Origin: Gemmatimonadaceae bacterium
Lineage (GTDB): Bacteria; Gemmatimonadota; Gemmatimonadetes; Gemmatimonadales; Gemmatimonadaceae
Length of the DNA stretch: 64,000 bases
NCBI GenBank assembly: GCA_036278895.1
Contig: DASUKE010000035.1
Location: forward strand, 15,433-79,432
Direction of reading: 5' to 3'
This document shows positions 1-64,000 of the stretch, in pieces. A model generated the notes under the pieces. The model worked only from the letters and a program-made list of their open reading frames with translations. It did no database searches and was not told where the DNA came from. The number at the start of each line of letters is the position of its first letter. Position 1 is the first letter of the stretch. A program made the translations under genes and the position numbers.

Positions 1-3000
1 TGGCATCTACGACGCAGGCGGTTAGATGAGTATGAACGGATGCTATGACGAGGGCACGAGTCACAATTCCGGGACAGGCCTGCACGATTTCGCGGAGCGC
101 CGTGACCGCACGCGAAGCGGTTGGCGTACCGGCGATAGTGTGCAGTGCAGCAAGGTGCACCAGTTCAGGGAGGCGGATCGCGGGGAATGCCGAGAGCAGA
201 CGACCGGGGGCGCGGAGCGCTTCGAATCCTCGAGCGAGATCCGGCCGGAGTTCGTCGAGTGATTCACCGAGCTCGCGGTGCGCCGCGCACCAGTCTTCCG
301 CCGAAAATACTTCCCTTTGGTCGGCGAGGAGCCACTCGAACTGCACGGCTGCCTGGGAATCCAGGTCGAGCGGGCGTCTGGGCACGAGGCCGGAGGCCCT
401 TAGCAGCGCCTCCAGAGTCTCAACCGGCATTTGAATGAATCGCTGCAGTTGCGGCATCCGACCGCGCATTGATGGTATGATCTCCCGCTGCAGCGCCTCC
501 TCCAGAGTCGCCCCCAGCCCAGCTTCGGAACGCACCCGCACGTGTTTCTCGCCAGCGTGTCGGAGGTCAAGCGCTGCGGCGATTGGAGGGCAAAGCTCCC
601 ACAGCTTGTCCGTATCGCGCGGTGGTGCAAGCACCGCTGGCGAGTGCGGCAGGCGAGCAAGGACATCGAGAACGGCAGCTAGCAGCGGTGCAGCGTGCAC
701 GATGTCCCAGCCACCAGCTGCCTCTTCGATTCCGGCTACGAGAGCGTCTTGATCGCTTGTGATCAGGGTTGCGATGGCTTGGAGAATCGCTGGTGCCGCC
801 GTCCCACCCCCTTGCTCACGCGTGACCCATAGCGCGTCGAGCGCTGCAGAAGTGACCCGCTCCACTTCGTACGGCAAGAGAGTGCGTGTAACGTGACCAT
901 GCGCGAGAGCGACCGCGAGTACTGCGAATGCGTCCGCATCACCAAGGCGCGCTATCCACTCGCGTTCTTCTCTCTCAGTGCCGAGCCTGAACTGCCGCGT
1001 CGCTCCGTCGCTAAAGCGTGGACGTCGGACCGCGGTCCAGCCGTCATCCATTCCGATTTCCGCGAGGTAGCAGCCAGGCGGGAGGTCGGAATCGCTCGCG
1101 GCAATCGTAGCTTCACACTGCACGGTGTCGGCGACCGGCGTGATGATGGGCGATGCCCAAGGAGTTGTCAGCGGCCAGAGGCGCGCCACGCGATGACGCA
1201 GTGGCCGTGCCTCTCGCCAGGTCAGCAACACCGTTGCCTGCCCGGGAATTATGCGCTGGTGCACAACGAGGTCCGCAACATCGAGCTCGGCTCGGATGGT
1301 ACCGACTGGCACGGCGAAGCCGTTGACTGACAGCACGAGGGAAAGGATTGGCTCGGCGGACGTCGCGATGCTCCCGCTGTAACGGCGGAGGTCGAAGGCC
1401 CAACGGCCGTCTACACCGGCAGTGCTGGCCTCCAGTACCTGCATGACGCGATCATCATGACGCAGCTCCAAACGGAGCGGGACATGCGGCTGCCGTACCC
1501 GCACGGCGAGCAGCGCCACGCGGTCCTCGAGCAGATCGCGCGAGGATAGGCGTAGCGGTTCTTGGCAGAGATCTGATCGCCCGCTGCCCTCAGAGGCGAA
1601 GGCCCACTGTAGAGCTGGCACGGTGATATGGAGCTCGGCGACACTGCCGCGCTCGTCACGCACCGAAGCCGTTACCACATCTTCCCCACCGTGGACGTCG
1701 ACGTGCTGGATAGCACCAGTTGGCTCGCGTAGGGAAACGCGAGCGACCACTCGTCCCGCATCGCGCGCCGGCAGCAACACGTTACGGGGGCGAGCCACAG
1801 TGAGTCCAGGCACCACGCAGAACGCCGTGCGCAGGTCCATTCCGAGTGGGCCGCGTGCAGTCAATTGGACGCGTGTGATTCGACCGATCGGAACGACGGA
1901 GCGAATGACATCTGCACCTATCCGCGACAGCGCGTCAGCGTCGAATACATGCTCGATGCCATTGATGGCAATGCGGACGAACCAGGTGGTGGAAGTTGAA
2001 GCTCTCGCAGATTCTGATCCCAGTCCGAAGCCCGGTAGGATCAGCGTTGGAGCTGCCGCGAAGATTGGCATCCCATCGGGTGTACGCACACCGTCCACCG
2101 GCTCCCCGGCAAGAGATATCCGCTCACCTCGTACTCGTACCCAGAACGATGTTCCCGCACCATCCGCCTGGCCTGACGCTGCAGTCGACCGTCCGAGACT
2201 CAGTCGCTCACCGTCCGGCAGCTCGTACGCCTCTAGTATGTAACCATCCCACGCGCCTGCTGGGCGCGGCGCCGACTCAAACGGTGTGAGCGGGACACCG
2301 CTTGCGTGCCGCAGCTCGCCATTCTCTCCCTCGCGGCGAAGAACCCAAACGCGCGTCGACCGCAGACGCGACAGCTCCGTAACGAGGCGCCCGTCGTCAT
2401 AGTCGAAGAAGATTATGCCGCCGCGGGCGAGCCCCGGGAAGGTGAACGTACGCACAGCACCACCCGATTCCTCTCGCAACTCCACACCCCAGTGGAGCGC
2501 CGGCTCGAGCGGAACGACACGCTCTGAACGCGAAACCTGATGCCGCGCTGCGCGTTCCTGCGAAACAACATCCCACGTACAGTGCAGGCTGTTGGCCACC
2601 GCAGGTAGTACCAACGTCGGACCACTCGCGTCCCACGGATCGACGAAAATGAACGGCCGCGGTAGCGCGGTAGCCTGCCCTAGTCGTCCATCCGCGCTGC
2701 GCGAACGACGTTCAGCTGGATCCAGCTGGAGGTACGCATCGCAAACGTACGCGGGGAGCCCGAAACGGTCGTGCGGGAGCTCCTGTGTAGCCGTGGGGCG
2801 TGTGCGGATCAGGTCGACGCACCGATCCAGGAAGTCCACGCTGATGTCTCCGCCGTAGAGCAGAAACCGCTCGACCGGCTTATCGATGTTCACAAATACG
2901 GATAGGTGCTCTCTCCAGTACGCCAGCATCTCCGCGGCATCCATTGCGCCATGTCGGTCAGCGTGCAGCACGATGGTGAAGAAGTCGTGCAGGCTATAAC

Positions 3001-3391
3001 GCGGAATCCCGCCATGAGCGAGGATGGGCGTCAGGTAGCGCTGTGCACCGGCGTCGACAAGCGCGCGGAACCGCTCTAGGTTCCGGTGGGTTGCGAGCGC
3101 GTGCTCAAAGATATGGGTCAGAATAGCGCGCTCGAGGCCAGGCACGCTCAGGTTTGGCCAGTACGCACCCTGCGCGAAGTTAAAGATCCCCTCTGCTACG
3201 AGGTACGTCGCCACTAATGGCGCGTACCTCCGAAGTCGGTCCTCGTCCCTCGCTACGCCTCGCTCTTCGAGAACCTGCACCGCCGCCGTCAGGCGTGCAT
3301 GGAGATCCTCATCGAGGTCGAGCTCACAAACCAGAGCACAGCCGTGTAACCGGTGGGACAGCTCCAGATTCAGCTTGTCGGGGTCTTCCAT
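1..3391 (-). CDS. Large hypothetical protein, N-terminal >=1130 codons; the 3' end runs off the left window edge
   Basis: The minus frame with codon first bases at 3391-3k has no entry in the ORF track. Every other frame in 1..3400 is broken into pieces of <=206 aa. Hand translation from ATG 3391-3389 (MEDPDKLNLELSHRLHGCALVCELDLDEDLH...YLTPILAHGGIPRYSLHDFF...) stays open to position 1, so the ORF was omitted only because its stop lies outside the window. The in-frame upstream stop is at 3482-3484, and an alternative GTG start is at 3445. I recognised no Walker, helicase or nuclease motif. Confidence 0.7.
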   Translation of the reverse strand, partial: MEDPDKLNLELSHRLHGCALVCELDLDEDLHARLTAAVQVLEERGVARDEDRLRRYAPLVATYLVAEGIFNFAQGAYWPNLSVPGLERAILTHIFEHALATHRNLERFRALVDAGAQRYLTPILAHGGIPRYSLHDFFTIVLHADRHGAMDAAEMLAYWREHLSVFVNIDKPVERFLLYGGDISVDFLDRCVDLIRTRPTATQELPHDRFGLPAYVCDAYLQLDPAERRSRSADGRLGQATALPRPFIFVDPWDASGPTLVLPAVANSLHCTWDVVSQERAARHQVSRSERVVPLEPALHWGVELREESGGAVRTFTFPGLARGGIIFFDYDDGRLVTELSRLRSTRVWVLRREGENGELRHASGVPLTPFESAPRPAGAWDGYILEAYELPDGERLSLGRSTAASGQADGAGTSFWVRVRGERISLAGEPVDGVRTPDGMPIFAAAPTLILPGFGLGSESARASTSTTWFVRIAINGIEHVFDADALSRIGADVIRSVVPIGRITRVQLTARGPLGMDLRTAFCVVPGLTVARPRNVLLPARDAGRVVARVSLREPTGAIQHVDVHGGEDVVTASVRDERGSVAELHITVPALQWAFASEGSGRSDLCQEPLRLSSRDLLEDRVALLAVRVRQPHVPLRLELRHDDRVMQVLEASTAGVDGRWAFDLRRYSGSIATSAEPILSLVLSVNGFAVPVGTIRAELDVADLVVHQRIIPGQATVLLTWREARPLRHRVARLWPLTTPWASPIITPVADTVQCEATIAASDSDLPPGCYLAEIGMDDGWTAVRRPRFSDGATRQFRLGTEREEREWIARLGDADAFAVLAVALAHGHVTRTLLPYEVERVTSAALDALWVTREQGGGTAAPAILQAIATLITSDQDALVAGIEEAAGGWDIVHAAPLLAAVLDVLARLPHSPAVLAPPRDTDKLWELCPPIAAALDLRHAGEKHVRVRSEAGLGATLEEALQREIIPSMRGRMPQLQRFIQMPVETLEALLRASGLVPRRPLDLDSQAAVQFEWLLADQREVFSAEDWCAAHRELGESLDELRPDLARGFEALRAPGRLLSAFPAIRLPELVHLAALHTIAGTPTASRAVTALREIVQACPGIVTRALVIASVHTHLTACVVDA

Positions 3392-3511
3392 CTCCCTCTC
3401 GCTAGATCTTAGCGGTATCTGTTGGTTCTCTAAATTCCGAGCCACCGTTTCTCTGGAGTCGGTCGCCCTGGATGAGTGCGGTTAACTGGTCTTCGCGCGG
3501 TTCTCACGATG

Positions 3512-3859
3512 CTACCTGAGAGAGTGAAACGAGATGAAGGACTTCAAAACGGTATCGAGCGCGTGTGGAGTCCGATTCATACCGAGCTTGAAGAAATCCA
3601 GCACTGATATGACGCCGAGCGTGATGGGGACGGGGAACACGAGTTCGGCATCCGAATCGAGACTCTCGACAATCCTGGTTGGAGTGCCGAGTTTGATTTG
3701 GAGCCTACGCCCCGCGATGGGCCAGAGTTCCCGCCGGCGAAGGACATGACAGCAGGACGAGAATGGCTGTTCTGCGAAGTGTTCGAAGGCAAGTTTCGCG
3801 GGAGAGGGGGCTCGCCTATGCTCGGCCGCATCCCGCGCACATTTCTCGACTTGGCGCAC
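3512..3859 (-). CDS. Hypothetical protein (115 aa), weak call
   Basis: Track ORF, co-oriented with the giant ORF and ending 120 nt upstream of its start. It lies in a lower-GC patch, has only moderate third-position GC and no motif. Competing overlapping ORFs are 3577..4008(-) and 3534..3749(+). Confidence 0.3.
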   Translation of the reverse strand: MRQVEKCARDAAEHRRAPSPAKLAFEHFAEQPFSSCCHVLRRRELWPIAGRRLQIKLGTPTRIVESLDSDAELVFPVPITLGVISVLDFFKLGMNRTPHALDTVLKSFISFHSLR

Positions 3860-4006
3860 GAGAAGTCGGACGGCATCGGTCGGCCTACCGGCTGAGGATT
3901 ACTTGAATGTGACGGACGGCTGTTGATTTGCGTCACAGCCGCTGCTGTTCCCAATTGTGCTCGCTCGCGTATCGGCTCGGGCGTCAGTCGCAACCCCAAT
4001 GGCAGC

Positions 4007-4366
4007 ATGGATGGCCGCTACGGTGCCCTCATGGCTGTGAGGAGTTCCCTCGAAACAGACGTCATCCAGCGGTTGCGTCATGATGCCCACGCAACGCTCG
4101 GCCGCGACTACGCCGCCCTTATCCTGGCCGCGGCCGCCAATGCCCGCGCCTTCATGGATGACGCGGAGCAATACGTCGCCAAGGTGGTCGAGGACGTGCA
4201 GCAGCGCTTCCACGACGAGTTCGTGGATACGACGTGGCCACGCTGCCCGCGCCATCGGCAGCATCCCCTGTGGTACCATGGCGGCGTCTGGGTCTGTCAG
4301 CAGGACGGGATTGCTGTGGCCCGCCTCGGCGAGCTCCCGGGCTCGGGGACGGAGCCGACGGAATGA
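4007..4366 (+). CDS. Hypothetical small Cys/His-containing protein (119 aa)
   Basis: ATG 4007 is in frame with track ORF 3923..4366. Third-position GC bias is strong in this frame, unlike antisense ORF 3899..4279. The tail reads WPRCPRHRQHPLWYHGGVWVCQQDG. Confidence 0.55.
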   Translation: MDGRYGALMAVRSSLETDVIQRLRHDAHATLGRDYAALILAAAANARAFMDDAEQYVAKVVEDVQQRFHDEFVDTTWPRCPRHRQHPLWYHGGVWVCQQDGIAVARLGELPGSGTEPTE

Positions 4367-4918
4367 TCGTGCGATCGCGCCGCCTCACGGCCTCGCCGGC
4401 TATTGGATCGTTGAACCTGATGAGCGGGGATATGGACTACAGCGGCTTCGCCGACGCAGGTTGTACTGTTGGCTCCCGCGTGAACGCTGCGCGATGCAGA
4501 TATGAGGTTTCGAGCTCTCGTGAGCAGGAGGTTTCCGGGCGTCCGTACTCGGAGCCCGGGATTCCTCTCCAGTCTTGAAGAGCCCAACCGTATTTCATAT
4601 ATTCTCTTCCGGCGCGGTGATTTCCCGACTTGACGGGCCGCGCCTCCGGAATACCCGGCAATCTCCGTCTAAGTCGTTCGGCCACGGCCAGCGACTTGTA
4701 GTTCGCCGGCCGTTCTGCATCATGGGTGTCGCACCCACGTAGCAGCTTTGACAATCGAAGCACCCAGGCCGCCTCCGTCTCGGCGGCCGGCATGAAGAGG
4801 ACGGCGAGAGCACCGGCTCCGCGACCCGTCCGCCATACCGTAGCCCTGTCTCCTAACCCGGGAGACGCACGGTGGCCCAGCCGGCCGGTTTCCATCGGGA
4901 AACCGGATCCATGCGCGA

Positions 4919-5269
4919 GTGAGACGGCACGTCTTCCGAAAGGGCATCATCATGACTGCATCAACTGCACTCCAATCGCTCGTGCCACCCTCGGCTGAAG
5001 TCCGCGCCGAGGCGCGCGCGCGCGCCCGACATCTCGTGCACCGCCTCTTCCCTCTCACTCCGGCGCGTCGGGTCGTGTTCAACGACCTCCATCGGGCGCT
5101 CGCCAACCACTGGCAGGCCGAGCATCGCGCTTACCGGATTGGGCAGACCGGGCCCGTCAATGTCACTTGCTTCGTAGCCGAAGGCACCACCGACGAATTC
5201 GTCATGAAGGCGCTGGCGGAGGGAAGAGATCTGCCGGCTGGCTACGAGAAGGTGGAGGTGGCGCGATGA
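4919..5269 (+). pseudogene. SNF2/Rad54-family helicase C-terminal remnant (motif V-VI block only)
   Basis: The track ORF reads ...RVVFNDLHRALANHWQAEHRAYRIGQTGPVNVTCFVAEGTTDEFVMKAL. This matches the SNF2 block ..DL.WNPA...QA.DRAHRIGQ...V.V..L...T.EE.. The conserved Asp of QAxDR is replaced by His and WNP is lost. I could read no helicase motifs I-IV upstream in any frame. Confidence 0.6.
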
Positions 5270-5793
5270 GTGGCGGCGGCGGGGGCACCGGCCCAGGAGA
5301 CTGGCAGTTCGCCAGGTACGGGTCACCGGGATGCGCGCGCCTGCTGCGCGCGATGCACGACAGAAGGCACGAACTGCTTGAATACTATCCGGGAGTGCCA
5401 GTTCCGGCGGCGCACAGGACTCCGGTGGCAGCGCTGCTTCTCGTATGGCAGCGGTGGAGTTATGCGAGTGGTACGTGTCCGATGTGCGGAGGGCTGGCTC
5501 TTGCGACGAGCTTCGGTGGGTTGCTCAGCACGGGTTCCGTGAGCGGAGCGTGTACGCGGTGTGGTGCGGTGGTCACGAGGTGGATCGGCGGGCTTGTGAG
5601 GGTGATTGCCGGGTGCAGGGCAGCGTGCGAGGGTACGCGGTATCGGATCCCGTTCGGGACCTTTCCGGGAGGGTGGAGCATGAGTGGAGAGCCGAAAGAG
5701 CTGCTCGCGGTGCTGGGGGAGTTGGGGGAAGGGTCGCTGCCAAACGCACGTGATGCTGCGTACGGGACGAATGGAAGCGGATCTCGAGACTGA
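5266..5793 (+). CDS. Hypothetical Gly/Cys-rich protein with zinc-ribbon-like CPMCG...CTRCG pair (175 aa)
   Basis: ATG 5266 overlaps the stop of the SNF2 remnant (ATGA at 5266-5269). It is in frame with track ORF 5167..5793. No family recognised. Confidence 0.45.
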   Translation: MSGGGGGTGPGDWQFARYGSPGCARLLRAMHDRRHELLEYYPGVPVPAAHRTPVAALLLVWQRWSYASGTCPMCGGLALATSFGGLLSTGSVSGACTRCGAVVTRWIGGLVRVIAGCRAACEGTRYRIPFGTFPGGWSMSGEPKELLAVLGELGEGSLPNARDAAYGTNGSGSRD

Positions 5794-6051
5794 TGAGTTG
5801 TCACCGCTGTCAGCGCCCGGCCGGGTGCTCGGCTCCCTCATCGCGCTCTTCGCGCGTTACACTGCGGGCGTACGCCGCATAACGTTCGATACTGCCTCAC
5901 CCGCTTCACCCAAACTAGTAGCGACAGAGCGAGCTGGGTTGTCCGCAGCCGACGGCGCGTGCAGAATAGGCTGCGGAACCACGCAGTGATGCGCGCGTCC
6001 CCGCAGCATAAGCCGGTCGCATAATTACATGGTTAGATCGACTAACTCGCA

Positions 6052-6330
6052 TTGTTGGGGGATCACGTGCCAATCTTCCACGATCCAATAGATCCAGCAG
6101 ATAACGAAGCCTTCCTTGCTTGGATCGGAGCCAATCCTCAAGGCTTCTATCTCAACCAAAGGAAATCAGCCGAAGCGATGTTGCATCGAGGTATGTGCTT
6201 TCACATTGAGTTCGATATTGCGGTTCGGGTCACAGCCGCCAGGAAAATTGCGGGCACTAATAAGGATCAGCTTGAGCGGTGGGCATCCAACGAACACATC
6301 GTCGTCACCTACTGTTCGGATTGCCTCTAG
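6052..6330 (+). CDS. Hypothetical protein (about 90 aa) in a low-GC patch
   Basis: Track ORF with a TTG start at 6052 or a GTG at 6067. The peptide looks protein-like (VPIFHDPIDPADNEAFLAWIGANPQGFYLN...LHRGMCFHIEF...). Third-position GC is only about half, unlike the rest of the window, which suggests foreign origin. Confidence 0.5.
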   Translation: MLGDHVPIFHDPIDPADNEAFLAWIGANPQGFYLNQRKSAEAMLHRGMCFHIEFDIAVRVTAARKIAGTNKDQLERWASNEHIVVTYCSDCL

Positions 6331-6730
6331 CTCATCGCGCCTGAACAGCCGGGATGATGCGTAACACAACTGTCCGCCAACATAGGGAACACTTCGCCAA
6401 GTGCCGTCAGAGCTCTCGCCAATAGGTGTGTAAAGGCGCGTCAGGCGGGGAGCTGCTCGCCGGCGCGTGTGACGGCGTGAGCAGAGTTGCGCACGCCATC
6501 GGTGTAGTTGGTACCGGCGTAAACTTCGGAACCTTCAGTCTCTTTCCGCCGGACAATCCCGGCACGTTCATCATCGCCACGCAGAGCAAGCTGCGCGGCG
6601 GCGGTGCCATTGTGCTCTCACTGCAGCGACCTGAGGTGGTGGCGCCGTCAGATACCGTGAGAATCATCCTGCGCCCGATCGAATTCGTGAATCGATAGCG
6701 CGACGCCAAGGTTCGACACTGGCCCCTCAC

Positions 6731-6756
6731 GTCCGGCGGTCACGCGACCGCCGGAC
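6731..6756 (-). terminator. GC-rich hairpin downstream of the Lys/Glu-repeat gene (putative operon terminator)
   Basis: Perfect 11-bp stem GTCCGGCGGTC / GACCGCCGGAC with a 4-nt loop, 20 nt after the stop at 6776. There is no clear U-run, so intrinsic termination is not proven. Confidence 0.45.
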
Positions 6757-6775
6757 GCCTTCGCTCGCTTCTCCC

Positions 6776-7276
6776 CTACCCCTTCCGCCGCATTTCCTCC
6801 ACCTGATTGGCGAGATGGCTCACCTGCTGGGCCAGACCGGCAACGGCCTGAATCACCTGGTCGATTCTCGGATCGGGTCCCTGTGGGAATCGCGGGCCGA
6901 TTAAGCCGTCGCTCTCGAGCTTCTCGAGTTTCTCCAGCTTGAACTCCTTGTGCTCGTGCTTCTCGTTCTTCTCGAGCTTTTCATTCTTCTCGGCCTTCTC
7001 CGGCTTCTCCGGCTTCTCGACCTTCTCGATCTTGATTTCCTTGGCCCAGTCCTTGGCGACTTCAGGGAAGTCCTTGTCAAAGAAATCCTTCAGGGAAGTC
7101 TTCCCCACTTCGAATGGCGACTTCTGGCTCATGTATCCGAGTATCGCCGACAGCTCGCGCACGCGCAGCTCGCTGATCGGCGTATCGAGGCTGATCCGCA
7201 CTTCCGGACGGTCTTCCTGCGCAACGAAGGGTTCCCGGGACCCCTCCTTCCTCGAGCCTTGATCGGATTTTGGCAT
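6776..7276 (-). CDS. 166-aa Lys/Glu-repeat protein; candidate substrate or precursor of the adjacent ATP-grasp enzymes
   Basis: Track ORF with ATG 7276 preceded by AAGAGG (5-nt spacer). It lies 71 nt downstream of the ATP-grasp stop. Residues 75-121 (KDWAKEIKIEKVEKPEKPEKAEKNEKLEKNEKHEHKEFKLEKLEKLE) hold 15 K and 14 E, including eight consecutive EKx triplets. GAG/AAG codon use is consistent with coding. Confidence 0.8.
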   Translation of the reverse strand: MPKSDQGSRKEGSREPFVAQEDRPEVRISLDTPISELRVRELSAILGYMSQKSPFEVGKTSLKDFFDKDFPEVAKDWAKEIKIEKVEKPEKPEKAEKNEKLEKNEKHEHKEFKLEKLEKLESDGLIGPRFPQGPDPRIDQVIQAVAGLAQQVSHLANQVEEMRRKG

Positions 7277-7347
7277 CGTGACCTCTTCTTGTCCGTGCGT
7301 TGATGATCATGAGCTGCATGGCCTGCGTACCAACCATTCCCGCGAGT

Positions 7348-8310
7348 TCATCTCATAGGCGTCGCTCCTTCGAACTGGTGACGCGGCGCTCCGTCGCGAA
7401 GCAGATCGGCGAGCGCCGCACTAATCGGCTGATGGGTGAATCGCTCGTAATACAGGAAGCCCGGACAGGGATTGACCTCGAAACAGTAGATGTCGCCATC
7501 GGGCGTCTGCTTGAGGTCGATGCCCGCGAGCAGCAGGTCCATCTCGCGGGCGAGGGCCAGGCACGATTCGGCGACGGCGGCTGGCAACACAGCCGGCTCC
7601 ATCTCGACGTGCCCGCCCTCGCGGCTGGCGTACCGGTAGTCCACCGTCTCCGAGAGAATGCGCGTGGCGAAGAGCCGGTCGCCCACCGTGTGCACGCGCA
7701 CGTTGTCGCCCGGTATGAATGCCTGGAACTGCGCGGGGCTGTGATGCAGCAGCGCGAGCCGCTCGAACTGCTCGGGACCAACGCGTCTGACGATCGATCG
7801 CACGCCGCTCAGCGACTTGTAGATGATCTCGCCGCCGAATTCGTCGTGGAAACGACGCGCGGCATCGGGGTCATTGGTGACGAGTGTGGGCGGGGTCAGC
7901 AGGCCGCAGCGGCGCACGACCAGCGCCTGGTACACCTTGCTGTTGTTGGACATACCGCCGCCAACGCGATTGACCACCGCACAGGGCAGATCTTCGAGCA
8001 GCGCGAGCAGACCGGAATCGGATTCGAAACGCACTGCCGTGGCGTCGTCAGACACGAGATCTGCCAGCGGGAGACGGCCCTCCTCGCCGAGGAGCCGTAC
8101 GTACACGCCGGTTATTTCGTCCAGATCGATCTTCCAGTCCGGCCCGGCGATGTAGCCGGCGGGGCTCGAATCCTCCCAGTGCCACTTCACCCGATATCCG
8201 GCGGGGTAGCTCGCGAGATCGAGTAGACGATAGGGATATCCGCTCTCGGTCAACCGGGCGCACACCAGCTCGGTCACGCTATCCGCGAGGCCCCCGCACA
8301 CGAGAATCAT
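7348..8310 (-). CDS. ATP-grasp enzyme, MvdD/MdnC-like (RiPP-maturase-type), 320 aa
   Basis: The true start ATG 8310 (MILVCGGLADS...) overlaps the upstream stop as ATGA; the track ORF 7348..8922 is over-extended. Motifs: LVTNDPDAARRF, GEIIYKSLSG, FIPGDNVRVHTVGDRLF, VDYRY, GIDLKQTPDGDIYCFEVNPCPGF, HQPISAALADLL. Confidence 0.85.
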   Translation of the reverse strand: MILVCGGLADSVTELVCARLTESGYPYRLLDLASYPAGYRVKWHWEDSSPAGYIAGPDWKIDLDEITGVYVRLLGEEGRLPLADLVSDDATAVRFESDSGLLALLEDLPCAVVNRVGGGMSNNSKVYQALVVRRCGLLTPPTLVTNDPDAARRFHDEFGGEIIYKSLSGVRSIVRRVGPEQFERLALLHHSPAQFQAFIPGDNVRVHTVGDRLFATRILSETVDYRYASREGGHVEMEPAVLPAAVAESCLALAREMDLLLAGIDLKQTPDGDIYCFEVNPCPGFLYYERFTHQPISAALADLLRDGAPRHQFEGATPMR

Positions 8311-9236
8311 GCGGGACCACTCGACGCGATCAACACGCCCTTGTCTTCGTTCCGCGAAGCGGCCCGGGTGAGGATCCGGACGATCTCCGCCACCACGCGT
8401 CGCTGGGCGGCCTCGCTGAAAAGCTCGAAGCGAGGACGGGTCTCGATATCCACGACGGCATCCTCGTCCGGCGCGGGGGCGAGCGCAAGTTGCACGAAGT
8501 CGAGGCCCGCGGCCACGGCGAAGCGACGCAGGGCGGGCTCGAGGCGCGCCGTCTCGGGAGGCGGGTCGTCCTCCCAGACCACGGTGTCGCCCACGACATA
8601 CGCGGTCCGCACGGCTCCGTGTGGATACGACAGGCACACCGGCGCATGAAGCTGCAGCGCGGCGAGTCCCTTCCACTCCTCCTCGGTCGTCACCGCATAG
8701 CGCTGCTCGCTGGTGAGCGGCCCGTAGATGGCGCCCGCCATTCCGTTCGACGCGACGCGCCCGCCAAAATCGCGCGCTTCGTCCGGGTCGTTCGTCACGA
8801 GCGTTTCGGGAGTCGGAAGCCCGCACCGCCTCAGGAGGGGATACCACACCGGAAGCGGCGGGCGAGGGCGATACCATATCGCCGGGGGCTGACGACCGAC
8901 CACAGGGCAATGCAGGCTCCACAACCAGGCCAGCAGCGCCGCCTGCGTTTCGCCCTGCGCGTAGATCAGGTCATCGGGCCGCCAACCCGCGGGATCCAGC
9001 CAACCCGCGGCGCGCACGAGCACACCCGAGATCTCCTCACTTTCCACTGGAGGATCGTCGCCCGGGAAGAACCGGCTGGCCGACCGCTCATTATCCAGCC
9101 GCCACGCGAAGCGCGACGCGTCGATCAGCGGATTGGAAAGGATTCGGGCAGCACAACCCTCGGCCTCGAGCGCCGTGAGAACGCCCTGGCAGCAAGGGTC
9201 CCACCGATCTCCAAGGAGCAGATACACCGCCGCCAC
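8307..9236 (-). CDS. ATP-grasp-fold paralogue, apparently degenerate (about 306-309 aa)
   Basis: GTG start at 9236 (VAAVYLLLGDRWDPCC) or 9227 (GGGAG lies 7 nt upstream); the track ORF 8307..9722 is over-extended. It shares LPTPETLVTNDPDEARDF with the neighbour. However, it has IYGPLTS where the neighbour has IYKSLSG, and IETRPRF where the neighbour has FEVNPCPGF. Confidence 0.7.
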   Translation of the reverse strand: MAAVYLLLGDRWDPCCQGVLTALEAEGCAARILSNPLIDASRFAWRLDNERSASRFFPGDDPPVESEEISGVLVRAAGWLDPAGWRPDDLIYAQGETQAALLAWLWSLHCPVVGRQPPAIWYRPRPPLPVWYPLLRRCGLPTPETLVTNDPDEARDFGGRVASNGMAGAIYGPLTSEQRYAVTTEEEWKGLAALQLHAPVCLSYPHGAVRTAYVVGDTVVWEDDPPPETARLEPALRRFAVAAGLDFVQLALAPAPDEDAVVDIETRPRFELFSEAAQRRVVAEIVRILTRAASRNEDKGVLIASSGPA

Positions 9237-9375
9237 TCCCTTCGCGCGAATCGAGCCGCCACTCCGGACGCCAGGTCGTCGCTCACCGCCATACGCGCGG
9301 CACGGGTCGAAAATGTCCCGATTGCCTTCCGGAGGCCACGACGATAATAAGGGCTGTGCGGAAAGTCGAGGATTT

Positions 9376-9570
9376 TTTCTTTGGACGTTGGACAACGGTG
9401 GTGGTGCGACCGAATCCGCGCCGGAGCAAGAGGTGGACAAAGTTTTGAGGTTGGAGCACGCGGAGATCGGGGAGCCAACGCGCCGCCGCGCCGAACAAGA
9501 AGCAACCGGGCCGTGGAATCCGATGCTGCGGGATCTCTCGCCCCTCGTCCAGAAGAGGTTGGACAAACGG
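9376..9570. promoter_or_regulatory. Repeated GGT(T)GGACAA(A) motif in the divergent intergenic region upstream of the ATP-grasp operon
   Basis: Copies: TTGGACGTTGGACAAC at 9381-9396, AAGAGGTGGACAAAG at 9428-9442, GAGGTTGGAGCAC at 9448-9460, AAGAGGTTGGACAAACGG at 9553-9570. No binding protein can be assigned. Confidence 0.35.
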
Positions 9571-9632
9571 CGGAAAGGCTTATCAGGCTGGCGATTGACA
9601 TCCTTCGCAAGTAACGATGGAGCTAAGACTCG

Positions 9633-10148
9633 ATGAACGCTCTTCTCGCCGGCGCCATCGCAATAACCATGGTTGCTGCAGCAATTGCTGCGCTGTACTA
9701 CGGTGCATTGCCCGCCCGGCATGGGAATCTCAGCGCAAACCGACTGAATGCATTAGTCACTACCTTGCTGAACCAAGGGTTTAATGGCGGCATATTGAGA
9801 ATTGAAGGGAGAGGCGTGGACGTCTTTCTTCAGGTCTTGAAGTACGTTGGCAAGGCGCGAAGCGGCATCGAGTTGGATTTCCCATTGGCTCCCTGGTCGG
9901 AAGTGTACTATCCTCGCGCGCGATCGGTTCTCGCAGCTAACAACATCAAGTTCGAAGAAGAGAGCACCGGGCGAAAGGACACCAGGAGTTTCGTGACTGT
10001 TGATTTCGGAACCGACGTATCACTCGCTGTGAAGGTGCTGCAGCTTCTTGCCGCTGATGTCTTTGACCTGGACATGGAGCATGAAATGGTCGCACACCTT
10101 CAGGGCAACATTTCGAGAAATCCAGGGGACCGAATCGGGCTCAGCTAG
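9633..10148 (+). CDS. Hypothetical membrane-anchored protein (171 aa)
   Basis: Track ORF. ATG 9633 has GGAG about 10 nt upstream. The N-terminus is hydrophobic (LLAGAIAITMVAAAIAALYYGAL). No family recognised. Confidence 0.6.
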   Translation: MNALLAGAIAITMVAAAIAALYYGALPARHGNLSANRLNALVTTLLNQGFNGGILRIEGRGVDVFLQVLKYVGKARSGIELDFPLAPWSEVYYPRARSVLAANNIKFEEESTGRKDTRSFVTVDFGTDVSLAVKVLQLLAADVFDLDMEHEMVAHLQGNISRNPGDRIGLS

Positions 10149-10285
10149 CCTTTCGCGCGTCAGTCGCGAAATGGAGCGTGAAGCCTGTCCGTGGTTTCTG
10201 TCTTGTCGCTCTGCTCCGGTGCTCGTGGATGTACCTCGATCGCGCCGTAGTGCCGCTAACAAGGTGATCACGCTGCGATGCCGAC

Positions 10286-10732
10286 ATGAGATTTCGACTC
10301 GTCGTGAGCAGGTTTCTGCCGTGCTACATTGCCGGGGTTGTGCTTCTCGCCGCTGGCGCGTGCCATTCAGCCCGGCCGGCGGGTGCACCAGCACTCGCTG
10401 ACGACGCTCACTCGACCTTCGATCTCACCGGCGTCGTCTACGACGAGACGAGCGGTCGCCCGCTTGCCGGCGTCCTCGTGGTGCTCGAAGCAGACCCGCC
10501 GCGCCAATCCACCACCAATGATCGCGGGATCTACGTGATCACTGATGCGCCGCGTGGCGAGTATGCAGTCTCTGCTCGGCGCATCGGATTTTTCATCGAA
10601 CGTCGTGAGGTCGACGCAACCTGTCCAATCACGCTCGTGGACTCAGCCGGTCGCCGCATCGCCGGTGGCGGGCCGTGCGAGCCGAAGCATCAGCGATTGA
10701 ACTTTCTGATGAGACAACACAGCGTTCGATAA
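10286..10732 (+). CDS. Lipoprotein with carboxypeptidase-regulatory-like (CarboxypepD_reg) domain
   Basis: Signal peptide and lipobox (VLLAAGAC). LTGVVYDETSGRPLAGVLVVLE...TTNDRGIYVITDAPRGEYAVSARRIGF is the typical beta-sandwich pattern. Confidence 0.7.
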   Translation: MRFRLVVSRFLPCYIAGVVLLAAGACHSARPAGAPALADDAHSTFDLTGVVYDETSGRPLAGVLVVLEADPPRQSTTNDRGIYVITDAPRGEYAVSARRIGFFIERREVDATCPITLVDSAGRRIAGGGPCEPKHQRLNFLMRQHSVR

Positions 10733-10758
10733 CGTCCATACCTGCACACACCTCCGCC

Positions 10759-11289
10759 ATGCAAGGAACGCTACGGTTCCAGATCGATCCCAAGCCGGAC
10801 GAAACCGCACGGGCGTGCTCCGCGATGGCGCAGCTTGCGATGCCGCCAAGCCGCGGTGGCCTTCTCATGCTCGCGCTCTACGCCGCCGTCGGCGTGCTAG
10901 CCTATTTTCTGACGCCGTCGAGTCGCCTCGCAACGTTCGCGATCGGTGTCGCCGCAGTTCTGGCAACGGCCTACAGCCTGCAAGCGGAAGGTCGGCGCCG
11001 CCTTCGGCGCCTTCGCGTCGCGGATCCGCACGCGAATGAATCGCACTTCGTGGAGCTTGGCCCTGAGGGCGTGCACACGTGGTGCGCACACATCGACATG
11101 CGCTATCCGTGGTCAGACTTCTCGATGGCGACGGAGGATCGTGAGTTCTATCTCTTTATTCGACCATCCGGCACCGGATCAGCGGTCCCGAAGCGCTTGC
11201 TCGATAACGCCGCTGATGAGGTCCTGCGCACACGCATCCGTGAGTGGTCTCCCGAACTTGGCGCTGCGCTGGTAGGGAATCCGAGCTGA
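10759..11289 (+). CDS. YcxB-like membrane protein (176 aa)
   Basis: ATG 10759 is in frame with track ORF 10675..11289. Two TM helices are followed by ...YPWSDFSMATEDREFYLFIRPSGTGSAVPKRLL, which resembles the YcxB-like domain. Confidence 0.6.
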   Translation: MQGTLRFQIDPKPDETARACSAMAQLAMPPSRGGLLMLALYAAVGVLAYFLTPSSRLATFAIGVAAVLATAYSLQAEGRRRLRRLRVADPHANESHFVELGPEGVHTWCAHIDMRYPWSDFSMATEDREFYLFIRPSGTGSAVPKRLLDNAADEVLRTRIREWSPELGAALVGNPS

Positions 11290-11329
11290 GGCCCGATCGT
11301 GAGCCGCTAGTCCTGCTCCTGGCGAACGC

Positions 11330-11734
11330 ATGGAAGCTCTCGTCGCTGCACTCAAACGCATGGGCAAGTTCGCCGGAGCGGGCGCGGCCCTGGCCACGCT
11401 GTGTGTCGCTGTTGGAGCGCTGCGGACCATCGCGCTGCTCCTGAGTGGCCGGCACCTTACTCCACTCGAGGCCGACGACGCCCGCGCTCTCGCGATCTAT
11501 GTGGGCAGCTTCATCGCCGCCGGCGCGCTCTTCGGGCTGCTCCGTCCCATCCTGAAGGGGCGCGTAGGCATCATCGTCGGCTGTATGCTGGCGGGCATCG
11601 TGGTGATGCTGGGTGTCGGCTTTGCGGAAGCTGGTGGGGTTCGCGCGCTCGATGGCGCGTTATGGGTGATTCTGCCGGTGTTCGGCATGGTCTTCGGCGC
11701 CGCGCTCGCATACGGATTTCTCAGGATGTCTTGA
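11330..11734 (+). CDS. Hypothetical integral membrane protein (134 aa)
   Basis: Track ORF with 3-4 hydrophobic helices (ALATLCVAVGAL, IYVGSFIAAGALFGLL, IIVGCMLAGIVVMLGVGF, VILPVFGMVFGAALAYGF). Confidence 0.65.
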   Translation: MEALVAALKRMGKFAGAGAALATLCVAVGALRTIALLLSGRHLTPLEADDARALAIYVGSFIAAGALFGLLRPILKGRVGIIVGCMLAGIVVMLGVGFAEAGGVRALDGALWVILPVFGMVFGAALAYGFLRMS

Positions 11735-11806
11735 CCAGCGCGCCGGTGGCTCGACGCGATGGCTGCATGTGACACAGGAGCCGCGGACCAGCGTCGCGTT
11801 CAGCGA

Positions 11807-12283
11807 TCACCCTCCACCGCCCGGCAGCTCCCGCACCTCATCACTCCCACGTCCGACCATCCTTGCCTCTCCACCGCCGCCCGGCAATTCTCCCGCATTT
11901 GCCCTCCGCGCGAGCGCGAGCGTACCAGTGGCGGAGATCGCGCCGGCAATCGCGAGCACGGGGCCCACCACCAGGAACTGCACGTCTGGCGCTGCGAGCA
12001 CCGCGAACGCCCCGGCGAGCAATGCACCGCCCAGCGCTCCCCATCCAGCAAATCGCGGAAACGACATCTGATCGAACCGTCGTTTGCGTCCGAGCACCCC
12101 CAGCACGCCCGAGAACACGGCACCCGCGAGAAAGCCGAGAAGGCCAAAGAAGAGCGGGAACGGGACGTCGGCGGCGTGGAGGCCCACGATAGCCAGGAGG
12201 ATCAGCCCTGCGCCGAGCCACGCCGCGGCCCAGATCAGCCCCATTCCGATTGCGGCGCGAATGCGCCTCAGCCACTTCTTCAC
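11807..12283 (-). CDS. Hypothetical integral membrane protein (158 aa)
   Basis: Track ORF reading MKKWLRRIRAAIGMGLIWAAAWLGAGLILLAIVGL..., with several TM helices. Overlapping plus-strand ORFs are shadows. Confidence 0.65.
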   Translation of the reverse strand: MKKWLRRIRAAIGMGLIWAAAWLGAGLILLAIVGLHAADVPFPLFFGLLGFLAGAVFSGVLGVLGRKRRFDQMSFPRFAGWGALGGALLAGAFAVLAAPDVQFLVVGPVLAIAGAISATGTLALARRANAGELPGGGGEARMVGRGSDEVRELPGGGG

Positions 12284-12343
12284 TGCGACCTCCAGGGTGC
12301 GCGTCCGTTTGACCGTCGCCCGTGGTTCCGGTCAGGAGTAGTA

Positions 12344-12360
12344 ACTTTGTATTACAAAGT
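12344..12360. promoter_or_regulatory. Perfect 17-bp palindrome ACTTTGTA-T-TACAAAGT (operator-like) in a divergent promoter region
   Basis: Read directly from the sequence. It forms an AT-rich island between the membrane-protein gene start (12283, minus) and the next plus-strand gene (12530). Confidence 0.5.
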
Positions 12361-12529
12361 ACACTGCCAATGCGACCTGTTTCAAGAGGACGGGCGCATC
12401 ACACGTGCCATCAGCTCGCGCTTTCACATTGCGCCGACTTCGCACGGCGCGCTTATTGGACCTACCAGCACCCGGCCGCGTCGTCAGCTCACCACACCCA
12501 ATCCGGCCTGGAAGGCTTCATTCCACATC

Positions 12530-13075
12530 ATGTCCCGCGACGCTCTGGAGCAACTCCTCATCGAATTCCCGGCCTCGGATCACGGGATCGAAGTGCTTCG
12601 CGCTGAATCGGTCGACGGGGACGGCTATCGGATCCTGAGTGTTCCGGTCTTCCTCTACGCGCTGTCGCGAGGCGCGCTCGTGGACGCCGAGCCGGGACCG
12701 CGCGGCCGCCTGCGATTTCAGCGTATGCGCCGGCCCTCGCCCGGGGCGACGATCCGCTGTTATGCGAGTGTGCCGACCACCCCGCGGCACGTCTACGAGG
12801 ATTACCTCGATGGCGCGCTTGCCCGGCGGCTCGGCCTTGGTCCCGTTTCGCTCCTTGATCCCGACATCGTCGCCGTGCATCTCGCCGACCGCGCCCGGCT
12901 CACCGAGGTGGCGGTCTTCCTCGATCAGTTGGTACTCACGGGCGTGCTCCGCTTCTGGGAGCAGGGCGACCCCGGCGCGCCGCTCGACGGAGCGAAGAAG
13001 AAGAACAGAGAACAGCCTTGGGAGCTCGTCCATCCGCCGGCCTTGGAGACATCACGCTCCGAGCGATCGGGATGA
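12530..13075 (+). CDS. Hypothetical protein, DUF4265-like (181 aa)
   Basis: ATG 12530 is in frame with the over-extended track ORF 11759..13075. VLRAESVDGDGYRILSVPVFLYALSRGALVDAEP resembles the DUF4265 N-terminal pattern, assigned from memory. Confidence 0.55.
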   Translation: MSRDALEQLLIEFPASDHGIEVLRAESVDGDGYRILSVPVFLYALSRGALVDAEPGPRGRLRFQRMRRPSPGATIRCYASVPTTPRHVYEDYLDGALARRLGLGPVSLLDPDIVAVHLADRARLTEVAVFLDQLVLTGVLRFWEQGDPGAPLDGAKKKNREQPWELVHPPALETSRSERSG

Positions 13076-13135
13076 CGCTGGACGAATAACACCCTCCCCC
13101 TTATCTTGGCGGCCTCTTCATTCCCTCGGTGCCGT

Positions 13136-13420
13136 ATGCGTCGCTGCGTTCCCGTTATGGCAGCTCTGCTAGTCTCGTCCGCGTGCTTTCACGCCACCGT
13201 CGAGACCGGGCTCGCGCCCTCCCCACAGACCGTCGAGAAGCCCTGGGCCTCAGGTTGGATTTACGGATTGGTGCCGCCAAGCACGGTCGAGACGCAGCAA
13301 AAGTGTCCGAAGGGCGTGTCGAAGGTCGAGACAAAGCTTTCCTTTCCCAACATGTTGGTGAGCTTCCTGACGTTGTCCATCTATACGCCAATGGACATCA
13401 AGGTGACCTGCGCGCAGTAG
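13136..13420 (+). CDS. bor: Bor/Iss-family outer-membrane lipoprotein (94 aa)
   Basis: MRRCVPVMAALLVSSAC lipobox. The C-terminus KCPKGVSKVETKLSFPNMLVSFLTLSIYTPMDIKVTCAQ parallels lambda Bor ...GFITLGIYTPLEARVYCSQ. Confidence 0.75.
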   Translation: MRRCVPVMAALLVSSACFHATVETGLAPSPQTVEKPWASGWIYGLVPPSTVETQQKCPKGVSKVETKLSFPNMLVSFLTLSIYTPMDIKVTCAQ

Positions 13421-13439
13421 CTGGCCACGGCAGTGCGCA

Positions 13440-15095
13440 GTGAAGCCCATACTGATCGCCGTCGATGACAATCCGGCTCGCCTCGATTCCATTCGTCGCG
13501 AACTCTCCAAGCGCTACGGCGACGACTACGCCATCGAGTGCCACTCCTCTCCCGCGGAGTCCCTGGCTCGGCTGCACGACCTGAGGTCCGCCGGCGCAGA
13601 CGTCGTTGCGCTGCTCGCCGCCACGAGCATGACCGCAATGCCGGGCCTCGATTTCCTGGAACGCGCACACGACGTCTCTCCCCGCGCGGAGCGCGTGCTG
13701 CTGGTGCCGTCCGCCAACCGGTCCGAGCTGATCCCGGTGCTCAAGGCGGCGTCGCTCGGAAGACTGGACGACTTCGCGTCCCAGCCGCAGACGGCGCCCG
13801 ATGAGCGCTTCCACGGCGTGGTCGCCGCCGTGCTGCAGCGCTGGCAGCGGCGCCGCGGCGCGGGTCGCATCGTCACCGTCGTGGGCGATCGGCTCGACGC
13901 GCGGTCGTACCGCGTGCGCGATCTGCTGGAGCGCAGCGGGCTGCCGTTCGTCTTTCACGAGCGCGACTCAGAGCAGGGGCGTCAACTGCTCAGCGACGTG
14001 CACCGCCCCGATGGTCCGTTCCCGGTGCTCGTGCGCTTCGATGGACAGGTTCTCGCCGCGCCCTCCGACGAAGAAGCTGCCATCGCGCTCGGCGCCCGCC
14101 ACGCCGACGACAGCGGCACCTTCGACGTGCTGGTGGTCGGAGCGGGTCCGGCCGGTCTCTCCGCCGCGGTCTACGCGGCGTCCGAGGGACTGCGCACGAT
14201 CGTCGTCGATCGCGATACGATCGGCGGGCAGGCCGGGGCCAGCTCGCGCATCCGCAACTACCTCGGCTTTCCCCTCGGCGTGAGCGGCACGGAGCTGTGC
14301 AATCGCGCACTCGAGCAGGCGTGGTCCTTCGGCGCGCAGACCGCTGTGCTGCGCGAGGCGCTGGACCTGCGCCGGGATGGATCTTTATTTGTGCTCGATC
14401 TGTCGAACGAACGCCGCGTGGTGGGACGCTCCGTCGTGCTCGCGATGGGGGCGGACTACCGCCGTCTGGGCGTCCCCAGCCTCGATGGCCGCACCGGCGA
14501 GGGCGTGTACTACGGCGCGGGAATATCCGAGGCGACGGCCATGGAGGGACAGCGCGTGGCCGTCGTGGGCGCCGGCAATTCGGCCGGCCAGGCCGCTGTG
14601 CATCTCGCCAGGTACGCGAGCCGCGTCACGCTGATCGTGCGCGGCGATGCGCTGGCGCGTACGATGTCGGAGTATCTCATTCGCGAGCTCGAGGGCCTGG
14701 CCAACGTGGACATTCGGCTGCGTACGCACGTGGTGGACGGAGTCGGCGTGCACAGACTGGAAGCGCTGTTGATCGAAAACGCCGCCGGCGCGCGCGAAAC
14801 GCTGGACGCGGCCGCGCTCTTCGTGCTCATTGGCGCGGAGCCGCGCACCGCGTGGCTGCCGCCCTCCATTGAACGCGATGACCGGGGCTTCATTCTCACC
14901 AGCCACGCCGCGGCGCCCGAGTGGCCGGAGCGCGCCGCGCCGCGCGCGCCGTTCCTGTACGAGACGACCCTTGCGGGGGTGTTCGCCGTGGGCGACGTGC
15001 GCAGCGGTTCGGTGAAGCGGGTGGCGTCGGCGGTTGGCGAAGGCGGCGTGGTGGTCAGCTCGGTGCACCAGTATCTGGCCGGCGCACCACGTTGA
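13440..15095 (+). CDS. Fused receiver-like domain / thioredoxin-reductase-like FAD-dependent oxidoreductase
   Basis: N-terminal ILIAVDDNPARL... REC-like fold. FAD/NAD motifs: VLVVGAGPAGLSAAVYA, VAVVGAGNSAGQAA, GVFAVGDVR. Its 3' end overlaps the convergent multicopper oxidase gene by 41 nt. Confidence 0.85.
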   Translation: MKPILIAVDDNPARLDSIRRELSKRYGDDYAIECHSSPAESLARLHDLRSAGADVVALLAATSMTAMPGLDFLERAHDVSPRAERVLLVPSANRSELIPVLKAASLGRLDDFASQPQTAPDERFHGVVAAVLQRWQRRRGAGRIVTVVGDRLDARSYRVRDLLERSGLPFVFHERDSEQGRQLLSDVHRPDGPFPVLVRFDGQVLAAPSDEEAAIALGARHADDSGTFDVLVVGAGPAGLSAAVYAASEGLRTIVVDRDTIGGQAGASSRIRNYLGFPLGVSGTELCNRALEQAWSFGAQTAVLREALDLRRDGSLFVLDLSNERRVVGRSVVLAMGADYRRLGVPSLDGRTGEGVYYGAGISEATAMEGQRVAVVGAGNSAGQAAVHLARYASRVTLIVRGDALARTMSEYLIRELEGLANVDIRLRTHVVDGVGVHRLEALLIENAAGARETLDAAALFVLIGAEPRTAWLPPSIERDDRGFILTSHAAAPEWPERAAPRAPFLYETTLAGVFAVGDVRSGSVKRVASAVGEGGVVVSSVHQYLAGAPR

Positions 15096-16440
15096 AGTGC
15101 GCCATCATTCCCGCCGCGTGATGCTCCAGGATGTGGCAGTGATACATCCACTCGCCCGGCCGGTCATCCGGCATCCAGGCGATGCGCACGCGCCCGAACG
15201 CCGGCACGTTCACCGTGTCTTCCCACGAGAGATATCCGGGCGGCTTGCCGTTCACCTCGAGCACCTGGAAGAAAAACCCGTGCAGGTGGAAGGGATGGTG
15301 CACCGGTGACCGGTTGAGCACATCCCAGATCTGCAACTCCCCCACGGGCACCGGATCGGCGTGGTGGTGCTGCTCGCGGTTGATGTTGAACTCCACGCCA
15401 TGCTTGAGTCCCAGGCTGAAGCCGAGTCGCACCTCGCGGTTCGGAGTCGCGGGCCCCGTCACCAGCGGCACGATCTCGCGCAGCCGCTCCGGGAGTCGCG
15501 CCGTGGAGGGCGCGGCGGCTCCCACGTGCACCGTGGCGAACAGTTCCGGCTTCCTGTGTCCCTTGAACGATCCCCGGTTGAACGGCAGCGTCTCGACGCG
15601 AAGCGTTTCGCCTTCGGCGAACGGGCCGACAACGATCTCGGCGCGATTCGCGGCGGGGATGAGCACTTCAGTGGCGCTGACCGGCGCGGGAATCAGCCCG
15701 CCGCCGCTGCCGATGATCCGGAACGGCCGGCCGCCCACCGAGAACAGCACGTAGCGCGCGCTCGCGGCGTTCACGATGCGCCAGCGCTCCGTCTGCCCCG
15801 CCGCCATGTGGATGTCGGGTTCCCGTTTGCCGTTCACCAGGCGCGTGCTCCCCTCGCGGCCGTCGTGCGATTCGAGCCACTTGCCCGGCGGCTTGATCCG
15901 GCCGTCCTTCTCCAGCTCCACGTCGTCCAGCACCAGCGTCCGATCGGCATCGAACACCGGCTCGTCGGCCGCGCGGACGATCAATGCGCCGTAGAGCCCG
16001 CGCTCCAGTTGCACCGTCTCGTTGAAGTGCGAGTGGTACCAGAAGGTGCCCGCGTCCGGCACGCGAAAGCGGTACGTGAAGGTCTCGCCCGGATCCACCG
16101 GGTGCTGGACCATCTGCGTGCCGTCCATGGCCGCCGGAATCCGGAGCCCGTGCCAGTGCACCACCGTGGGTTCGGGTAGGCGGTTGGTGAGGCGAATCTC
16201 GAGCACGTCGCCCACCGTGGCTTCAATGGTGGGACCCGGCACCGTTCCGTTGAAGCCCCACGCGCGCGTGCGCACGCCCGGCACGAACTCCCAGTCGAAC
16301 TCGCCGGCTTCCAGCGCGACGGCCACAACCCGGCTCCCGGGATCGGGCTGCGCCGCGGCGCACGCCTCGGCGTAGGCGGTGGCGCGCTCCTCATTAGTTG
16401 AGGAGGCGGCGTGGGCGTGGTGGTCGTGGTGACCGGTCAT
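15055..16440 (-). CDS. Multicopper oxidase (laccase/CueO-like)
   Basis: Copper-binding motifs HWHGL, WYHSHF, HPFHLHG, MYHCHILEHHAAGMM. Confidence 0.9.
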   Translation of the reverse strand: MTGHHDHHAHAASSTNEERATAYAEACAAAQPDPGSRVVAVALEAGEFDWEFVPGVRTRAWGFNGTVPGPTIEATVGDVLEIRLTNRLPEPTVVHWHGLRIPAAMDGTQMVQHPVDPGETFTYRFRVPDAGTFWYHSHFNETVQLERGLYGALIVRAADEPVFDADRTLVLDDVELEKDGRIKPPGKWLESHDGREGSTRLVNGKREPDIHMAAGQTERWRIVNAASARYVLFSVGGRPFRIIGSGGGLIPAPVSATEVLIPAANRAEIVVGPFAEGETLRVETLPFNRGSFKGHRKPELFATVHVGAAAPSTARLPERLREIVPLVTGPATPNREVRLGFSLGLKHGVEFNINREQHHHADPVPVGELQIWDVLNRSPVHHPFHLHGFFFQVLEVNGKPPGYLSWEDTVNVPAFGRVRIAWMPDDRPGEWMYHCHILEHHAAGMMAHFNVVRRPDTGAPS

Positions 16441-16607
16441 GGATTCCTCGCGCGCCAGTTTACATTATTGCGCAGCCGGCAACCAGCCCGGGATGCACAA
16501 ACGCCCGTAGCGCGTCCCCGGCGATACACGCCACTCGCGATCCCTCACCTCGCGAGCCCCCGTCCCCGCCCCCCGCTCCCCGCGCGCATGCCGACGCCGA
16601 AGCTGAA

Positions 16608-18935
16608 ATGCCGGACCACACGCTGACGGAACGCCTCGCCCGCCTCCGCGCCGCGCTCGCCGGCCGCTATCGCGTGGACCGGGAGATCGGCGCGGGCGGC
16701 ATGGCCACGGTGTACGCGGCGCACGATCTCCGCCACGACCGCACGGTAGCCATCAAGGTACTTCGCCCCGAAGTGGCCTCGGCGGTCGGCGCCGAGCGGT
16801 TCCTGGAGGAGATCCGCACGACCGCGCGGCTGCAGCACCCGAACATCCTGCCGCTCTTCGATTCCGGTGAGGCGTCCGGGCTGCTGTTCTTCGTCATGCC
16901 CATGGTGACCGGCGAGACGCTGCGAAACCGGCTGGAGCGTGAGTCGCCGCTGCCGCTCGATGCCGCGCTCGCCATCGCCGGCGACTTGTGCAGCGCGCTG
17001 GACCACGCGCACCGTCACGGCGTGGTGCATCGCGACATCAAGCCCGAGAACATTCTCCTGCAGGATGGACGCGCCGTACTCGGCGACTTCGGCGTGGCGC
17101 TGGCCGCGCGGTCGGGCTCGGGCCGCCTCACGGAATCGGGAATCTCCGTGGGCACCCCCGCGTACATGAGCCCGGAGCAGATCCTGGGCGAGAGTTCGCT
17201 CGACGCCCGCAGCGACATCTATTCGGCCGGCACCGTGATCTACGAGATGCTGGCCGGCGCGCCGCCGTTCACCGCGCCCACGGCGCCGGCCATCGTCGCC
17301 CGCACGCTCACCGAAACGCCGGTGCGTCTCTCGCGCGCGCGGCGCGGCATTCCCGCACCGGTGGAGAGGGCGGTGATGGATGCGCTCGAGAAGGATCCCG
17401 CGCGGCGCCCGCAGTCGGCCGAGTCGCTGCGCGCGGCGCTCACTGCACCGGCGGTGCCGGCGGCGGCGCGGCCACGCCGGCGCCGCTGGATCGCCGCGGC
17501 GGCAACGATGGCGGTGCTCGTGGCCGGCCTGCTGCTGGGCACGCAACGGCGCGCGAGCACGGCGCCGGTGATCGCCATCCTGCCGTTCACCAACATCACG
17601 GGCGACACGAATAATACCGCGCTGGGACAGGGTTTGCCGCTCGCCATCTTCGACGCGCTCCGCCCGCTGCGCCTCGACGTGATCCCCATCGAGACGTCCA
17701 CCGACGTCGCGCGTCACTACGCCAACGACGACGCCGGCGCGCTGGGCCGGAGGCTACACGCCACCGCGATGCTGCTCGGCAAGTTCGAGCAGGACAACGG
17801 CCGCGTGCGCATCCACGTGCAGTTCCTCGACCAGCACAGCGGCCGCGTGCTCTGGTCCAACCAGTTCAACGGCGCGGCGAACCTGTTCGATCTGGAGGAC
17901 TCGGTGGCGCTGGCCGTGGCGAAAGCGCTGCGCGTCACGCTCACCGGCACACAGCTCGCCGCGTATCGCAGCGCGCCCACGGTACCGCCGGAGGTGCATC
18001 GCACGCTGGTGCGGGCGCGCGGCTACATCGAGCGGCGCGACGACGAGTCGCTGCACGCCGGCATTGATCTGCTGCGCGACGCGCTGGCCATGGATTCGTC
18101 GTACGCACCGGCATGGGCGCTGCTGGCGCGGGCGCACCTGCTGATTGCCGTCTATGACGACGTCCAGCCCGACAGCGACTTCATGGCGTCCAGTGATGCG
18201 GTGAGCCGCGCGCTGGCACTCGACAGCACGCTGGCCGGCGCGCATCTCACGCGCGCCGTGCTGCACGTGTTCGCCGACCACGACTATCGCGCCGCGGCCG
18301 TTGAATTCCAGCGCAGTCTCGCGCTCGACCCCACCAACGCGTCAACGCGTCTCTTCCAGAGCTGGTACTATCTGGCCACGGGTCAGCCCGATTCCGCGAT
18401 CATCACCATTCGGTTGGCGCGCCGCCTCGATCTCGACTCGCCCATCATCCGCGCGCGCGAAGGAACGGTGCTCTATCACGCCTTCAGGATCCCGGATGCG
18501 GCCCGCGCGCTGGAACAGGCACTCGTTGCCGATTCGGGGAACACGTTCGCGCGCCGCCAACTCACCGAGGTCTACGCCGACGACGGCCGCTGCGACGCCG
18601 CACGTCGCGTCGCGGCCCAGTTGCAGCCGACGCCGGAACAGTTCGAGAACTCGTTCTCCTGGTACGCGCGCGCCCGTTGCGGCGACACGACGGCCGCGCG
18701 GAGCTTCACGCGCGCGCTCGAAGCACGGGCCGCTCAGGGCGGGTTCGTGGACCCGTACCCCATGGCGCGCCTGTACGCTGCGCTCGGCGATACGGCACGC
18801 ATGTGGCCCTCGCTCGACCGTGCGGTGACGCACCACGTGTGGGAACTGTGGGCGCTTGCGGGCGATCAGGCGTTCGCGTCCTGGCGCAGCGATGCGCGAT
18901 TCGCGGCGCTCGTCAATCGCGCGCGCCCGCGCTGA
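16608..18935 (+). CDS. Ser/Thr protein kinase with TM segment and C-terminal TPR-like region (775 aa)
   Basis: ATG 16608 is in frame with track ORF 16398..18935. Motifs: YRVDREIGAGGMATVYAA, VAIKVL, HRDIKPENILL, DFG, SPEQ. A TM segment (WIAAAATMAVLVAGLLLG) is followed by helical repeats. Confidence 0.9.
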   Translation: MPDHTLTERLARLRAALAGRYRVDREIGAGGMATVYAAHDLRHDRTVAIKVLRPEVASAVGAERFLEEIRTTARLQHPNILPLFDSGEASGLLFFVMPMVTGETLRNRLERESPLPLDAALAIAGDLCSALDHAHRHGVVHRDIKPENILLQDGRAVLGDFGVALAARSGSGRLTESGISVGTPAYMSPEQILGESSLDARSDIYSAGTVIYEMLAGAPPFTAPTAPAIVARTLTETPVRLSRARRGIPAPVERAVMDALEKDPARRPQSAESLRAALTAPAVPAAARPRRRRWIAAAATMAVLVAGLLLGTQRRASTAPVIAILPFTNITGDTNNTALGQGLPLAIFDALRPLRLDVIPIETSTDVARHYANDDAGALGRRLHATAMLLGKFEQDNGRVRIHVQFLDQHSGRVLWSNQFNGAANLFDLEDSVALAVAKALRVTLTGTQLAAYRSAPTVPPEVHRTLVRARGYIERRDDESLHAGIDLLRDALAMDSSYAPAWALLARAHLLIAVYDDVQPDSDFMASSDAVSRALALDSTLAGAHLTRAVLHVFADHDYRAAAVEFQRSLALDPTNASTRLFQSWYYLATGQPDSAIITIRLARRLDLDSPIIRAREGTVLYHAFRIPDAARALEQALVADSGNTFARRQLTEVYADDGRCDAARRVAAQLQPTPEQFENSFSWYARARCGDTTAARSFTRALEARAAQGGFVDPYPMARLYAALGDTARMWPSLDRAVTHHVWELWALAGDQAFASWRSDARFAALVNRARPR

Positions 18936-18975
18936 CCGCGAGGTGATGGATTCCACTTTCACTGAAGAGGTGCAC

Positions 18976-19629
18976 ATGACCAAAGTCAGAGTCGAGAACT
19001 TCACCATCTCGCTCGATGGGTACGGGGCGGGCCCGGATCAGAGCGTCGAAAATCCGCTCGGCGTGGGCGCCGAGACGATGCACGGCTGGATGCTTGCGAC
19101 TCGCGCGTGGTCGCAGATGCATGGCGACGAGGGTGGAGGGACAGGGCTGGACAACGAGTTCGCCGCGCGGGGCACCGAGGCCGTTGGCGCCTGGATTCTC
19201 GGGCGGAACATGTTCGGACCCGTTCGCGGCCCCTGGCCGGACATGAACTGGAAGGGCTGGTGGGGCGACGACCCACCCTATCACGTTCCGGTGTTCGTCC
19301 TGACGCATCACGCGCGGCCGCCCCTTCAGATGAAAGGCAACACGACCTTCTACTTCATCACGGGCGGCATTCACGAGGCGCTCGACCAGGCACGCGCGGC
19401 GGCGGATGGAATGGACGTGCGCATCGGCGGCGGGGCCGACACCGTTCAGCAGTATCTTCGCGCGGGGCTGATCGATAAGCTGCACATCGCGATCGCGCCG
19501 GTTCTGCTTGGGAAAGGCGAGCGACTATTCGAGGGCGTTGACATGCGCTCGCTGGGATACGAATGCACGCAGTTCGTGGCCTCGGAGAAGGCGCTGCATG
19601 TCGTGATGCAGCGTGGGAAAGCCGGCTGA
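18976..19629 (+). CDS. Dihydrofolate-reductase-family (RibD C-terminal domain) protein
   Basis: ATG 18976 starts MTKVRVENFTISLDGYGAGPDQ...GRNMFGP...FVLTHH...GGGADTVQQYLRAGLIDKLHIAIAPVLLGKGERLF. Confidence 0.8.
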   Translation: MTKVRVENFTISLDGYGAGPDQSVENPLGVGAETMHGWMLATRAWSQMHGDEGGGTGLDNEFAARGTEAVGAWILGRNMFGPVRGPWPDMNWKGWWGDDPPYHVPVFVLTHHARPPLQMKGNTTFYFITGGIHEALDQARAAADGMDVRIGGGADTVQQYLRAGLIDKLHIAIAPVLLGKGERLFEGVDMRSLGYECTQFVASEKALHVVMQRGKAG

Positions 19630-19691
19630 TTTCCAGTGAGCACGGTGCGCCGTGTTCCGTACTTCGTGCGGCTGGTCTCGCGCCTGCGGCC

Positions 19692-20471
19692 ATGCACACT
19701 ACGATTCCATTCATGGACCCGAATTCCCACGAGGCCCTCCTCGAGCGACGGCAGGCGGGAACACTGACCTGGCGCGGGCCCGCGCTGATGCTCCTTGCGC
19801 GCGCGGCGATTGCCGTCGCCGCGCAAGCCGTCGTTGCCGCCGTGTTCCTCCTGCTCGCCGCGCGCACGCCGTGGCACGACGCCGAGCCGTGGCTGCCGGT
19901 GTATGGAACGTCGATCGACGCCGGCTGCCTACTGCTCCTCTGGCGCCTCACGCGCCGCGAGGGCATTGGTCTGTTCGATCTGGTTGGCTTCACACGCTCA
20001 TGCGTCGGCCGCGATGTGCTGCTCGGCCTGGCGCTCATCCCCGTGAGTCTCGTGTTCATCTTTGCCGGCACGTACGCGGCGGGCTTCACGGTCTACGGCA
20101 AGGCCGCGCCGCCGTATTTCCTGGGCGGACTGCCGCTCTGGGCCGCGCTGTACGGGGTGCTGGTGTGGCCCTTCATCTGGGGACTCACCGAGCAGATGAC
20201 CTACAACGGCTATCTGCTGCCGCGCTGCCAGGTGCTGTTCCGCAGCACGAGCGCGGCGGTGGCCGTCGTGTCCTTAGTCTGGTCGCTGCAGCATGCGTTC
20301 ATGCCGCTCACGTTCGACGCGAAGTTCATGGAGTTCCGCCTGCTCGCATCAGTCCCCTTCTCCGTCTTCGAGACGCTCCTGTATCTGCGACTCCGCCGCC
20401 TGATTCCGTTCGCCCTCGCGCACGCGCTGATGGACGGCGCGACGGTGCTCATCCCCCTGCTGAGCGCATGA
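19692..20471 (+). CDS. CPBP-family (CAAX) intramembrane protease-like protein
   Basis: ATG 19692 is in frame with track ORF 19563..20471. Polytopic membrane protein with LTEQMTYNGYLLP, SLQHAF and FALAHALMDG motifs. Confidence 0.7.
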   Translation: MHTTIPFMDPNSHEALLERRQAGTLTWRGPALMLLARAAIAVAAQAVVAAVFLLLAARTPWHDAEPWLPVYGTSIDAGCLLLLWRLTRREGIGLFDLVGFTRSCVGRDVLLGLALIPVSLVFIFAGTYAAGFTVYGKAAPPYFLGGLPLWAALYGVLVWPFIWGLTEQMTYNGYLLPRCQVLFRSTSAAVAVVSLVWSLQHAFMPLTFDAKFMEFRLLASVPFSVFETLLYLRLRRLIPFALAHALMDGATVLIPLLSA

Positions 20472-21103
20472 CGGAGCGCTCGCGGTTGAGCGCGGAGGCC
20501 TCCCGCGAAACCCTGCCGGAGACCGATTCCCACATGCTTCCGGTACGCGTCGCCACAATCGCGGACATTCCCGCGCTCGAGGAGCTCATCGGCCTGTCGG
20601 TGCGTGCGCTCAGCGTTGGTTTCTACACCGCTGCGCAGGTCGATGCCGCGATGGACCAGGTCTTTGGCGTCGATACCCAACTCATCGCAGACGGAACGTA
20701 TTACGTCATCCAGAGTTCAGCGCGGCTGGCGGCAGCCGGCGGCTGGAGCGCCCGCCGCACACTCTACGGCGGCGACAGGATGAAGCAGGGTGATGATCCA
20801 CTCCTGGATCCCGCGACGGATGCCGCGCGCATTCGCGCCTTCTTCGTGCATCCCGACTGGGCGCGCCGGGGCCTGGCGCGACAGCTCTACGCGACGTGCG
20901 AGCAAGCGGCGCGCGCCGCGGGATTTCACCGGTTCGAGTTGATGGCCACGTTGCCCGGCGAGCCGTTCTATCACGTGCTGGGGTTCACGGGCGTCGAGCG
21001 CGTCGTCTCCACTCTCGCCGGTGGCGTGGAGATACCGTTCATCCGGATGACACGGCCCATCGACCTCGCTGACCCGTCGTCGCCACATGACGTTCGTCCC
21101 TGA
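20468..21103 (+). CDS. GNAT-family N-acetyltransferase
   Basis: ATG 20468 overlaps the CPBP stop (ATGA). The sequence ...RIRAFFVHPDWARRGLARQLYATCEQAARAAGFHRFELMATLPGEPFYHVLGF carries the acetyl-CoA-binding R/Q-x-x-G-x-A pattern. An alternative internal start is MLPVRVATIADIP. Confidence 0.8.
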   Translation: MTERSRLSAEASRETLPETDSHMLPVRVATIADIPALEELIGLSVRALSVGFYTAAQVDAAMDQVFGVDTQLIADGTYYVIQSSARLAAAGGWSARRTLYGGDRMKQGDDPLLDPATDAARIRAFFVHPDWARRGLARQLYATCEQAARAAGFHRFELMATLPGEPFYHVLGFTGVERVVSTLAGGVEIPFIRMTRPIDLADPSSPHDVRP

Positions 21104-21132
21104 CAGGACCACGGATGGCTGAGCGCGGCGTA

Positions 21133-22242
21133 CTATGGAATGGTCGCCTCATAGAAATGAACCATTCCTCCTCTTGCCTGCAGGTACTGGGTAGCACGCT
21201 GCTGCCCGTACGCCCTGGCCTCGGCCTTGCCGAGACTCTCGCCGGCTTTCTTGATCTGCGCCTTTTCGAAGTTGGCATCCAGCTTCGTCGTCTTCTTGCG
21301 CAGCCCGGCGAGCTCCGGCCGCGTGAGCGGATCCATGCGCTCGGACGCCGGAGGTGCAGCGCCACCCGCGGTCCGCAGATCCACGAGTGCGCCACCAACA
21401 TTCTGCCAGGCACGTCCCTTCCCGTCGGCCGACGTGGCACCGGCGTCGCAATGAAACAGGCAGCCTCCGTCTCGCACAACCGCGAAATTCTTGCGAAGCC
21501 CGGTGGATGCCGACAGGACGATCTGCAGATCGAGGTTGGAGACTCCGCCCTTGCTCAGTTGTCCGTTGTCATGATCGGCGCAGATTTCGACGCCGATGCG
21601 CAGCGTCACCCCGCCCAGATTGAAATCAAAAGCGCCAACGCTGTTGCCCGTCGCGAACACCATCACCTTCCCCGCCTTCCTGTCCTGCGGGTTCAGCTCG
21701 GCGCAGTCGAGCATCTTGCGATACTTGAACACCTGGCGGCCGCCGTGGAAGGCGTAGGCGGTGTTGTGGGCGAGATAGGTCGATTTCTCCTCGCCCACCG
21801 TGTAGGTCCCCGCATACTTCACGAGACGTGATGTGTGCAGGGGGTTCGCCGCCAGCCGGGCCGACTCGAGCTTCTTGTCGACGAGCGGCTTGAAATACGA
21901 CACGGTCCCGGGCAGGAGCAGCATGTCGGGAAGGTCGGCACTGATCTTCGCCATTGCCTGAACCACGTGGCCACGCGTCTCGTAGTCCATGACGTGGCGG
22001 TTGCAGGACTCCGAGAAGAAGTATTCCGGCGCCATGAAGAGCCGCAGCACCGGCGTGCCTGCCGCGAGCCCGCCGGGTATCGGCATGGCGCGATCTGCTG
22101 CTTCGATCGCGCTGCGCAGGAGAACCAACCGGTCCTGCCACGCGAGGAGGCTGGTGAAGTTGGCGAGGTCCCGCGCATCGCTGGGGGCACTGCCAACTTC
22201 TGTCTTTGCGTTCCAGACCGCGGCCTTGATGAGGGTCGGCAT
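21133..22242 (-). CDS. Divergent carbon-nitrogen hydrolase (nitrilase superfamily)-like protein with C-terminal extension
   Basis: Track ORF. A candidate Glu-Lys-Cys triad is present: LFMAPEYFF, FKYRKMLD, GVEICADH. No signal peptide. It starts 12 nt after the stop of the upstream gene. Confidence 0.65.
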   Translation of the reverse strand: MPTLIKAAVWNAKTEVGSAPSDARDLANFTSLLAWQDRLVLLRSAIEAADRAMPIPGGLAAGTPVLRLFMAPEYFFSESCNRHVMDYETRGHVVQAMAKISADLPDMLLLPGTVSYFKPLVDKKLESARLAANPLHTSRLVKYAGTYTVGEEKSTYLAHNTAYAFHGGRQVFKYRKMLDCAELNPQDRKAGKVMVFATGNSVGAFDFNLGGVTLRIGVEICADHDNGQLSKGGVSNLDLQIVLSASTGLRKNFAVVRDGGCLFHCDAGATSADGKGRAWQNVGGALVDLRTAGGAAPPASERMDPLTRPELAGLRKKTTKLDANFEKAQIKKAGESLGKAEARAYGQQRATQYLQARGGMVHFYEATIP

Positions 22243-22254
22243 CGCCGGCTGCGA

Positions 22255-24303
22255 TTACGGAAAGCGATACGACGTGAAGTCCTTCCAGAGCTGCTCGATC
22301 ATTGCGGGCTGCACCGAAATCGACACGGGCTTGCCGCCCGGCGCCGCATCCACGATGCGCATCACGTACGTGGCCGTCGTGCCCACCGCGCGCGGCGCGA
22401 AATCGCGAATGCGGTAGACGTAAATCCCCTGCATGGGAACCTGCCGTCCGCTGGCGCGCATCTCATCCACGTTCAGCACCGCGGGAATCCGCACTTCCTC
22501 CACGGGGATGATCGGCACTCCGTCGCGCGTGATCACCATGGACTTGAAGTTCCCCGCATCGAAATTCCTGAGCTTGTCGGCATCGTAGTACGGGAACGCG
22601 GCGCCGTCGGGCATCACGTTCACGACCACCACCGCGCGCCGTTCATCGAGATAGTCGTGCCAGTCGCGCCACCCTTCAATGGGATCGATGCGGCGCCACT
22701 GCGCCGCCTTGCGGGGATCGTGCTGCTTGCGATCGGCGAGCGCCTTGTCGGCCTGCACCTGGCGCCAGGCCATGATCTGCGGCGTCATCACGAGCACGCG
22801 GAACGGGCCGTCGCCCGTCTGGTACACGTGCAGGTCCAGATTGGCCAGCGCGCTCACCGCGTCGATCGGGGCCTTGGGGAACGGGTCCGCGGGCAGCACG
22901 GGGAGCAGCGAATCACTCGGCGCGCGCGCGGCCAGCGACGGCAGCGCGCTGCGCGCGCGTTGCACGGCGTCCGCCACCTGCGCGGCGGGCACCGATGATG
23001 CGACACGCGGTCCGGCGCCCGCGTCGACCAGCGCCAACTGCGTTTCCCTGGTGCTGTTCAGTCCGATCACGAAGCCATCGAGATTGATGAGCGGGCCGCC
23101 GGTGTTGAGCCAGTTCACGCCGGCGTCGCTCATGATGGCGCTGGAGTTCGCCGAGCTGATGATCCCGATGGACAGCACCGAGAGCTGGTTGAGCGGCGAG
23201 CCGAGGGCGAGCACGCGATCGCCCGCGGCGGGAGCTGTGCTCTTGGTGCTGTCGAAGAGCGGCAGCACGGCGCACGAGCCGCAGTGACTCATGTTGATGG
23301 CGAGGACGGCAATGTCCCTGTCATCGTCGGTCACGACGGGCGTGGCGTACACCTTCGTGGCCGAGTCGATCTGCACGCGCACGTCCTCGGCGCCCTTGAC
23401 GAGATGCGCATTGGTGACGACGAGGCCCGTGGAGTCCACGAGGAATCCCGTCCCGCGCGCGGCGCCGAACACGGTGAACACGCCGCTCCTGTACTTGGCG
23501 AAGATGTCGCGTTCGACGTTCTCGCGCTTCGCGGGTTTGGCCCGCGCCGCGACCGCGGCGCTGTCGACGACCGTGTCGATCGTCGCGTTCTTCTGCGTGA
23601 GCTCGACCGGGCGCATGTCCTTCGAGAAAGGCTGGTCGAACGCCCAATGATAGCGCGCGTTCCCGATGGTCACGCTCTGCGCGCTCTCGATGCGGTACAC
23701 GCCTTCCCTGAACGATCCATCCGCCGCGCCATCCAGATCGGTGGACAGCCGCGTGGTGTCGTTCTGCGGGCTGATGATGTAGAGGTCCATCTGCGGCACG
23801 GGACGCACCGTGATGTCCGCGCCCACGACTGCCGCACGAAACTTCACGGGGAACGTCGAATCGGGCGGCGGCGCGACTGCTGCGGCGGGAGCGGTGGCAG
23901 CGGCGGCAGCGGCCCCGGCAGGCGCCGGCTTGGCGCTGTCGGGGGGCGGCGCCGAAGGATTGGGATTGTCCGGACCACAGACGGACTTGAGCTCAGCCAC
24001 GAGCGAATCGGTGGCGCCGGCCTGGCGCAACTGCGCCGTGGCGTCATCGCTGAAACTGAAGGAGACGCAGTTCTCCTTCACCAGCGCGAGCACGCGTTTC
24101 GCGGGGACCTTGTTCTTCACGAGGCCCACGACGTCGGAGAGCGAATAGGCGCTCGCCTGGGCATGCGCGAGCGCCGGGAGTGCCGGCAGGGCAACGAGGA
24201 GCACGCCGGCGGCCATGGCGCGCCGCGCGAGAGGCGTGACGTGCGTGAAGCGCGTGACGTGCATGAAACGCGCGAGGCGCGTGAGGTGCGGCAGGGACAA
24301 CAT
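22255..24303 (-). CDS. Secreted trypsin-like (S1C/HtrA-type fold) protease homologue with Thr at the nucleophile position
   Basis: The track ORF 22255..25398 is over-extended. The start is ATG 24303 (5 nt after the kinase stop) or ATG 24216 (MAAGVLLVALPALPALAHA signal). Motifs: GTGFLVDSTGLVVTNAHLV (His), DRDIAVLAI (Asp), and NWLNTGGPLINLDGFVIG where GNSGGP is expected. Confidence 0.8.
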   Translation of the reverse strand: MLSLPHLTRLARFMHVTRFTHVTPLARRAMAAGVLLVALPALPALAHAQASAYSLSDVVGLVKNKVPAKRVLALVKENCVSFSFSDDATAQLRQAGATDSLVAELKSVCGPDNPNPSAPPPDSAKPAPAGAAAAAATAPAAAVAPPPDSTFPVKFRAAVVGADITVRPVPQMDLYIISPQNDTTRLSTDLDGAADGSFREGVYRIESAQSVTIGNARYHWAFDQPFSKDMRPVELTQKNATIDTVVDSAAVAARAKPAKRENVERDIFAKYRSGVFTVFGAARGTGFLVDSTGLVVTNAHLVKGAEDVRVQIDSATKVYATPVVTDDDRDIAVLAINMSHCGSCAVLPLFDSTKSTAPAAGDRVLALGSPLNQLSVLSIGIISSANSSAIMSDAGVNWLNTGGPLINLDGFVIGLNSTRETQLALVDAGAGPRVASSVPAAQVADAVQRARSALPSLAARAPSDSLLPVLPADPFPKAPIDAVSALANLDLHVYQTGDGPFRVLVMTPQIMAWRQVQADKALADRKQHDPRKAAQWRRIDPIEGWRDWHDYLDERRAVVVVNVMPDGAAFPYYDADKLRNFDAGNFKSMVITRDGVPIIPVEEVRIPAVLNVDEMRASGRQVPMQGIYVYRIRDFAPRAVGTTATYVMRIVDAAPGGKPVSISVQPAMIEQLWKDFTSYRFP

Positions 24304-24308
24304 GGGGG

Positions 24309-26237
<1,929 letters not shown>

Positions 26238-26382
26238 GTGATCGACAGGGCTCTCGTGGGCGACGGCCGGATGCGGTGCAAGCGCACAAAGATACGCTGT
26301 GCGGCAGGAGTTGAGAATGGCTGGTGGCAGCGTTGGGACCGAGCCGAGGGACAGGCCAGAGCCGTTGCGAATATTTCGATCA

Positions 26383-26411
26383 TTGCGTTTGTTGCGATTA
26401 CATGTTAGAAT
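26383..26411 (+). promoter_or_regulatory. Sigma-70-like promoter for the HTH-antitoxin/PIN operon
   Basis: TTGCGT (26383-26388), a 17-nt spacer, then TAGAAT (26406-26411), about 28 nt upstream of ATG 26440. It lies in an AT-richer intergenic stretch with repeated TTGCG(A/T) words. Confidence 0.45.
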
Positions 26412-26439
26412 CAGCCAGTCCTCAAACAGAGACGTATTC

Positions 26440-26901
26440 ATGACTGCCGTCGCCGATATCGAACTCCCAACCGCTGAGGTGGCCGAGGAAGCGAAGAATG
26501 CGCTTCGGCCGCTCTCCGAGATCGTACGGTCACGGTCCTTTCGCGGCGTCAAGCTGACGGTGAAGCGAGGTGGCGCGAGCGTCGAGGTTACCGTTCCACG
26601 CTCCGCGTACATTCTCTTTCTCGAACTCCTTGGTCATCTGGCGGAGGGGGACGCTGTAACTATCGTTCCCATTCACGCCGAATTGACGACGCAACAGGCT
26701 GCTGACCTCCTGAACGTCTCGCGACCGCATCTCGTTCGGCTGCTTGGAACGGGCGCCATCCCATTTCGAAAGGTTGGCACCCATCGCCGATTGCTTGCCA
26801 AGGACGTTTTTCGCTACCGGGCGGAGCAACGGGAACGAAGCGAAGTAGCGCTAAGGGAGTTGGCAGCCGCCTCGCAGGACTTGCGGCTCTACGACAAGTA
26901 G
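26440..26901 (+). CDS. Type II antitoxin, excisionase/MerR-like HTH DNA-binding protein
   Basis: ATG 26440 is in frame with track ORF 26299..26901. ELTTQQAADLLNVSRPHLVRLLGTGAIPFRKVGTHRRL is an HTH_17-type motif. The stop is 2 nt before the PIN gene. Confidence 0.8.
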   Translation: MTAVADIELPTAEVAEEAKNALRPLSEIVRSRSFRGVKLTVKRGGASVEVTVPRSAYILFLELLGHLAEGDAVTIVPIHAELTTQQAADLLNVSRPHLVRLLGTGAIPFRKVGTHRRLLAKDVFRYRAEQRERSEVALRELAAASQDLRLYDK

Positions 26902-26903
26902 AC

Positions 26904-27467
26904 GTGGCGTTCTGTGTCGTGTACGACGCGTGCGTGCTCTATCCGGCGATGTTGCGCGACCTCCTGCTGCGGATTGCGGTCGAAGGCATCGTCCGTGCTC
27001 GCTGGTCGGATGAGATCCTCGACGAGTGCTTCGAGGCGATCGCGCGGGATCGCCCTGATCTTGCACCGACAGCTCTCGCTCGCACTCGGCGACTGATGAA
27101 CGAAGCGGTTCCGGATTGCCTCGTCACGGAGCATCAGTCGCTCATGCCCGGGTTGCTGCTCCCTGATCCCGACGATCGGCATGTGCTTGCGGCGGCAATC
27201 CGGGCCGGCGCACAGGCAATCGTCACCTTCAATGTCGCTGATTTCCCGACGGAGCGTCTCGCCGCATTCGGTATGGAAGCCAAGCATCCGGACGACTTCG
27301 TCGTCGAGACGATCGACCTTGCTCCGGCTGCGATGGGACGGATTATCGAGTCGCAGCACCTTGCACTGACACACCCGCCCGTGTCGCGCGCCGAAATTCT
27401 CGACAGTCTCGAGCGTGCGGGGCTCGTTCAGGCCGCCGTTCGACTGCGAAGCCTCGACAGCCCCTGA
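26904..27467 (+). CDS. PIN-domain toxin (VapC-like ribonuclease)
   Basis: GTG 26904. Acidic PIN residues: VVYDACVLY, LPDPDDRHVLAAAI, IVTFNVADF. Confidence 0.8.
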   Translation: MAFCVVYDACVLYPAMLRDLLLRIAVEGIVRARWSDEILDECFEAIARDRPDLAPTALARTRRLMNEAVPDCLVTEHQSLMPGLLLPDPDDRHVLAAAIRAGAQAIVTFNVADFPTERLAAFGMEAKHPDDFVVETIDLAPAAMGRIIESQHLALTHPPVSRAEILDSLERAGLVQAAVRLRSLDSP

Positions 27468-27497
27468 CCGGCACATACCTGTCCAAACAGCATCGCC

Positions 27498-28775
27498 TCA
27501 CGGTCTCTGTAGATGAGGGTCCGATTCCTTTGTATATGGACCGATCGTATCCGGCTGATTCAGCAGGAACGCTCGCATCACCCGCGCCAGCCGCTCCGGC
27601 TGCATCAACTGGATGTAGTGCCCCGCTCCCGGAAAATAGTACACCTTGAGGTTGGGCAGCGTGTGCCGGTAGTCGAGCACGTTTGGCCAGCCCAGAAAAT
27701 CGCACTCGCTGTACACGACAATGGCCGGCGTCCGGTTCGCGCGCAGGAGATGATGCGGATCGCCGCGCGGCCCGCCGAGTGTCCTGAGAATGGCGACGAG
27801 CGGATAGAAGGCCAGTCCGGGCGGAACGGAGACGTGCGCGGGCACTCCCTTGCAGACCACGGCTCCCGGGTCGAGCAACTTCGCGCCGATATCCGCGGCT
27901 TCACCCTGCGGCAGCAGGTTCTCGGCCGCAGCCGGATTCCTCTCGAAGAGCAATGCGGCCGCGACCAGACGCAATGGCGCTGACGCGCGCGGACCGGCCG
28001 CGGTGCGGCTGTAGTCAACAGCAATGTCCGGGTTCCAGATCGGACCGGGCGAGTGGAATACGACTTTGGCCACGTGCTCGGGGTACCTGGCCATGTAGTT
28101 CGCCGCCAGCGTCGAGCCGAATGAATGTCCCACCAGAATGAGCTTCGCGGCGCCGATTTGCTCGCGGATGGCTTCGAGATCGGCCATCGAGCGCTCAATG
28201 GTGTAGTCCCGCGCGTGCGGCAGGTAATCCGAGAGTCCGCTGCCGGCCTGATCGAAGAGGTACACGCGAAACCCATCGGCCGCGAATTGCCGGTAGAATG
28301 CATGATCGACATCGAACGTGAAGACGCCGGGGCCGCCGTGGAGGAAGACAATCGGCTCCGGCCTGACCGCGACACCCGGAGGCGGGTCGTACTCGCTGTA
28401 CGCGATGCGCGACCCGGTGCGCAGGGTCCAATATTCGGTGTTGGTGCGCGGCACAGGCAGTTGGTGGGACAGCGACGTCGGGAGGAGCACGACGTCATAC
28501 AGCGCGCCTGCAAACACGATGGTGAGCAGACCGCTCACCCACGTTGCGAACCGCGCGCGCCGCTGGACGCGCCAGAGGCGCGCGTCGATCCAGAAGCCAA
28601 TCCAGGCCACCACCGCCAGAGCGGCCACCCCGCTTGCCGCAATGATGCCAATGCGCGCCGTCCACGTCGGCACGATGTACAGGGCCAGCCCGCAGGCCGC
28701 GAGGCCGGCCGCGATCGCGGCCAGGAGCGCGAGCACGGCCACAATGCGCCGCAACCAGAGCACCAGCGGGGTCAT
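27498..28775 (-). CDS. Membrane-anchored alpha/beta hydrolase (proline-iminopeptidase-like)
   Basis: Three N-terminal TM helices. Motifs: FLHGGPGV oxyanion motif, VGHSFGS nucleophile elbow, GAGHY near the C-terminus. Confidence 0.85.
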   Translation of the reverse strand: MTPLVLWLRRIVAVLALLAAIAAGLAACGLALYIVPTWTARIGIIAASGVAALAVVAWIGFWIDARLWRVQRRARFATWVSGLLTIVFAGALYDVVLLPTSLSHQLPVPRTNTEYWTLRTGSRIAYSEYDPPPGVAVRPEPIVFLHGGPGVFTFDVDHAFYRQFAADGFRVYLFDQAGSGLSDYLPHARDYTIERSMADLEAIREQIGAAKLILVGHSFGSTLAANYMARYPEHVAKVVFHSPGPIWNPDIAVDYSRTAAGPRASAPLRLVAAALLFERNPAAAENLLPQGEAADIGAKLLDPGAVVCKGVPAHVSVPPGLAFYPLVAILRTLGGPRGDPHHLLRANRTPAIVVYSECDFLGWPNVLDYRHTLPNLKVYYFPGAGHYIQLMQPERLARVMRAFLLNQPDTIGPYTKESDPHLQRP

Positions 28776-29003
28776 GCAGATTCCTCGAATGGCGGAAGAG
28801 CCGCAACGTGCCGGGCTGACGTTATTCCGCTGTTATCGGGCCGTTACCTCCGAGCCGGGATCGTGTCGCGAAGCGTCTGATCCACGGAGTAATCTCCGCT
28901 GTGCTGCAAGGAGCAACTGGACCGTGAAACGAAAGCGTGTCTGGTCGAATTCCGATGCAGTAATTACATTGTATCTACGTAGCCGCCATTCACATGATCC
29001 GCC

Positions 29004-29252
29004 ATGAAGACCCGCATCGTTTCCATCGGTAACTCTCAGGGCATTCGCATCCCCAAGCTGCTGCTCGAGCAGGCAGGGCTTCAGGGGGACGTCGAGCTTC
29101 GCGCCGAACAGGGGCGTATCGTGGTTGCCGCAATCCGCCGAACGCGAGCCGGATGGGCCGAGGCCGCCGCCCAGCTTCATGCCCGAGGCGAGGATGGCCT
29201 GATTGAAACGCCGGCGCCGGCGTTCGATGCCGTGGACTGGGAGTGGCGGTAA
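29004..29252 (+). CDS. mazE: AbrB/MazE-family antitoxin
   Basis: MKTRIVSIGNSQGIRIPKLLLEQAGL is a SpoVT/AbrB swapped-hairpin motif. The gene overlaps the mazF start by 10 nt. Confidence 0.85.
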   Translation: MKTRIVSIGNSQGIRIPKLLLEQAGLQGDVELRAEQGRIVVAAIRRTRAGWAEAAAQLHARGEDGLIETPAPAFDAVDWEWR

Positions 29253-29587
29253 CTCGCCCCGGTCGCGTTCCAGGCCGCGGCGAGGTCTACCTCGTCGAGC
29301 TTGATCCTGCCCGGGGCAGCGAAATCCGTAAGACGCGGCCGTGCCTCATTGTTTCACCTGACGAGCTGAATCATCAACTTCGTACGGCGATCGTTGCGCC
29401 AATGACCACCGCCGGACATGCCTATCCGTTTCGTCCAGTGTGTCGGTTCGGTGGCAAGACGGGGCGTGTGGCGCTCGATCAACTCCGCATCGTAGACCGC
29501 GAGCGTCTGCGCAAGCACCTCGGCGCGCTGAGCGCGGGCAGCCTGGCCACGGTCTTTGCGACACTGGGCGAAATGTTCGAGCTTTGA
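29243..29587 (+). CDS. mazF: MazF/PemK-family endoribonuclease toxin
   Basis: GEVYLVELDPARGSEIRKTRPCLIVSPDELN...AIVAPMTT...ALDQLRIVDRERL. Confidence 0.85.
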   Translation: MAVTRPGRVPGRGEVYLVELDPARGSEIRKTRPCLIVSPDELNHQLRTAIVAPMTTAGHAYPFRPVCRFGGKTGRVALDQLRIVDRERLRKHLGALSAGSLATVFATLGEMFEL

Positions 29588-29636
29588 TGTTGGGCGCCGC
29601 GCACCCGAATCCACGGCTTTCACAGGTGCTGCCACC

Positions 29637-30053
29637 ATGGCCGAGAACAAGACGAAGGCGACAGGAGCTAGCGTCGAGCAGTACATCGCGGCGATTCAGG
29701 ACGAAGACCGGCGCAAGGACTGCGCGGCGTTGTCCAGGCTGATGGCGAGGGCCACCGGCGAACCGGCAAAGATGTGGGGGCCGGGCATCGTCGGCTTCGG
29801 GAGCTATCACTACACGTATGAGAGCGGCCGCGAGGGCGATTCGTGCATCGTGGGCTTCTCATCCCGCAAGCCCGACATCAGTGTCTATCTGGTCGCCGAG
29901 TTTCCGGGCCGCGACGCGTTGCTCTCCAAACTTGGCAAACACAAGATGGCCAAGGCATGCCTCTCCATCCGGAAACTCGCCGACGTCGACCTGAAGGTTC
30001 TCGAGAAGCTCGTCGTCGCGTCCGTGTCCCAGCGAAAGCGCAACGTGGGGTGA
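29637..30053 (+). CDS. DUF1801 (YdhG-like) domain protein
   Basis: ATG 29637 is in frame with track ORF 29556..30053. The sequence reads VEQYIAAIQDEDRRKDCAALSRLMARATGEPAKMWGPGIVGFGSYHY... Confidence 0.75.
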   Translation: MAENKTKATGASVEQYIAAIQDEDRRKDCAALSRLMARATGEPAKMWGPGIVGFGSYHYTYESGREGDSCIVGFSSRKPDISVYLVAEFPGRDALLSKLGKHKMAKACLSIRKLADVDLKVLEKLVVASVSQRKRNVG

Positions 30054-30139
30054 CAGCCCGGACAGTCCGTAACTTCCGTCGGGGCTGGCTGCCTGTTGCG
30101 ACGCCGCCCCGAGCGCCGGCACGTCACCTCCCGCCCCGG

Positions 30140-32563
30140 CTACTCGCTCCGCAATGATTCCATCGGGTCCACGTTCGACGCCCGCCGGGCCGGCACGTAG
30201 CTCGACACCAGGCCAATCAGCATCATCGCCGCGGTCATCGCCACGAAGGTCCATCCGTCAACGGCCGGCACGCCGTAGAGCAGTCCGCTGAGCACGCGTG
30301 TGGATGCCAGCGCCACCACGAGGCCGATCACCGCGCCAATGCCCACGACGCGCGCGCCCTGGGCCACCACCATCCGGCGCACCCGGCCTGCCTCCGCCCC
30401 CAGCGCCATGCGCACGCCGATTTCCCTGGTGCGCTCGGCCACGATGTACGAGAGCACCCCATACAGCCCCACCGCGCCCAGGATCAGCGCCAGCGTCGCC
30501 GCGACACCGAGCGTCAGCATCGTGAATGACAGCTGGCGCATCGAACGCTTCGCCAGAAATTGCATCGTGTACGTGCGGTACATCGGCGCCTCCGGCGCCA
30601 CCTCGTGCACCAGCGCCCGAATCTCCGGGGCTATCGTCTCCGCGCGCGCGGTCTTCACCACGTATCCCGGTGACGACACGAACCAGCCGCCGGGCTGCGG
30701 ACTCTGGAGAGGCAGATAAACGATCGCTGGTGCCTGACCGCGCCAGTCTTCCTGCTGCACGTCGCCCACCACGCCGATCACCGTCTGCCACGTGCTGTCG
30801 TTCTCCATCAGCACGCGCCGCCCCACCGGATTTTCGCCCGGCCACAGACGGTTCGCCGCGCTCCGGCTCACCACCACATTGCCCAGCGCCGTCGTGTTGT
30901 CCTCCCGGTTGAACGGCCGGCCGGCGAGCACCTTGATGCCCATCGTCCTGAAGTAGTCGCCGGCAGCGACGGTGGCCGACAACGGCGTGCCCGCGCCCGG
31001 ATCCCCTGCCTGCGCCTCCGTGCGGAAGCGCATGGTGGAGAGCCCTTCGTCGAGCGGCACGTTGTCCACGATGCCCACCGACTGCACGCCGGCAAGCGCG
31101 CGCAGCCTGTCCATGAACGCAAGGTGGAACGCCGTCCACGTTGGACCGTCCTTCAACTGCGGCTGATCCGGGGCGAACTGGAAGGTGAAGATGTTCGTGG
31201 TGCTGTAACCAGGATTGACGTGGCTCAGCTTGTCGTAGCTCCGAAGCAGGAGACCCGATCCAATGAGCAGCACCAGCGCGAGGGCCGTCTGCCCGACCAC
31301 CAGACCGTCACGCAGCCAGTGCCGCGAGTGCGTGGCGCCACGCCCTCCCTCGCGCAGCCGCAGCAGATCCGGCGCCGATGCGCGCACGGCGGGCCACAAT
31401 CCGCACGCCAGCGCGGCGACCACCGCCGCGGCGGCCGTGTACATCACGGTGGCAACATCGAGATGCACGTCCGCGAGACGCGGCACCGGTGGCGACGCGT
31501 GCACCATGACCGGAAGCATGATCGCGGACATCACTACCGCCAGCACGCCGGCACCTGCCGCCACCACCGCGGCCTCGGCGAGCTGCAGCCTCACGAGTCG
31601 CGCGCGTCCCGCCCCGAGGGCGGTGCGCACCGCCATCTCGCGGTGCCGTCCCTCGGCGCGCACCATGAACAGGTTGGCGACGTTGGCGCAGGCAATGAGC
31701 AGCACGATCGTGACCGCGCCGAAGAGCACCCACAACGCCCGCGCCGCACTGCCCAGCATCTGATCGCGCAGCGGCCGCGCCACCATGCGCACTGCGCTGA
31801 TCGTCTTCGCGTACTGCGCCGATCCGCCGAACCGCTCGGGAAGCTGCTTCGCGAGCGTGGTGAGCTCCAGCGCAAGCTGCTCCGGCGTTACGCCCGGCTT
31901 CATCCGCGCGACCATCTGGTCGCCGAACCGGCCCGGCGTTACGCCGCCGGCCGTGATCTCCTGCGGGATCCACAGCAGCGTGCCGTCGGTCGGAAAGTGG
32001 AACGACGGCGCCGTCACACCAATCACCGTGCGAAACTCGCCCGACATGTAATACGACTTGCCAATCACCGACGAGTCTCCGCCGAACCAGGTCTTCCAGC
32101 ACTGCCAGCTCAGCACGGCGGTCGTGTTGCCGTCGCCTGCTGCAGGCAGCCGGCCCAGCACCGCCCTGGCGCCCAGCGTCGAGAAGAGCGTGTATGCGGG
32201 CCACGACATGGGAACGCGCTCCACTCGCTGGCCTACGCGCAGCGTGGATGTGCCGCCATTGAACGTGGCGACATCGTCGAGCAGCCGCGATCGCTCACGG
32301 TACAGAAGATAGAACTCATCGGACACGCCGAACTCGCCGGGCAGATTGGACCCGGGTGCCGTCGCCGCGATGTACACCAGGCGGTCAGGTGTCCGGAACG
32401 GCAGGGGATCGATGACCACCCGGTGCACCACGCTGTAGATCGCGGCATTCGCCCCAATGGCGAGGCCGAGGGTCCCCATGGTTACGGCGGCGAACCCCCT
32501 GGAGCGGCGGAGGCTCCGGAGCGCGAGACGCACATCACGAAGCCATTCGGCGAACGATCCCAT
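30140..32563 (-). CDS. ADOP-family duplicated MacB/FtsX-like ABC transporter permease (807 aa)
   Basis: ATG 32563 (MGSFAEWLRDVRLALRSLRRSRGFAAV) lies 14 nt after the upstream stop. Two MacB-type periplasmic domains are each followed by FtsX 4-helix blocks. The C-terminal ...YVPARRASNVDPMESLRSE is typical. Confidence 0.9.
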   Translation of the reverse strand: MGSFAEWLRDVRLALRSLRRSRGFAAVTMGTLGLAIGANAAIYSVVHRVVIDPLPFRTPDRLVYIAATAPGSNLPGEFGVSDEFYLLYRERSRLLDDVATFNGGTSTLRVGQRVERVPMSWPAYTLFSTLGARAVLGRLPAAGDGNTTAVLSWQCWKTWFGGDSSVIGKSYYMSGEFRTVIGVTAPSFHFPTDGTLLWIPQEITAGGVTPGRFGDQMVARMKPGVTPEQLALELTTLAKQLPERFGGSAQYAKTISAVRMVARPLRDQMLGSAARALWVLFGAVTIVLLIACANVANLFMVRAEGRHREMAVRTALGAGRARLVRLQLAEAAVVAAGAGVLAVVMSAIMLPVMVHASPPVPRLADVHLDVATVMYTAAAAVVAALACGLWPAVRASAPDLLRLREGGRGATHSRHWLRDGLVVGQTALALVLLIGSGLLLRSYDKLSHVNPGYSTTNIFTFQFAPDQPQLKDGPTWTAFHLAFMDRLRALAGVQSVGIVDNVPLDEGLSTMRFRTEAQAGDPGAGTPLSATVAAGDYFRTMGIKVLAGRPFNREDNTTALGNVVVSRSAANRLWPGENPVGRRVLMENDSTWQTVIGVVGDVQQEDWRGQAPAIVYLPLQSPQPGGWFVSSPGYVVKTARAETIAPEIRALVHEVAPEAPMYRTYTMQFLAKRSMRQLSFTMLTLGVAATLALILGAVGLYGVLSYIVAERTREIGVRMALGAEAGRVRRMVVAQGARVVGIGAVIGLVVALASTRVLSGLLYGVPAVDGWTFVAMTAAMMLIGLVSSYVPARRASNVDPMESLRSE

Positions 32564-32577
32564 AGGTCTTCCGGCGG

Positions 32578-34929
32578 CTATTCGTCTCCCCTTCCCACCG
32601 CGCCGCGCTCCTGGCGCGGCACCTGAATCACGTAGTCCCGCGGTGGCTCCGCGCCCAGCAGATAGCGCACGAAGTAATCCCACCGGCGCCGCATCATGTA
32701 GTTCGATGCCGCGGCATATCCATGGTGCACATTCGGAATGATCAACTCGTCGAATTCCTTGTTCGCCTTGATGAGCGCGTCGGCCACGAGGAACGTGTTG
32801 TACGGCGGCACGTTGTCGTCCATGGAGCCGTGCACCAGCATCAGGTGCCCCTTCAGATTTCTGGCGACGGTCTGGTTTGCCTCGGCCTCGTAGTTGTCAG
32901 TGCCGTCCGCATTGCGCACGAGCAATCCCTGATAGCGCTCGCCCCAATCGTCTTCGTACTCGCGCTGGTCGTGGTTGCCCGATTCGGCAATGCCCACCTT
33001 GAAGAAATCGGGATAGCGGAACATGGCGTCGGCCGTGATGAAGCCGCCGCCCGAGTGTCCGTAGATTCCCGCCCGCGTGCTGTCAATCCACGGGTAGCGC
33101 TCGGCGAGCTGTTTCATGGCCGCCACCTGATCGGGAAGCGTGTTGTCGCGCCCCATCGCGCCGTAGTACGTGTCGTGAAAACTCTTGGACCTGTACGGCG
33201 TGCCCATCCCATCCAGCGTGACCACCACGAAGCCCAGCTCGGCCAGCGCCTGATGGTCGCCGCGCGCGGCGCTGAAGCTGCGCGACCCTACGCTCCCCGC
33301 CTGCGGGCCCGGATATGGATTGTTGATGATCGGATACTTCGCCGTGGAGTCGAAGTTCGTGGGGCGGAACATGAGCCCGTAGAGCTTGGTCTTGCCGTCG
33401 CGCGCCGTGGTCACAAAGGGAATCGGCGGCTTCCACCCCGTGGCGAGCAGCCGCGAGATGTCGGCGTGGCCGAGCGGCATCACGATGCGGCCATTCGCGT
33501 CGCGCAGCACCACCGTGGGCGGCGTCTCCGGCGTGGACCAGCTGTCAATGAAGTAGCGTCCGTCGGGCGCCATCTGGATGGTGTGGTCACCGCTTTCCGG
33601 CGTGAGCGGCCTCCAGTGGCTGCCGTCGAGTCTCACGCTGTAGTAGTGGCGGAAATACGGGTTCTCGTTCGGTTCGCGGCCGCGCGCCTCCACCACCAGC
33701 GAGTGCGCGCGCTCATCCACGTGCTCGATACCGGTGACGGGCCCCTCTCCCGTGGTGATCGGATGGAGCAGCTTGCCGGAGTTGAGGTCGTAGGCGTACA
33801 GCTCGGCCCAGTTGTTCCGCTCGGAAGACCAGATGATCTCGTGCTCCGGCCACAGCACGCGCCACCCCGCAACCGATTCGAACTGCGTAGGCGAGCTTTC
33901 CTCGAACAGCGTGCGCACCGCGCCCGTTGCGGCGTCCGCGATGCGCACCGTCTCGTGCTTGTGATCGCGCGACGTGCTCACGTAGGCGAGCTGCGAGCCA
34001 TCGGGACTCCAGATGAGGTCCGACATGCTGAGGTTGTCGCCGAGCATCGCGCGATGATAGTCGGGCGGTGTCTGGAGGCGAATGACCTTGCGTGCGTCCA
34101 CATCAATGATGACCCGATGGATCATCGCGACCACGCTGTCGCCGGGCAGCGGATACTTCCACGCGTGCAGGATGGGGTGGCCGACGCGGCTCTCCACCAG
34201 GTACATGTCGCCAACGTGCCGCTCGTCCTGCTGCTGCGTGGCGATCTTTTTCGAATCGGGCGACCAGAGCAGGATGGGACGATCGCTGTGCGTCCACCCG
34301 GCGTTGTCCGTGGCGTAACCGAAATTCTCGGTGCCGTCTGTGGTCAGCTGCGTTTCCTGTCCGCTGGCGGCGTCGCGCACCCAGAGGTTCCAGTCGCGGA
34401 TGAACGCGATGCGCTTGCCGTCGGGCGACGCAACTTCCGGCGGGCCGCCGCGGCCGAAGCGCGAAGGCGCGGGCCGCTCGGGCGAAGTGTCCGTCGCGCA
34501 GGCATGTCCCGCCACGTCGCACTTCCAGTTCTTCCGGCCAATGGAGAGCACGACAGTTTTTCCGTCGCTCGACAGCTCGGCGCGTTCGGCGGGAATGTCG
34601 TTGGCCTGGAAGGTGCCGGCGCCGGCGCGCTCGAGCGCCTGCGCCATGGCGGCCGCATCAAAGAGCGGGCGCCGCGACTTCCTTGCCGGATCCACCAGCA
34701 GCCATTCCGAGCCCTGCAGCGTGGTGTTCCGATAATAGAATCGATCACCGGGGAGCCAGTCGGCGAACACCCGCTCGCCAACGACGAGCGGGTTCACGTT
34801 GAAGGAGAGCATCTTCGCCGCGCGGTCGTAATCCGCGGTGGTGAGTGCGCGCTGCGCGAACAGGGCCGGCGTGGCCGCGAGAGCCACGGCGAGCGCCGCG
34901 GCGGGAATCGAGAGGTGTCTGGTGTGCAT
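32578..34929 (-). CDS. Dipeptidyl-peptidase IV-like S9 serine peptidase (783 aa)
   Basis: ATG 34929 begins a signal peptide (MHTRHLSIPAAALAVALAATPALFAQ). A DPPIV-type beta-propeller is present. Motifs: GIYGHSGGGF nucleophile, HGSMDDNV, NVHHG. Confidence 0.9.
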   Translation of the reverse strand: MHTRHLSIPAAALAVALAATPALFAQRALTTADYDRAAKMLSFNVNPLVVGERVFADWLPGDRFYYRNTTLQGSEWLLVDPARKSRRPLFDAAAMAQALERAGAGTFQANDIPAERAELSSDGKTVVLSIGRKNWKCDVAGHACATDTSPERPAPSRFGRGGPPEVASPDGKRIAFIRDWNLWVRDAASGQETQLTTDGTENFGYATDNAGWTHSDRPILLWSPDSKKIATQQQDERHVGDMYLVESRVGHPILHAWKYPLPGDSVVAMIHRVIIDVDARKVIRLQTPPDYHRAMLGDNLSMSDLIWSPDGSQLAYVSTSRDHKHETVRIADAATGAVRTLFEESSPTQFESVAGWRVLWPEHEIIWSSERNNWAELYAYDLNSGKLLHPITTGEGPVTGIEHVDERAHSLVVEARGREPNENPYFRHYYSVRLDGSHWRPLTPESGDHTIQMAPDGRYFIDSWSTPETPPTVVLRDANGRIVMPLGHADISRLLATGWKPPIPFVTTARDGKTKLYGLMFRPTNFDSTAKYPIINNPYPGPQAGSVGSRSFSAARGDHQALAELGFVVVTLDGMGTPYRSKSFHDTYYGAMGRDNTLPDQVAAMKQLAERYPWIDSTRAGIYGHSGGGFITADAMFRYPDFFKVGIAESGNHDQREYEDDWGERYQGLLVRNADGTDNYEAEANQTVARNLKGHLMLVHGSMDDNVPPYNTFLVADALIKANKEFDELIIPNVHHGYAAASNYMMRRRWDYFVRYLLGAEPPRDYVIQVPRQERGAVGRGDE

Positions 34930-35198
34930 CGGGAGTTGTGAATCGAGAGGAACGCCAACGGAGGAGTCGTTCAAGTATGGGCATCGCTCACCCGCCACGC
35001 CAGCGCACTCCGGCCTCTTCGATACGTCTGGCGTGATCTTGACTTCTCCGCCGGTGCTTCCCAACATTGGCGGCGTGCGCATGGGGCGCCCGCGGGTCCG
35101 CGCGAAGGACTGAGTCCACCCCTCCTCGTTGGTGCCACTGCACGGCTGTCTCCGTGCTGGCCGGCTTGCGGACCGCCGGCATTCAGCATGGAGGATTC

Positions 35199-36797
35199 AT
35201 GACAGCCCGTCAGTTGCCCGCACGCCCAAGCCTGGACCAGCTCCGGCGCCAGGCGAAAGAGCTGCTCCACGCCGCTCAGGCGAACGACCCATCCGCAATT
35301 GCGCGCATGCGCGCGCTCCCGGCATTCGCCACGATGTCACCCGCCGATCTCGCGCGCGTGCCGCTCGCCCTGCACGACGCGCAATCGGTGATCGCGCGCG
35401 AACACGGCTTCGATTCGTGGAACGCGCTGCGCGAACGCGTGGAAGAGCTCACGCTCGAGTTCGACAGCGCGGTGACGGAGTTCATTGACGCCGCCACGAG
35501 TGAACGGCCCGACCGCGCCGCGCGTCTGCTCCACCTGCACCCGGCCATCGCCTCGGCGAATTTTCACGCCGCGCTCCTCTGCGGACACGCCTCGACTGTG
35601 GAGCGATACCTCGCCGCCGAAGCGTCGCTCGCCACCAGAGCGGGCGGACCCCGCAACTGGGAGCCGTTGCACTATCTCTGCCACAATGCGGTTCGCCCCG
35701 AAACCCCCGGCGCGCGCGACGGCGCCGTGGCAATCGCACGGGCGCTGATCGCGCGCGGCGCCAATCCCAACGCGCGATTCCCCTGGCTGCACCATGGCGT
35801 GAACCGCCCGGTGCTGTGGGGCGCTGTGTGCGCAACGGGGTCGCTGCCGCTGGCCGCGGTGCTGCTCGAATCGGGCGCCGATCCCAACGACGGCGTCACG
35901 TTGGCCATCGCCGCGAGCGGCGGCAATATCGATGCGCTCGACTTGCTGCACGCGCACGGTGCCGACTCGAATCAGCCGTGGGCAACCGACGGCTCATCCA
36001 CGCTGTACGCCATTCTGCACTGGGCCGCGGGACCGGCCGGCGTGCTGTGGCTGCTCGAGCACGGAGCCGACGCCGACCCGGTGTTCCCCGCCACGGGCGA
36101 GACGCCGCTGCACCTGGTGGCCGAGCGGTGGGACGTATCGTTGGCCGAGCAGCTCGCCAGTCGAGGCGCCGACATCACACGCCGTCGCGCCGACGGCCGC
36201 ACGCCCTACGCGATCGCGGAGCTGAGCGGCAATCGCGAGGTGGCCCGGTGGCTGCTCGCGCACGGCGCGCGCGATGACATGTCCAGCGCAGACCGGCTCG
36301 TGGCGGCGTGCAGCCGCGGTGACAGTGCCACCGCCAGCGCGATGCTCGCCGCGCAACCGGAGCTGCGCGCCGCCATCGCCACCGCGTACAACGCCGCGCT
36401 CATCAAGGCCGCCGAGCGTGACGACACGCGCGCGCTCGAAACGATGTTGGTTAGCGGCTTCGACCCCAACGTTGCCGACGAGGAGATTGGCAAGACGCCG
36501 CTGCACGCCGCGGCCATGGAAGGCTGGCCCAGCGCCGTGCGCATTCTGCTGGCGCACGGCGCGTCACCGGCGGCGCGCGACAAGGAGTTCCACGGCACGC
36601 CGCTGGTGTGGGCCGCGGAAGGCTCACGCGCGCCGGCACGTGATGGCCGTGACCATGCGGCCGTTGGCCGGCTGCTGCTCGCTGCCGGTTCGCCGCTGGA
36701 CTGGCAGAGTGGCGAGGAGCCCGCACAGGCCGTGCACGACATCCTCGCCGAATGGCAGCGCCGGCCCCCGGCCACTCCGCCTGAACTGGCGGAGTGA
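35199..36797 (+). CDS. Ankyrin-repeat protein (532 aa)
   Basis: ATG 35199 is preceded by GGAGGA. Repeated G.TPLH.A...G....V..LL..GA motifs run throughout, for example GETPLHLVAERWDVSLAEQLASRGAD and GKTPLHAAAMEGWPSAVRILLAHGAS. Confidence 0.9.
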   Translation: MTARQLPARPSLDQLRRQAKELLHAAQANDPSAIARMRALPAFATMSPADLARVPLALHDAQSVIAREHGFDSWNALRERVEELTLEFDSAVTEFIDAATSERPDRAARLLHLHPAIASANFHAALLCGHASTVERYLAAEASLATRAGGPRNWEPLHYLCHNAVRPETPGARDGAVAIARALIARGANPNARFPWLHHGVNRPVLWGAVCATGSLPLAAVLLESGADPNDGVTLAIAASGGNIDALDLLHAHGADSNQPWATDGSSTLYAILHWAAGPAGVLWLLEHGADADPVFPATGETPLHLVAERWDVSLAEQLASRGADITRRRADGRTPYAIAELSGNREVARWLLAHGARDDMSSADRLVAACSRGDSATASAMLAAQPELRAAIATAYNAALIKAAERDDTRALETMLVSGFDPNVADEEIGKTPLHAAAMEGWPSAVRILLAHGASPAARDKEFHGTPLVWAAEGSRAPARDGRDHAAVGRLLLAAGSPLDWQSGEEPAQAVHDILAEWQRRPPATPPELAE

Positions 36798-36810
36798 GTT
36801 CAGACCTCCC

Positions 36811-38736
36811 TTATCTGGCCGTCCATATGTTGTTCGACGTGTCGGCATCCACCCAGATGCCGCCGTCAATGTCAATGGACTTCACGTCCTTGCGCACGCG
36901 TACCTTCTCTGTGGCCAGTTTCGCGTCACGCGACCACGCCGCCGAGGATTCGTGCACGCGGTTCGTGGAGCCGTCATGGTAGCGCACGACGATGTCGAAT
37001 GGCGCCGCCAGTCCGCCAACGTTCGCTACCGTGACCGCCAGGGCGCCACCTGACTTCGTCACGTTCTTCACCGCGAGATCAATGTAGCCGTTGCTGAAGA
37101 ACCAGTTGCTCCAGAACCAGTCGAGCGACCGCCCCGACACATCGTCGAACGTCCGGAAGAAATCCCAGGGCGTGGGATGCCTGCCGTGCCAGCGTGTCAT
37201 GTACGCGTGCAGGCACTTCGCGAACAGCGCGTCGCCGAGCAGGTCCTTCACGGCCAGGTAGCCGAGCGCGGGCTTGCCGTAGGCGTTGATGCCATACGCG
37301 CCGCCGGTGAGCGCATCGGCGGGGGTGACGATGGGAAGATCCTGATCGGGCGATGGGTTGCGCGCCCACCGATCGATGCGGAAGCGCTCGAACTGCGCGG
37401 ACGCGCTGTCGACGCCCACGTCCACGCGGCTGATCAGATACTCGAACGTGGTGGCCCACCCTTCGTCCATGAAGGCGTAGCGCGTTTCGTTGGTGCCCAT
37501 GTAGAAGGGCATGTACGTGTGCGCGATCTCGTGCGCGGCCACGAATGCGGCAAACGCCTTGCTCGGATAGGACTGGTCGTTCGCCACCATGGGGTACTCC
37601 ATGCCGGCTCCGCCCTGGAACTCGGTGGTCTTCTCGTACGGGTACGGCACGCCGGGCCACTGGTGCGACAGAAAGTCGAGCGCGTGCCGCGCGAACTGCA
37701 CCATCTGGTGAAAGTCGCTTGCACTGTCGTTGTACGCGGCCTGCACGCCTGCACGCCGGTGCGTCGCGTTGTCCACGAGCACGCTGGCGGCGTCCCAGTC
37801 GTAGTGGTCGCTCAAGCCGAAGGCCACGTCGGGCACGTCCGCGGCGGTGAAGTGCCAGCTGTTCATGGCGTGCGCCGTGGTGATCGCGCCATCGTGCGTC
37901 TGCGTGCCCGTGGCGACGTGAATGGTGCTGTCCGATGTGAACGACGCCTTGAAGCGTGACAGCGCCTCCGGCTGCAGCACGTCGGCGGCGTTGGTGAGCG
38001 TGCCTGTGCCCCAGACCACGTAGTTGGCCGGCACGTTCACGGTGACATCATAGTCGTTGAAGTCGCTGTAGAACTCGTGCCCGGCGTGATCCATCATGTC
38101 CCAGCCGTTGTAGTCGTCGTACACGGCCACGCGCGGATAGAAGTACGCCACGAAGAATGTCGTGGAGTCGATTTCCCCTTCGCGCCCCGGCTGCCTGGAG
38201 AGATCGTACCACCAGCGGAAGGCGAGGTGCACGGAATCCTTCGGCGCGAGCGCCGAGGGAAGGCGCACCGGCTGCCAGGTGAAGAAGCGCGGATTGTCAT
38301 TCCACTTCTGCGGCGTGCCATTCACCGCGAACGACCGGATGTGCACGCCAGAGGTGAGAAAGTCCGGTCGCGCGCCGCCGTCGCGCGGCGCGCCGGGCTT
38401 GTGATAGTTGGGAAACAGCTTGATCACCAGCATGCGCAGCGTGTCGGGACTCTCGTTGCGATACGTGATCTCTTCCGTCCCCGAGACCCTCCGGTCGGGA
38501 GGGAGCGTGGTGATGGTGATTTTGTACCGGCCGCTGTTCTGCCAATACCGTGGGCCGACGTTGCCGTCGAGCGCGCGTGTGCCGTTGGCATAGGCCTTCT
38601 TCATGGTGCGCGGCACGTAGAGCGATTGTGCCCCGAGCGACGGAGCGGCGAGCGCGGCAACGATTGCGGCGGCGAGCGCGACGGCCACGTGGCGTGATGC
38701 GCGCGCCGCCGGCGTGAACACATTTCGACTGAACAT
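36811..38736 (-). CDS. M1-family zinc metallopeptidase (aminopeptidase N-like), secreted
   Basis: ATG 38736 (MFSRNVFTPAARASRHVAVALAAAIVAALAAPSLGAQS). Gluzincin signature: HEIAHTYMPFYMGTNETRYAFMDEGWA. Confidence 0.9.
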   Translation of the reverse strand: MFSRNVFTPAARASRHVAVALAAAIVAALAAPSLGAQSLYVPRTMKKAYANGTRALDGNVGPRYWQNSGRYKITITTLPPDRRVSGTEEITYRNESPDTLRMLVIKLFPNYHKPGAPRDGGARPDFLTSGVHIRSFAVNGTPQKWNDNPRFFTWQPVRLPSALAPKDSVHLAFRWWYDLSRQPGREGEIDSTTFFVAYFYPRVAVYDDYNGWDMMDHAGHEFYSDFNDYDVTVNVPANYVVWGTGTLTNAADVLQPEALSRFKASFTSDSTIHVATGTQTHDGAITTAHAMNSWHFTAADVPDVAFGLSDHYDWDAASVLVDNATHRRAGVQAAYNDSASDFHQMVQFARHALDFLSHQWPGVPYPYEKTTEFQGGAGMEYPMVANDQSYPSKAFAAFVAAHEIAHTYMPFYMGTNETRYAFMDEGWATTFEYLISRVDVGVDSASAQFERFRIDRWARNPSPDQDLPIVTPADALTGGAYGINAYGKPALGYLAVKDLLGDALFAKCLHAYMTRWHGRHPTPWDFFRTFDDVSGRSLDWFWSNWFFSNGYIDLAVKNVTKSGGALAVTVANVGGLAAPFDIVVRYHDGSTNRVHESSAAWSRDAKLATEKVRVRKDVKSIDIDGGIWVDADTSNNIWTAR

Positions 38737-38970
38737 GACGGGAAATCGTGAAGTGTGGTGCGAGAGTTGGTGTGACATGGATATGAGCGAATGTCGCAGG
38801 CGAACCGCTCCACAGGAAGCGCCGTGTTCGCCTGCACCATCGCTCACGCACTCGGCGGTATCGCGTTATCGTCTGGCGACCTCGTGGCTGGAGGCGCATC
38901 TTCCCGTTCCAGAACGGGCAACACCGCGCCGTTCGCCATGGCGCTCGTGACACGAAACGAGGACAATGCG

Positions 38971-41187
38971 ATGACGCACCGAGCAGTGAGCAGTTGCATG
39001 GCCGCGGCCATGCTGGCATGCAGCGTGGCCGGTACGGTGAAGCTGCACGCGCAGGACGCCGGTCACGATTCCGTCGCGGCACGGAGCCGCACCGGCCGGC
39101 GCCTCTTCAGCAGCAGCGATGCGCTGCGGGTCGCGCGCGTGTTCTCACCGCGCCTCTCGTCTGATGGATCGCGCGTCGCCTATCTCGTCGCCAACGTGGA
39201 GATGAAGAAGGACGAGGCCGGCAAATCGGTGACCAACCTCTGGATGGTCCCGGCCGTCGGCCCCGAGACCGCGGCGAGACAGTTCACGCGCGGCGACCGG
39301 AGCGTCTCCGATCCCGAATGGTCGCCCGACGGGCGGATCATCGCGTTCATCAGATCGACCGGCGACGAGAAGGATGCGAAGCCGCAGGTGTGGTTCATGT
39401 ACGCCGACGGCGGCGAACCCTGGCAGGTGACGAAGCACAAGGCCGGCGTCCGCGGCTTCGAGTTTTCGCCGGACGGAAAGACGCTGCTGCTCATTGCCAC
39501 GAGCCAGCCCGACAGCGGCGACGAGGCGCGCCAGAAGGTCAAGGACGACGCCGTGGTGGTTGATCACGATTTCCGGATGGCCGCGCTGTGGACGTGGTCC
39601 ATCGCGACCGGAAGCGAGAAGCGCATCACGAACGACACCGTTTCGGTCACCGAAGCGCGCTGGTCACCCGATGGCTCCCGCATTGCCTTCACGGCGGCGC
39701 CGACCCCGCGGCTGGATGACACGGATCTCCGCAGCGCCTACGTCCTGGATGTCGCCACCGGGCACGTGCGCAAGCTCGTCGAAACGACAGACGCCACAGG
39801 AACCGCGCGCTGGTCGCCCGATGGGGCGCAGATAGCCTATGTGACCGCCAAAGGTGCCGGTCCATATCAGACGAGTCTCTACGTCGTGGCGGCGAACGGC
39901 GGGGCGCCGCTCAAGCTGACCGCGAATTTCGCGCTCGATGCGGGCGAGCCCTTCTGGTCGCCCGATGGCAAGACCATCTACTTCACGAGCAACACGCGAG
40001 AGTCCGTCGAGGTATTCGCGGCGAGCGTGGGCGGCGGAACGGTGCGCCAGGTCACCACCACGCCCGGAGTCATCCAGCTCGCTGGCATTGATCGCGATGG
40101 ACGCACCGCCATCGGCACGTTCACCGATCCATCGCACCCCGCGGATGTGTTCCGCTGGTCCAATGGCTTCACGTCCTCCGCGGCGATCACGCGGCAGAAC
40201 GCCTGGCTCGCCGACTACGCGCTCGGCGCCACCGACGTGGCGCAGTGGAAGAGCAGCAAGGATGGGCTCGAGATCGATGGCATCGTGACCAGGCCCGTGG
40301 ACTACGATGCATCTCGCAAGTATCCGTTTCTCCTCAATCCGCACGGCGGCCCCACCGGCGCGTCGCTGCTGTCGTTCAACGCGACCGAGCAGGTGATGGC
40401 GGCCAACGGGTACCTCGTGCTCGAACCCAACTTTCGCGGCTCCACGGGACGCGGCGAAAAGTTCGAGTCGGCGAACGTGAACGACTGGGGTGACGGCGAC
40501 TATCAGGATGACATGAGCGGCGTGGACGCCATGATCGCGCACGGCTGGATCGACCCGCAGCGCATGGGTGCGTTCGGCTGGTCGTACGGCGGCTACATGA
40601 CGTTCTGGATTGACACCCAGACCGACCGCTTCAAGGCCATCTCACCCGGCGCCGGTCTTCCTGATCTGTACTCGATGTACGCCGAGACGGACATCCACCG
40701 GTATCTGCGCGAGTTCTTCGATCTCAAGGCGCCGTACGACAACTACCAGGAGTACTGGAACCATTCGCCAATGAAGTACGTCGCGAAGGTGAAGACTCCC
40801 ACGATGATTCTGCACGGGCAGGCGGACACCCGCGTGCCGATCCCGCAGGCGGAGGAGTTCTACCGCGCGTTGTACGATCACCACGTGCCGGTGGAGTTCG
40901 TGACGTATCCGCGCGAGAATCACGGCTTCGCGGAGCCACGCCACATTCAGGACCGGCTGCAGCGCTATCTCGTATTCTTTGGCAAGTACCTCGGCAACCC
41001 GCCGGTCACGGAACCGGCGGATGTGGTCACGCGAATGACCAGGGACCTGCCGGGGGCGGTCCGCACCCCACCCCCCGCCCTTGGGAATGGGCAATCGGGA
41101 ATGGGGAATCGTGGGAATGGGGAATGGGGAGGCCGATTCCCCATTCGCACGGCTCCACTCGGGATCAAAGGGTTCAGAGTCGATTGA
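38971..41187 (+). CDS. S9-family prolyl oligopeptidase/acylaminoacyl-peptidase with TolB-like beta-propeller
   Basis: ATG 38971 is preceded by GAGGA and begins a signal peptide. Repeated WSPDG blades are present. Motifs: GWSYGGYM nucleophile, HGQADTRVP, ENHGF. The last ~60 codons read through GGGAAT repeats and may not belong to the native protein. Confidence 0.9.
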   Translation: MTHRAVSSCMAAAMLACSVAGTVKLHAQDAGHDSVAARSRTGRRLFSSSDALRVARVFSPRLSSDGSRVAYLVANVEMKKDEAGKSVTNLWMVPAVGPETAARQFTRGDRSVSDPEWSPDGRIIAFIRSTGDEKDAKPQVWFMYADGGEPWQVTKHKAGVRGFEFSPDGKTLLLIATSQPDSGDEARQKVKDDAVVVDHDFRMAALWTWSIATGSEKRITNDTVSVTEARWSPDGSRIAFTAAPTPRLDDTDLRSAYVLDVATGHVRKLVETTDATGTARWSPDGAQIAYVTAKGAGPYQTSLYVVAANGGAPLKLTANFALDAGEPFWSPDGKTIYFTSNTRESVEVFAASVGGGTVRQVTTTPGVIQLAGIDRDGRTAIGTFTDPSHPADVFRWSNGFTSSAAITRQNAWLADYALGATDVAQWKSSKDGLEIDGIVTRPVDYDASRKYPFLLNPHGGPTGASLLSFNATEQVMAANGYLVLEPNFRGSTGRGEKFESANVNDWGDGDYQDDMSGVDAMIAHGWIDPQRMGAFGWSYGGYMTFWIDTQTDRFKAISPGAGLPDLYSMYAETDIHRYLREFFDLKAPYDNYQEYWNHSPMKYVAKVKTPTMILHGQADTRVPIPQAEEFYRALYDHHVPVEFVTYPRENHGFAEPRHIQDRLQRYLVFFGKYLGNPPVTEPADVVTRMTRDLPGAVRTPPPALGNGQSGMGNRGNGEWGGRFPIRTAPLGIKGFRVD

Positions 41188-41248
41188 TTTTCATCAGCCG
41201 GCAGCGACCAGCCACCAGCTACCGTGGTTTAACCAGCTGTTCAAGCGA

Positions 41249-41391
41249 GACAGGATTTCAGGATTGACGGGATCAACAGGATTCTCACGGCGCCGTTCCA
41301 AAAGCATTTGCCGTCATTCAGCGAACGGACTGAAACTTTGAGACTCAGCTCCCAACAATCCTGTTAATCCCGTCAATCCTGAAATCCTGTC
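41249..41391 (+). repeat. Inverted-arm repeat element, copy 1 (MITE-like/REP-like, 143 bp)
   Basis: The left arm GACAGGATTTCAGGATTGACGGGATCAACAGGATT and the reverse complement of the right arm match at 34 of 35 positions. The conserved core reads CTCACGGCGCCGTTCCAAAAGCATTTGCCGTCATTCAGCGAACGGACTGAAACTTTGAGACTCAGCTCCCAAC. It is followed by CTTCTTTTTG and lies between convergent genes. Confidence 0.85.
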
Positions 41392-41415
41392 TTCTTTTTG
41401 GCGATCAACGGGCAG

Positions 41416-43161
41416 CTACTGCCGGCACGCGCCGTGGGGATCAGGCTTCGGGTGATCCACCACCGGCCGGTGATCCAGATCGGCCACGTGCACGGCGATG
41501 TCCTCCACGAGATTGCCCACCTTCGCCATGTGCGTGTAGTCGATGTATTCCGGCTCGTCCGTCACCTGGTGATAGTCCGAGTGCAGTCCGGTGGTGAAGA
41601 ACGTGATCGGAATGCCGTAGCGCGCGTACTCGTAGTGGTCACTGCGGCAGTAGATGTTGGACGGGTGACCATCCGCATCCAGTGAATAGTCGAACTGCAT
41701 GTCGTGGTGATCCTCGCGATTGACCTGTTCCACGATGTTGCCCAGCTCCGTGGAGAGGCGCCGCGAGCCGACGAGCTGCAGATAGTTGGGACTCCCATGA
41801 ATCGGCGTACCATCCTTGGTGCGCCCCGTCTCATCGCTCGCGTCGCCGCGCCCCACCATGTCCATGTTGAGCTGCGTGACGATCGAGTCGCGCGGTACGG
41901 TGGGATGGTCGGTGAACCAGCGCGAGCCCAGCAGCCCCTTCTCCTCCCCCACGTGCCACACGAAGAGAATCGAGCGCTTGGGTTTCACCTTCATGGACTG
42001 GATCTTCTGCGCGATCTCGAGCACCGTCACCGACCCGGAACCATCGTCGTCGGCGCCGTTGTCGATCGAGTCCACGCGCATGGAGTGCGGATACTTCGCG
42101 CGGAAGGCCGCGAGCTCGCTGTCGGCCTGCGCCTGCTGCGCCGGCGTCGCCTGCTTGCGTCCATCATCGGCGCCTTCGGGACGCACGATGTGATTCCAGA
42201 TGCGGAGCGAGTCGTGATCCACCGGCCGCGCATGATCGCCCAGGTGATCGTTGTGGGCGCCAATGGCGACGTATTCCGCCTTGAGCGCGGGGTCGCTGCC
42301 GGGAATGATCCCCACGACATTGCGCGCGGGATCGGCCACCGGCGTCACGCTGTACTCCACATCCACGGCGGCGGTCTTGCCCGCCGTGCCCGGCGCGAGG
42401 CCGTCCACCGGTGCATCGAACATGCGCGCCGCGGCGGCCTTGCTGATGATGAAGGACGGGGTCTGCGCCGGACCGTCGGCCGCGCCCTCATCCAGGAACT
42501 GCCGCGGCCGCTTCACGAACGCGAGCGCCGCCGGCGGAATGTCTTCGAGCTCGATCACGGCAATGGCGGCGGCGCTGGGCACCGGCCGCATCGCGGCGCG
42601 CGTGCGGCGCAGGCGCGCGCGCGCATCGGTCGCGGCGTAGACCACGAGCTTGCCTTTCGCCTGATCGTCGCTGATGGTCGCGGCTGAGTCACCCACGGTG
42701 CCGCCGAACACGATGGGCACCGATGGATTGGTGAACGAGTCCGGGCCCAGCGGCACGAAGTCGGTGAACGGCATGAGCGCCGCGCCGTTTACGGCAAACG
42801 TCGGATTGTCCTTGAGCGCGCGCGTCTTGAGCGGAATGGTCTGGAAGTACGTCCCGTTATCGCCCGCGGGCACGAGCCCCATCTTCTGAATCTCGTTGGC
42901 GATGTAGGTCGTGCCCTTCACGTTGCCCAGCGTGCCGGCCTCGCGACCCAGCATGGAGTCGTCGGAGAAGATGTAGAGCCGCGTGCGGAGATCCGCGGGC
43001 GTGATGTCCGCCGTGGTGGGCTGCGGCGCGTGCATGCGCGCGGCGGGCACGTACGGGTCGAACGCGGCGGGTGCCGCGCCGGTTGCCGGCGCGCTGCCAC
43101 GCGCGCACGCGGCGCCGAGCAGCGCGAGCGCCGCCGCGGAATGCTTCAGGTAGGTGTGCAC
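41416..43161 (-). CDS. M28-family aminopeptidase with PA domain, lipoprotein
   Basis: MHTYLKHSAAALALLGAAC lipobox. Motifs: GAHNDHLG, GADDDGSGSVTVLEIA, FVWHVGEEKGLLGSRWF, RSDHYEYARYGIPITFF. Confidence 0.9.
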   Translation of the reverse strand: MHTYLKHSAAALALLGAACARGSAPATGAAPAAFDPYVPAARMHAPQPTTADITPADLRTRLYIFSDDSMLGREAGTLGNVKGTTYIANEIQKMGLVPAGDNGTYFQTIPLKTRALKDNPTFAVNGAALMPFTDFVPLGPDSFTNPSVPIVFGGTVGDSAATISDDQAKGKLVVYAATDARARLRRTRAAMRPVPSAAAIAVIELEDIPPAALAFVKRPRQFLDEGAADGPAQTPSFIISKAAAARMFDAPVDGLAPGTAGKTAAVDVEYSVTPVADPARNVVGIIPGSDPALKAEYVAIGAHNDHLGDHARPVDHDSLRIWNHIVRPEGADDGRKQATPAQQAQADSELAAFRAKYPHSMRVDSIDNGADDDGSGSVTVLEIAQKIQSMKVKPKRSILFVWHVGEEKGLLGSRWFTDHPTVPRDSIVTQLNMDMVGRGDASDETGRTKDGTPIHGSPNYLQLVGSRRLSTELGNIVEQVNREDHHDMQFDYSLDADGHPSNIYCRSDHYEYARYGIPITFFTTGLHSDYHQVTDEPEYIDYTHMAKVGNLVEDIAVHVADLDHRPVVDHPKPDPHGACRQ

Positions 43162-43289
43162 GGTTCCTTATGCGATGTCGTGAGGAGTGTTGACGCCCGG
43201 TGCTGATGCGGGCGGGGGGGAGTGATAATATGACCGCTCGGCACACGGGGAACCACCCGCGCGCGCCAGACAGGCTCTGGTATATCTCG

Positions 43290-45263
43290 TCACCGCGTGC
43301 GCCCTGATGATTTCACCACCGTGAGCGTCAGGGTCGACGGATAGCGCTTTGAGTGATGGATCGCGTTGTGCGCCACGAGCGGCTGCGTCTCATCGTAGTT
43401 GTTGCCGCCGGTGTTCAGATTGCGATCGAAGCGCGGAAAGTTCGAGCTCGACACCTCGATGCGGATGCGATGCCCAGCCGCGAAATAGTTGCTCGTGTTC
43501 ATGGGCTGCAACTGCACCCGGTACACCTGCCCCGGCTGCATGAACGCCACGGGTTTGTCGTACCCATTGCGATAGCGCAGCCGCTGGATGTTCTCGTCGA
43601 GATTGTACGCGCGGCCATCGGGATATACGTCGATGAGCTTCACCGTGATGTCCGTGTCCTTGCGATCCGACGACACGTACACCGTGAACGTGATGGGACC
43701 GCTCACTTCCATCCCCTCCTTGAGCGGCTCCGACGAGTACACCAGGATGTCCGGCTGCTCCTCCATCGTGCGCTGGTCCATCGCGCCGCCCGTCAGCCCC
43801 GGCTGACAGCACACGTTGCCGCCGTGCGACATCACCGGGTGCATGGGGTCGTACGTGAACGTGTCCGGCAGATCGCGCCCCGGCGCCTTGAGCACGAGCC
43901 CGCCGTCACCGTGCAGCGTGTTCGCCTTTCCTTCGCTCGCCAGGAAGTACGTGACGGGCGCGGCACCCTTTGGCGGCCACGTGTCCGACGTCTGCCACTT
44001 GTTGATGCCCATCGTGTAGTAGCGCACGCGGGGCAGCGTGTCGAGCAGGCCGTTGTTCTCACCCTTGAGGAAGTGATCGAACCAGTCGTACGTGAGCGCG
44101 TCGTAGTCGTAGCGCGCATCACCCACGCTGCGCTCTCCCACGACGGTGTTCTCTGTGGCGCGCGTATACGAGCAGTGCAGCGTTGGCGCGATGATCACGT
44201 ACTGCTGCTTGCCGATGGCCGGGTCGGCCGTCTCGCGCACGTGATTGTACTCGGCGAGGTTCGGCCCGATTGACACGTCGTACCACGACATGAAGTACAG
44301 CGCCGGCACGTTGATCTTCATGTTGTCGTGCCACAGACCGCCGCGATACCACGCCGGATCATTCGGCGTGCGCTCGATCATGGCGCCGCCGGTCGCGATG
44401 CCCGGCACCGAATCCGCGAAGATGCCCGGCGGCCCGTCCACCGAGCGGATGATGTCCTTCTCCGGCAGATGCCAGAACGCCTTCATCCAGTCCACGGGCG
44501 GCAGATGCTGCACGAGGTCGAAGGAGCGCGACTCGCGAATGAGATCGGACTGCGACGCGTTCGCGGGGAACATGGGCCGCGTCTCGTTCTGCTCGCCGTA
44601 GAGCCAGTCGATGAACAGCATCTGCACCGCGCCGCCGCGATACCAGTTGCCCTGTTCGTAGTACGGGCCAACGCGTCCCACACCGGCGCCGAAGCTTTCC
44701 GGTATGATCGTCGCCAGACCCGGCGGCGCCGTGGACGCCACCGCCGACTGCCACTCGGCTGTGGACGAGCACCCCACCAGCCCGACCTTTCCGTTGGACC
44801 AGGGACGCGTGGAAATCCACTGGATCGCGTCATGGCCGTCGCTGAGCGGCGGCCCGAGAATGTCGTACGTGCCATCGGAGAAGAAATGGCCGCGTTCGTT
44901 CTGCTCGACGTACGCATAGCCGCGCTTCACCGCCTCGAGCACCGCCGACATGTTCGCGGGTACGCCGTTCTGGATGTCCCAGTAGTTGAAGTTGTACGGC
45001 GTGCGCACGAAGATGGCGGGGACTTTCCCCTGCGCGTGCTTCGGGTAGTAGATGTCGGTGGCGAGCCGCGCACCGTCCCGCATGGAGACCATGACCTTGC
45101 GGTCGATCACGGCGAGCGACTCGAGCTGGTGCTCCAGATCCCAGCGGACAGCCTTGGCCGAGTCGCTGAGTGGCCTGCCACGCTGCGCGGCGGCCGGGCG
45201 ACTGCCGAGCGCCAGGGCGAGCACGATGAACAGGGCGGAGAGGCGTTGGTGCCGGTCGCGCAT
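43290..45263 (-). CDS. CocE/NonD-family hydrolase (S15 X-Pro dipeptidyl-peptidase-like)
   Basis: Signal peptide present. Motifs: [18 protein letters not shown] nucleophile region, and C-terminal [23 protein letters not shown] typical of the family. Confidence 0.85.
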
Positions 45264-45386
45264 GCGGACTCCTGTGATGAGTGTTCACCTGCAATACGAA
45301 GGAGCGGCGTGAGCTGTTGAGGCGGATGGAGCGCCGGCGATATACTATGGCATCCCGAGAGCCGCAATTCGTACTCCGCAGAGTGG

Positions 45387-46292
45387 ATGCGATACTCCAG
45401 AGCTGAAACCGAACCCGCTCCTCGCCCCGCCGCGTTCTCGACGGCGGCGCGGCTGCGGGTTGCCTTCCAGGGCGAGCCCGGCGCATTCAGCGAAGACGCG
45501 ATTCATCTGCTGTGGGGACCCGGCGTGGAAGCCGTGCCCGTGGCCACATTCGCAGCCGTCATGGACGCGGCGGAGCAGGGTGACGTGGACTTCGGCATGC
45601 TCCCCATAGAGAGCACGGTGCTGGGCGACGTGCACTCGGCGTACGACCTGCTCGCACTGCACGATGGTCTCGTGATCGCGGCCGAAGTGATTCTGCCGGT
45701 GCGACTCGCGCTGCTGGCGCTGCCGGGCGCGTGCGTCACCCAGATCCGATCGGTCGCGAGCCACCCGCTCATCCTCGCGCAGTGCACGTACTATCTCGAG
45801 CGACATTCCGCGATGCGCGCCGTGCCGGCCGAAGACACGGCCGGCGCGGCGCGCGAAGTGGCCGAGTCGGGCGATCGTTCGCGCGCCGCGCTGGGCAGCC
45901 GCCGCGCCGCCGAATACTATGGACTGGACGTCATTGCGGACGGCGTGGAGGATCGCCCCGATGCGCAGTTCCGCTTTCTGGCCGTGGGACGCGAGCCGAC
46001 CTCGCTCGAACGCGGCGCTCTGGCGCGCACCGCGGTGCTCTGCGTCTTCCCCGATGCGGCCGGTTCGCTCGTGAGCGCGCTCAAGCCACTCGCCGACGCG
46101 TCATTCCGCATCACGCACATCGGCGCGCGTCCGACGCGCGAACCGTGGACGTATCAGTTCTTCCTGGAATACGAGCATCCGGCAATGGACCCGCACGCCA
46201 CTGCCGCGCTCTACCTGCTGCAGACCTCATCGCGCGAGTGCCGGCTGCTGGGCACATACCCCAAGTGGGTGGACAAGAGTTCGGCGGGCTGA
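45387..46292 (+). CDS. pheA: Prephenate dehydratase
   Basis: RVAFQGEPGAFSE, IESTVLGDVHSAYDLL, AQFRFLAV (TRF-like), and ACT-domain IGARPTREPWTYQFFLEYE. Confidence 0.85.
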   Translation: MRYSRAETEPAPRPAAFSTAARLRVAFQGEPGAFSEDAIHLLWGPGVEAVPVATFAAVMDAAEQGDVDFGMLPIESTVLGDVHSAYDLLALHDGLVIAAEVILPVRLALLALPGACVTQIRSVASHPLILAQCTYYLERHSAMRAVPAEDTAGAAREVAESGDRSRAALGSRRAAEYYGLDVIADGVEDRPDAQFRFLAVGREPTSLERGALARTAVLCVFPDAAGSLVSALKPLADASFRITHIGARPTREPWTYQFFLEYEHPAMDPHATAALYLLQTSSRECRLLGTYPKWVDKSSAG

Positions 46293-46338
46293 GGATGCGC
46301 GGCGCGATGCCGGTGGCGCGAACCGGCTTCCCCTGAAT

Positions 46339-46493
46339 GACAGGATTTACCGGATTCACAGGACTGACAGGATTGATTCGAGCCGAATCCCAAGGTTTCA
46401 GTCCGTTCGCTGAATGACGGCAAATGCCTTTTGGAACGGCACCGTGTGATTCCTGTTGATCCGGTGCATCCCGTGAATCCCGTTAATCCTGTC
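46339..46493 (-). repeat. Inverted-arm repeat element, copy 2 (inverted orientation, 155 bp)
   Basis: The reverse complement reads ...GGATCAACAGGAATCACACGGTGCCGTTCCAAAAGGCATTTGCCGTCATTCAGCGAACGGACTGAAACCTTGGGATTCGGCTCGAATCAATCCTGTCAGTCCTGTGAATCCGGTAAATCCTGTC. This is collinear with copies 1 and 3. It lies between the convergent pheA and DinB-family genes. Confidence 0.85.
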
Positions 46494-46570
46494 CGGTCGT
46501 GAGCAGTGGCGCAGCACGCTACTCGAATCCGCGGCACAATTCGACTGGCCCAGACAATCCTCCCCCGCAA

Positions 46571-47140
46571 TCACCGCCGCGACGCGGCGGCGACGCTCTG
46601 CGTGGGGTCCGCCCCCTCCCAGCTCACATCCGCCGTGGGGCCGTAGGTAGACGGCACGGCGCGGCCGAGCAGCTTGAGGTAGACGGTGAGCTGGGTGCGG
46701 TGGTGCGCCGTGTGCAGCAGGCGTCGCCAGAAGATCCAGGCGCGCTGGCGCTCCACGTCGAAGAAGGGGACGCGCTCCAGCCACCATGACTCGCGCTGCG
46801 CCGCCAGGAATGGAAGCCGATGGCGCGCAAGCTCGGCCAGCCGTGCCGATGCGTTCGCCACGGTGAGGGGCTCGGGCAGCACCTCGCCGGCCGGCAGTTC
46901 GGGCGCGCCGAGGAACTCGCCGAAGAAGCGTCGTTCGGAGAGCAGCTGGTGTTTCAGGATCTCGCCCACCGTGCTTGCGCGGGGGCGCGGACAGTAGCCG
47001 AGGTCCGCATCCGTGAGGCACGTCCACACGGAGTGCACCTTGTTGGTTTCACTCGCGTACGAATCCAGCATGTGCTGCGCGAAGGGAAACGACGCGCGCG
47101 GAATCTCCGCGTCGCCAATCTCGGTGTGTGCGTATCGCAT
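46571..47140 (-). CDS. DinB-family (damage-inducible, four-helix-bundle) protein
   Basis: ATG 47140 is preceded by GGAGGGAAG. Motifs: ILKHQLLSERRFF and LLHTAHHRTQLTVYLKLLG (His triad pattern). Confidence 0.75.
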   Translation of the reverse strand: MRYAHTEIGDAEIPRASFPFAQHMLDSYASETNKVHSVWTCLTDADLGYCPRPRASTVGEILKHQLLSERRFFGEFLGAPELPAGEVLPEPLTVANASARLAELARHRLPFLAAQRESWWLERVPFFDVERQRAWIFWRRLLHTAHHRTQLTVYLKLLGRAVPSTYGPTADVSWEGADPTQSVAAASRR

Positions 47141-47304
47141 GGCTTCCCTCCGTCTGGCGGTATCCCGTGTCCGGCCTCGTTCTCCGGTGTTACCCTCGTC
47201 CCAGGGAGAATAACCATGACTACCGTGACTCCGCTCCGCCTGCGCGGTCGCGGCCCGGGCGAATGCGCAGCGCCAGGATCACCGCGCCGCGATTATGCGG
47301 GGCG

Positions 47305-49941
47305 CTATTGAAGAATCGAGCGGGGATCTACCGCCGTCGCGCGGTGCGCCGGCAGATACGCCGCCGCCGCGCCAACGAGCAGGATGAACAGCGCCGCGCC
47401 GGCGAGCACGCCGGGATCCAGCGGCTGCACGTGAAACACCATTGAAGCCATGACCCGCGAGAGCGCGAGCGCTCCACCGACGCCGATCATCACGCCCGCC
47501 ACGGCGACCACGAGCCCCTGACGCAGTACCAGTCGCCGGATCGCGCCGCGATCGGCGCCCAGCGCCATGCGCACGCCGAACTCGCGCGAGCGGAGCTTCA
47601 CCGAGTACGACAGCGCACCGAAGAGTCCGAGCGCGGCGAGCAGCAGCGCGATCGCCGCGAAGCTCGCAAGCACGATGAGCGTGAGCCTGCGCTGCGCCGT
47701 TCCCGCGCCGATCGCATCCGCCATGGTCATCGGCCGGTACAGCACCAGCGCCGGATCCATCGCGGCAATCGTTCGGCGAATCGCCGGCAACAGCGCCTCC
47801 GGTGATCCCGATGTGGACACCACCTGCGTGAGCGCCCAGTTGCGATCGCCGACAAACTGGGCGTGCGCGTGATACACCGTGGGCGCGACGCGCCCCTCGA
47901 CGTCGAGCGCCACGTCGGCGACGACACCGATCACCTCCCAGTCGAATCCGCCGGTGCGCAGCCGCTGCCCGATCGGATCGACACCGGGAAAGAGCTGCGC
48001 CGCAGCGGTGGTGCTCACGACTGCGCGGCGCGGCACGGACGCGTCGTCACGCGCGTCGAAGGCGCGACCCTCGAGCACCGGAATGCCGGCGGCCTTGAAA
48101 TATTCGCCGGACACCACGCGCTGCTGCGCGCCGATGCCGCCGTGCTCCTTCCCCGCGTTCGGACCGGTGAGCGGCGTGGTGCCCCAAACGTGATACGGGC
48201 CGGTTGCGGGCAGCCGGGTGATGCCGCCAGCCGCGCGCACGCCCCGCAACTGCTCGATGTTCGTGGTCACGTCCTCGTAGAATCGCGCTCGCGCCGTGAA
48301 ATCGTAGCGCGCCTCCGGCAGGTGCAGCTCGAACACCAGCGCCTGATCGGGCTTCACGCCCAGGTCCAGCGAGCGCAGCCGGTGGAAGCTCACGATGAGC
48401 AGCCCCGCGCCAACGAGCAGCACGAACGCCAGCGCCACCTGCGCCACCACGAGACCGGAGCGGACGTGCCGCTGGCCTTGCGCTCCCGCAAGTGCGCGTC
48501 CCTCGGCGCGCAGCGCGTCAATGGGCTGCGCGCGTGCGGCGCGCAGTGCAGGCAGGAGACCGAACACGAGTGCACTCGCCGTGGCTACCGCGAGCGAGAA
48601 CCAGAGGATGCCCGGATTCATGGTGAGCGCATCGAGCCGCGGCACCGATCCCGCGCCCAGCGTGACGATGGCGGACATCGCCAGGCGCGCGAGCACCAGG
48701 CCCGCGATCTCGCCCGCGACCGCAAGCACCAGGCACTCGATGAGCATCTGCCGCACCAGCCGTCCGCGCATGCCGCCCAGCGCGGCGCGCAGCGCGAATT
48801 CGTGCGAGCGCGCCGAGCCGCGCACGAGGAGCAGCGTGGCGACATTCACGCAGACGAGCAGCAGTACCAGTCCCACCGCACCGAGCATCAGCTTCAGTGA
48901 ACGGCTCGCCGGTGCGACGACGTCCTCCTTGAGCGAATAGAGCGAGGCGCGCATGTCACTGGCGTCCGCGTACTGGCGCGCGAGCGTCGCGCCCAGCGCG
49001 TCGAGCTCCGCCTGCGCGCGAGCCAGCGTGACGCCCGGGCGCAACCGCCCGATCACGTCGAGGTAGTGATTGTCGACATTGCTGGCATCGAGCCCCGGTC
49101 GCAGATCCAGCGGCACCCACGCCGCCACCCCCGGCGCCATCGGATCGGTGTACCCGGCCGGCATGACGCCCACGACGGTGAACGGCGTACCGCTCATGAC
49201 GAGCGCCTGCCCCACCGCGCCAGGATTGCCGTGGTAGAGGCGCTCCCAGAGATCGTGGCTCAGAATCACGGAGGGCGCGCCGTTCTCCTCATTCTCCTCG
49301 AAGCCGCGGCCGAGCACCGGCTGCGCGCGCAGCACGTCGAAGTAGTCGGCGCTCACTGGCAGCACCTGGATGCGCTCGGGGCGATCGCCGCCGGTCAGAT
49401 CCTCGCCCGTGGTGCTGTACGTGAGCACCGCCGCCAGATGCTCGAACGACGAGAGCGATCTGCGATACGCGAGAAAGTGCACGGGCGTGACGACGCCGCG
49501 ATCGCCGGGTTTGGTCGCGCCGTGCTGATAGAGGCGCACGAGGCGGCCGGGCTCCTGATACGGCAGTGGCTGGAGCAGCACCGTATCGACGGCACTGAAC
49601 ACCGCCGTGGTCCCGCCAATGCCGAGCGCCAGCGTGAGGATGACGACGAGCGCGAAGCCCGGGCTGCGGGCGAGCGTGCGGACGGCATATGAGACGTCGC
49701 GCAGCGAGTCATCGAGGAGGCGCGTGCCGCGTGCATCGCGCACGTCCTCCTTGGTGCGCTCCACGCCGCCCAGCGCCAACCGGCTCTGTCGGTCGACGTC
49801 GGTCGCGGCCGCACCGCCGGCGCGGCGCGCGTCGGCCTCCATGGCGAGGTGGAAGCGCAGCTCCTCGTCGAGCTCGCGCTCCTCGCGCCCACGCAGGATC
49901 ACGCTGCAGAACCGCGCCCAGAGATCGGAGAGCGTGCTCAT
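47305..49941 (-). CDS. ADOP-family duplicated MacB/FtsX-like permease (878 aa)
   Basis: ATG 49941 overlaps the PadR stop (ATGA). The characteristic N-terminus is MSTLSDLWARFCSVILRGREERELDEELRFHLAME...DVSYAVRTLARSPGFALV. The C-terminus is YLPAHRATAVDPRSILQ. Confidence 0.9.
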   Translation of the reverse strand: MSTLSDLWARFCSVILRGREERELDEELRFHLAMEADARRAGGAAATDVDRQSRLALGGVERTKEDVRDARGTRLLDDSLRDVSYAVRTLARSPGFALVVILTLALGIGGTTAVFSAVDTVLLQPLPYQEPGRLVRLYQHGATKPGDRGVVTPVHFLAYRRSLSSFEHLAAVLTYSTTGEDLTGGDRPERIQVLPVSADYFDVLRAQPVLGRGFEENEENGAPSVILSHDLWERLYHGNPGAVGQALVMSGTPFTVVGVMPAGYTDPMAPGVAAWVPLDLRPGLDASNVDNHYLDVIGRLRPGVTLARAQAELDALGATLARQYADASDMRASLYSLKEDVVAPASRSLKLMLGAVGLVLLLVCVNVATLLLVRGSARSHEFALRAALGGMRGRLVRQMLIECLVLAVAGEIAGLVLARLAMSAIVTLGAGSVPRLDALTMNPGILWFSLAVATASALVFGLLPALRAARAQPIDALRAEGRALAGAQGQRHVRSGLVVAQVALAFVLLVGAGLLIVSFHRLRSLDLGVKPDQALVFELHLPEARYDFTARARFYEDVTTNIEQLRGVRAAGGITRLPATGPYHVWGTTPLTGPNAGKEHGGIGAQQRVVSGEYFKAAGIPVLEGRAFDARDDASVPRRAVVSTTAAAQLFPGVDPIGQRLRTGGFDWEVIGVVADVALDVEGRVAPTVYHAHAQFVGDRNWALTQVVSTSGSPEALLPAIRRTIAAMDPALVLYRPMTMADAIGAGTAQRRLTLIVLASFAAIALLLAALGLFGALSYSVKLRSREFGVRMALGADRGAIRRLVLRQGLVVAVAGVMIGVGGALALSRVMASMVFHVQPLDPGVLAGAALFILLVGAAAAYLPAHRATAVDPRSILQ

Positions 49942-50288
49942 GCCGTGGCGGGGATGACGTTCGCGCGGAGAATGTCGTTCACCGCGGAGGACGCGCGGTG
50001 CCATGAGGCGCGCTCCTGCTCGAGGCGGCGTGCGCCGGCCGCGGTGAGCGCGTAGTAGCGCGCGCGCCGGTTGTTCTCGGTGATGCGCCACGAGGACGTG
50101 ATCCAGCCGCGCCGTTTCATGCGTACGAGCGCCGGATACAACGATCCCTGGGTGACGAGGAAGACGTCGTGCGAGAGCTGCTCGATGCGCTGCGCGATGC
50201 CCCAGCCGTGCATCGGCTCCAGCGCGAGCGTCTTGAGCACCAGCATTTCCAGCGTGCCCTGCACCAGCTCCGACCGCGTGTCCGCCAC
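49938..50288 (-). CDS. PadR-family transcriptional regulator (ADOP-associated subtype)
   Basis: GTG 50288 has AAGGAG 8 nt upstream; the track start 50330 is also possible. The sequence reads LVQGTLEMLVLKTLALEPMHGWGIAQRIEQLS...QGSLYPALVRMKRRGWI...RRARYYALTAAG. Confidence 0.85.
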   Translation of the reverse strand: MADTRSELVQGTLEMLVLKTLALEPMHGWGIAQRIEQLSHDVFLVTQGSLYPALVRMKRRGWITSSWRITENNRRARYYALTAAGARRLEQERASWHRASSAVNDILRANVIPATA

Positions 50289-50399
50289 CGCAGCCCGCTC
50301 CTTCAGGTGAACTGAAGGAACAGAATACACTGGCTTCTTCAGACTGTCAACAGGAGGGGCCGGCTCCGGCGGCGATCACGAGAGAGCGCTGGTGGCGGA

Positions 50400-50795
50400 T
50401 CAGTCCTGTGGCTTCGCCGGACGCCCCACCGGAATGCGCTTGTCCGCTCTGCCCTTCACATACGCATATACGGCCTTGATCTGGTCAGCGGTCATGATCT
50501 CCTTGAAGGCGGGCATGCCGCGATTCGCGCGACCATCTCTCACGACCGCCGTGAATTTCTCCTGCGTGTCGATGGGCCCTCCCGCAGCCAGCGACGTGAG
50601 GAGGTGGGCCGCGACCGGATTTCCGACTACGTCCTGCCCATGACAGCGGGCGCACTGCACGCCGTACTGGCGCCAGCCTTCGTACTCCAACCCGGTGACC
50701 TTCACAGCCGACGGCTTCTTCTGCGCGACGGCTCGCTCCACGCCCGTCGAGAGAAGCAGCGCGAGCGGCAACGTCAGCAATGTTGAACGCATCAT
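50400..50795 (-). CDS. Secreted c-type cytochrome
   Basis: Signal peptide, CARCHG haem-binding motif and a distal GMPAF Met ligand region. The start overlaps the upstream stop (ATGA at 50792-50795). Confidence 0.85.
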   Translation of the reverse strand: MMRSTLLTLPLALLLSTGVERAVAQKKPSAVKVTGLEYEGWRQYGVQCARCHGQDVVGNPVAAHLLTSLAAGGPIDTQEKFTAVVRDGRANRGMPAFKEIMTADQIKAVYAYVKGRADKRIPVGRPAKPQD

Positions 50796-52198
50796 CTCAC
50801 CTCTCTTCCAAGATAGATCACGCGCCAGACGCGGCCGCGCACATCGTCCGCGATGTACAGCGCGCCTTCGGGTCCCACGGCCACTCCCGCCGGGCGATGC
50901 GCGGCCTGTCCCGGCTGCTTGTTCGCCCCGGCAAATCCATCGGCGAACAGCTCCTGCGGCGCACTTGCGCTGTCATGACTGAAGGGCACGAAGGCCACGA
51001 GATAGCCCTGTTGCGGCAGCGGCGCACGGTTCCACGAGCCGTGGAACGCGATGAACGCGCCGCCCTGATATCGCGCCGGAAACATGTTCCCCGTGTAGAA
51101 CGCGAGTCCCAGCGGCGCCCAGTGCGCCGGGAAGAACGTCACCGGCGCGCGTTTCGATGCGCACATGCCCTGCTTCGCACCATCGCCGCCGTACTCGGGC
51201 GCCAGCACGAGCTGCTTCTTCGCGCCGTCATAGTAGCAGTAGGGCCAGCCGTAGTCACTGCCCTGCACCACGTGCATCAGCTCCTCCGCGGGCAGCTCGG
51301 CGCTCTGCTGTGCCGTGTACAGCTTCGGCCAGTTGCTGGAGAGCTGGTCGCGGCCGTGCATGGTGGAGAACACGGCGCCGGAGGGCGCAATCGCGATGCC
51401 ATCGGCGTTGCGGATGCCGGTCGCATAGCGCTCCGCGGCGGAGAACTTCTGTCCGGTGCGCGTCGCGCTGAACTTCCAGATGCCGCCCCGCGTCTCGAGC
51501 TCCGTGCACGGCTGGTGACCGGGCGACCGCAGTGTACGATTCTTCTCCTGACACGAATTGGTGGCCGAGCCGAGGTCGACGAACATGTCGCCCGCCGCAT
51601 CGATGGCGAAGGGGTGCATCGGGTGGTCGCCCGTGAGCGGCAGACCGGAGACGATCACCGCCGCCGATCCCGCGGGCGCAATGCCCGACGATGGGAGTGT
51701 GTAGCGCACGATGCGGTCACTTTCCTCGGCGTAGAGCGATCCCGCGTGCAGCCCGATGCCGGTGCCGCCATGTCCGCCCTGCTGCGCGCTCGGACCGAAG
51801 CGCGTGATGACATCGGCACGTCCGTCGCCCGACGTGTCCTGCAGCGCGACGAGAAATCCGCCGGGGTGCGGCGTACCATTCCCGTAGTAGTTCCCGCTCC
51901 ACGTATTCACGTACACCACGCCGTTGGGCGCGACGACGAGATGCCGTGCATGGCCCAGGCTGTCCGCGAACACCGTCGCGCAGAATCCCGCCGGCAGCGT
52001 GAGACCGCCGTTGTCGGCCGCGCACGCCGCTTTCGTGGGAGCGGCGGCAGTGGTCGTCGCGGAGTCGCTCGCCTTCGCCGGCGCGCGCGATTCACCCTTG
52101 GTGCATGCCGCCATCGCGGCAACCGCGCCGAGCAGCACCGTGGCCGCCCGGGCGCGGTGGATCATATCCGAAGTCGTCAGCATCATCGCCATGGCCAT
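50792..52198 (-). CDS. PQQ-dependent sugar (glucose/sorbosone) dehydrogenase-family beta-propeller lipoprotein
   Basis: ATG 52198 (MAMAMMLTTSDMIHRARAATVLLGAVAAMAAC). Motifs: LTLPAGFCATVFAD, ATGIRNADGIAIAP, GSDYGWPYCY, FHGSWNR, PAGVAVGPEGALYIADD. Confidence 0.8.
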   Translation of the reverse strand: MAMAMMLTTSDMIHRARAATVLLGAVAAMAACTKGESRAPAKASDSATTTAAAPTKAACAADNGGLTLPAGFCATVFADSLGHARHLVVAPNGVVYVNTWSGNYYGNGTPHPGGFLVALQDTSGDGRADVITRFGPSAQQGGHGGTGIGLHAGSLYAEESDRIVRYTLPSSGIAPAGSAAVIVSGLPLTGDHPMHPFAIDAAGDMFVDLGSATNSCQEKNRTLRSPGHQPCTELETRGGIWKFSATRTGQKFSAAERYATGIRNADGIAIAPSGAVFSTMHGRDQLSSNWPKLYTAQQSAELPAEELMHVVQGSDYGWPYCYYDGAKKQLVLAPEYGGDGAKQGMCASKRAPVTFFPAHWAPLGLAFYTGNMFPARYQGGAFIAFHGSWNRAPLPQQGYLVAFVPFSHDSASAPQELFADGFAGANKQPGQAAHRPAGVAVGPEGALYIADDVRGRVWRVIYLGREVR

Positions 52199-53193
52199 GT
52201 CCAGAGTTCGAATTCGTTCGCAACCGCCGACACGATCCCCACCCGTCCGTGCTGCTCGTCCATGCTCACGTCCGCCGGAACGACTTCGAGATGGCCGATG
52301 CGCCGCACCAGCCGGTTGCTGTCGAGCGTCGAGACACTGGAGTCGTTCCAGCTCGTGATGAGAATGCGTCCGCCGCGCTCGATCTCGATCCCGTCGAATC
52401 TGCCCTTCCCTCTCGTGATTTCCACGGGCCCGGGCTGCCCGACCCGCCACTCCTGTATGGATATTCCGCCAAAGGGCGCCAGCACGAACCGGCGACCGTT
52501 GGCATCCCATGCAATGCCATCCGGCATGGCGAGCGATGGCGTATCCAGCGCCACCGTCACCTGGTGTCCACGACTGATCCTGAAGATGCGATCCGGACCC
52601 GTGTGCGTGCTCTTCCCGTCCGGCGCGACGCTCATGCCGGTGTCCGTAATGTAGATGCTGCCGTCCGCCGCGAAGGTGAGATCGTTGAGAAAATGGCCGT
52701 GCGCCTGCGGAACATCAATCTCGGCGAGCGCCTTGCCCGTGCGCGTGTCAAAGGCGCGCAGCGCATCCACATCCAGCACCCAGAGCGTGTCGCCCCGGAT
52801 CCGCGACCCCATGGGGGCGTTGAGCACGACGTTGTTCCGCCCGCCCTTGATGAAGTGCAGGCTGTCGAGCTTTCCGTCCGCGGTGATGCGGGTAATGAAT
52901 CCGCTGTCGTTCTGTACGCCGAACGGTCCGTTCGCGTTGCTCACGAAATAGAAGTGCGTGCGCGGATCGTACGAGAGGGCTTCCGGCACGCTGAGCCCCT
53001 GCACGACGGCCAGCCGCCTGGGCTGCGAGTCGGCGCCCGCCGCACGGGCGAGTGCCGCGAGCGCCCCGGCACGCCGCGGTGCCGCCGCCAGCAGAACGGA
53101 AACCGTCGCCAGCGCAGCGCATCCTGTTGCCATGATCGCCGCGCGGCGCGCGAACCGGCGCGACCCGGCGGCGGACTGCGTGCCGCGATGCAT
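52183..53193 (-). CDS. Secreted six-bladed beta-propeller protein (SMP-30/gluconolactonase/LRE- or NHL-like)
   Basis: ATG 53193 is in frame with the over-extended track ORF 52183..53697. A Tat/Sec-like N-terminus is present (SRRFARRAAIMATGCAALATV). Repeated motifs: ..PEALSYDP.., ..LNDLTFAADGSIYITD.., ..PDGIAWD.., ..FDGIEIE... Confidence 0.6.
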   Translation of the reverse strand: MHRGTQSAAGSRRFARRAAIMATGCAALATVSVLLAAAPRRAGALAALARAAGADSQPRRLAVVQGLSVPEALSYDPRTHFYFVSNANGPFGVQNDSGFITRITADGKLDSLHFIKGGRNNVVLNAPMGSRIRGDTLWVLDVDALRAFDTRTGKALAEIDVPQAHGHFLNDLTFAADGSIYITDTGMSVAPDGKSTHTGPDRIFRISRGHQVTVALDTPSLAMPDGIAWDANGRRFVLAPFGGISIQEWRVGQPGPVEITRGKGRFDGIEIERGGRILITSWNDSSVSTLDSNRLVRRIGHLEVVPADVSMDEQHGRVGIVSAVANEFELWTWPWR

Positions 53194-53294
53194 GATGTGC
53201 TCTCCGAATCGAGTGGTCACGGGACCGAGCAGGCTCCGCGCGGGAGAGGCGCAACAGTCATGCCCGCCGGCACTCCCGCGACCGGCCACCCCGC

Positions 53295-53366
53295 GCCCAT
53301 CGCGACCGGCTACCTCGGGCCCATCGCGACCGGCCACCTCGGGCCCATCGCGACCCGCTACTGGGC
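53295..53366. repeat. 24-bp tandem repeat x3 (GCCCATCGCGACCGGCYACCTCGG)
   Basis: Units start at 53295, 53319 and 53343. The third unit runs into the stop codon (53358-53360) of the mechanosensitive-channel gene. Confidence 0.8.
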
Positions 53367-55382
53367 CGTCGTATCCTGCGGCAAGTTCATGGTCACCTGC
53401 GACTCCCCGGCCACGGCATCGTGCAGCGTCTTCACCATGAGCTGGTCGTTGGCCGCCGCGCGGTCGGGCAGCACCGGATAGCGCACGGTGAACTCGAAGC
53501 CGGTGTCCGTGTAGCGCACATCCACACGCGGCTCGGGCGAGGTCGTCTCGAAGTCCACCAGCCGCTGCACCGCGGCGTGCTGCGCGTCGATCGTCTCCTT
53601 GTATGTGCCGTAGACCGATTCGGCGGCCGCCTGCAGCCGCTCCTGCACGGCGCGCACATCCGTCGTGGGCGCGAGCGTGAGCGTCACCGAGTGCCATACG
53701 TACTCGGCGCCGGGGATCTGCTTGAACAGCGCCTCGGGCTTGAACAGCACCGCGTTCGACAGCACGACGATGCGCCCCGTGGGCTGCAGCTCCGGACCGG
53801 ACAGCTCCATCACGTACAGACGGATCAATCCGATTTCCACCACGCGGCCCGTCACGCCGGCGAGCGTGATGCGATCGCCCAGTCGCACGCCGTAGCGCCC
53901 GATGAGAAAGAAGTACGCGACGACGGCCAGGATCACGTTCTGCAGCGCCACCGCGATGCCCGCGGTGAGGAAGCCCACGTAGGTGGCCAGCGAGCCGATT
54001 TCCGAGACGAATCCGAGAAAGAGGATGACGAGCAGCGCGATCGCGACGGCCACGCGCCGCAGCAGGAGAAACTGGCGGCGGCGGCGTGTGTCGTGCAGGT
54101 ACTTGAAGGTGGCGCGACGCCAGAATTCCGAGATGAGCAGCACCAGCGCGATGCAGAGCGCGAGCACCGCGGCGCGGAAGGCAATGTTGCGCGCGACCTC
54201 GAGCGCGCGCTCGCTGAAGGTCGTGCTCAGTGCCGCCAGCGTACCGCGCGCATCATCCATCGTGATGTCCTGTTCGCTGAGCGGAACCAGCACGGTGGAC
54301 AGCTTCCGGAACTGCGCCGTGGCGGTCTCGGTCTGGCGCTGCGCCACGACACTCGCGCCGGTACTGGTCGATAGCGTATCGGCCATGCTGGTGCGGACCA
54401 GCGTGCTCACCTGGCGGCCCACGGCGCGACGCAGGCTGTCCAGCTCGCCCGACAGCCTGTCGGTCGTCTTGATCGCGTCGTCCACCTGCCGGCGCGTGGC
54501 GCGCAGGGAGAACCATTCGCTGGCCAGCGGGATGAGACCCGCAGACGACGGGCGGATGGCCACGGTGGAGGAGACGGACGCGTTGCTGGCGGGTGACGGT
54601 ACGCTGACGCTCGCACCGGTGTCGGCCGTCCCGGTGCGACCCGCCGTTTCGCGCGACGCCGAGGCCGCGCTGCGCGTCTCGGGCACCGTGCGTTGCAGGT
54701 CGGCGATCTGCGTGGCGAGCGACGCGGCGCCGCCGCCCGCGGACGTTGATCGTGCCGCGAACTGCTGGAGTTGCACGACCGTCTTCTGTACTTCCAGGGT
54801 GAGGTCGAGCGAGGCCTGTACCTGCGCCCGACGCGTGGTGAGCGAGTCCCGCGTTCGCGCGCGTGCACTCGCGATCTCGGTGTCGAGCTCCTTCACCCGC
54901 GACTGCAGCGCGGACGCGCGCGCGGCGAGGCGTGCTCTCGTGCGCGCCATGCGCGCCGCGTCATCGGATGAGTCCGGCGGCGCGCTTCCGGCGACAGCTG
55001 CACCGGGTCCGAGCACGGAGGCAGCGGCGTTGCTGAAATAAAAGGCGAACTGAACGGCCGCGATGGACGACTGTCGCAGGCGCTCGCGATCCACTTCGTC
55101 ATCGGCCAGCCCGGATGACTGGCCCAGCGCGGTCAACTGGCGATACCAGTCCACCGTTCGGGTGAGGTGCTCAAGAACCTGTGTTCCCGTCACCGAACCC
55201 AGCGGCGGCGCGGGAGCCGCTGGAGTCTGCGCAACGGCCGCCGGGAAAATGCCGGCGGCCGCGAGCAGGATGGCGAGACGCGCAACGAGAGCGAAACGGA
55301 TACGAGGCCTGCGCGATAGGGACGCTGGCACGAGCGACGAACGAGCTACGGAAATGTCGCCACCCCCCGGGTCCTTGTCCAC
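53358..55382 (-). CDS. Mechanosensitive ion channel (MscS-family, MscK-like long form)
   Basis: GTG 55382. A signal-like N-terminus and a long coiled-coil periplasmic region are followed by TM helices and the MscS core GDRITLAGVTGRVVEIGLIRLYVMEL. Confidence 0.85.
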   Translation of the reverse strand: MDKDPGGGDISVARSSLVPASLSRRPRIRFALVARLAILLAAAGIFPAAVAQTPAAPAPPLGSVTGTQVLEHLTRTVDWYRQLTALGQSSGLADDEVDRERLRQSSIAAVQFAFYFSNAAASVLGPGAAVAGSAPPDSSDDAARMARTRARLAARASALQSRVKELDTEIASARARTRDSLTTRRAQVQASLDLTLEVQKTVVQLQQFAARSTSAGGGAASLATQIADLQRTVPETRSAASASRETAGRTGTADTGASVSVPSPASNASVSSTVAIRPSSAGLIPLASEWFSLRATRRQVDDAIKTTDRLSGELDSLRRAVGRQVSTLVRTSMADTLSTSTGASVVAQRQTETATAQFRKLSTVLVPLSEQDITMDDARGTLAALSTTFSERALEVARNIAFRAAVLALCIALVLLISEFWRRATFKYLHDTRRRRQFLLLRRVAVAIALLVILFLGFVSEIGSLATYVGFLTAGIAVALQNVILAVVAYFFLIGRYGVRLGDRITLAGVTGRVVEIGLIRLYVMELSGPELQPTGRIVVLSNAVLFKPEALFKQIPGAEYVWHSVTLTLAPTTDVRAVQERLQAAAESVYGTYKETIDAQHAAVQRLVDFETTSPEPRVDVRYTDTGFEFTVRYPVLPDRAAANDQLMVKTLHDAVAGESQVTMNLPQDTTAQ

Positions 55383-55537
55383 ACGTCGCTCTGGTCTCGC
55401 CGCGTCGCGAGCGCGACCGGTGCAGCGCGCCGGCGATCGAGGAGCGTACCGCGCGCCGGCGATCGGCGGGACAGGATTTCAGGGAAATCCGAGCTTGCGT
55501 GGTTCCGGGCAGCCTGCTCCAGCCCTGCTAACGGCTG

Positions 55538-55682
55538 GACAGGATTTCAGGATTGACAGGATTCACACCGATTCTCACGGCGCCGTTCCCAAAGCAGTTG
55601 TCGTCGTTCAGCGAACGGACTGAAATTTTGAGTCTCGGCTCCCAACAATCCTGTTCATCCTGTCAATCCTGTAAATCCTGTC
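55538..55682 (+). repeat. Inverted-arm repeat element, copy 3 (145 bp)
   Basis: The sequence reads GACAGGATTTCAGGATTGACAGGATTCACACCGATT-CTCACGGCGCCGTTCCCAAAGCAGTTGTCGTCGTTCAGCGAACGGACTGAAATTTTGAGTCTCGGCTCCCAAC-AATCCTGTTCATCCTGTCAATCCTGTAAATCCTGTC, followed by ATTTTTTTG. Arm fragments also occur at 55470-55490 and 55706-55715. Confidence 0.85.
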
Positions 55683-55750
55683 ATTTTTTTGTCTGTTGGT
55701 TGCGCAAATCCTGTCAGCTACACGAAGCAAAGCCCGGTGTCCGCTACCTG

Positions 55751-56236
55751 TCACTCACAGGACTGAACAGGCTCGACAGCATTCGCGACCTGGGAAATCG
55801 TCGGCAGAACGATGGACTGTTCTGGTGATGGCGATACGTCCTGCAGAGCCTGTCGTGATGTCCGCGAACGATACGTGTGCACTTTCCTCTGAAATTGCAG
55901 CGACGCTGAGCCGAAGTTGAAAAGTAACCCAACCTCCATGCGCGTCGCGGCGAGGTAGTTGACGAGTTGGGCACCGTGAGCTGGCCCCAGCGTCTGAACT
56001 GACTTGATCTCCACGAGGACACAGCCAGCCACCACCATATCGGCCACGAAATTGCCGACGACCACGCCGTCATACTGCACCCGAATCCTGCGGGCGCATT
56101 GCACGGGAAGAGTCGCCTTCCGCAATTCATGCGCGAGCGCATTCTGATACACCGACTCGAGAAACCCCGACCCGAGTTTCCGATGCACCATCATCGCACA
56201 ACCAATGATGGCCCGTGTCACGTCCTCATGCTCCAT
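55751..56236 (-). CDS. GxxExxY protein (PD-(D/E)XK nuclease superfamily) with C-terminal read-through tail
   Basis: ATG 56236 is preceded by AGGAGG. The sequence reads IIGCAMMVHRKLGSGFLESVYQNALAHEL...VADMVVAGCVLVEIKSV...HGAQLVNYLAATRMEVGLLFNFG. The track start 56275 is over-extended. About 35 extra C-terminal residues exceed the usual family length. Confidence 0.85.
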   Translation of the reverse strand: MEHEDVTRAIIGCAMMVHRKLGSGFLESVYQNALAHELRKATLPVQCARRIRVQYDGVVVGNFVADMVVAGCVLVEIKSVQTLGPAHGAQLVNYLAATRMEVGLLFNFGSASLQFQRKVHTYRSRTSRQALQDVSPSPEQSIVLPTISQVANAVEPVQSCE

Positions 56237-56276
56237 CAATCCCTCCTGCATGCACCCTCCACTGACACCGCCCAAT

Positions 56277-56315
56277 CAGGAATCCTGTCAATCCCGTGAA
56301 TCCTGAAATCCTGTC
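56277..56315. repeat. Solo arm of the repeat element, upstream of the GxxExxY gene
   Basis: CAGGAATCCTGTCAATCCCGTGAATCCTGAAATCCTGTC has the same sub-repeat structure as the right arms of copies 1 and 3. Confidence 0.8.
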
Positions 56316-56498
56316 CAATGTTCTGCCAGAAAAATGGATTCTCCATTGGACTTCGCCGCACCATTATCATGCCCGCAGGAGCATTGCCCTGCGCTCCTAC
56401 GTCGCTCCCGGAACACCCGGCGCGCCAGCATCGTTTCACCAGAGTCGGAACGCGACAAGCCTGCGCCGCGCATCTTCCACTCGCAACACGGACCACCC

Positions 56499-57206
56499 AT
56501 GGATCTCTCCACCGCGAAAGTGCTCGTCACCGGCGGCAGCTCGGGAATCGGCTTCGCCACCGCCAAACGCCTCGCTGACGCCGGCGCCCGCGTCGCCATC
56601 TGCGGACGCAATGCCGCGGCGCTCCGCACCGCCGCAAAGGAAATTGGCGCCACGCCCATCGAAGCCGACGTGAGCCGCGAAGCCGACGTCGCGCGTCTCG
56701 TCGCCACCGTCATCCGCGAGCTCGGCGGCTACGACACGCTCATCAACAACGCGGGCTTTGGCCGCTTCGCGCCACTCATCGACATGACGACCGCTGACTT
56801 CCGCAGCGTCTGGGAAACCAACGTGCTCGGCGCCATGCTCGTCGCCCGCGATTCGGCGCGCCACTTCGTGCAGCAGCGCCGCGGCAATATCGTCAATGTG
56901 GCGTCGACATCCGGCCAGCGCGGCGGCGCCAATGGCACCGCCTATTCGTCGAGCAAGTTCGCGCTCGCGGGACTCACCGATGTGTGGCGCACCGAACTCC
57001 GGCAGTATGACGTGCGCGTCATGCAGATCAATCCGAGCGAGGTGCTCACGGCGTTCCGCGCTAACTCTGGCCGACCGGGTCCGGCCGAGAACCAATCCAA
57101 GCTCCACGCCGATGACATTGCCGCGGTGATCGCGGACATGCTGGCGCTGAGCGATCGCACCCTAGTGAAGGATGTTACCGTGTGGGCCACCAATCCCATT
57201 GATTGA
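56499..57206 (+). CDS. Short-chain dehydrogenase/reductase (SDR)
   Basis: ATG 56499 starts MDLSTAKVLVTGGSSGIGFATAKRL (TGxxxGIG). Motifs: NNAG, and YSSSK (YxxxK) with upstream Ser. Confidence 0.9.
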   Translation: MDLSTAKVLVTGGSSGIGFATAKRLADAGARVAICGRNAAALRTAAKEIGATPIEADVSREADVARLVATVIRELGGYDTLINNAGFGRFAPLIDMTTADFRSVWETNVLGAMLVARDSARHFVQQRRGNIVNVASTSGQRGGANGTAYSSSKFALAGLTDVWRTELRQYDVRVMQINPSEVLTAFRANSGRPGPAENQSKLHADDIAAVIADMLALSDRTLVKDVTVWATNPID

Positions 57207-57225
57207 TTGATTGATTGATTGATTG
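57198..57225. repeat. (ATTG)7 tetranucleotide microsatellite spanning the SDR stop codon
   Basis: Seven perfect ATTG units were read directly. The SDR stop TGA (57204-57206) lies inside the repeat. Confidence 0.9.
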
Positions 57226-57386
57226 GAACCGTTCGCTGAGTCGCGCCCGCGAAGCCGTGCACTACGTCATACCGGTGTCCCTTCTACGTCTTTTGTGCTA
57301 TGTGTTGTGCAGCGCTGGTCGGCGCACCTTGGAGAGTAGCTTCATGGCGTTCCTCATGACACGCTCGCTCTCACGGAGCCCTTCTC

Positions 57387-57884
57387 ATGCGCAACTTCCT
57401 CTTGCTTGTCTCAGCTGCGCTGCTTTCGGCCTGTAACCCCCTGACGGGGTTGGACTTCAATCCGGACGCCCCGCCACCAGGCCCCGTGGTAATCCCTGGG
57501 GGACTCCTTACGCCGATAATTTCCGGGACCTGGAAGGGCGAGTCCGGTGATGTCGTTTTCGCCGTTTCCTTCGGCGACGCATACTGCGACACGGTCTGCG
57601 TCGCGTCTGGCTCCGCTGTCTTTCGAAGGGATTCGACCGGCGCGTTAATCGAGGTGGGAGCGAACGCTCAACTCAGGCGTCTTGGCCACCCGTCGCTCGC
57701 GGGGACAACGATCACAATCGCCCTGGACAGCACCGGCGCGAACGGATGGCAGCAGGGAAATGAGCTGGATGGCACGTTCAGTAGCGATTCGACACTCGAT
57801 GCAGTACTCATGGGCCCGGCAAAGCAAGGCGTCGGGAACCTCATGGGCGTCGACAGCCTCCGGATCACGCTCACGCGCCAGTAG
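57387..57884 (+). CDS. Hypothetical lipoprotein (165 aa)
   Basis: MRNFLLLVSAALLSAC lipobox. No family recognised. Confidence 0.65.
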   Translation: MRNFLLLVSAALLSACNPLTGLDFNPDAPPPGPVVIPGGLLTPIISGTWKGESGDVVFAVSFGDAYCDTVCVASGSAVFRRDSTGALIEVGANAQLRRLGHPSLAGTTITIALDSTGANGWQQGNELDGTFSSDSTLDAVLMGPAKQGVGNLMGVDSLRITLTRQ

Positions 57885-57959
57885 CGCGCGTCATGCAGAT
57901 GAACGCCGGATCGCATCGGTGGATTCCGGCTTCTGCCTGAAGAGGGAACCGTGTCGGCC

Positions 57960-59879
57960 TTACCCCAGCCGCGAGAGAATCTGCGCCAGCTCCTCCGCAT
58001 TGGCGGGCCGTGCGTCCGGTTCCTTGGCCAGCAACCGCACCACGAGGTCGGACAGCGGCTGCGGAATTCCCGGATCGAGCGCCGCCGGCACGGGCGCCGG
58101 CTCGCTCAACACCTTCGCGATGAGCGCCACCGCGGAATTCGCCTCGAAGGGCACACGCCCCAGCAGACATTCGAACAGCACCACACCCGTGGCGTAGAGA
58201 TCCACCCGCGCATCGAACTCCTCGCCCAGCATCTGCTCGGGCGCCATGTAGGTCGGCGTGCCCACCGACATGCCCACCTCCGTCAGTCCGCTGGTCGCGC
58301 CCGCGAGCCGCGCGACGCCGAAGTCCATCACCTTGAGCACGCCCGAGGCATCGAGCAGCAGGTTCTGCGGTTTGATGTCCCGGTGGATCACGCCCTGGCC
58401 ATGCGCCGCCACGAGCGAGTACGCGAGCTGGCTGGCGATGGCCAGCGTGGGCGCCACGCCCAGCTTTCCGCGCGTGTCGAGCAGCTCGCGCACGGTAATG
58501 CCCTCCACGTACTCCATGGTCAGGAAGTACACGCCGTCGCGCTCACCAATGTCATGCGTGCGTACCACGTGCTTGCTCGAGATGTGACGCGCGAGACGAA
58601 TCTCCGACTTGAATCGCTCCACGAGCGATTGATCGCGCACCAGCTCGGGGAGCAGCATCTTGAGCGCCACCTGATCGCCCAGCTCGCGGTCGAGCGCGCG
58701 GTACACCATGCCCATGCCTCCGCTGCCGATCTCCTCCAGAATCTCGAACCGGCCAGCGAACAGCTCGCCCGTTGCCAGCACCGGCACCGCACGCGGAGCG
58801 GCCTGACGCGATGATTGCCGCGCTTCGCCGATCTCGCGCCTGAGTGCGTCCACCTGATTCTGCAGCCGCGCCTCGCGCGCGCGGATCTGATCGGCCATTT
58901 CATCGAACACACGGGCCAGCCGCCCCAGCTCGTCGCCGCGCCGCGCCACCTCCGCCAGTCCGCCGCTCGTGTAGCTCCCGCCTTCCATTTCCGTCGCCGC
59001 CTGGATCACGCGACTCACATCCTGCAGATACTCGAGTTCCGCATCGCGCAGCCGCTTCTTCTCCAGACAGGAGCTGATCCGCGCGCGGAGCAACACCGGG
59101 TCGAACGGTTTGGACAGATGGTCCTCGGCGCCGCGTTCGATGCAGCGCACCACGCTGGCCACGTCGTCGAGCGCCGAGATCATGATGACCGGGATGTCGC
59201 GCGTGGCGCCATTGGCCTTCATCCGCTCGAGCACGGCGAGTCCGTCGAGATCCGGCATCATCACATCCAGCAGCACCAGGTCGAAGCACGTGCGCGTGAG
59301 CATGTCGAGGGCGGGATATCCGCCCGCAGCGCTCTCCACAGTATGACCCTGCCGCCGCAACCGCCGTTCGAGCACCGCGCGATTGTCCTCCTGGTCGTCC
59401 ACCACCAGGATGTGCGCCGGCTTCACCGACGCGGCCGCGACGGTCGCGAGCACGGGATGCTCCACCGTGATGTCGCGCGCGGCCGTGCCGTGCCCCTGCG
59501 GCAGCTCCACCGTGAGCAGTCGCTCGGCGGAGCTCCGAATGCGCCGCACATCGCGTTCGAACTGGGGATCCGGCTCGCCGGAGGCGGGAGCCAGCAGTGC
59601 AGCGGTGGCGGCGACGATTCGCTCCTGCGGGCCGCGCAGCGTCGCGTGCAGCCGAACAAAGTCCGCCTCGCTGATCTCGTCGCGCGACGGCGGCACCGCG
59701 GCATTGATGATGCCGAGCAGCTCGCGGCCGGCGTCGAGCGTCTGCTCGAGCTGTGTGCGCGCCACGGGGTCCGTCGCATCCTCCAGCAGCATCTCACCAT
59801 ATCCAATGATGAGATTGAGTGGCGTGCGCAGTTCGTGGCGCAGCTCCGCCACCGCTGCCGGCGTCGTGAGTCCGGTCAT
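57960..59879 (-). CDS. Fusion protein: HisKA/DHp-like segment + receiver domain + coiled coil + Ser/Thr protein kinase (639 aa)
   Basis: ATG 59879 overlaps the upstream stop (ATGA). H-box: AELRHELRTPLNLIIGYGEMLLED, with no HATPase_c following. REC: HILVVDDQEDNRAVL...DLVLLDVMMPDLDGL...SKPF. Kinase: FEILEEIGSGGMGMVYRA, ALKML, HRDIKPQNLLL, DFG, APEQ. Confidence 0.85.
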   Translation of the reverse strand: MTGLTTPAAVAELRHELRTPLNLIIGYGEMLLEDATDPVARTQLEQTLDAGRELLGIINAAVPPSRDEISEADFVRLHATLRGPQERIVAATAALLAPASGEPDPQFERDVRRIRSSAERLLTVELPQGHGTAARDITVEHPVLATVAAASVKPAHILVVDDQEDNRAVLERRLRRQGHTVESAAGGYPALDMLTRTCFDLVLLDVMMPDLDGLAVLERMKANGATRDIPVIMISALDDVASVVRCIERGAEDHLSKPFDPVLLRARISSCLEKKRLRDAELEYLQDVSRVIQAATEMEGGSYTSGGLAEVARRGDELGRLARVFDEMADQIRAREARLQNQVDALRREIGEARQSSRQAAPRAVPVLATGELFAGRFEILEEIGSGGMGMVYRALDRELGDQVALKMLLPELVRDQSLVERFKSEIRLARHISSKHVVRTHDIGERDGVYFLTMEYVEGITVRELLDTRGKLGVAPTLAIASQLAYSLVAAHGQGVIHRDIKPQNLLLDASGVLKVMDFGVARLAGATSGLTEVGMSVGTPTYMAPEQMLGEEFDARVDLYATGVVLFECLLGRVPFEANSAVALIAKVLSEPAPVPAALDPGIPQPLSDLVVRLLAKEPDARPANAEELAQILSRLG

Positions 59880-60247
59880 TCCTGCTTCGCCAGCAGCGCC
59901 TGGATCTTGCCGAGCAACCGGTCCAGCTCCACCGGCTTCGTGTCGTAATCGTCGCACCCCGCGGCAAGCGCCTTCTCGCGATCACCCGACATGGCGTGCG
60001 CGGTGAGGCCGATGATGGGCACGTGATGATTCTCCTCCGCCTGCCGCACCCGGCGCGTCGCTTCCCAGCCATCGAGCTCCGGCAGACTCATGTCCATGAG
60101 TATGAGGTCATAGCCACCCGCGAGCGCCATGGTCACGCCTTCCAGTCCGTCCAGCGCTACCGCCACCTCGTAGCCCTTGCGGACGAGTCGCCGTGACAGC
60201 ATGTCGCGATTCATTTCGTTGTCTTCCACCAGCAGGATCTTCGTCAT
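59876..60247 (-). CDS. Single-domain response regulator (CheY-like)
   Basis: MTKILLVEDNEMNRDML...DLILMDMSLPELDGWE...TAHAM...DDYDTKPV. Confidence 0.9.
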   Translation of the reverse strand: MTKILLVEDNEMNRDMLSRRLVRKGYEVAVALDGLEGVTMALAGGYDLILMDMSLPELDGWEATRRVRQAEENHHVPIIGLTAHAMSGDREKALAAGCDDYDTKPVELDRLLGKIQALLAKQE

Positions 60248-60250
60248 TCC

Positions 60251-63127
60251 CTACCTCGTATGCTGAAGGCCATTGGCGGCGGTGTGCATCAGACTTTGAA
60301 TTTCCCGCAGCAGCGTCTCCCGGCTGAACGCGCCCTTCTGCAGTACGCCCTGGACATCGCCGTTCAGCGCGCGGCGATCCTCCGCGGTGAGATCCTTGGC
60401 GGTGATGACGATGATCGGGATGTCGCGCCACGCGTCCACCTTGCGCAACTCCGCCGCGAACTGGCTGCCGTCCATCACCGGCATCATCAGGTCGAGCAGG
60501 ATGAGCGCGGGGACGTGACGCCCGAGCGCGCCGAGCGCGGCCCGCCCGTTCTCCGCCTCCGCCACCGTCCAGCCATCGCCCTCCAGCAGCCGGCGCAGCA
60601 GGTCGCGCGTCGCCGGATCGTCCTCCACCACCAGCACGTCGCTGGCGCCGTCGCGACGATAGCGCGCCAGCACCGCGCGCATGCGATCGCGATCGATCGG
60701 CTTGGTCATGAAGTCCGACGCGCCCAGAGCGAGGCCGAGGTTCCGGTCGTCCAGCATGGTGAGCATGATCACCGGAATGTCGGCTACCTCCGGCTCTGCC
60801 TTGAGCGCCGCGAGAATCGCCCAGCCATCCATACCCGGCATGAGCACATCGAGCGTGATGGCATCGGGACGATGCTGCCGCGCGAGGGCGAGGCCGGACT
60901 CGCCGTCCGCCGCCTCGAGCACCGAGAATCCTTCACCGACGAGGAAGCGCCGGATCAGCTCGCGCGCCTGTTCGCTGTCGTCTATCACGAGCACCGTGCC
61001 GGCGCCGGTTCCGTTGCTGGCCGCGGACTTTGCGCCGGACGGCTCACCAGTGACAGGAGTTTCCACCGGAAGCCGAATGGTGAACGTCGAGCCCTGTCCC
61101 GGCTCGCTGGTCACGCTGATGTCGCCACCCATGAGCCGCGCAAAGCGGCGCGAGATGGCCAGTCCGAGACCGGTGCCCCCATAGCGCTTGCTCGTGGACG
61201 ACTCCGCCTGCGCGAACGCCTCGAACAATCTGGAGAGCTGCACATCGGTCATCCCGATGCCGGAGTCGCTCACGCGAAAGGAGATGTCCCCGGCGTCGCG
61301 CTCCACCTCGAGCCGGATCGTCCCGTGCTCCGTGAACTTGCACGCATTGGAGAGCAGGTTGAGCAGCATCTGCCGCACCTTGGTAAGGTCCGTGCGCATG
61401 CTGCCCGGCGCACCGGCGCTCACCACCAGCACGTTCGCATTCTTCTCCACGAGCGGCCGCACCGTCGTCACCACGTCGTCCACCATTCCCGCAACGTCGA
61501 ACGTCTCGAGATACAGCTCGGTCTTGCCCGCCTCGATCTTGGAGAGATCGAGAATGTCGTTGATGAGCGCGAGCAGATGCTTGCCGGCCGTACGGATGCG
61601 GCGCAGGTCGGGCGTGAGCTCCGGATGCCCGAGCTCCGTCGTCTCCTCTTCCAGCATTTCGCTGTAGCCGATGATGGCGTTGAGCGGCGTGCGCAGCTCG
61701 TGACTCATGTTCGCGAGGAACTGGCTTTTCGCGCTGTTGGCTTCCTCGGCGTCCTTGCGGGCGCGTGAGAGTTCGGTGATGTCGTGGTAGAGTCCCATGA
61801 GTCCCACGAGCTCTCCTTCCACGCGTACCGGGACGCCGAGCACTTCCACGTCCACCACGCTGCCGTCCTTGCGACGGCGCCGGCCGATGCTGCGCACCGC
61901 GCCTTCCTGCAGGACGTGCTGCGTGATGGCCACCGCTTCCGACCGCGTCGTCTCCGTGGAGATGAGATCATCCAGGTTGCGTCCCACGACCTCGTCCTGC
62001 CCGTACCCGTACAACTTCACGAATGCCGGATTGCACGACACGATGTCGTGTGCGGTGTCGAGCACGACGATGGCGACCGGGTTGTTGAGCACCAGGTCCT
62101 CGAAGTACTGCTTCTGGCGCTGCGCCGCGGTGTAGAGGCGCGCGTTCTCGATGGCCACGGCCGCCTGCGGCGCAAAGAGATTGAGCAGCCGGAGATCATC
62201 TGGCTGGAACTTTCGCGCGGGGTCATCGTGTACGCAGGCGAACGCGCCCACCAGCCGGTGCCCGATGAGCAGCGGCGCCGCCATTACCGAATGCACCTCC
62301 ACGTCGGAGTACTTGGCGGAGCGACCCAGCCACTTGTGATACTCGTCAATGCGCACCGGCTCGCGCGTGACCGCCACGTGTCCCATTGCGCCTTCCCCGA
62401 GCGACAATCGCGCGCCGGTGGAATCCACGCCAATGTTGAGACTCGCCACGATCTCCAGCTCCTGCCGGCTCTCGTCGTAGATGGCCAGCTCGCCGCCGCT
62501 CACACCCAGCAGCGTGACGGCGCGACCCAGCACGCTCGTGAGCAGCTTGCCCAGCTCCAGTTCGCCCGAGAGATCCGCGAGCGTGTCGAGCAGCGCCTGC
62601 TGCTCGTTCGCCCGCCGCCGCTCCGCGATCAATGACCGCTCCCGGTCAATGGCGATGCTCGCCTGCGTGGCGGCGGCCGTGAGGATTTCGAAGTCGTTGT
62701 CGGAAAACGCGTCGGGCTCGCTGCTCTCCACCACGAGCACGCCGAACATCTTGTCGCCGAATCCCAGCGGCACATCCACCTCGGAGCCACTGTTCAGACT
62801 GGGCAGGTATCCCGCCTCGCGCGTGACATCCGGCGTGTAGCGCAGCTTCCCGTCGTGCAGCGGGCGCTCGCTCAATCCCTGGCCGGGATGCACGCGCCAG
62901 TCCAGCGGCACGTCGGGCCATCCCACGCTCGCCTTCAGCACGCGATCGCCGGTGGTCTCATCGAGCAGGAACAGGCCGAGGAACACATAGCCGAGCGCGG
63001 GGTCGCGCAGCCCATTCACCACGGCGCGACAGATTTCCGCTTCATTGGGCGCGGCCGCGATTTCGGCGGACAACCGGAGTAGCGCTGCCTGGCGATGCGC
63101 CGCGCGCGACGGGGATTTCCGTTTCAT
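60251..63127 (-). CDS. Hybrid sensor histidine kinase: GAF-GAF-PAS-HisKA-HATPase_c-REC-REC (958 aa)
   Basis: ATG 63127 overlaps the upstream stop (ATGA). Motifs: SHELRTPLNAIIGYSEML, GTGLGLAISRRFARLMGG. Two receiver domains are present (VLVIDDSEQ...TLDVLMPGMDG; VLVVEDDPAT...LLDLMMPVMDG). Confidence 0.9.
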   Translation of the reverse strand: MKRKSPSRAAHRQAALLRLSAEIAAAPNEAEICRAVVNGLRDPALGYVFLGLFLLDETTGDRVLKASVGWPDVPLDWRVHPGQGLSERPLHDGKLRYTPDVTREAGYLPSLNSGSEVDVPLGFGDKMFGVLVVESSEPDAFSDNDFEILTAAATQASIAIDRERSLIAERRRANEQQALLDTLADLSGELELGKLLTSVLGRAVTLLGVSGGELAIYDESRQELEIVASLNIGVDSTGARLSLGEGAMGHVAVTREPVRIDEYHKWLGRSAKYSDVEVHSVMAAPLLIGHRLVGAFACVHDDPARKFQPDDLRLLNLFAPQAAVAIENARLYTAAQRQKQYFEDLVLNNPVAIVVLDTAHDIVSCNPAFVKLYGYGQDEVVGRNLDDLISTETTRSEAVAITQHVLQEGAVRSIGRRRRKDGSVVDVEVLGVPVRVEGELVGLMGLYHDITELSRARKDAEEANSAKSQFLANMSHELRTPLNAIIGYSEMLEEETTELGHPELTPDLRRIRTAGKHLLALINDILDLSKIEAGKTELYLETFDVAGMVDDVVTTVRPLVEKNANVLVVSAGAPGSMRTDLTKVRQMLLNLLSNACKFTEHGTIRLEVERDAGDISFRVSDSGIGMTDVQLSRLFEAFAQAESSTSKRYGGTGLGLAISRRFARLMGGDISVTSEPGQGSTFTIRLPVETPVTGEPSGAKSAASNGTGAGTVLVIDDSEQARELIRRFLVGEGFSVLEAADGESGLALARQHRPDAITLDVLMPGMDGWAILAALKAEPEVADIPVIMLTMLDDRNLGLALGASDFMTKPIDRDRMRAVLARYRRDGASDVLVVEDDPATRDLLRRLLEGDGWTVAEAENGRAALGALGRHVPALILLDLMMPVMDGSQFAAELRKVDAWRDIPIIVITAKDLTAEDRRALNGDVQGVLQKGAFSRETLLREIQSLMHTAANGLQHTR

Positions 63128-64000
63128 TGCGCCGCCACCACCGCCCGCACTTCGGTGAGCAGCGCGTCCGCGTCCAGCACGTGCTTGTGCAGTACGCGCT
63201 CCACGCCGCCGCTCAGCCGGCGCCGGTCTTCCGCGGTCACCGTTTTCGCCGTGATGACGACCACAGGAATGCCCCGACACACCTCATCACGACGCATTGC
63301 GTCAAGAAATTCAAATCCGTCCATCTCCGGCATCAGCAGATCGAGCAGCACCAGCGCCGGACGTTCGGCCGCAATCCGATCCAGCGCCACACGTCCGTTC
63401 TCGGCTTCGGTCACGGTCCAGCCAGCCCTGGTGAGCGTCCGCTGCAGTAGCGTCCGCGTCTGCCGGTCGTCTTCCACCACGAGCACGCCTCCCGCACTGG
63501 CGCTGGGCACGTAGCGCTTGACGAGAGCGGCGAGCCGTTTGCGTTCAATGGGTTTCGTGAGGTATTCCGACGCGCCGAGCGCGAAGCCCAGATTGCGGTC
63601 CTCGACTATGGTCTGGAGAATCACCGGTGTCGCGGCGAGAGCAGGATCCGCCTTGAGCGCTGCAAGCACCGCCCAGCCATCCATGCCCGGCATGAGGATG
63701 TCGAGCGTGATGAGATGCGGGTGGAGTTCCCTCGCGAGCCGCAGTCCGGTTTCGCCATCGGCCGCTTCCACGACGTCGTACCCCTCGCGCGAGAGCACGC
63801 GCCGGGTGATCGCGCGAACCGCGGGATCATCGTCAATGACGAGCACCAGTCCGGATTTCGCGCCATTCCTCTCGGACGCAGGACTCTCCGCCTGCTCGCC
63901 CGCGTTGACAGGCAGCCGCACCAGGAAGGTGGAGCCGCGCCCGGGCTCGCTGGTCACGGACACCGTGCCGCCCATCAGCTCGCAGAATCGCCGGGTGATC
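63124..64000 (-). CDS. Hybrid histidine kinase, C-terminal part only (HATPase_c end + two REC domains); the 5' end is outside the window
   Basis: The frame stays open to position 64000. The sequence reads ...ELMGGTVSVTSEPGRGSTFLVRLPV, then LVLVIDDDPAVRAI...TLDILMPGMDG and VLVVEDDRQTRTLL...LLDLLMPEMDG. Confidence 0.85.
   Translation of the reverse strand, partial: ITRRFCELMGGTVSVTSEPGRGSTFLVRLPVNAGEQAESPASERNGAKSGLVLVIDDDPAVRAITRRVLSREGYDVVEAADGETGLRLARELHPHLITLDILMPGMDGWAVLAALKADPALAATPVILQTIVEDRNLGFALGASEYLTKPIERKRLAALVKRYVPSASAGGVLVVEDDRQTRTLLQRTLTRAGWTVTEAENGRVALDRIAAERPALVLLDLLMPEMDGFEFLDAMRRDEVCRGIPVVVITAKTVTAEDRRRLSGGVERVLHKHVLDADALLTEVRAVVAAQ

Follow-up and report, generated by a model that had tools for sequence, protein, structure and literature searches.

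Hairpin-forming intergenic repeats are known from several bacterial systems, among which the REP/REPIN sequences of Proteobacteria and their RAYT genes are the closest to the locus described here. These short repeats are arranged as inverted doublets, lie mostly behind the 3' ends of genes and are inherited vertically over long periods at fixed sites. A single- or low-copy gene is flanked by the same repeats and is outnumbered by gene-less copies, and the repeat co-varies with the clade of the encoded protein; RAYT is an IS200-like HUH/Y1 transposase, and each REP is one imperfect palindrome of 20-40 nt with a GTAG head. MITEs such as the Correia (NEMIS) elements of Neisseria are ~150 bp long and intergenic, carry terminal inverted repeats of ~26-35 bp, form RNA hairpins, vary in presence between strains and have no transposase of their own; the Correia target-site duplication is TA. 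The BIMEs of Escherichia coli are mosaics of REP and other short motifs, bound by IHF, gyrase and Pol I. In the intervening sequences of 23S rRNA, a small ORF (S23p, a four-helix bundle) sits within inverted repeats able to pair as a long stem within the host transcript, with a patchy distribution across phyla. Lastly, the short tandemly repeated heptanucleotide (STRR) sequences of cyanobacteria consist of intergenic units of 7-9 nt, like the arrays reported below; to our knowledge no STRR has been described in which such units form paired inverted arms enclosing a core or gene, unlike the elements studied here.

We analysed a stretch of 64,000 nt (the window) from a soil member of the Gemmatimonadaceae. 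An initial annotation had reported three copies of an element with inverted arms, and these were recovered exactly where it had placed them, far above chance expectation; a profile search returned exactly three core-bearing copies in the window. The arms are arrays of ~9-bp units of the form (A/G)ACAGGAT(T/G). In non-orthologous copies similarity extends ~100 nt past the arms on each side, as outer modules named L and R, so that the full family unit is ~300 nt long. The same arms that enclose the three cores also bracket a gene next to copy 3, the sole gene of the GxxExxY (PDDEXK_3) family in the window. The features are the following.

41249 to 41391, + strand: copy 1, arm-core-arm, in the gap between convergent S9 peptidase and M28 peptidase genes
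41249 to 41283, + strand: left arm of copy 1, four units, GACAGGATT TCAGGATT GACGGGATC AACAGGATT
41284 to 41356, + strand: core of copy 1
41357 to 41391: right arm of copy 1
46339 to 46493, - strand: copy 2, inverted, in the gap between convergent prephenate dehydratase and DinB genes
46494 to 46570, - strand: outer L module of copy 2, extending to the DinB stop codon
55465 to 55537, + strand: outer unit pair and L module of copy 3, with the unit pair GACAGGATTTCAGG at 55470-55483
55538 to 55682, + strand: copy 3, core at 55573-55646, 69 nt downstream of the GxxExxY stop codon (- strand)
55683 to 55735, + strand: outer R module of copy 3, with an extra AATCCTGTC unit at 55707-55715
55751 to 56275, - strand: GxxExxY/PDDEXK_3 nuclease-fold gene, probable start ATG at 56236, with a D...ExK catalytic motif
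55755 to 55790, - strand: decayed arm, AATGCTGTC GAGCCTGTTC AGTCCTGTG on the - strand, at the 3' end of the GxxExxY frame
56281 to 56315, + strand: solo arm, four units (AATCCTG as read on +), 45 nt upstream of the GxxExxY ATG (- strand)

The near-perfect arms attributed to copy 1 were confirmed: taken as 41248-41283 and 41357-41392 they are 36 nt long, 97% complementary and 73 nt apart. Four sub-repeats per arm, as first described, fits copy 1 but not copy 2, whose unequal arms have five and four units; copy 3 has three clean units on the left and four on the right. In an alignment of the three window copies the mean column identity is 85%, the stretch TTCAGCGAACGGACTGAAA shows no differences, and copies 3 and 2 are 74% identical over 247 nt. 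CAGGATT occurs 24 times in the window against 4.3 +/- 2.2 times in shuffled sequences, 0 of 100 shuffles reaching 24. Copy 3 has both outer modules, copy 2 only L and copy 1 neither; the L module of copy 2 has homologues in the left flanks of copy 3 and other family members, and a direct repeat, GGACAGGATTTCAGG, common to all family members, bounds this module. Isolated units stand at 55472 and 55707. Elsewhere in the window, an array of a 7-nt unit, GGGAATG, occupies 41083-41130. Right-flank similarity ending ...GATACGTGAAGATC was examined as a possible conserved gene end, an idea rejected given that the similarity stops there and reading frames are not preserved. The convergent-gene context noted for two copies was verified for copies 1 and 2, while copy 3 has the 3' end of the GxxExxY gene on one side and the start of a gene for a 674-aa protein on the other, both on the - strand.

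The initial annotation had included neither the solo arm nor the adjacent GxxExxY gene, and it is this gene that tells most about the locus. It matches PF13366 (Pfam; E = 8e-38) and TIGR04256 (E = 3e-40), scoring 137 and 130 bits for TIGR04256 / PF13366, where the curated cut-offs are 35 and 22; its translation contains GFLESVY and D...VEIK. The AlphaFold model has pLDDT >90 for residues 1-120, and its closest folds are the DNA nucleases Cas4, lambda exonuclease and MGME1; no PDB entry matches the protein by sequence. A nuclease role is plausible from this predicted fold together with the D...ExK motif. PDDEXK_3 was listed as a family of unknown function with multiple transfers by Steczkiewicz et al. 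(2012). The solo arm is 94% identical to the right arm of copy 1 and the decayed arm is inverted relative to it, so that the two together bracket the gene; as the GxxExxY domain ends at residue 132 of 174, the tail of the ORF passes through the decayed arm. There are signs of horizontal origin and of decay in this gene; its GC3 is 71% against 79-87% in neighbour genes, it is 5'-truncated in the relative L006, and at another locus (L048) a gene stub is followed by arms. Among seven other proteins scanned beside the three copies, no transposase domain and no invertase were found.

Searching relatives for further copies and for empty sites, as had been proposed, yielded both. About 15 distinct further copies were found, while the GTDB representatives, which do not include the source genome, gave only three true matches, in two related MAGs, and no copy of the CAGGAT core element of the window was found in the plasmid collection searched. 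Copy 1 has an ortholog in L004 (2497-2639; 7 differences in 143 nt), copy 2 has orthologs in L004, L008 and L034, and copy 3 has one in L006. The copy 2 site is empty in L056, where 48 nt without arms separate the stop codons of the prephenate dehydratase and DinB genes, compared with 278 nt in the window. Copy 3 is missing from the syntenic locus L044 (SDR 87%, GxxExxY 69%, 674-aa protein 82%), which retains the GxxExxY gene and its arms but has neither core nor inner arm, nor the outer modules L and R. Because copies 1 and 2 are shared with a close relative and sites 2 and 3 are empty in more distant ones, gain or loss of the element has occurred among relatives, though without hyper-mobility; as copies 1 and 2 stand unchanged at the same sites at 95-98% protein identity, any mobility must be slow. 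No direct repeat indicative of a target-site duplication lies beside the arms of copies 1-3, and the empty sites in L056 and L044 align too poorly at the junctions to define a target.

The core is 80-90% conserved among the ~15 distinct copies. The 18-mer TTCAG-N8-CTGAA has exact matches in the window only within the three elements, but its invariance in the family is partly an artefact of its use as search query; of four copies found independently of it, three have 1-3 mismatches and one has a different core. Composition is mosaic and BIME-like, arm-core-arm occurring with or without L and R modules and beside the short-unit repeat families GGGGAAT and GGTAGCT. Thus the suggestion of a repeat element of MITE or REP/BIME type stands as regards dispersal in Gemmatimonadaceae, bias to gene 3' ends, presence/absence and mosaic build, but not as regards a target-site duplication, a transposase, a RAYT or a REP signature, none of which was seen.

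The association of GxxExxY genes with inverted arrays extends well beyond the host of the window. At all 8 loci of the CAGGAT clade, window included, CAGGAT-type arrays lie within 300 nt of the gene, with 27 arrays in 8.3 kb near the genes versus 8 in 109 kb elsewhere. Of 14 GxxExxY loci from other organisms, 10 share inverted 8-mers between the upstream and the 3'-end or downstream flanks, a level reached by 0-1 of 200 shuffles; the inverted arrays have units of 8-9 nt. The other four have no such bracket, and three of these have arrays otherwise arranged. At one locus (L040) the array is solely at the 3' end of the gene, at another (L063) a local hairpin lies downstream, a third (L064) has arrays and no bracket, and in L069 a 27-nt direct repeat flanks the gene in place of an inverted bracket. 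In L041, L045, L046 and L053 the stop codon TGA of the gene is itself the beginning of the first unit, TGACAGGAT, and the upstream array stops 5-16 nt ahead of the ATG.

Arrays bracket or follow GxxExxY genes in Verrucomicrobia, Bacteroidota, Alphaproteobacteria, Spirochaetota and another member of the Gemmatimonadaceae, spanning at least five phyla. The GxxExxY protein of a Verrucomicrobia MAG is 62% identical to that of the window and is accompanied by the same CAGGAT motif; that of Gemmatirosa kalamazoonensis, from the same family as the window host, is 34% identical and has CGCGGAT units. Elsewhere the units are CACAGAG(G) (Bacteroides, Bernardetia) or CGCGAAG (Sphingomonas). Across the sequences compared, the unit motif tracks the clade of the protein and not the host. 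Gene-less hairpins outnumber genes: the window has three hairpins and one gene, and the CGCGGAT hairpin of Gemmatirosa occurs at 7 places on plasmid 1 and 10 on plasmid 2, the latter with no GxxExxY match at E <= 1e-10. Among ~35 Gemmatimonadaceae loci with the core element, a GxxExxY gene is nearby only in the window and in its ortholog L006, and any action on the element would therefore have to be in trans. The GxxExxY/PDDEXK_3 family is very large, with more than 4,600 matches as a lower bound among the matches listed.

The best reading, which we advance tentatively and at a little short of even confidence, is that the element would be a REPIN- or MITE-like, non-autonomous partner of a GxxExxY cassette. 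Under this proposal, for which the chances are close to balanced without quite favouring it, the element belongs, as a non-autonomous form lacking a gene, to a class of selfish cassettes that have inverted arrays of ~9-bp units as their ends and whose gene-bearing members encode a small GxxExxY PD-(D/E)XK nuclease. The link between enzyme and repeat is one that we infer: the protein would bind, and probably cut, DNA at the unit arrays, and by doing so might maintain, duplicate or move its own cassette and, in trans, the gene-less hairpins, much as RAYT transposases keep REP/REPIN doublets. Once settled, usually behind gene 3' ends, a hairpin would be nearly neutral and may secondarily serve as an RNA stem at the ends of transcripts. 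The 73-nt core is not gene-derived and its role is not accounted for by the selfish-cassette reading; a remnant of the GxxExxY gene was rejected (no DNA or peptide similarity), as was a small ORF (substitutions among copies are not codon-like).

An alternative is that the hairpin acts chiefly as RNA, as a stem-loop at 3' ends for exonuclease protection, termination or RNase III cutting, with its spread a side issue; we consider this unlikely, while still a serious contender. Folding is very stable, copy 1 reaching -74.3 kcal/mol (z = -10.2) when folded as the + strand and -87.8 kcal/mol (z = -12.3) as the - strand. The position of the elements would also fit: of 31 flanking sides 22 are the 3' ends of genes, and convergent genes enclose 8 of 14 copies. 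Of 15 independent copies, 11 fold better as the reverse strand, a suggestive result only, and in all three window copies the reverse strand has the direction of the gene ending just upstream. The T-runs first noted after the two plus-orientation copies are real at copies 1 and 3; they occur on one strand only, copy 2 has none, and most related copies lack them. An intrinsic (Rho-independent) terminator was therefore rejected, and the proposed bidirectional terminator did not hold as a conserved role; a terminator consensus scan flagged no element, its loop limit of 3-8 nt excluding such elements in any case. Elements have diverged by 4.7% compared with 11.1% at 4-fold degenerate sites, and this slower divergence could reflect a host-level function instead of selfishness.

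What tells against a conserved RNA stem is that pairing is not the part that is conserved. Mismatches between arms fall at 13 of 282 motif positions versus 28 of 127 linker positions, and most are not compatible with G-U wobble on either strand, mismatch types showing no wobble bias; the motif is thus better conserved than the pairing of the stem. Unit numbers are unequal between the arms in 11 of 16 copies, and within one strain group the right arm has 8, 9 and 10 units (L027, L033 and L011). For the core, RNAalifold found 0-2 covarying pairs over both strands, a result whose power is limited by the low divergence of the sample. Taken together, the lack of significant core covariation, the clustering of mismatches in linkers and the unequal arm units argue for recognition of sequence at the DNA level. 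Nor would a generic stem explain why the motif is the same in Verrucomicrobia as in the Gemmatimonadaceae of the window, yet varied within Gemmatimonadaceae.

On this same RNA explanation the arrays around GxxExxY would insulate or excise its message from the host transcript, as do the stems of 23S rRNA intervening sequences. It draws on GxxExxY genes placed in operons with almost no spacer, such as in the fabD-fabG gap of Sphingomonas, which therefore depend on read-through. The intervening sequences differ from our elements in their protein family and in their location within rRNA, the present ones lying between protein-coding genes.

Alternatively, the hairpins could be REP-like repeats of the host itself, into or next to which GxxExxY cassettes home, the arms being a target and not the ends of a mobile unit. 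The excess of gene-less hairpins over genes would fit, as would the gene of L046, which lies between complete hairpins, and that of L069, within its pair of 27-nt direct repeats; in the window, moreover, an older locus of gene plus arms seems to have gained, or lost, the core hairpin. This explanation nevertheless appears quite improbable to us, since a motif that goes by protein clade and not by host taxonomy means that the same target repeat must have pre-existed independently across phyla, and since several phyla show stop codon and start-proximal array tightly fused to the gene.

Highly improbable, in our estimation, is that the core constitutes a small structured RNA or a cis-regulatory element for which the arms are only the closing stem. 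Its conservation over ~15 distinct copies, several possible helices and a few compensatory-looking changes (e.g. TTGGG/CCCAA to CTGGG/CCCAG) speak for such a role, but the candidate helices are mutually exclusive and no measure is convincingly above shuffled controls: in two hand-built core structures the helices did not exceed them, 44 of 500 shuffles reaching the observed count of double changes. Rfam 15 gave no match at the gathering score over the whole window and none at E <= 1 over 55350-56400, and a consensus scan found no promoter-like site in the core. In one copy (L016) the core enclosed by the same arms is 99 nt long and unrelated, and the cores of other lineages are unrelated to that of the window. 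The small structured RNA gene suggested at the outset, for which an Rfam search and covariation analysis of aligned copies had been recommended, consequently finds no backing in either analysis, nor in the arm mismatches. Finally, an invertible DNA switch or promoter (inverton), with a site-specific recombinase flipping the core between the inverted arms, is scarcely credible, for the reversed core of L013 (5341-5507) relative to its conserved outer L and R modules is the only inverted case against ~9 copies in the standard orientation, no locus occurred in both orientations, sites sampled by several metagenomes included, no invertase lies among the seven other proteins scanned beside the copies, a 73-nt segment is very short for a recombinase to invert, and the core has no predicted promoter.

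Returning to the partnership with a GxxExxY cassette, the resemblance to REP/REPIN-RAYT systems covers the inverted doublets, the place behind gene 3' ends, the long vertical inheritance at fixed sites (copies 1 and 2 being orthologous in L004), the low-copy gene flanked by the same repeats and outnumbered by gene-less copies, and the co-variation of repeat and protein clade. Unlike those systems, the partner is a PD-(D/E)XK protein of Cas4/lambda-exonuclease-like fold, the arms are non-palindromic tandem units of 8-10 nt, and the hairpins contain a conserved 73-nt core. With Correia elements our hairpins share size, intergenic position, hairpin formation, presence/absence and the lack of a transposase of their own, and terminal inverted repeats are found in all copies as arms of 35-36 nt; they differ in that no target-site duplication comparable to the Correia TA was seen, in having no sequence similarity to Correia, in inverted repeats that are internally repetitive with a variable number of units, and in a candidate partner gene with the same ends, which is GxxExxY/PDDEXK_3 only and not a known transposase. 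The motifs differ from those of BIMEs, and an integron attC or cassette array was discarded on gene context, ordinary housekeeping genes separating the copies.

The hairpin class, built from 9-base units, is widespread and apparently without earlier description. More broadly, GxxExxY proteins and their clade-specific inverted arrays of ~9 bp may constitute a new cross-phylum class of selfish element, functionally analogous to RAYT/REPIN on a different nuclease fold, whose nuclease would recognise the arrays and propagate both its own cassette and gene-less hairpins such as those of the window, a generalization that we offer as possible, albeit doubtful.

The GxxExxY/PDDEXK_3 family is scarcely mentioned in the literature searched. 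Its consistent, clade-specific link to inverted arrays gives it a testable job, the binding or cutting of these arrays. The same link would account for a type of intergenic repeat that recurs in soil phyla and for the odd 'QDxQD' and 'NPVNPV' tails that gene callers append to GxxExxY proteins, a QDxQD end being present in the alignment consensus. On the practical side, the hairpins cause breaks in assemblies and lead ORF callers astray in genomes of Gemmatimonadota and Verrucomicrobiota. If confirmed, the partnership would mean that the REPIN-RAYT lifestyle was invented a second time, independently.

The three arm-core-arm elements of the initial annotation were all located, at 41249-41391 (+; copy 1), 46339-46493 (-; copy 2) and 55538-55682 (+; copy 3), and a core profile search recovered exactly three copies in the window; the hairpin feature is real and the first observation is confirmed. 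The copies align with a mean identity of 85%, and TTCAGCGAACGGACTGAAA is invariant in 3/3. The inverted arms of copy 1 (41248-41283 and 41357-41392, 36 nt, spaced by 73 nt) are 97% complementary, and folding yielded -74.3 kcal/mol (z = -10.2) for its plus strand and -87.8 kcal/mol (z = -12.3) for its minus strand. The window contains 24 occurrences of the unit CAGGATT, compared with 4.3 +/- 2.2 in shuffled sequences, none of 100 shuffles reaching 24. Overlooked at first were the unequal arms of copy 2 (5 vs 4 units), single units at 55472 and 55707, and a solo fourth arm at 56281-56315, 94% identical to the right arm of copy 1.

Other repeats also occur in the window. A 24-nt tandem repeat (53277-53361; 3.3 copies, 92% match) spans the 3' end of the 674-aa ORF neighbouring copy 3 (53358-55382, -), for which Pfam gave zero matches, and a perfect (ATTG)x7 microsatellite, unusual for a 66% G+C genome, lies across a short-chain dehydrogenase stop codon (57198-57225). 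A 9-nt periodic array of 13 TCTCGAGCT-like copies (6913-7033), unrelated to the CAGGAT arrays, appears to be coding, its reverse strand specifying a Lys/Glu-rich repeat.

Copy 3 adjoins an ORF (55751-56275, -) of the GxxExxY/PDDEXK_3 family (PF13366, E = 8e-38; TIGR04256, E = 3e-40), which papers found outside subscription journals either mention in passing, as an annotation, or list under 'function unknown, multiple transfers'. Its D...ExK motif is intact, its GC3 is 71% vs 79-87% in neighbouring genes, and its predicted model (pLDDT above 90 for residues 1-120) has Cas4, lambda exonuclease and MGME1 as nearest folds (TM about 0.45, E about 1e-3). In one related locus (L006) the gene is 5'-truncated. 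The gene, arms and flanking modules of the hairpin are arranged in the following order.

Layout of the GxxExxY locus in the window, along the gene strand
GACAGGATTTCAGGATTCACGGGATTGACAGGATTC, solo arm
55751-56275, minus strand, GxxExxY gene
55790-55755, minus strand, decayed inverted arm
R module (right flank of the hairpin)
Copy 3
L module (left flank of the hairpin)

This association recurs among close homologs (seven independent GxxExxY loci, 56-74% identity), with CAGGAT-type arrays found within 300 nt of the gene in 7/7 loci and 27 arrays in the 8.3 kb near the genes vs 8 in 109 kb elsewhere, the window included. Usually an ATCCTGT array stops 5-16 nt upstream of the ATG, the stop codon TGA is the beginning of TGACAGGAT..., and an arm-core-arm hairpin lies directly 3' of the gene, with a core of 25-50 nt unrelated between lineages. 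In a Verrucomicrobia MAG (L046), 4-5 such hairpins surround the gene. Locus L048 has an intact GxxExxY gene and, downstream of it and flanked by two hairpins, a 31-codon stub followed by arms, called as a 44-aa gene (5684-5818) in which the first 31 GxxExxY codons are fused to CAGGAT units; the stub is a deletion derivative, captured while the process is under way. At L040 (1-2047) the GxxExxY locus has a large serine recombinase and an RVT_1 reverse transcriptase gene as neighbours, and a GxxExxY gene adjoining a reverse transcriptase was likewise described in a 2021 reverse transcriptase paper.

Distant homologs (33-46% identity, on named plasmids) share the same design with different units.

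Units flanking distant GxxExxY homologs
Gemmatirosa kalamazoonensis: ACGCGGATN x3, 17-nt loop, ATCCGCGNN x3
Bacteroides finegoldii: CACAGAGGA and TCCTCTGTG
Bernardetia: CACAGAGA and TCTCTGTG
Sphingomonas (fabD/fabG interval): CGCGAAG x3 upstream, CTTCGCG x3 in the 3' tail
Treponema: single inverted pair, CACGGATTCG
Persicobacter: GGGATT and AATCC arrays
Fusobacteria plasmid: 27-nt direct repeat instead

The last of these, the Fusobacteria bacterium ZRK30 plasmid (L069, around 601-975), has the direct repeat CAGATTTAATCCGTGTACCTAT(T/C)AAAA flanking GxxExxY rather than inverted arrays. At 10/14 GxxExxY loci, upstream and downstream flanks have inverted 8-mers in common to a degree matched by 0-1 of 200 shuffles. 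Gemmatirosa is a member of the window host's own family, yet their GxxExxY proteins are 34% identical and their motifs differ, whereas the window and the Verrucomicrobia MAG, with 62%-identical proteins, have the motif in common; the motif therefore follows the protein. The Gemmatirosa CGCGGAT hairpin was found at 7 places on plasmid 1 and 10 on plasmid 2, and a search of plasmid 2 for GxxExxY gave zero matches at E <= 1e-10. Two of the distant genes are co-directional insertions within operons, fabD-GxxExxY-fabG in Sphingomonas parapaucimobilis (L066, 989-1417) and ade-GxxExxY-mannose-1-phosphate guanylyltransferase in Bernardetia (L065), with short spacers, from a few to about 55 bases; in the Sphingomonas protein, the C-terminal tail as annotated is the CTTCGCG array in translation.

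Flanking proteins carry the source name 'Gemmatimonadaceae bacterium'. Scanning the GTDB representative genomes for an exact 19-mer retrieved only two Gemmatimonadaceae MAGs and a single chance hit within coding sequence, and an 18-mer scan of JGI metagenomes retrieved 35 loci, with about 24 true copies at about 15 distinct sites, mainly from soil and rhizosphere samples. Because further, bait-independent copies on the same JGI loci carry 1-3 mismatches in the 18-mer, its apparent invariance stems partly from the method of collection. Copy density in the window and unselected flanks is ~1 per 20-50 kb. Two copies (L016 1640-1795, L025 261-416) have unchanged CAGGATT arms around an unrelated core of 99 nt, which matches the standard core in its last ~10 nt only (GGCTCCGAAC); this shows that identical arms can exchange their cores. 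Arms themselves vary in length: one locus recovered from three metagenomes (L011 6495-6688, L027 3047-3221, L033 2805-2989) has 10, 8 and 9 right-arm CATCCTGTT units respectively, a unit-number polymorphism inside one population.

Similarity among non-orthologous copies extends ~100 nt beyond the arms on either side, as an L module (...GACAGGATTTCAGG-[about 55 nt]-CTGCTAACGGCTG, then directly GACAGGATT) and an R module (TCAATTCTGCCCGTCCGGTGAATCCTGTC..., after AATCCTGTC). These modules are partly complementary to each other and carry one outer unit each, so that a full family member is a nested hairpin spanning about 300 nt. Both modules are present at copy 3, L alone at copy 2 and neither at copy 1, and in one case among about ten (L013 5341-5507) core and arms are reversed relative to the conserved outer modules, about nine other copies having the standard core orientation; both orientations were not found at any one of the sampled sites. 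In its mosaic architecture the element resembles BIMEs. Copy 1, in place of L and R modules, adjoins fragments of two further short-unit repeat families. The first, at 41083-41150 within the 3' tail of the S9 peptidase ORF, consists of GGGAATG x 6.6 (7-nt unit) and a short inverted partner, CGATTCCCCATTC; it is polymorphic between 94%-identical genomes, L004 lacking the array and having a tandem duplication of CAATGGGGTCAGAGTCGATTG there instead. The second is represented by the CCAGCCACCAGCTACC arm: the left flank of copy 1 (41160-41235, GGGTTCAGAGTCGATTG...CCAGCCACCAGCTACC) constitutes the right half of a hairpin from a third family, the complete GGTAGCT-unit form of which, with (GGTAGCT)n left arms, occurs in L002 (3225-3400). 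Copy 1 and this flank have a 251-nt paralog in L002 at 90% identity.

L004, part of MAG SMAG_U11248, is collinear with the window over 38.8-47 kb (94% nucleotide, 95-98% protein identity), and the sites of copies 1 and 2 are occupied in both. The elements differ at 14/298 positions (4.7%) and the four-fold degenerate sites of prephenate dehydratase at 21/189 (11.1%), implying that the elements are constrained or homogenised between copies. Over longer distances their presence varies. In L056 (prephenate dehydratase 85% identical, convergent pairing with DinB kept) the stop-to-stop gap is 48 nt with zero arm units, compared with 278 nt in the window, including 232 nt of arm-core-arm and L module; L044, syntenic with the copy 3 locus (SDR 87%, GxxExxY 69%, 674-aa protein 82%), retains the GxxExxY gene, a four-unit arm upstream and an inverted arm downstream, without core, inner arm, L module or R module. 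Core-bearing hairpins have therefore been gained or lost at 15-20% protein divergence. The junctions of these empty sites align poorly, and no target-site duplication was legible there.

A small structured RNA, proposed in the initial annotation, found no support, with zero Rfam matches at gathering score and at E <= 1, a weak RNAalifold consensus with 0-2 covarying pairs on either strand, and covariation no better than shuffle controls for two hand-built structures. The chief alternative to the cassette reading given below is that the hairpin has an RNA-level role at transcript ends. By rough gene calls, 8/14 classifiable copies lie between convergent genes and 22/31 flanking sides are gene 3' ends, a context bias that such a role fits, as it does the slow divergence of the elements. 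T-runs do follow copies 1 and 3 as described; they stand on one side only, and most relatives lack them. No promoter-like site was found within the elements, and the reverse strand is somewhat better folded in 11/15 independent copies, which is not significant. When each left arm was compared with the reverse complement of its right arm in 16 copies, mismatches affected 13/282 motif positions and 28/127 linker positions, 27/41 mismatches had no G-U compatibility on either strand, and unit number was unequal between arms in 11/16 copies. Conservation rests with the CAGGAT motif rather than the stem, which argues against a selected RNA helix and for sequence recognition, most simply of DNA, together with replication slippage. 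An RNA-level role leaves this conservation of motif over pairing unexplained, as well as the protein-linked switching of motifs; it is nevertheless compatible with the cassette reading of the GxxExxY loci, and both can hold.

The facts fit a cassette with unit arrays as its ends and the GxxExxY gene or a short core as its cargo, the arrays being where the gene product would act. By analogy, such a cassette may work in like manner to REPIN-RAYT, although the element differs from that system in protein fold, repeat architecture and sequences; membership was ruled out on the defining features tested. The element is best filed among bacterial REP/MITE-like hairpin repeats. Searches on REP elements in Gemmatimonadetes or the GxxExxY TIGRFAM numbers yielded nothing relevant, and the literature outside subscription journals was found to describe neither the unit arrays nor their association with the gene. 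The interest of the element lies in its reproducible cross-phylum association with an uncharacterised nuclease family, the function of which this association makes directly testable.

Follow-up and report, generated by a model that had tools for sequence, protein, structure and literature searches.

In a 64-kb stretch of DNA from a bacterium of the family Gemmatimonadaceae (hereafter, the window), a small gene for a GxxExxY protein with a PD-(D/E)XK nuclease domain lies among the arms of an inverted repeat, copies of which also occur elsewhere in the window. The question raised by this locus is whether the gene and the repeats form a single unit and, if they do, whether the nuclease drives the repeats or is carried by them. 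The function of the family (TIGR04256/PF13366) is listed as unknown in a survey of PD-(D/E)XK proteins, which also reports multiple transfers for PF13366 (Steczkiewicz et al. 2012, PMC3424549), and our whole-library search at E <= 0.001 gave 14,928 clusters at 50% identity. Among the searchable open-access papers and preprints, we found none that describes a link between GxxExxY genes and repeat arrays, and the literal repeat sequences gave no hits in the literature.

Organization of the Locus

All the features on which the original prediction was based were found in the sequence, and its central claim, that inverted-arm repeats bracket the gene, was borne out: the gene is intact, a four-unit array lies upstream, and a decayed hairpin and copy 3 of the gene-less short element lie downstream (Table 1). 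The predicted solo arm (56277-56315) is also present, although it starts at 56280. Its units read, in order, GACAGGATT, TCAGGATT, CACGGGATT and GACAGGATT, giving a four-unit ACAGGATT array, the end of which on the minus strand is 44 nt from the ATG; this start codon, at 56236, is fixed by the starts of homologues (MEHE). The solo arm shows 92% complementarity to the left arm in copy 1 and 91% to that in copy 3.

Table 1. Features of the GxxExxY locus and of the related short elements in the window.
Feature	Coordinates	Strand	Details and basis
Gene-less short element, copy 1	41248-41392	+	36-nt arms, 97% complementary; between convergent genes
Gene-less short element, copy 2	46331-46501	-	Diverged; between convergent genes
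Arm remnant or mini-hairpin	55470-55490	+	GACAGGATTTCAGG followed by GAAATCC; from the sequence
Gene-less short element, copy 3 (145 nt)	55538-55682	+	36-nt arms at 55538-55573 and 55647-55682; 73-nt core at 55574-55646
Arm remnant, terminal 10 nt of an arm (AAATCCTGTC)	55706-55715	+	Also kept in homologous locus L118
GxxExxY PD-(D/E)XK nuclease gene	55751-56236	-	161 aa plus stop; domain, residues 5-119 (55880-56224)
Decayed terminal hairpin, translated as the C-terminal tail	55756-55864	-	From the sequences of relatives at the same place
5' leader, from arm to start codon	56237-56279	-	AGGAGGG at 56241-56247 as Shine-Dalgarno sequence
Upstream (5') arm of the cassette (solo arm)	56280-56315	-	Four tandem units, sense relative to the gene

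The insert is enclosed by 32-nt arms (55536-55567 and 56286-56317) that are 91% complementary. When the whole 796-nt transcript, closed by these arms, is folded, the gene's upstream arm is paired with the far arm of copy 3. One orientation is common to the three arm pieces closest to the gene (55647-55682, 55706-55715 and 56280-56315), so the upstream arm has as its inverted partner either copy 3's far arm (55538-55573) or the decayed hairpin in the tail of the ORF. This decayed hairpin retains sense-type units at 55837-55864 (CAGGCT, CAGGAC) and antisense-type units at 55756-55783 (AATGCTGTC, GAGCCTGTT, CAGTCCTGT), and it folds no better than shuffled sequence (z = -0.39). In other words, the near 3' arm is decayed in the window, and a long stem at the locus would need the far arm of copy 3. 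The mini-hairpin further along has a 7-bp GGATTTC/GAAATCC stem and a 3-nt loop.

The direct neighbours of the cassette are a 674-aa ORF and an SDR gene, and no cassette array is evident there. Rfam models gave nothing at gathering score in the whole window and nothing at E <= 1 in 55400-56400, and no rRNA was found in the window.

The GxxExxY Protein and Its Tail

PF13366 is the sole profile match of the ORF (E 6.6e-38, 130.1 bits, cut-off 22), which scores 137.7 bits against TIGR04256 (cut-off 35) and is neither a PF05635 protein nor a recognised transposase nor an HUH/Y1 (RAYT) enzyme. The GxxExxY motif and the D...E-x-K residues are intact (G24, E27, Y30, D66, E76 and K78); all of these are invariant in 79 homologues apart from G24, which is nearly so. 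With a dN/dS of 0.08-0.09 in the domain, the gene is under strong purifying selection. The AlphaFold model has a pLDDT above 90 over the domain, and residues 126-154 are disordered. No solved structure was matched by sequence, and the nearest solved folds are weak matches only (Cas4, alkaline exonucleases and Hjc, with E about 0.01). PADLOC and PHROGs, which cover defence and phage families, gave no match for the protein, and viral contigs yielded a single relative.

The nuclease domain ends near residue 119 and is followed by a tail of ~40 residues, which had been taken as the mark of a recent junction. This interpretation fails: the tail is common to a 92% identical protein (P0001) and to locus L118, and better-preserved relatives read ...QDEQDGQD...HPVNPVHPV at the same position. 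Judging from these relatives, the tail is an in-frame translation of the decayed terminal hairpin. A recurrent annotation artefact is explained in the same way: N- and C-terminal "extensions" such as QDxQD, LTGLTG or NPVNPV are translated arms.

Gene-Less Short Elements and the Repeat Unit

The window contains 24 occurrences of the motif CAGGATT, whereas 4.3 +/- 2.2 are expected; 0 of 100 shuffles had as many, so the repeat is not a chance feature. The consensus unit is ~9 nt long, ACAGGAT[T/G]N, and is usually present in three or four copies with a period of 9 nt. Copy 3 matches copy 1 at 90% identity over 105 nt and folds as one long hairpin (z = -5.8); copy 1 shares flanks of ~85 nt (left) and ~25 nt (right) with other copies. 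No GxxExxY gene is found near copies 1 and 2. The best reading of the 145-nt short elements is that they are gene-less relatives of the cassette with the same arms, which would also explain the dispersed ACAGGAT hairpins of several phyla. The 73-nt core was considered as a deletion derivative of the gene and rejected, as its only matches are further short elements of Gemmatimonadaceae.

Gene-less hairpins with the same arms are common beside unrelated genes, such as sufC, dnaJ and nrdR. A GxxExxY ORF is present in only 2 of the 117 genome loci that bear arms, and most arms adjoin unrelated genes, much as for MITEs or REPINs. Equal frequency of the arms beside unrelated genes had been named in advance as grounds for rejecting a link with the nuclease. 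The homologues of the gene are themselves mostly flanked by arms, as described below.

Other 9-nt tandem repeats occur in the window, one array at 6.9 kb and a further set at ~23.9-24.8 kb. The latter were considered and rejected: they are situated within long coding ORFs and do not form hairpin arrays.

Arms around Homologous Genes

We examined 64 metagenomic homologous loci with full flanks, together with 871 background windows, and scored an array where at least two sense units lay within 150 nt upstream or at least two antisense units within 250 nt downstream. Sense units were present upstream in 48/64 loci, antisense units downstream in 59/64, and both in 47/64, compared with 12/871 (1.4%) for both in the background, an enrichment of ~50-fold at both ends in these independent homologues. 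When the upstream flank was aligned with the reverse-complemented downstream flank, the median score was 40.5 (17 for shuffles), and scores of at least 40, marking the flanks as inverted repeats, were reached by 36 of 68 loci and by none of the shuffled controls. The commonest layout is array-gene-inverted array. The proposed physical link between the gene and an inverted-arm repeat family is thus real, strong and general.

In 33% of cases, the variable spacers have matching registers in both arms, compared with 11% when arms are permuted between loci, and 0 of 2000 permutations reach the observed value. About 17% of the aligned arm positions are mismatched. On the sense strand, these mismatches show no excess of G-U-compatible pairs (77 vs 69, p = 0.56), so selection for a sense-strand RNA stem is not demonstrated.

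The same layout is also built from other unit types, including CAGAAT, CACGGAT, CACAGAGGA, ACGCGAAGG and GGACTGAAGAA, and eight plasmid or chromid records of diverse phyla show it with units that differ from the one in the window. The unit sequence varies by lineage, changing along with the protein lineage, and matches between the two sides of each gene. Across phyla, proteins that are ~50-65% identical have a conserved unit sequence as well. The gene is more often co-oriented with its upstream gene than not (30 vs 11, p = 0.004). From these observations, the arms-gene-arms unit is seen to be conserved both within the TIGR04256 family and between phyla. The family thereby gains a concrete and testable partner, namely the arrays, whether as DNA or as RNA.

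Presence, Absence and Variation of the Cassette

A filled and an empty site can be compared between species of Sphingomonas, a lineage other than that of the window. In S. parapaucimobilis, the arms and a GxxExxY gene lie between fabD and fabG; in S. paeninsulae, fabG directly follows fabD without a hairpin. In seven other records, the match spans fall short of the filled site by ~430-450 nt, consistent with the empty state. The arms and gene form a block insertion in an otherwise contiguous fabD-fabG pair, and this fits the earlier suggestion of a cargo-carrying version of the repeat element. No short target-site duplication was seen at the copies in the window, nor at the fabD-fabG junction of Sphingomonas, whose species have diverged too far for boundaries to be placed at the base level.

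In ~10% of the loci, the gene lies between direct repeats of 70-160 nt that comprise the whole hairpin and some host flank. The number of units also varies between close strains, being four in locus L198 and five in L200, which have one neighbouring SDR protein (P0123) in common. At the syntenic L200 site, the GxxExxY gene has a dS of 1.67, compared with 0.58 for the adjacent SDR gene. For the cassette in the window, relatives whose SDR gene is 91% identical carry it, and at 86% identity the left neighbour differs. Recent transposition was considered and rejected: two GxxExxY proteins (P0104 and P0119) occur on many contigs, each always in one genomic context, and identical copies in different contexts were not found.

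A Probable Relationship with rRNA Intervening Sequences

Genes of the PF05635 (S23p) family have the same kind of arms at locus L180 and in six plasmid or chromid records, and one such arm-flanked gene (L238) is situated within a gene for 23S rRNA (Rfam LSU, 715 bits). PF05635 proteins are four-helix bundles, non-nucleases unrelated to GxxExxY proteins. No GxxExxY gene was found inside 23S rRNA in our sample, in which no locus matches 23S flanks.

The ORF-bearing intervening sequences (IVSs) in the 23S rRNA of Coxiella, Leptospira, Brucella and Azospirillum, which encode S23p/PF05635, resemble the cassette in having a small ORF within terminal inverted repeats, with a stem of ~28 bp. The arm beside the start codon likewise consists of tandem 7-9-nt repeats. 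In the Coxiella IVS, a 28-bp terminal stem is accompanied by two or three tandem GACAGAT heptamers before the S23p start; the repeat number differs by strain, and RNase III cleaves at the first repeat (PMC4990558). This heptamer is close to GACAGGAT here, and the cassette shares the variable repeat number and the co-orientation within a host transcript (PMC4990558 and L238). The differences are that the element in the window lies outside rRNA, that its ORF is a PD-(D/E)XK nuclease and not a four-helix bundle, that many gene-less copies are dispersed in the intergenic DNA of the same genome, and that the same unit is common to several phyla. RNase III processing, reported for the Coxiella IVS, is a putative feature of the cassette.

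On balance, the locus is probably a hairpin cassette that resembles an IVS and lies outside rRNA, with the nuclease as its cargo and the short elements as its gene-less relatives. The layout common to GxxExxY relatives in many phyla and to the classic rRNA IVSs points to a widespread, barely described selfish gene cassette. The GxxExxY family can now be connected with the unexplained origin of rRNA IVSs, for which mobility and the role of the ORF have been open questions since the early 1990s (PMC4990558).

How might such a cassette work? A small ORF, here for the nuclease, is enclosed by inverted arrays of ~9-nt units, and the cassette sits in intergenic or operon DNA of an ordinary kind. If rRNA IVSs are a guide, it would be transcribed by read-through from a host gene, and the two arrays would pair into a long RNA stem cleavable by RNase III. 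Cleavage may insulate the host transcript and hold expression of the nuclease low, and together these effects would explain why cassettes are tolerated inside operons and rRNA. For the gene in the window, the upstream neighbour is the SDR gene on the plus strand, and since it is divergent, read-through from it cannot apply. At the DNA level, the arrays could perhaps supply repeated homology or a cruciform for the gain, loss and exchange of cassettes; the nuclease may assist this exchange and is not demonstrably its engine. The occurrence of the same arms around the non-nuclease PF05635/S23p genes favours "cargo" over "engine" and weakens the proposal that GxxExxY proteins are the mobility or processing nuclease. 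On the other hand, any stem satisfies RNase III, so that the need for a stem does not by itself explain why the ACAGGAT unit is near-identical in hosts of 35% to 69% G+C. This near-identity suggests a sequence-specific partner.

Alternative Explanations

An alternative that we regard as possible, although rather unlikely, is an autonomous element driven by its nuclease in the manner of homing endonucleases or REPIN-RAYT systems: the protein would recognise and cut the ACAGGAT arrays, or a cruciform or hairpin formed by them, and so drive recombination-dependent copying of the cassette and the spread of short elements in trans. The arms do resemble terminal inverted repeats, gene-less copies with the same arms are found in the window and in many genomes, and the catalytic D-ExK triad is intact and under strong purifying selection. 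Conservation of both protein and unit across phyla is expected if one reads the other, and the unit type shifts together with the protein lineage. The block insertion in Sphingomonas is compatible with this explanation, the two dS values in L200 fit cassette replacement, and the long direct repeats fit duplicative or Campbell-type insertion at hairpins. Against it stand the same arms around PF05635 genes, an rRNA IVS included, the rarity of the gene among arm loci, the single genomic context of each of the two proteins found on many contigs, the weak structural matches, and the fact that no target-site duplication was seen. Moreover, we know of no transposase made of a lone PD-(D/E)XK domain.

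Known mobile systems offer only partial parallels. In REPIN-RAYT systems, a nuclease-type gene is likewise flanked by short palindromic repeats that are also scattered without the gene in intergenic DNA, and the gene is similarly stable in its genomic context. However, the RAYT is an HUH/Y1 transposase and its REPs are 20-40 nt long and tagged with GTAG or CGTC, whereas here a PD-(D/E)XK enzyme accompanies tandem 9-nt arrays starting GACAGGATT, the gene family is multi-copy, and an unrelated protein family has the same arm architecture. MITEs and their parent insertion sequences share with the cassette the terminal inverted repeats, short non-coding derivatives that have only the ends in common with the coding version, presence/absence polymorphism and variable arm repeat number; they differ in that here we saw neither a target-site duplication, nor a recognised transposase, nor identical copies in different contexts. 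Eukaryotic Foldback elements, whose inverted repeats are built of short tandem repeats, are structurally similar. Free-standing homing endonuclease genes are also small selfish nuclease genes between or inside conserved host genes and operons, defence operons included, with a patchy phyletic distribution like that of PF13366, but here the element is flanked by repeats of its own and not by a host target gene, and its nuclease is a predicted one. Inspection of the arms and of the consensus unit revealed no integron attC sites with GTTRRRY core sites.

More doubtful again is a combination of these ideas, in which GxxExxY nucleases would be the long-sought mobility component of IVS-like hairpin elements, cutting the arms as duplex, hairpin or cruciform, seeding recombination that copies cassettes into other hairpins, and generating gene-less hairpins. 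If this were true, the same process would put such elements into operons and rRNA genes, and they would constitute a new class of mobile element in bacteria, powered by a lone PD-(D/E)XK domain and spanning Gemmatimonadota, Acidobacteriota, Bacteroidota, Verrucomicrobiota, Planctomycetota and others.

It is improbable that the arms are local expression signals only, an upstream promoter or operator and a downstream terminator, with no relation to either mobility or the short elements. Often 5-8 nt separate the last upstream unit from the ATG, and the AGGA of this unit can act as a Shine-Dalgarno sequence; T-runs follow copies 1 and 3 (T7 at 55684-55690 after copy 3). However, in most phyla the hairpin has T-runs before it and A-runs after it, the opposite order to that of an intrinsic terminator; a search of 55300-56520 gave no sigma-70-like promoter and no terminator-like site; the gene-less hairpins are common beside other genes; and the arms arrived with the gene in Sphingomonas. 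Finally, a mere coincidence, with the gene simply lying in a repeat-rich intergenic region, would be in keeping with the many arms, copies 1 and 2 included, that have no such gene beside them, but it is scarcely credible given the enrichment of arrays at both ends of the homologues, the inverted-repeat scores and spacer register of the flanks, and the arms of different unit sequence that match on both sides of the gene in other phyla.

Structure of the window locus

Profile searches matched the open reading frame (ORF) to PF13366 (E 6.6e-38) and TIGR04256 (137.7 bits, cut-off 35), which makes it, on sequence, a clear and ordinary member of a known family whose function is unassigned (PMC3424549); the GxxExxY motif and D66/E76/K78 are intact. 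The original prediction described a GxxExxY gene bracketed at 55470-56315 by arms of a repeat element, and inspection of the sequence recovered all of its features. Its geometry needs amendment: the arm pieces nearest the gene share one orientation, so the upstream arm must find its inverted partner elsewhere, in either the far arm of short element copy 3, to which it is 91% complementary over 32 nt, or a decayed hairpin within the ORF tail. The window contains 24 occurrences of CAGGATT, where 4.3 are expected, and three full gene-less short elements have common arms and core, copy 3 folding as a single long hairpin (z = -5.8).

Features of the window (first seven rows in minus-strand order)
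Feature	Position	Strand	Details
Four-unit array	56315->56280	minus	GACAGGATT-TCAGGATT-CACGGGATT-GACAGGATT; upstream of gene
Leader	between array and ORF	minus	44 nt; contains AGGAGGG
GxxExxY ORF	56236 to 55751	minus	161 aa
Arm-end fragment	55715->55706		after ORF
A7 run	between arm-end fragment and short element
Short element, copy 3	55682->55538		complete, 145 nt; 36-nt inverted arms, 73-nt core
Arm remnant	55490->55470		forms mini-hairpin
Decayed tail hairpin	55756-55864		within ORF
Short element, copy 1	41248-41392		36-nt inverted arms, 73-nt core
Short element, copy 2	46331-46501		36-nt inverted arms, 73-nt core
GGGAATG array	41083-41141		7-nt unit x6.6, then inverted unit CGATTCCC
24-nt tandem repeat	53277-53355		x3.3, 92% matches
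(ATTG)7 microsatellite	57198-57225		perfect

The GGGAATG array lies just upstream of copy 1, and similar CATTCCC/GATTCCC arrays flank elements at two other arm-bearing loci (L006 and L086); it is a second hairpin-array type joined to the same short element. On the left of the arm, a stretch of about 85 nt recurs in copy 1 (41162-41248), L086 (5736-5850) and a further locus, L117 (451-561); on its right, about 25 nt (TTCTTnTGGCGATCAAyGGG) recur in copy 1 (41393-41418), L006 and L086. The short element of Gemmatimonadaceae therefore exceeds 145 nt. In L117, a different sequence with a possible gene start comes after the arm.

Arrays flank GxxExxY genes generally

Protein relatives were scanned on metagenome contigs, and 80 loci were kept, 64 of them with full flanks. 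With unit variants allowed, 48/64 loci had at least two sense units in the 150 nt upstream, and 59/64 had at least two antisense units in the 250 nt that follow the domain. Arrays stood on both sides at 47/64, whereas two or more units occurred in 12 of 871 background windows taken over 700 nt away from the gene, which bears out the predicted physical link between gene and arm repeats. A motif-free comparison, in which each upstream flank was aligned to its reverse-complemented downstream counterpart, gave the same answer (median score 40.5 vs 17 in shuffles; at least 40 at 36/68 loci and in zero controls).

Array-gene-inverted array is the commonest layout. The unit consensus is ACAGGAT[T/G]N; 76% of cases have a 9-nt period, and three units are usual. 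Between one gene's two arms, the variable spacer letters match in register 33% of the time, a level reached by 0/2000 permutations of arms between loci (11%). The layout persists in other lineages with different units: CAGAAT/ATTCTG, CACGGAT/ATCCGTG and others, with GGACTGAAGAA in Gemmatirosa, CACAGAGGA in Bernardetia and Bacteroides finegoldii, ACGCGAAGG in Sphingomonas and CACGGATTCG in Treponema. A whole-library search put the family at 14,928 clusters at 50% identity.

In the reverse direction, a 17-nt arm word hit 117 loci in genomes of Acidobacteriota, Bacteroidota, Verrucomicrobiota, Planctomycetota and Gemmatimonadota, the majority being short gene-less hairpins or solo arms adjoining unrelated genes; only 2/117 had a GxxExxY ORF. 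From arms to gene, the association is thus weak. Among open-access papers and preprints, we found no literature on GxxExxY genes tied to flanking arrays or on dispersed ACAGGAT hairpins.

Evidence for joint insertion of arms and gene

Sphingomonas parapaucimobilis carries the gene, with its ~30-nt inverted arms, between fabD and fabG, whereas in S. paeninsulae fabG directly follows fabD with no hairpin; in seven further records, the match spans fall ~430-450 nt short of the filled site, consistent with this empty state. Relatives with one common SDR protein, 91% identical to that of the plus-strand neighbour of the window cassette, have a cassette (arms plus gene) in the same position, with an arm of 4 or 5 units. 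The GxxExxY gene of these relatives differs from the window's by a dS of 1.67, against 0.58 for the adjacent SDR gene, a contrast that fits cassette replacement or weaker synonymous-site constraint. Purifying selection acts on the nuclease domain (dN/dS 0.08-0.09).

About one locus in ten has direct repeats of 70-160 nt on either side of the gene, comprising the whole hairpin and host flank, and sometimes the 3' end of the upstream gene. Such loci are L217 (2300-3110), L126, L184, L154, L156 and L136; the repeats of L217 and L126 include the upstream gene's last codons, and L217 has an extra, diverged remnant of that 3' end downstream. No short target-site duplication was found. Two proteins present on many contigs had one genomic context each time, and cassettes are therefore usually stable. 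The gene is co-oriented with the upstream gene more often than not (30 vs 11, p = 0.004), as in most annotated examples.

Translated arms

In the window protein, the domain extends to about residue 119, and a structure model shows the final ~40 residues as disordered. The tails of close homologues (RQDEQDGQD...HPVNPVHPV) read as the in-frame translation of CAGGAT units, a loop and then ATCCTGT units; the window tail (QALQDV...VANAVEPVQ) is a decayed copy of this hairpin, and its DNA folds no better than shuffled sequence. The tail had been taken for a recent junction, but it recurs in a 92% identical protein (P0001) and at the related locus L118, so that reading falls. The N-terminal extensions of two other proteins, P0002 (LTGLTGFSGLTG) and P0004 (MDRIDRIDRMNRM), are likewise translated upstream arms.

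In L118 (880-1200), a close relative, the first 34 GxxExxY codons and the upstream arm are swapped, exactly at the shared peptide AHELRKA, for the 3' part of another gene that by eye resembles a tyrosine-recombinase gene, through either rearrangement or assembly chimera. Many of the family's representatives of 250-295 aa (P0246, P0254, P0257 and others) have two tandem GxxExxY domains, seen as two matched stretches; these could be adjacent cassettes fused via read-through or true two-domain proteins.

Relationship to rRNA intervening sequences

At one locus (L180), inverted arrays surround each of two PF05635 genes (23S_rRNA_IVP, four-helix bundle), and short-unit arrays flank 6/6 PF05635 genes from plasmid or chromid records. 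One of the six, from Azospirillum, is a classical intervening sequence (IVS), embedded in a 23S rRNA gene (Rfam LSU, 715 bits) and bounded by the arms GACAGAGGACGGA / TCCGTCCTCTGTC. The Coxiella IVS has a 28-bp terminal stem and tandem GACAGAT heptamers directly before the S23p start; the repeat number differs among strains, the first repeat is cut by RNase III, and the origin and mobility of IVSs are still unexplained (PMC4990558). By comparison with these arms and the Coxiella account, the window cassette has the arms-ORF-arms anatomy of an ORF-bearing IVS, although it lies outside rRNA and its ORF is a nuclease. Unit number varies as in the Coxiella heptamers: contigs L198 and L200, with an identical SDR protein (P0123), are one arm unit apart: ahead of the SDR gene, ATCCTGT(C/T)A is present 4 times in L198 and 5 times in L200.

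Proposed mechanism and alternatives

The conserved arms-ORF-arms unit, the matched arms, the variable unit number, the block insertion and the co-orientation with the upstream gene are established, and the cassette probably works most like an IVS. By analogy with IVSs, read-through from the host gene would transcribe it, and its arms would pair as a long RNA stem cut by RNase III, which may insulate the host transcript and limit nuclease expression. Such a stem would explain how cassettes are tolerated in fabD-fabG, res/mod, hsdM/hsdS, cas genes and rRNA. More tentatively, the arrays might also work on the DNA level, through homology or cruciform formation, for gain, loss and exchange.

The main alternative, that the nuclease itself cuts the arms and drives spread, seems less likely and is weakened by the non-nuclease PF05635 cargo. 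A purely RNA-level role for the arms agrees poorly with three observations: arm mismatches have no sense-strand excess of G-U-compatible pairs (77 vs 69), the upstream neighbour of the window gene is divergent, and the unit sequence is conserved in hosts whose G+C content ranges from 35% to 69%, pointing to a partner with sequence specificity. Among known systems, an rRNA IVS proper (the element is outside rRNA, with a different ORF family), REPIN-RAYT (no HUH enzyme or GTAG/CGTC tag), an IS or MITE (no known transposase, no target-site duplication found) and an integron cassette (no attC core on inspection) were rejected.

Further observations

Some cassettes are located within defence operons. 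A GxxExxY gene separates a ResIII-domain gene from a DNA methyltransferase gene in L205 and, on a viral contig (L234), two genes that by eye look like hsdM and hsdS; PF05635 genes are enclosed by cas10 and cmr3 in L235 and by cas6 and cas4 in L240. In the window, the 24-nt tandem repeat falls within a long minus-strand ORF (52183..53697) and encodes the repeated peptide GPEVAGRD, and the microsatellite covers the SDR gene's last codons and stop and continues beyond.
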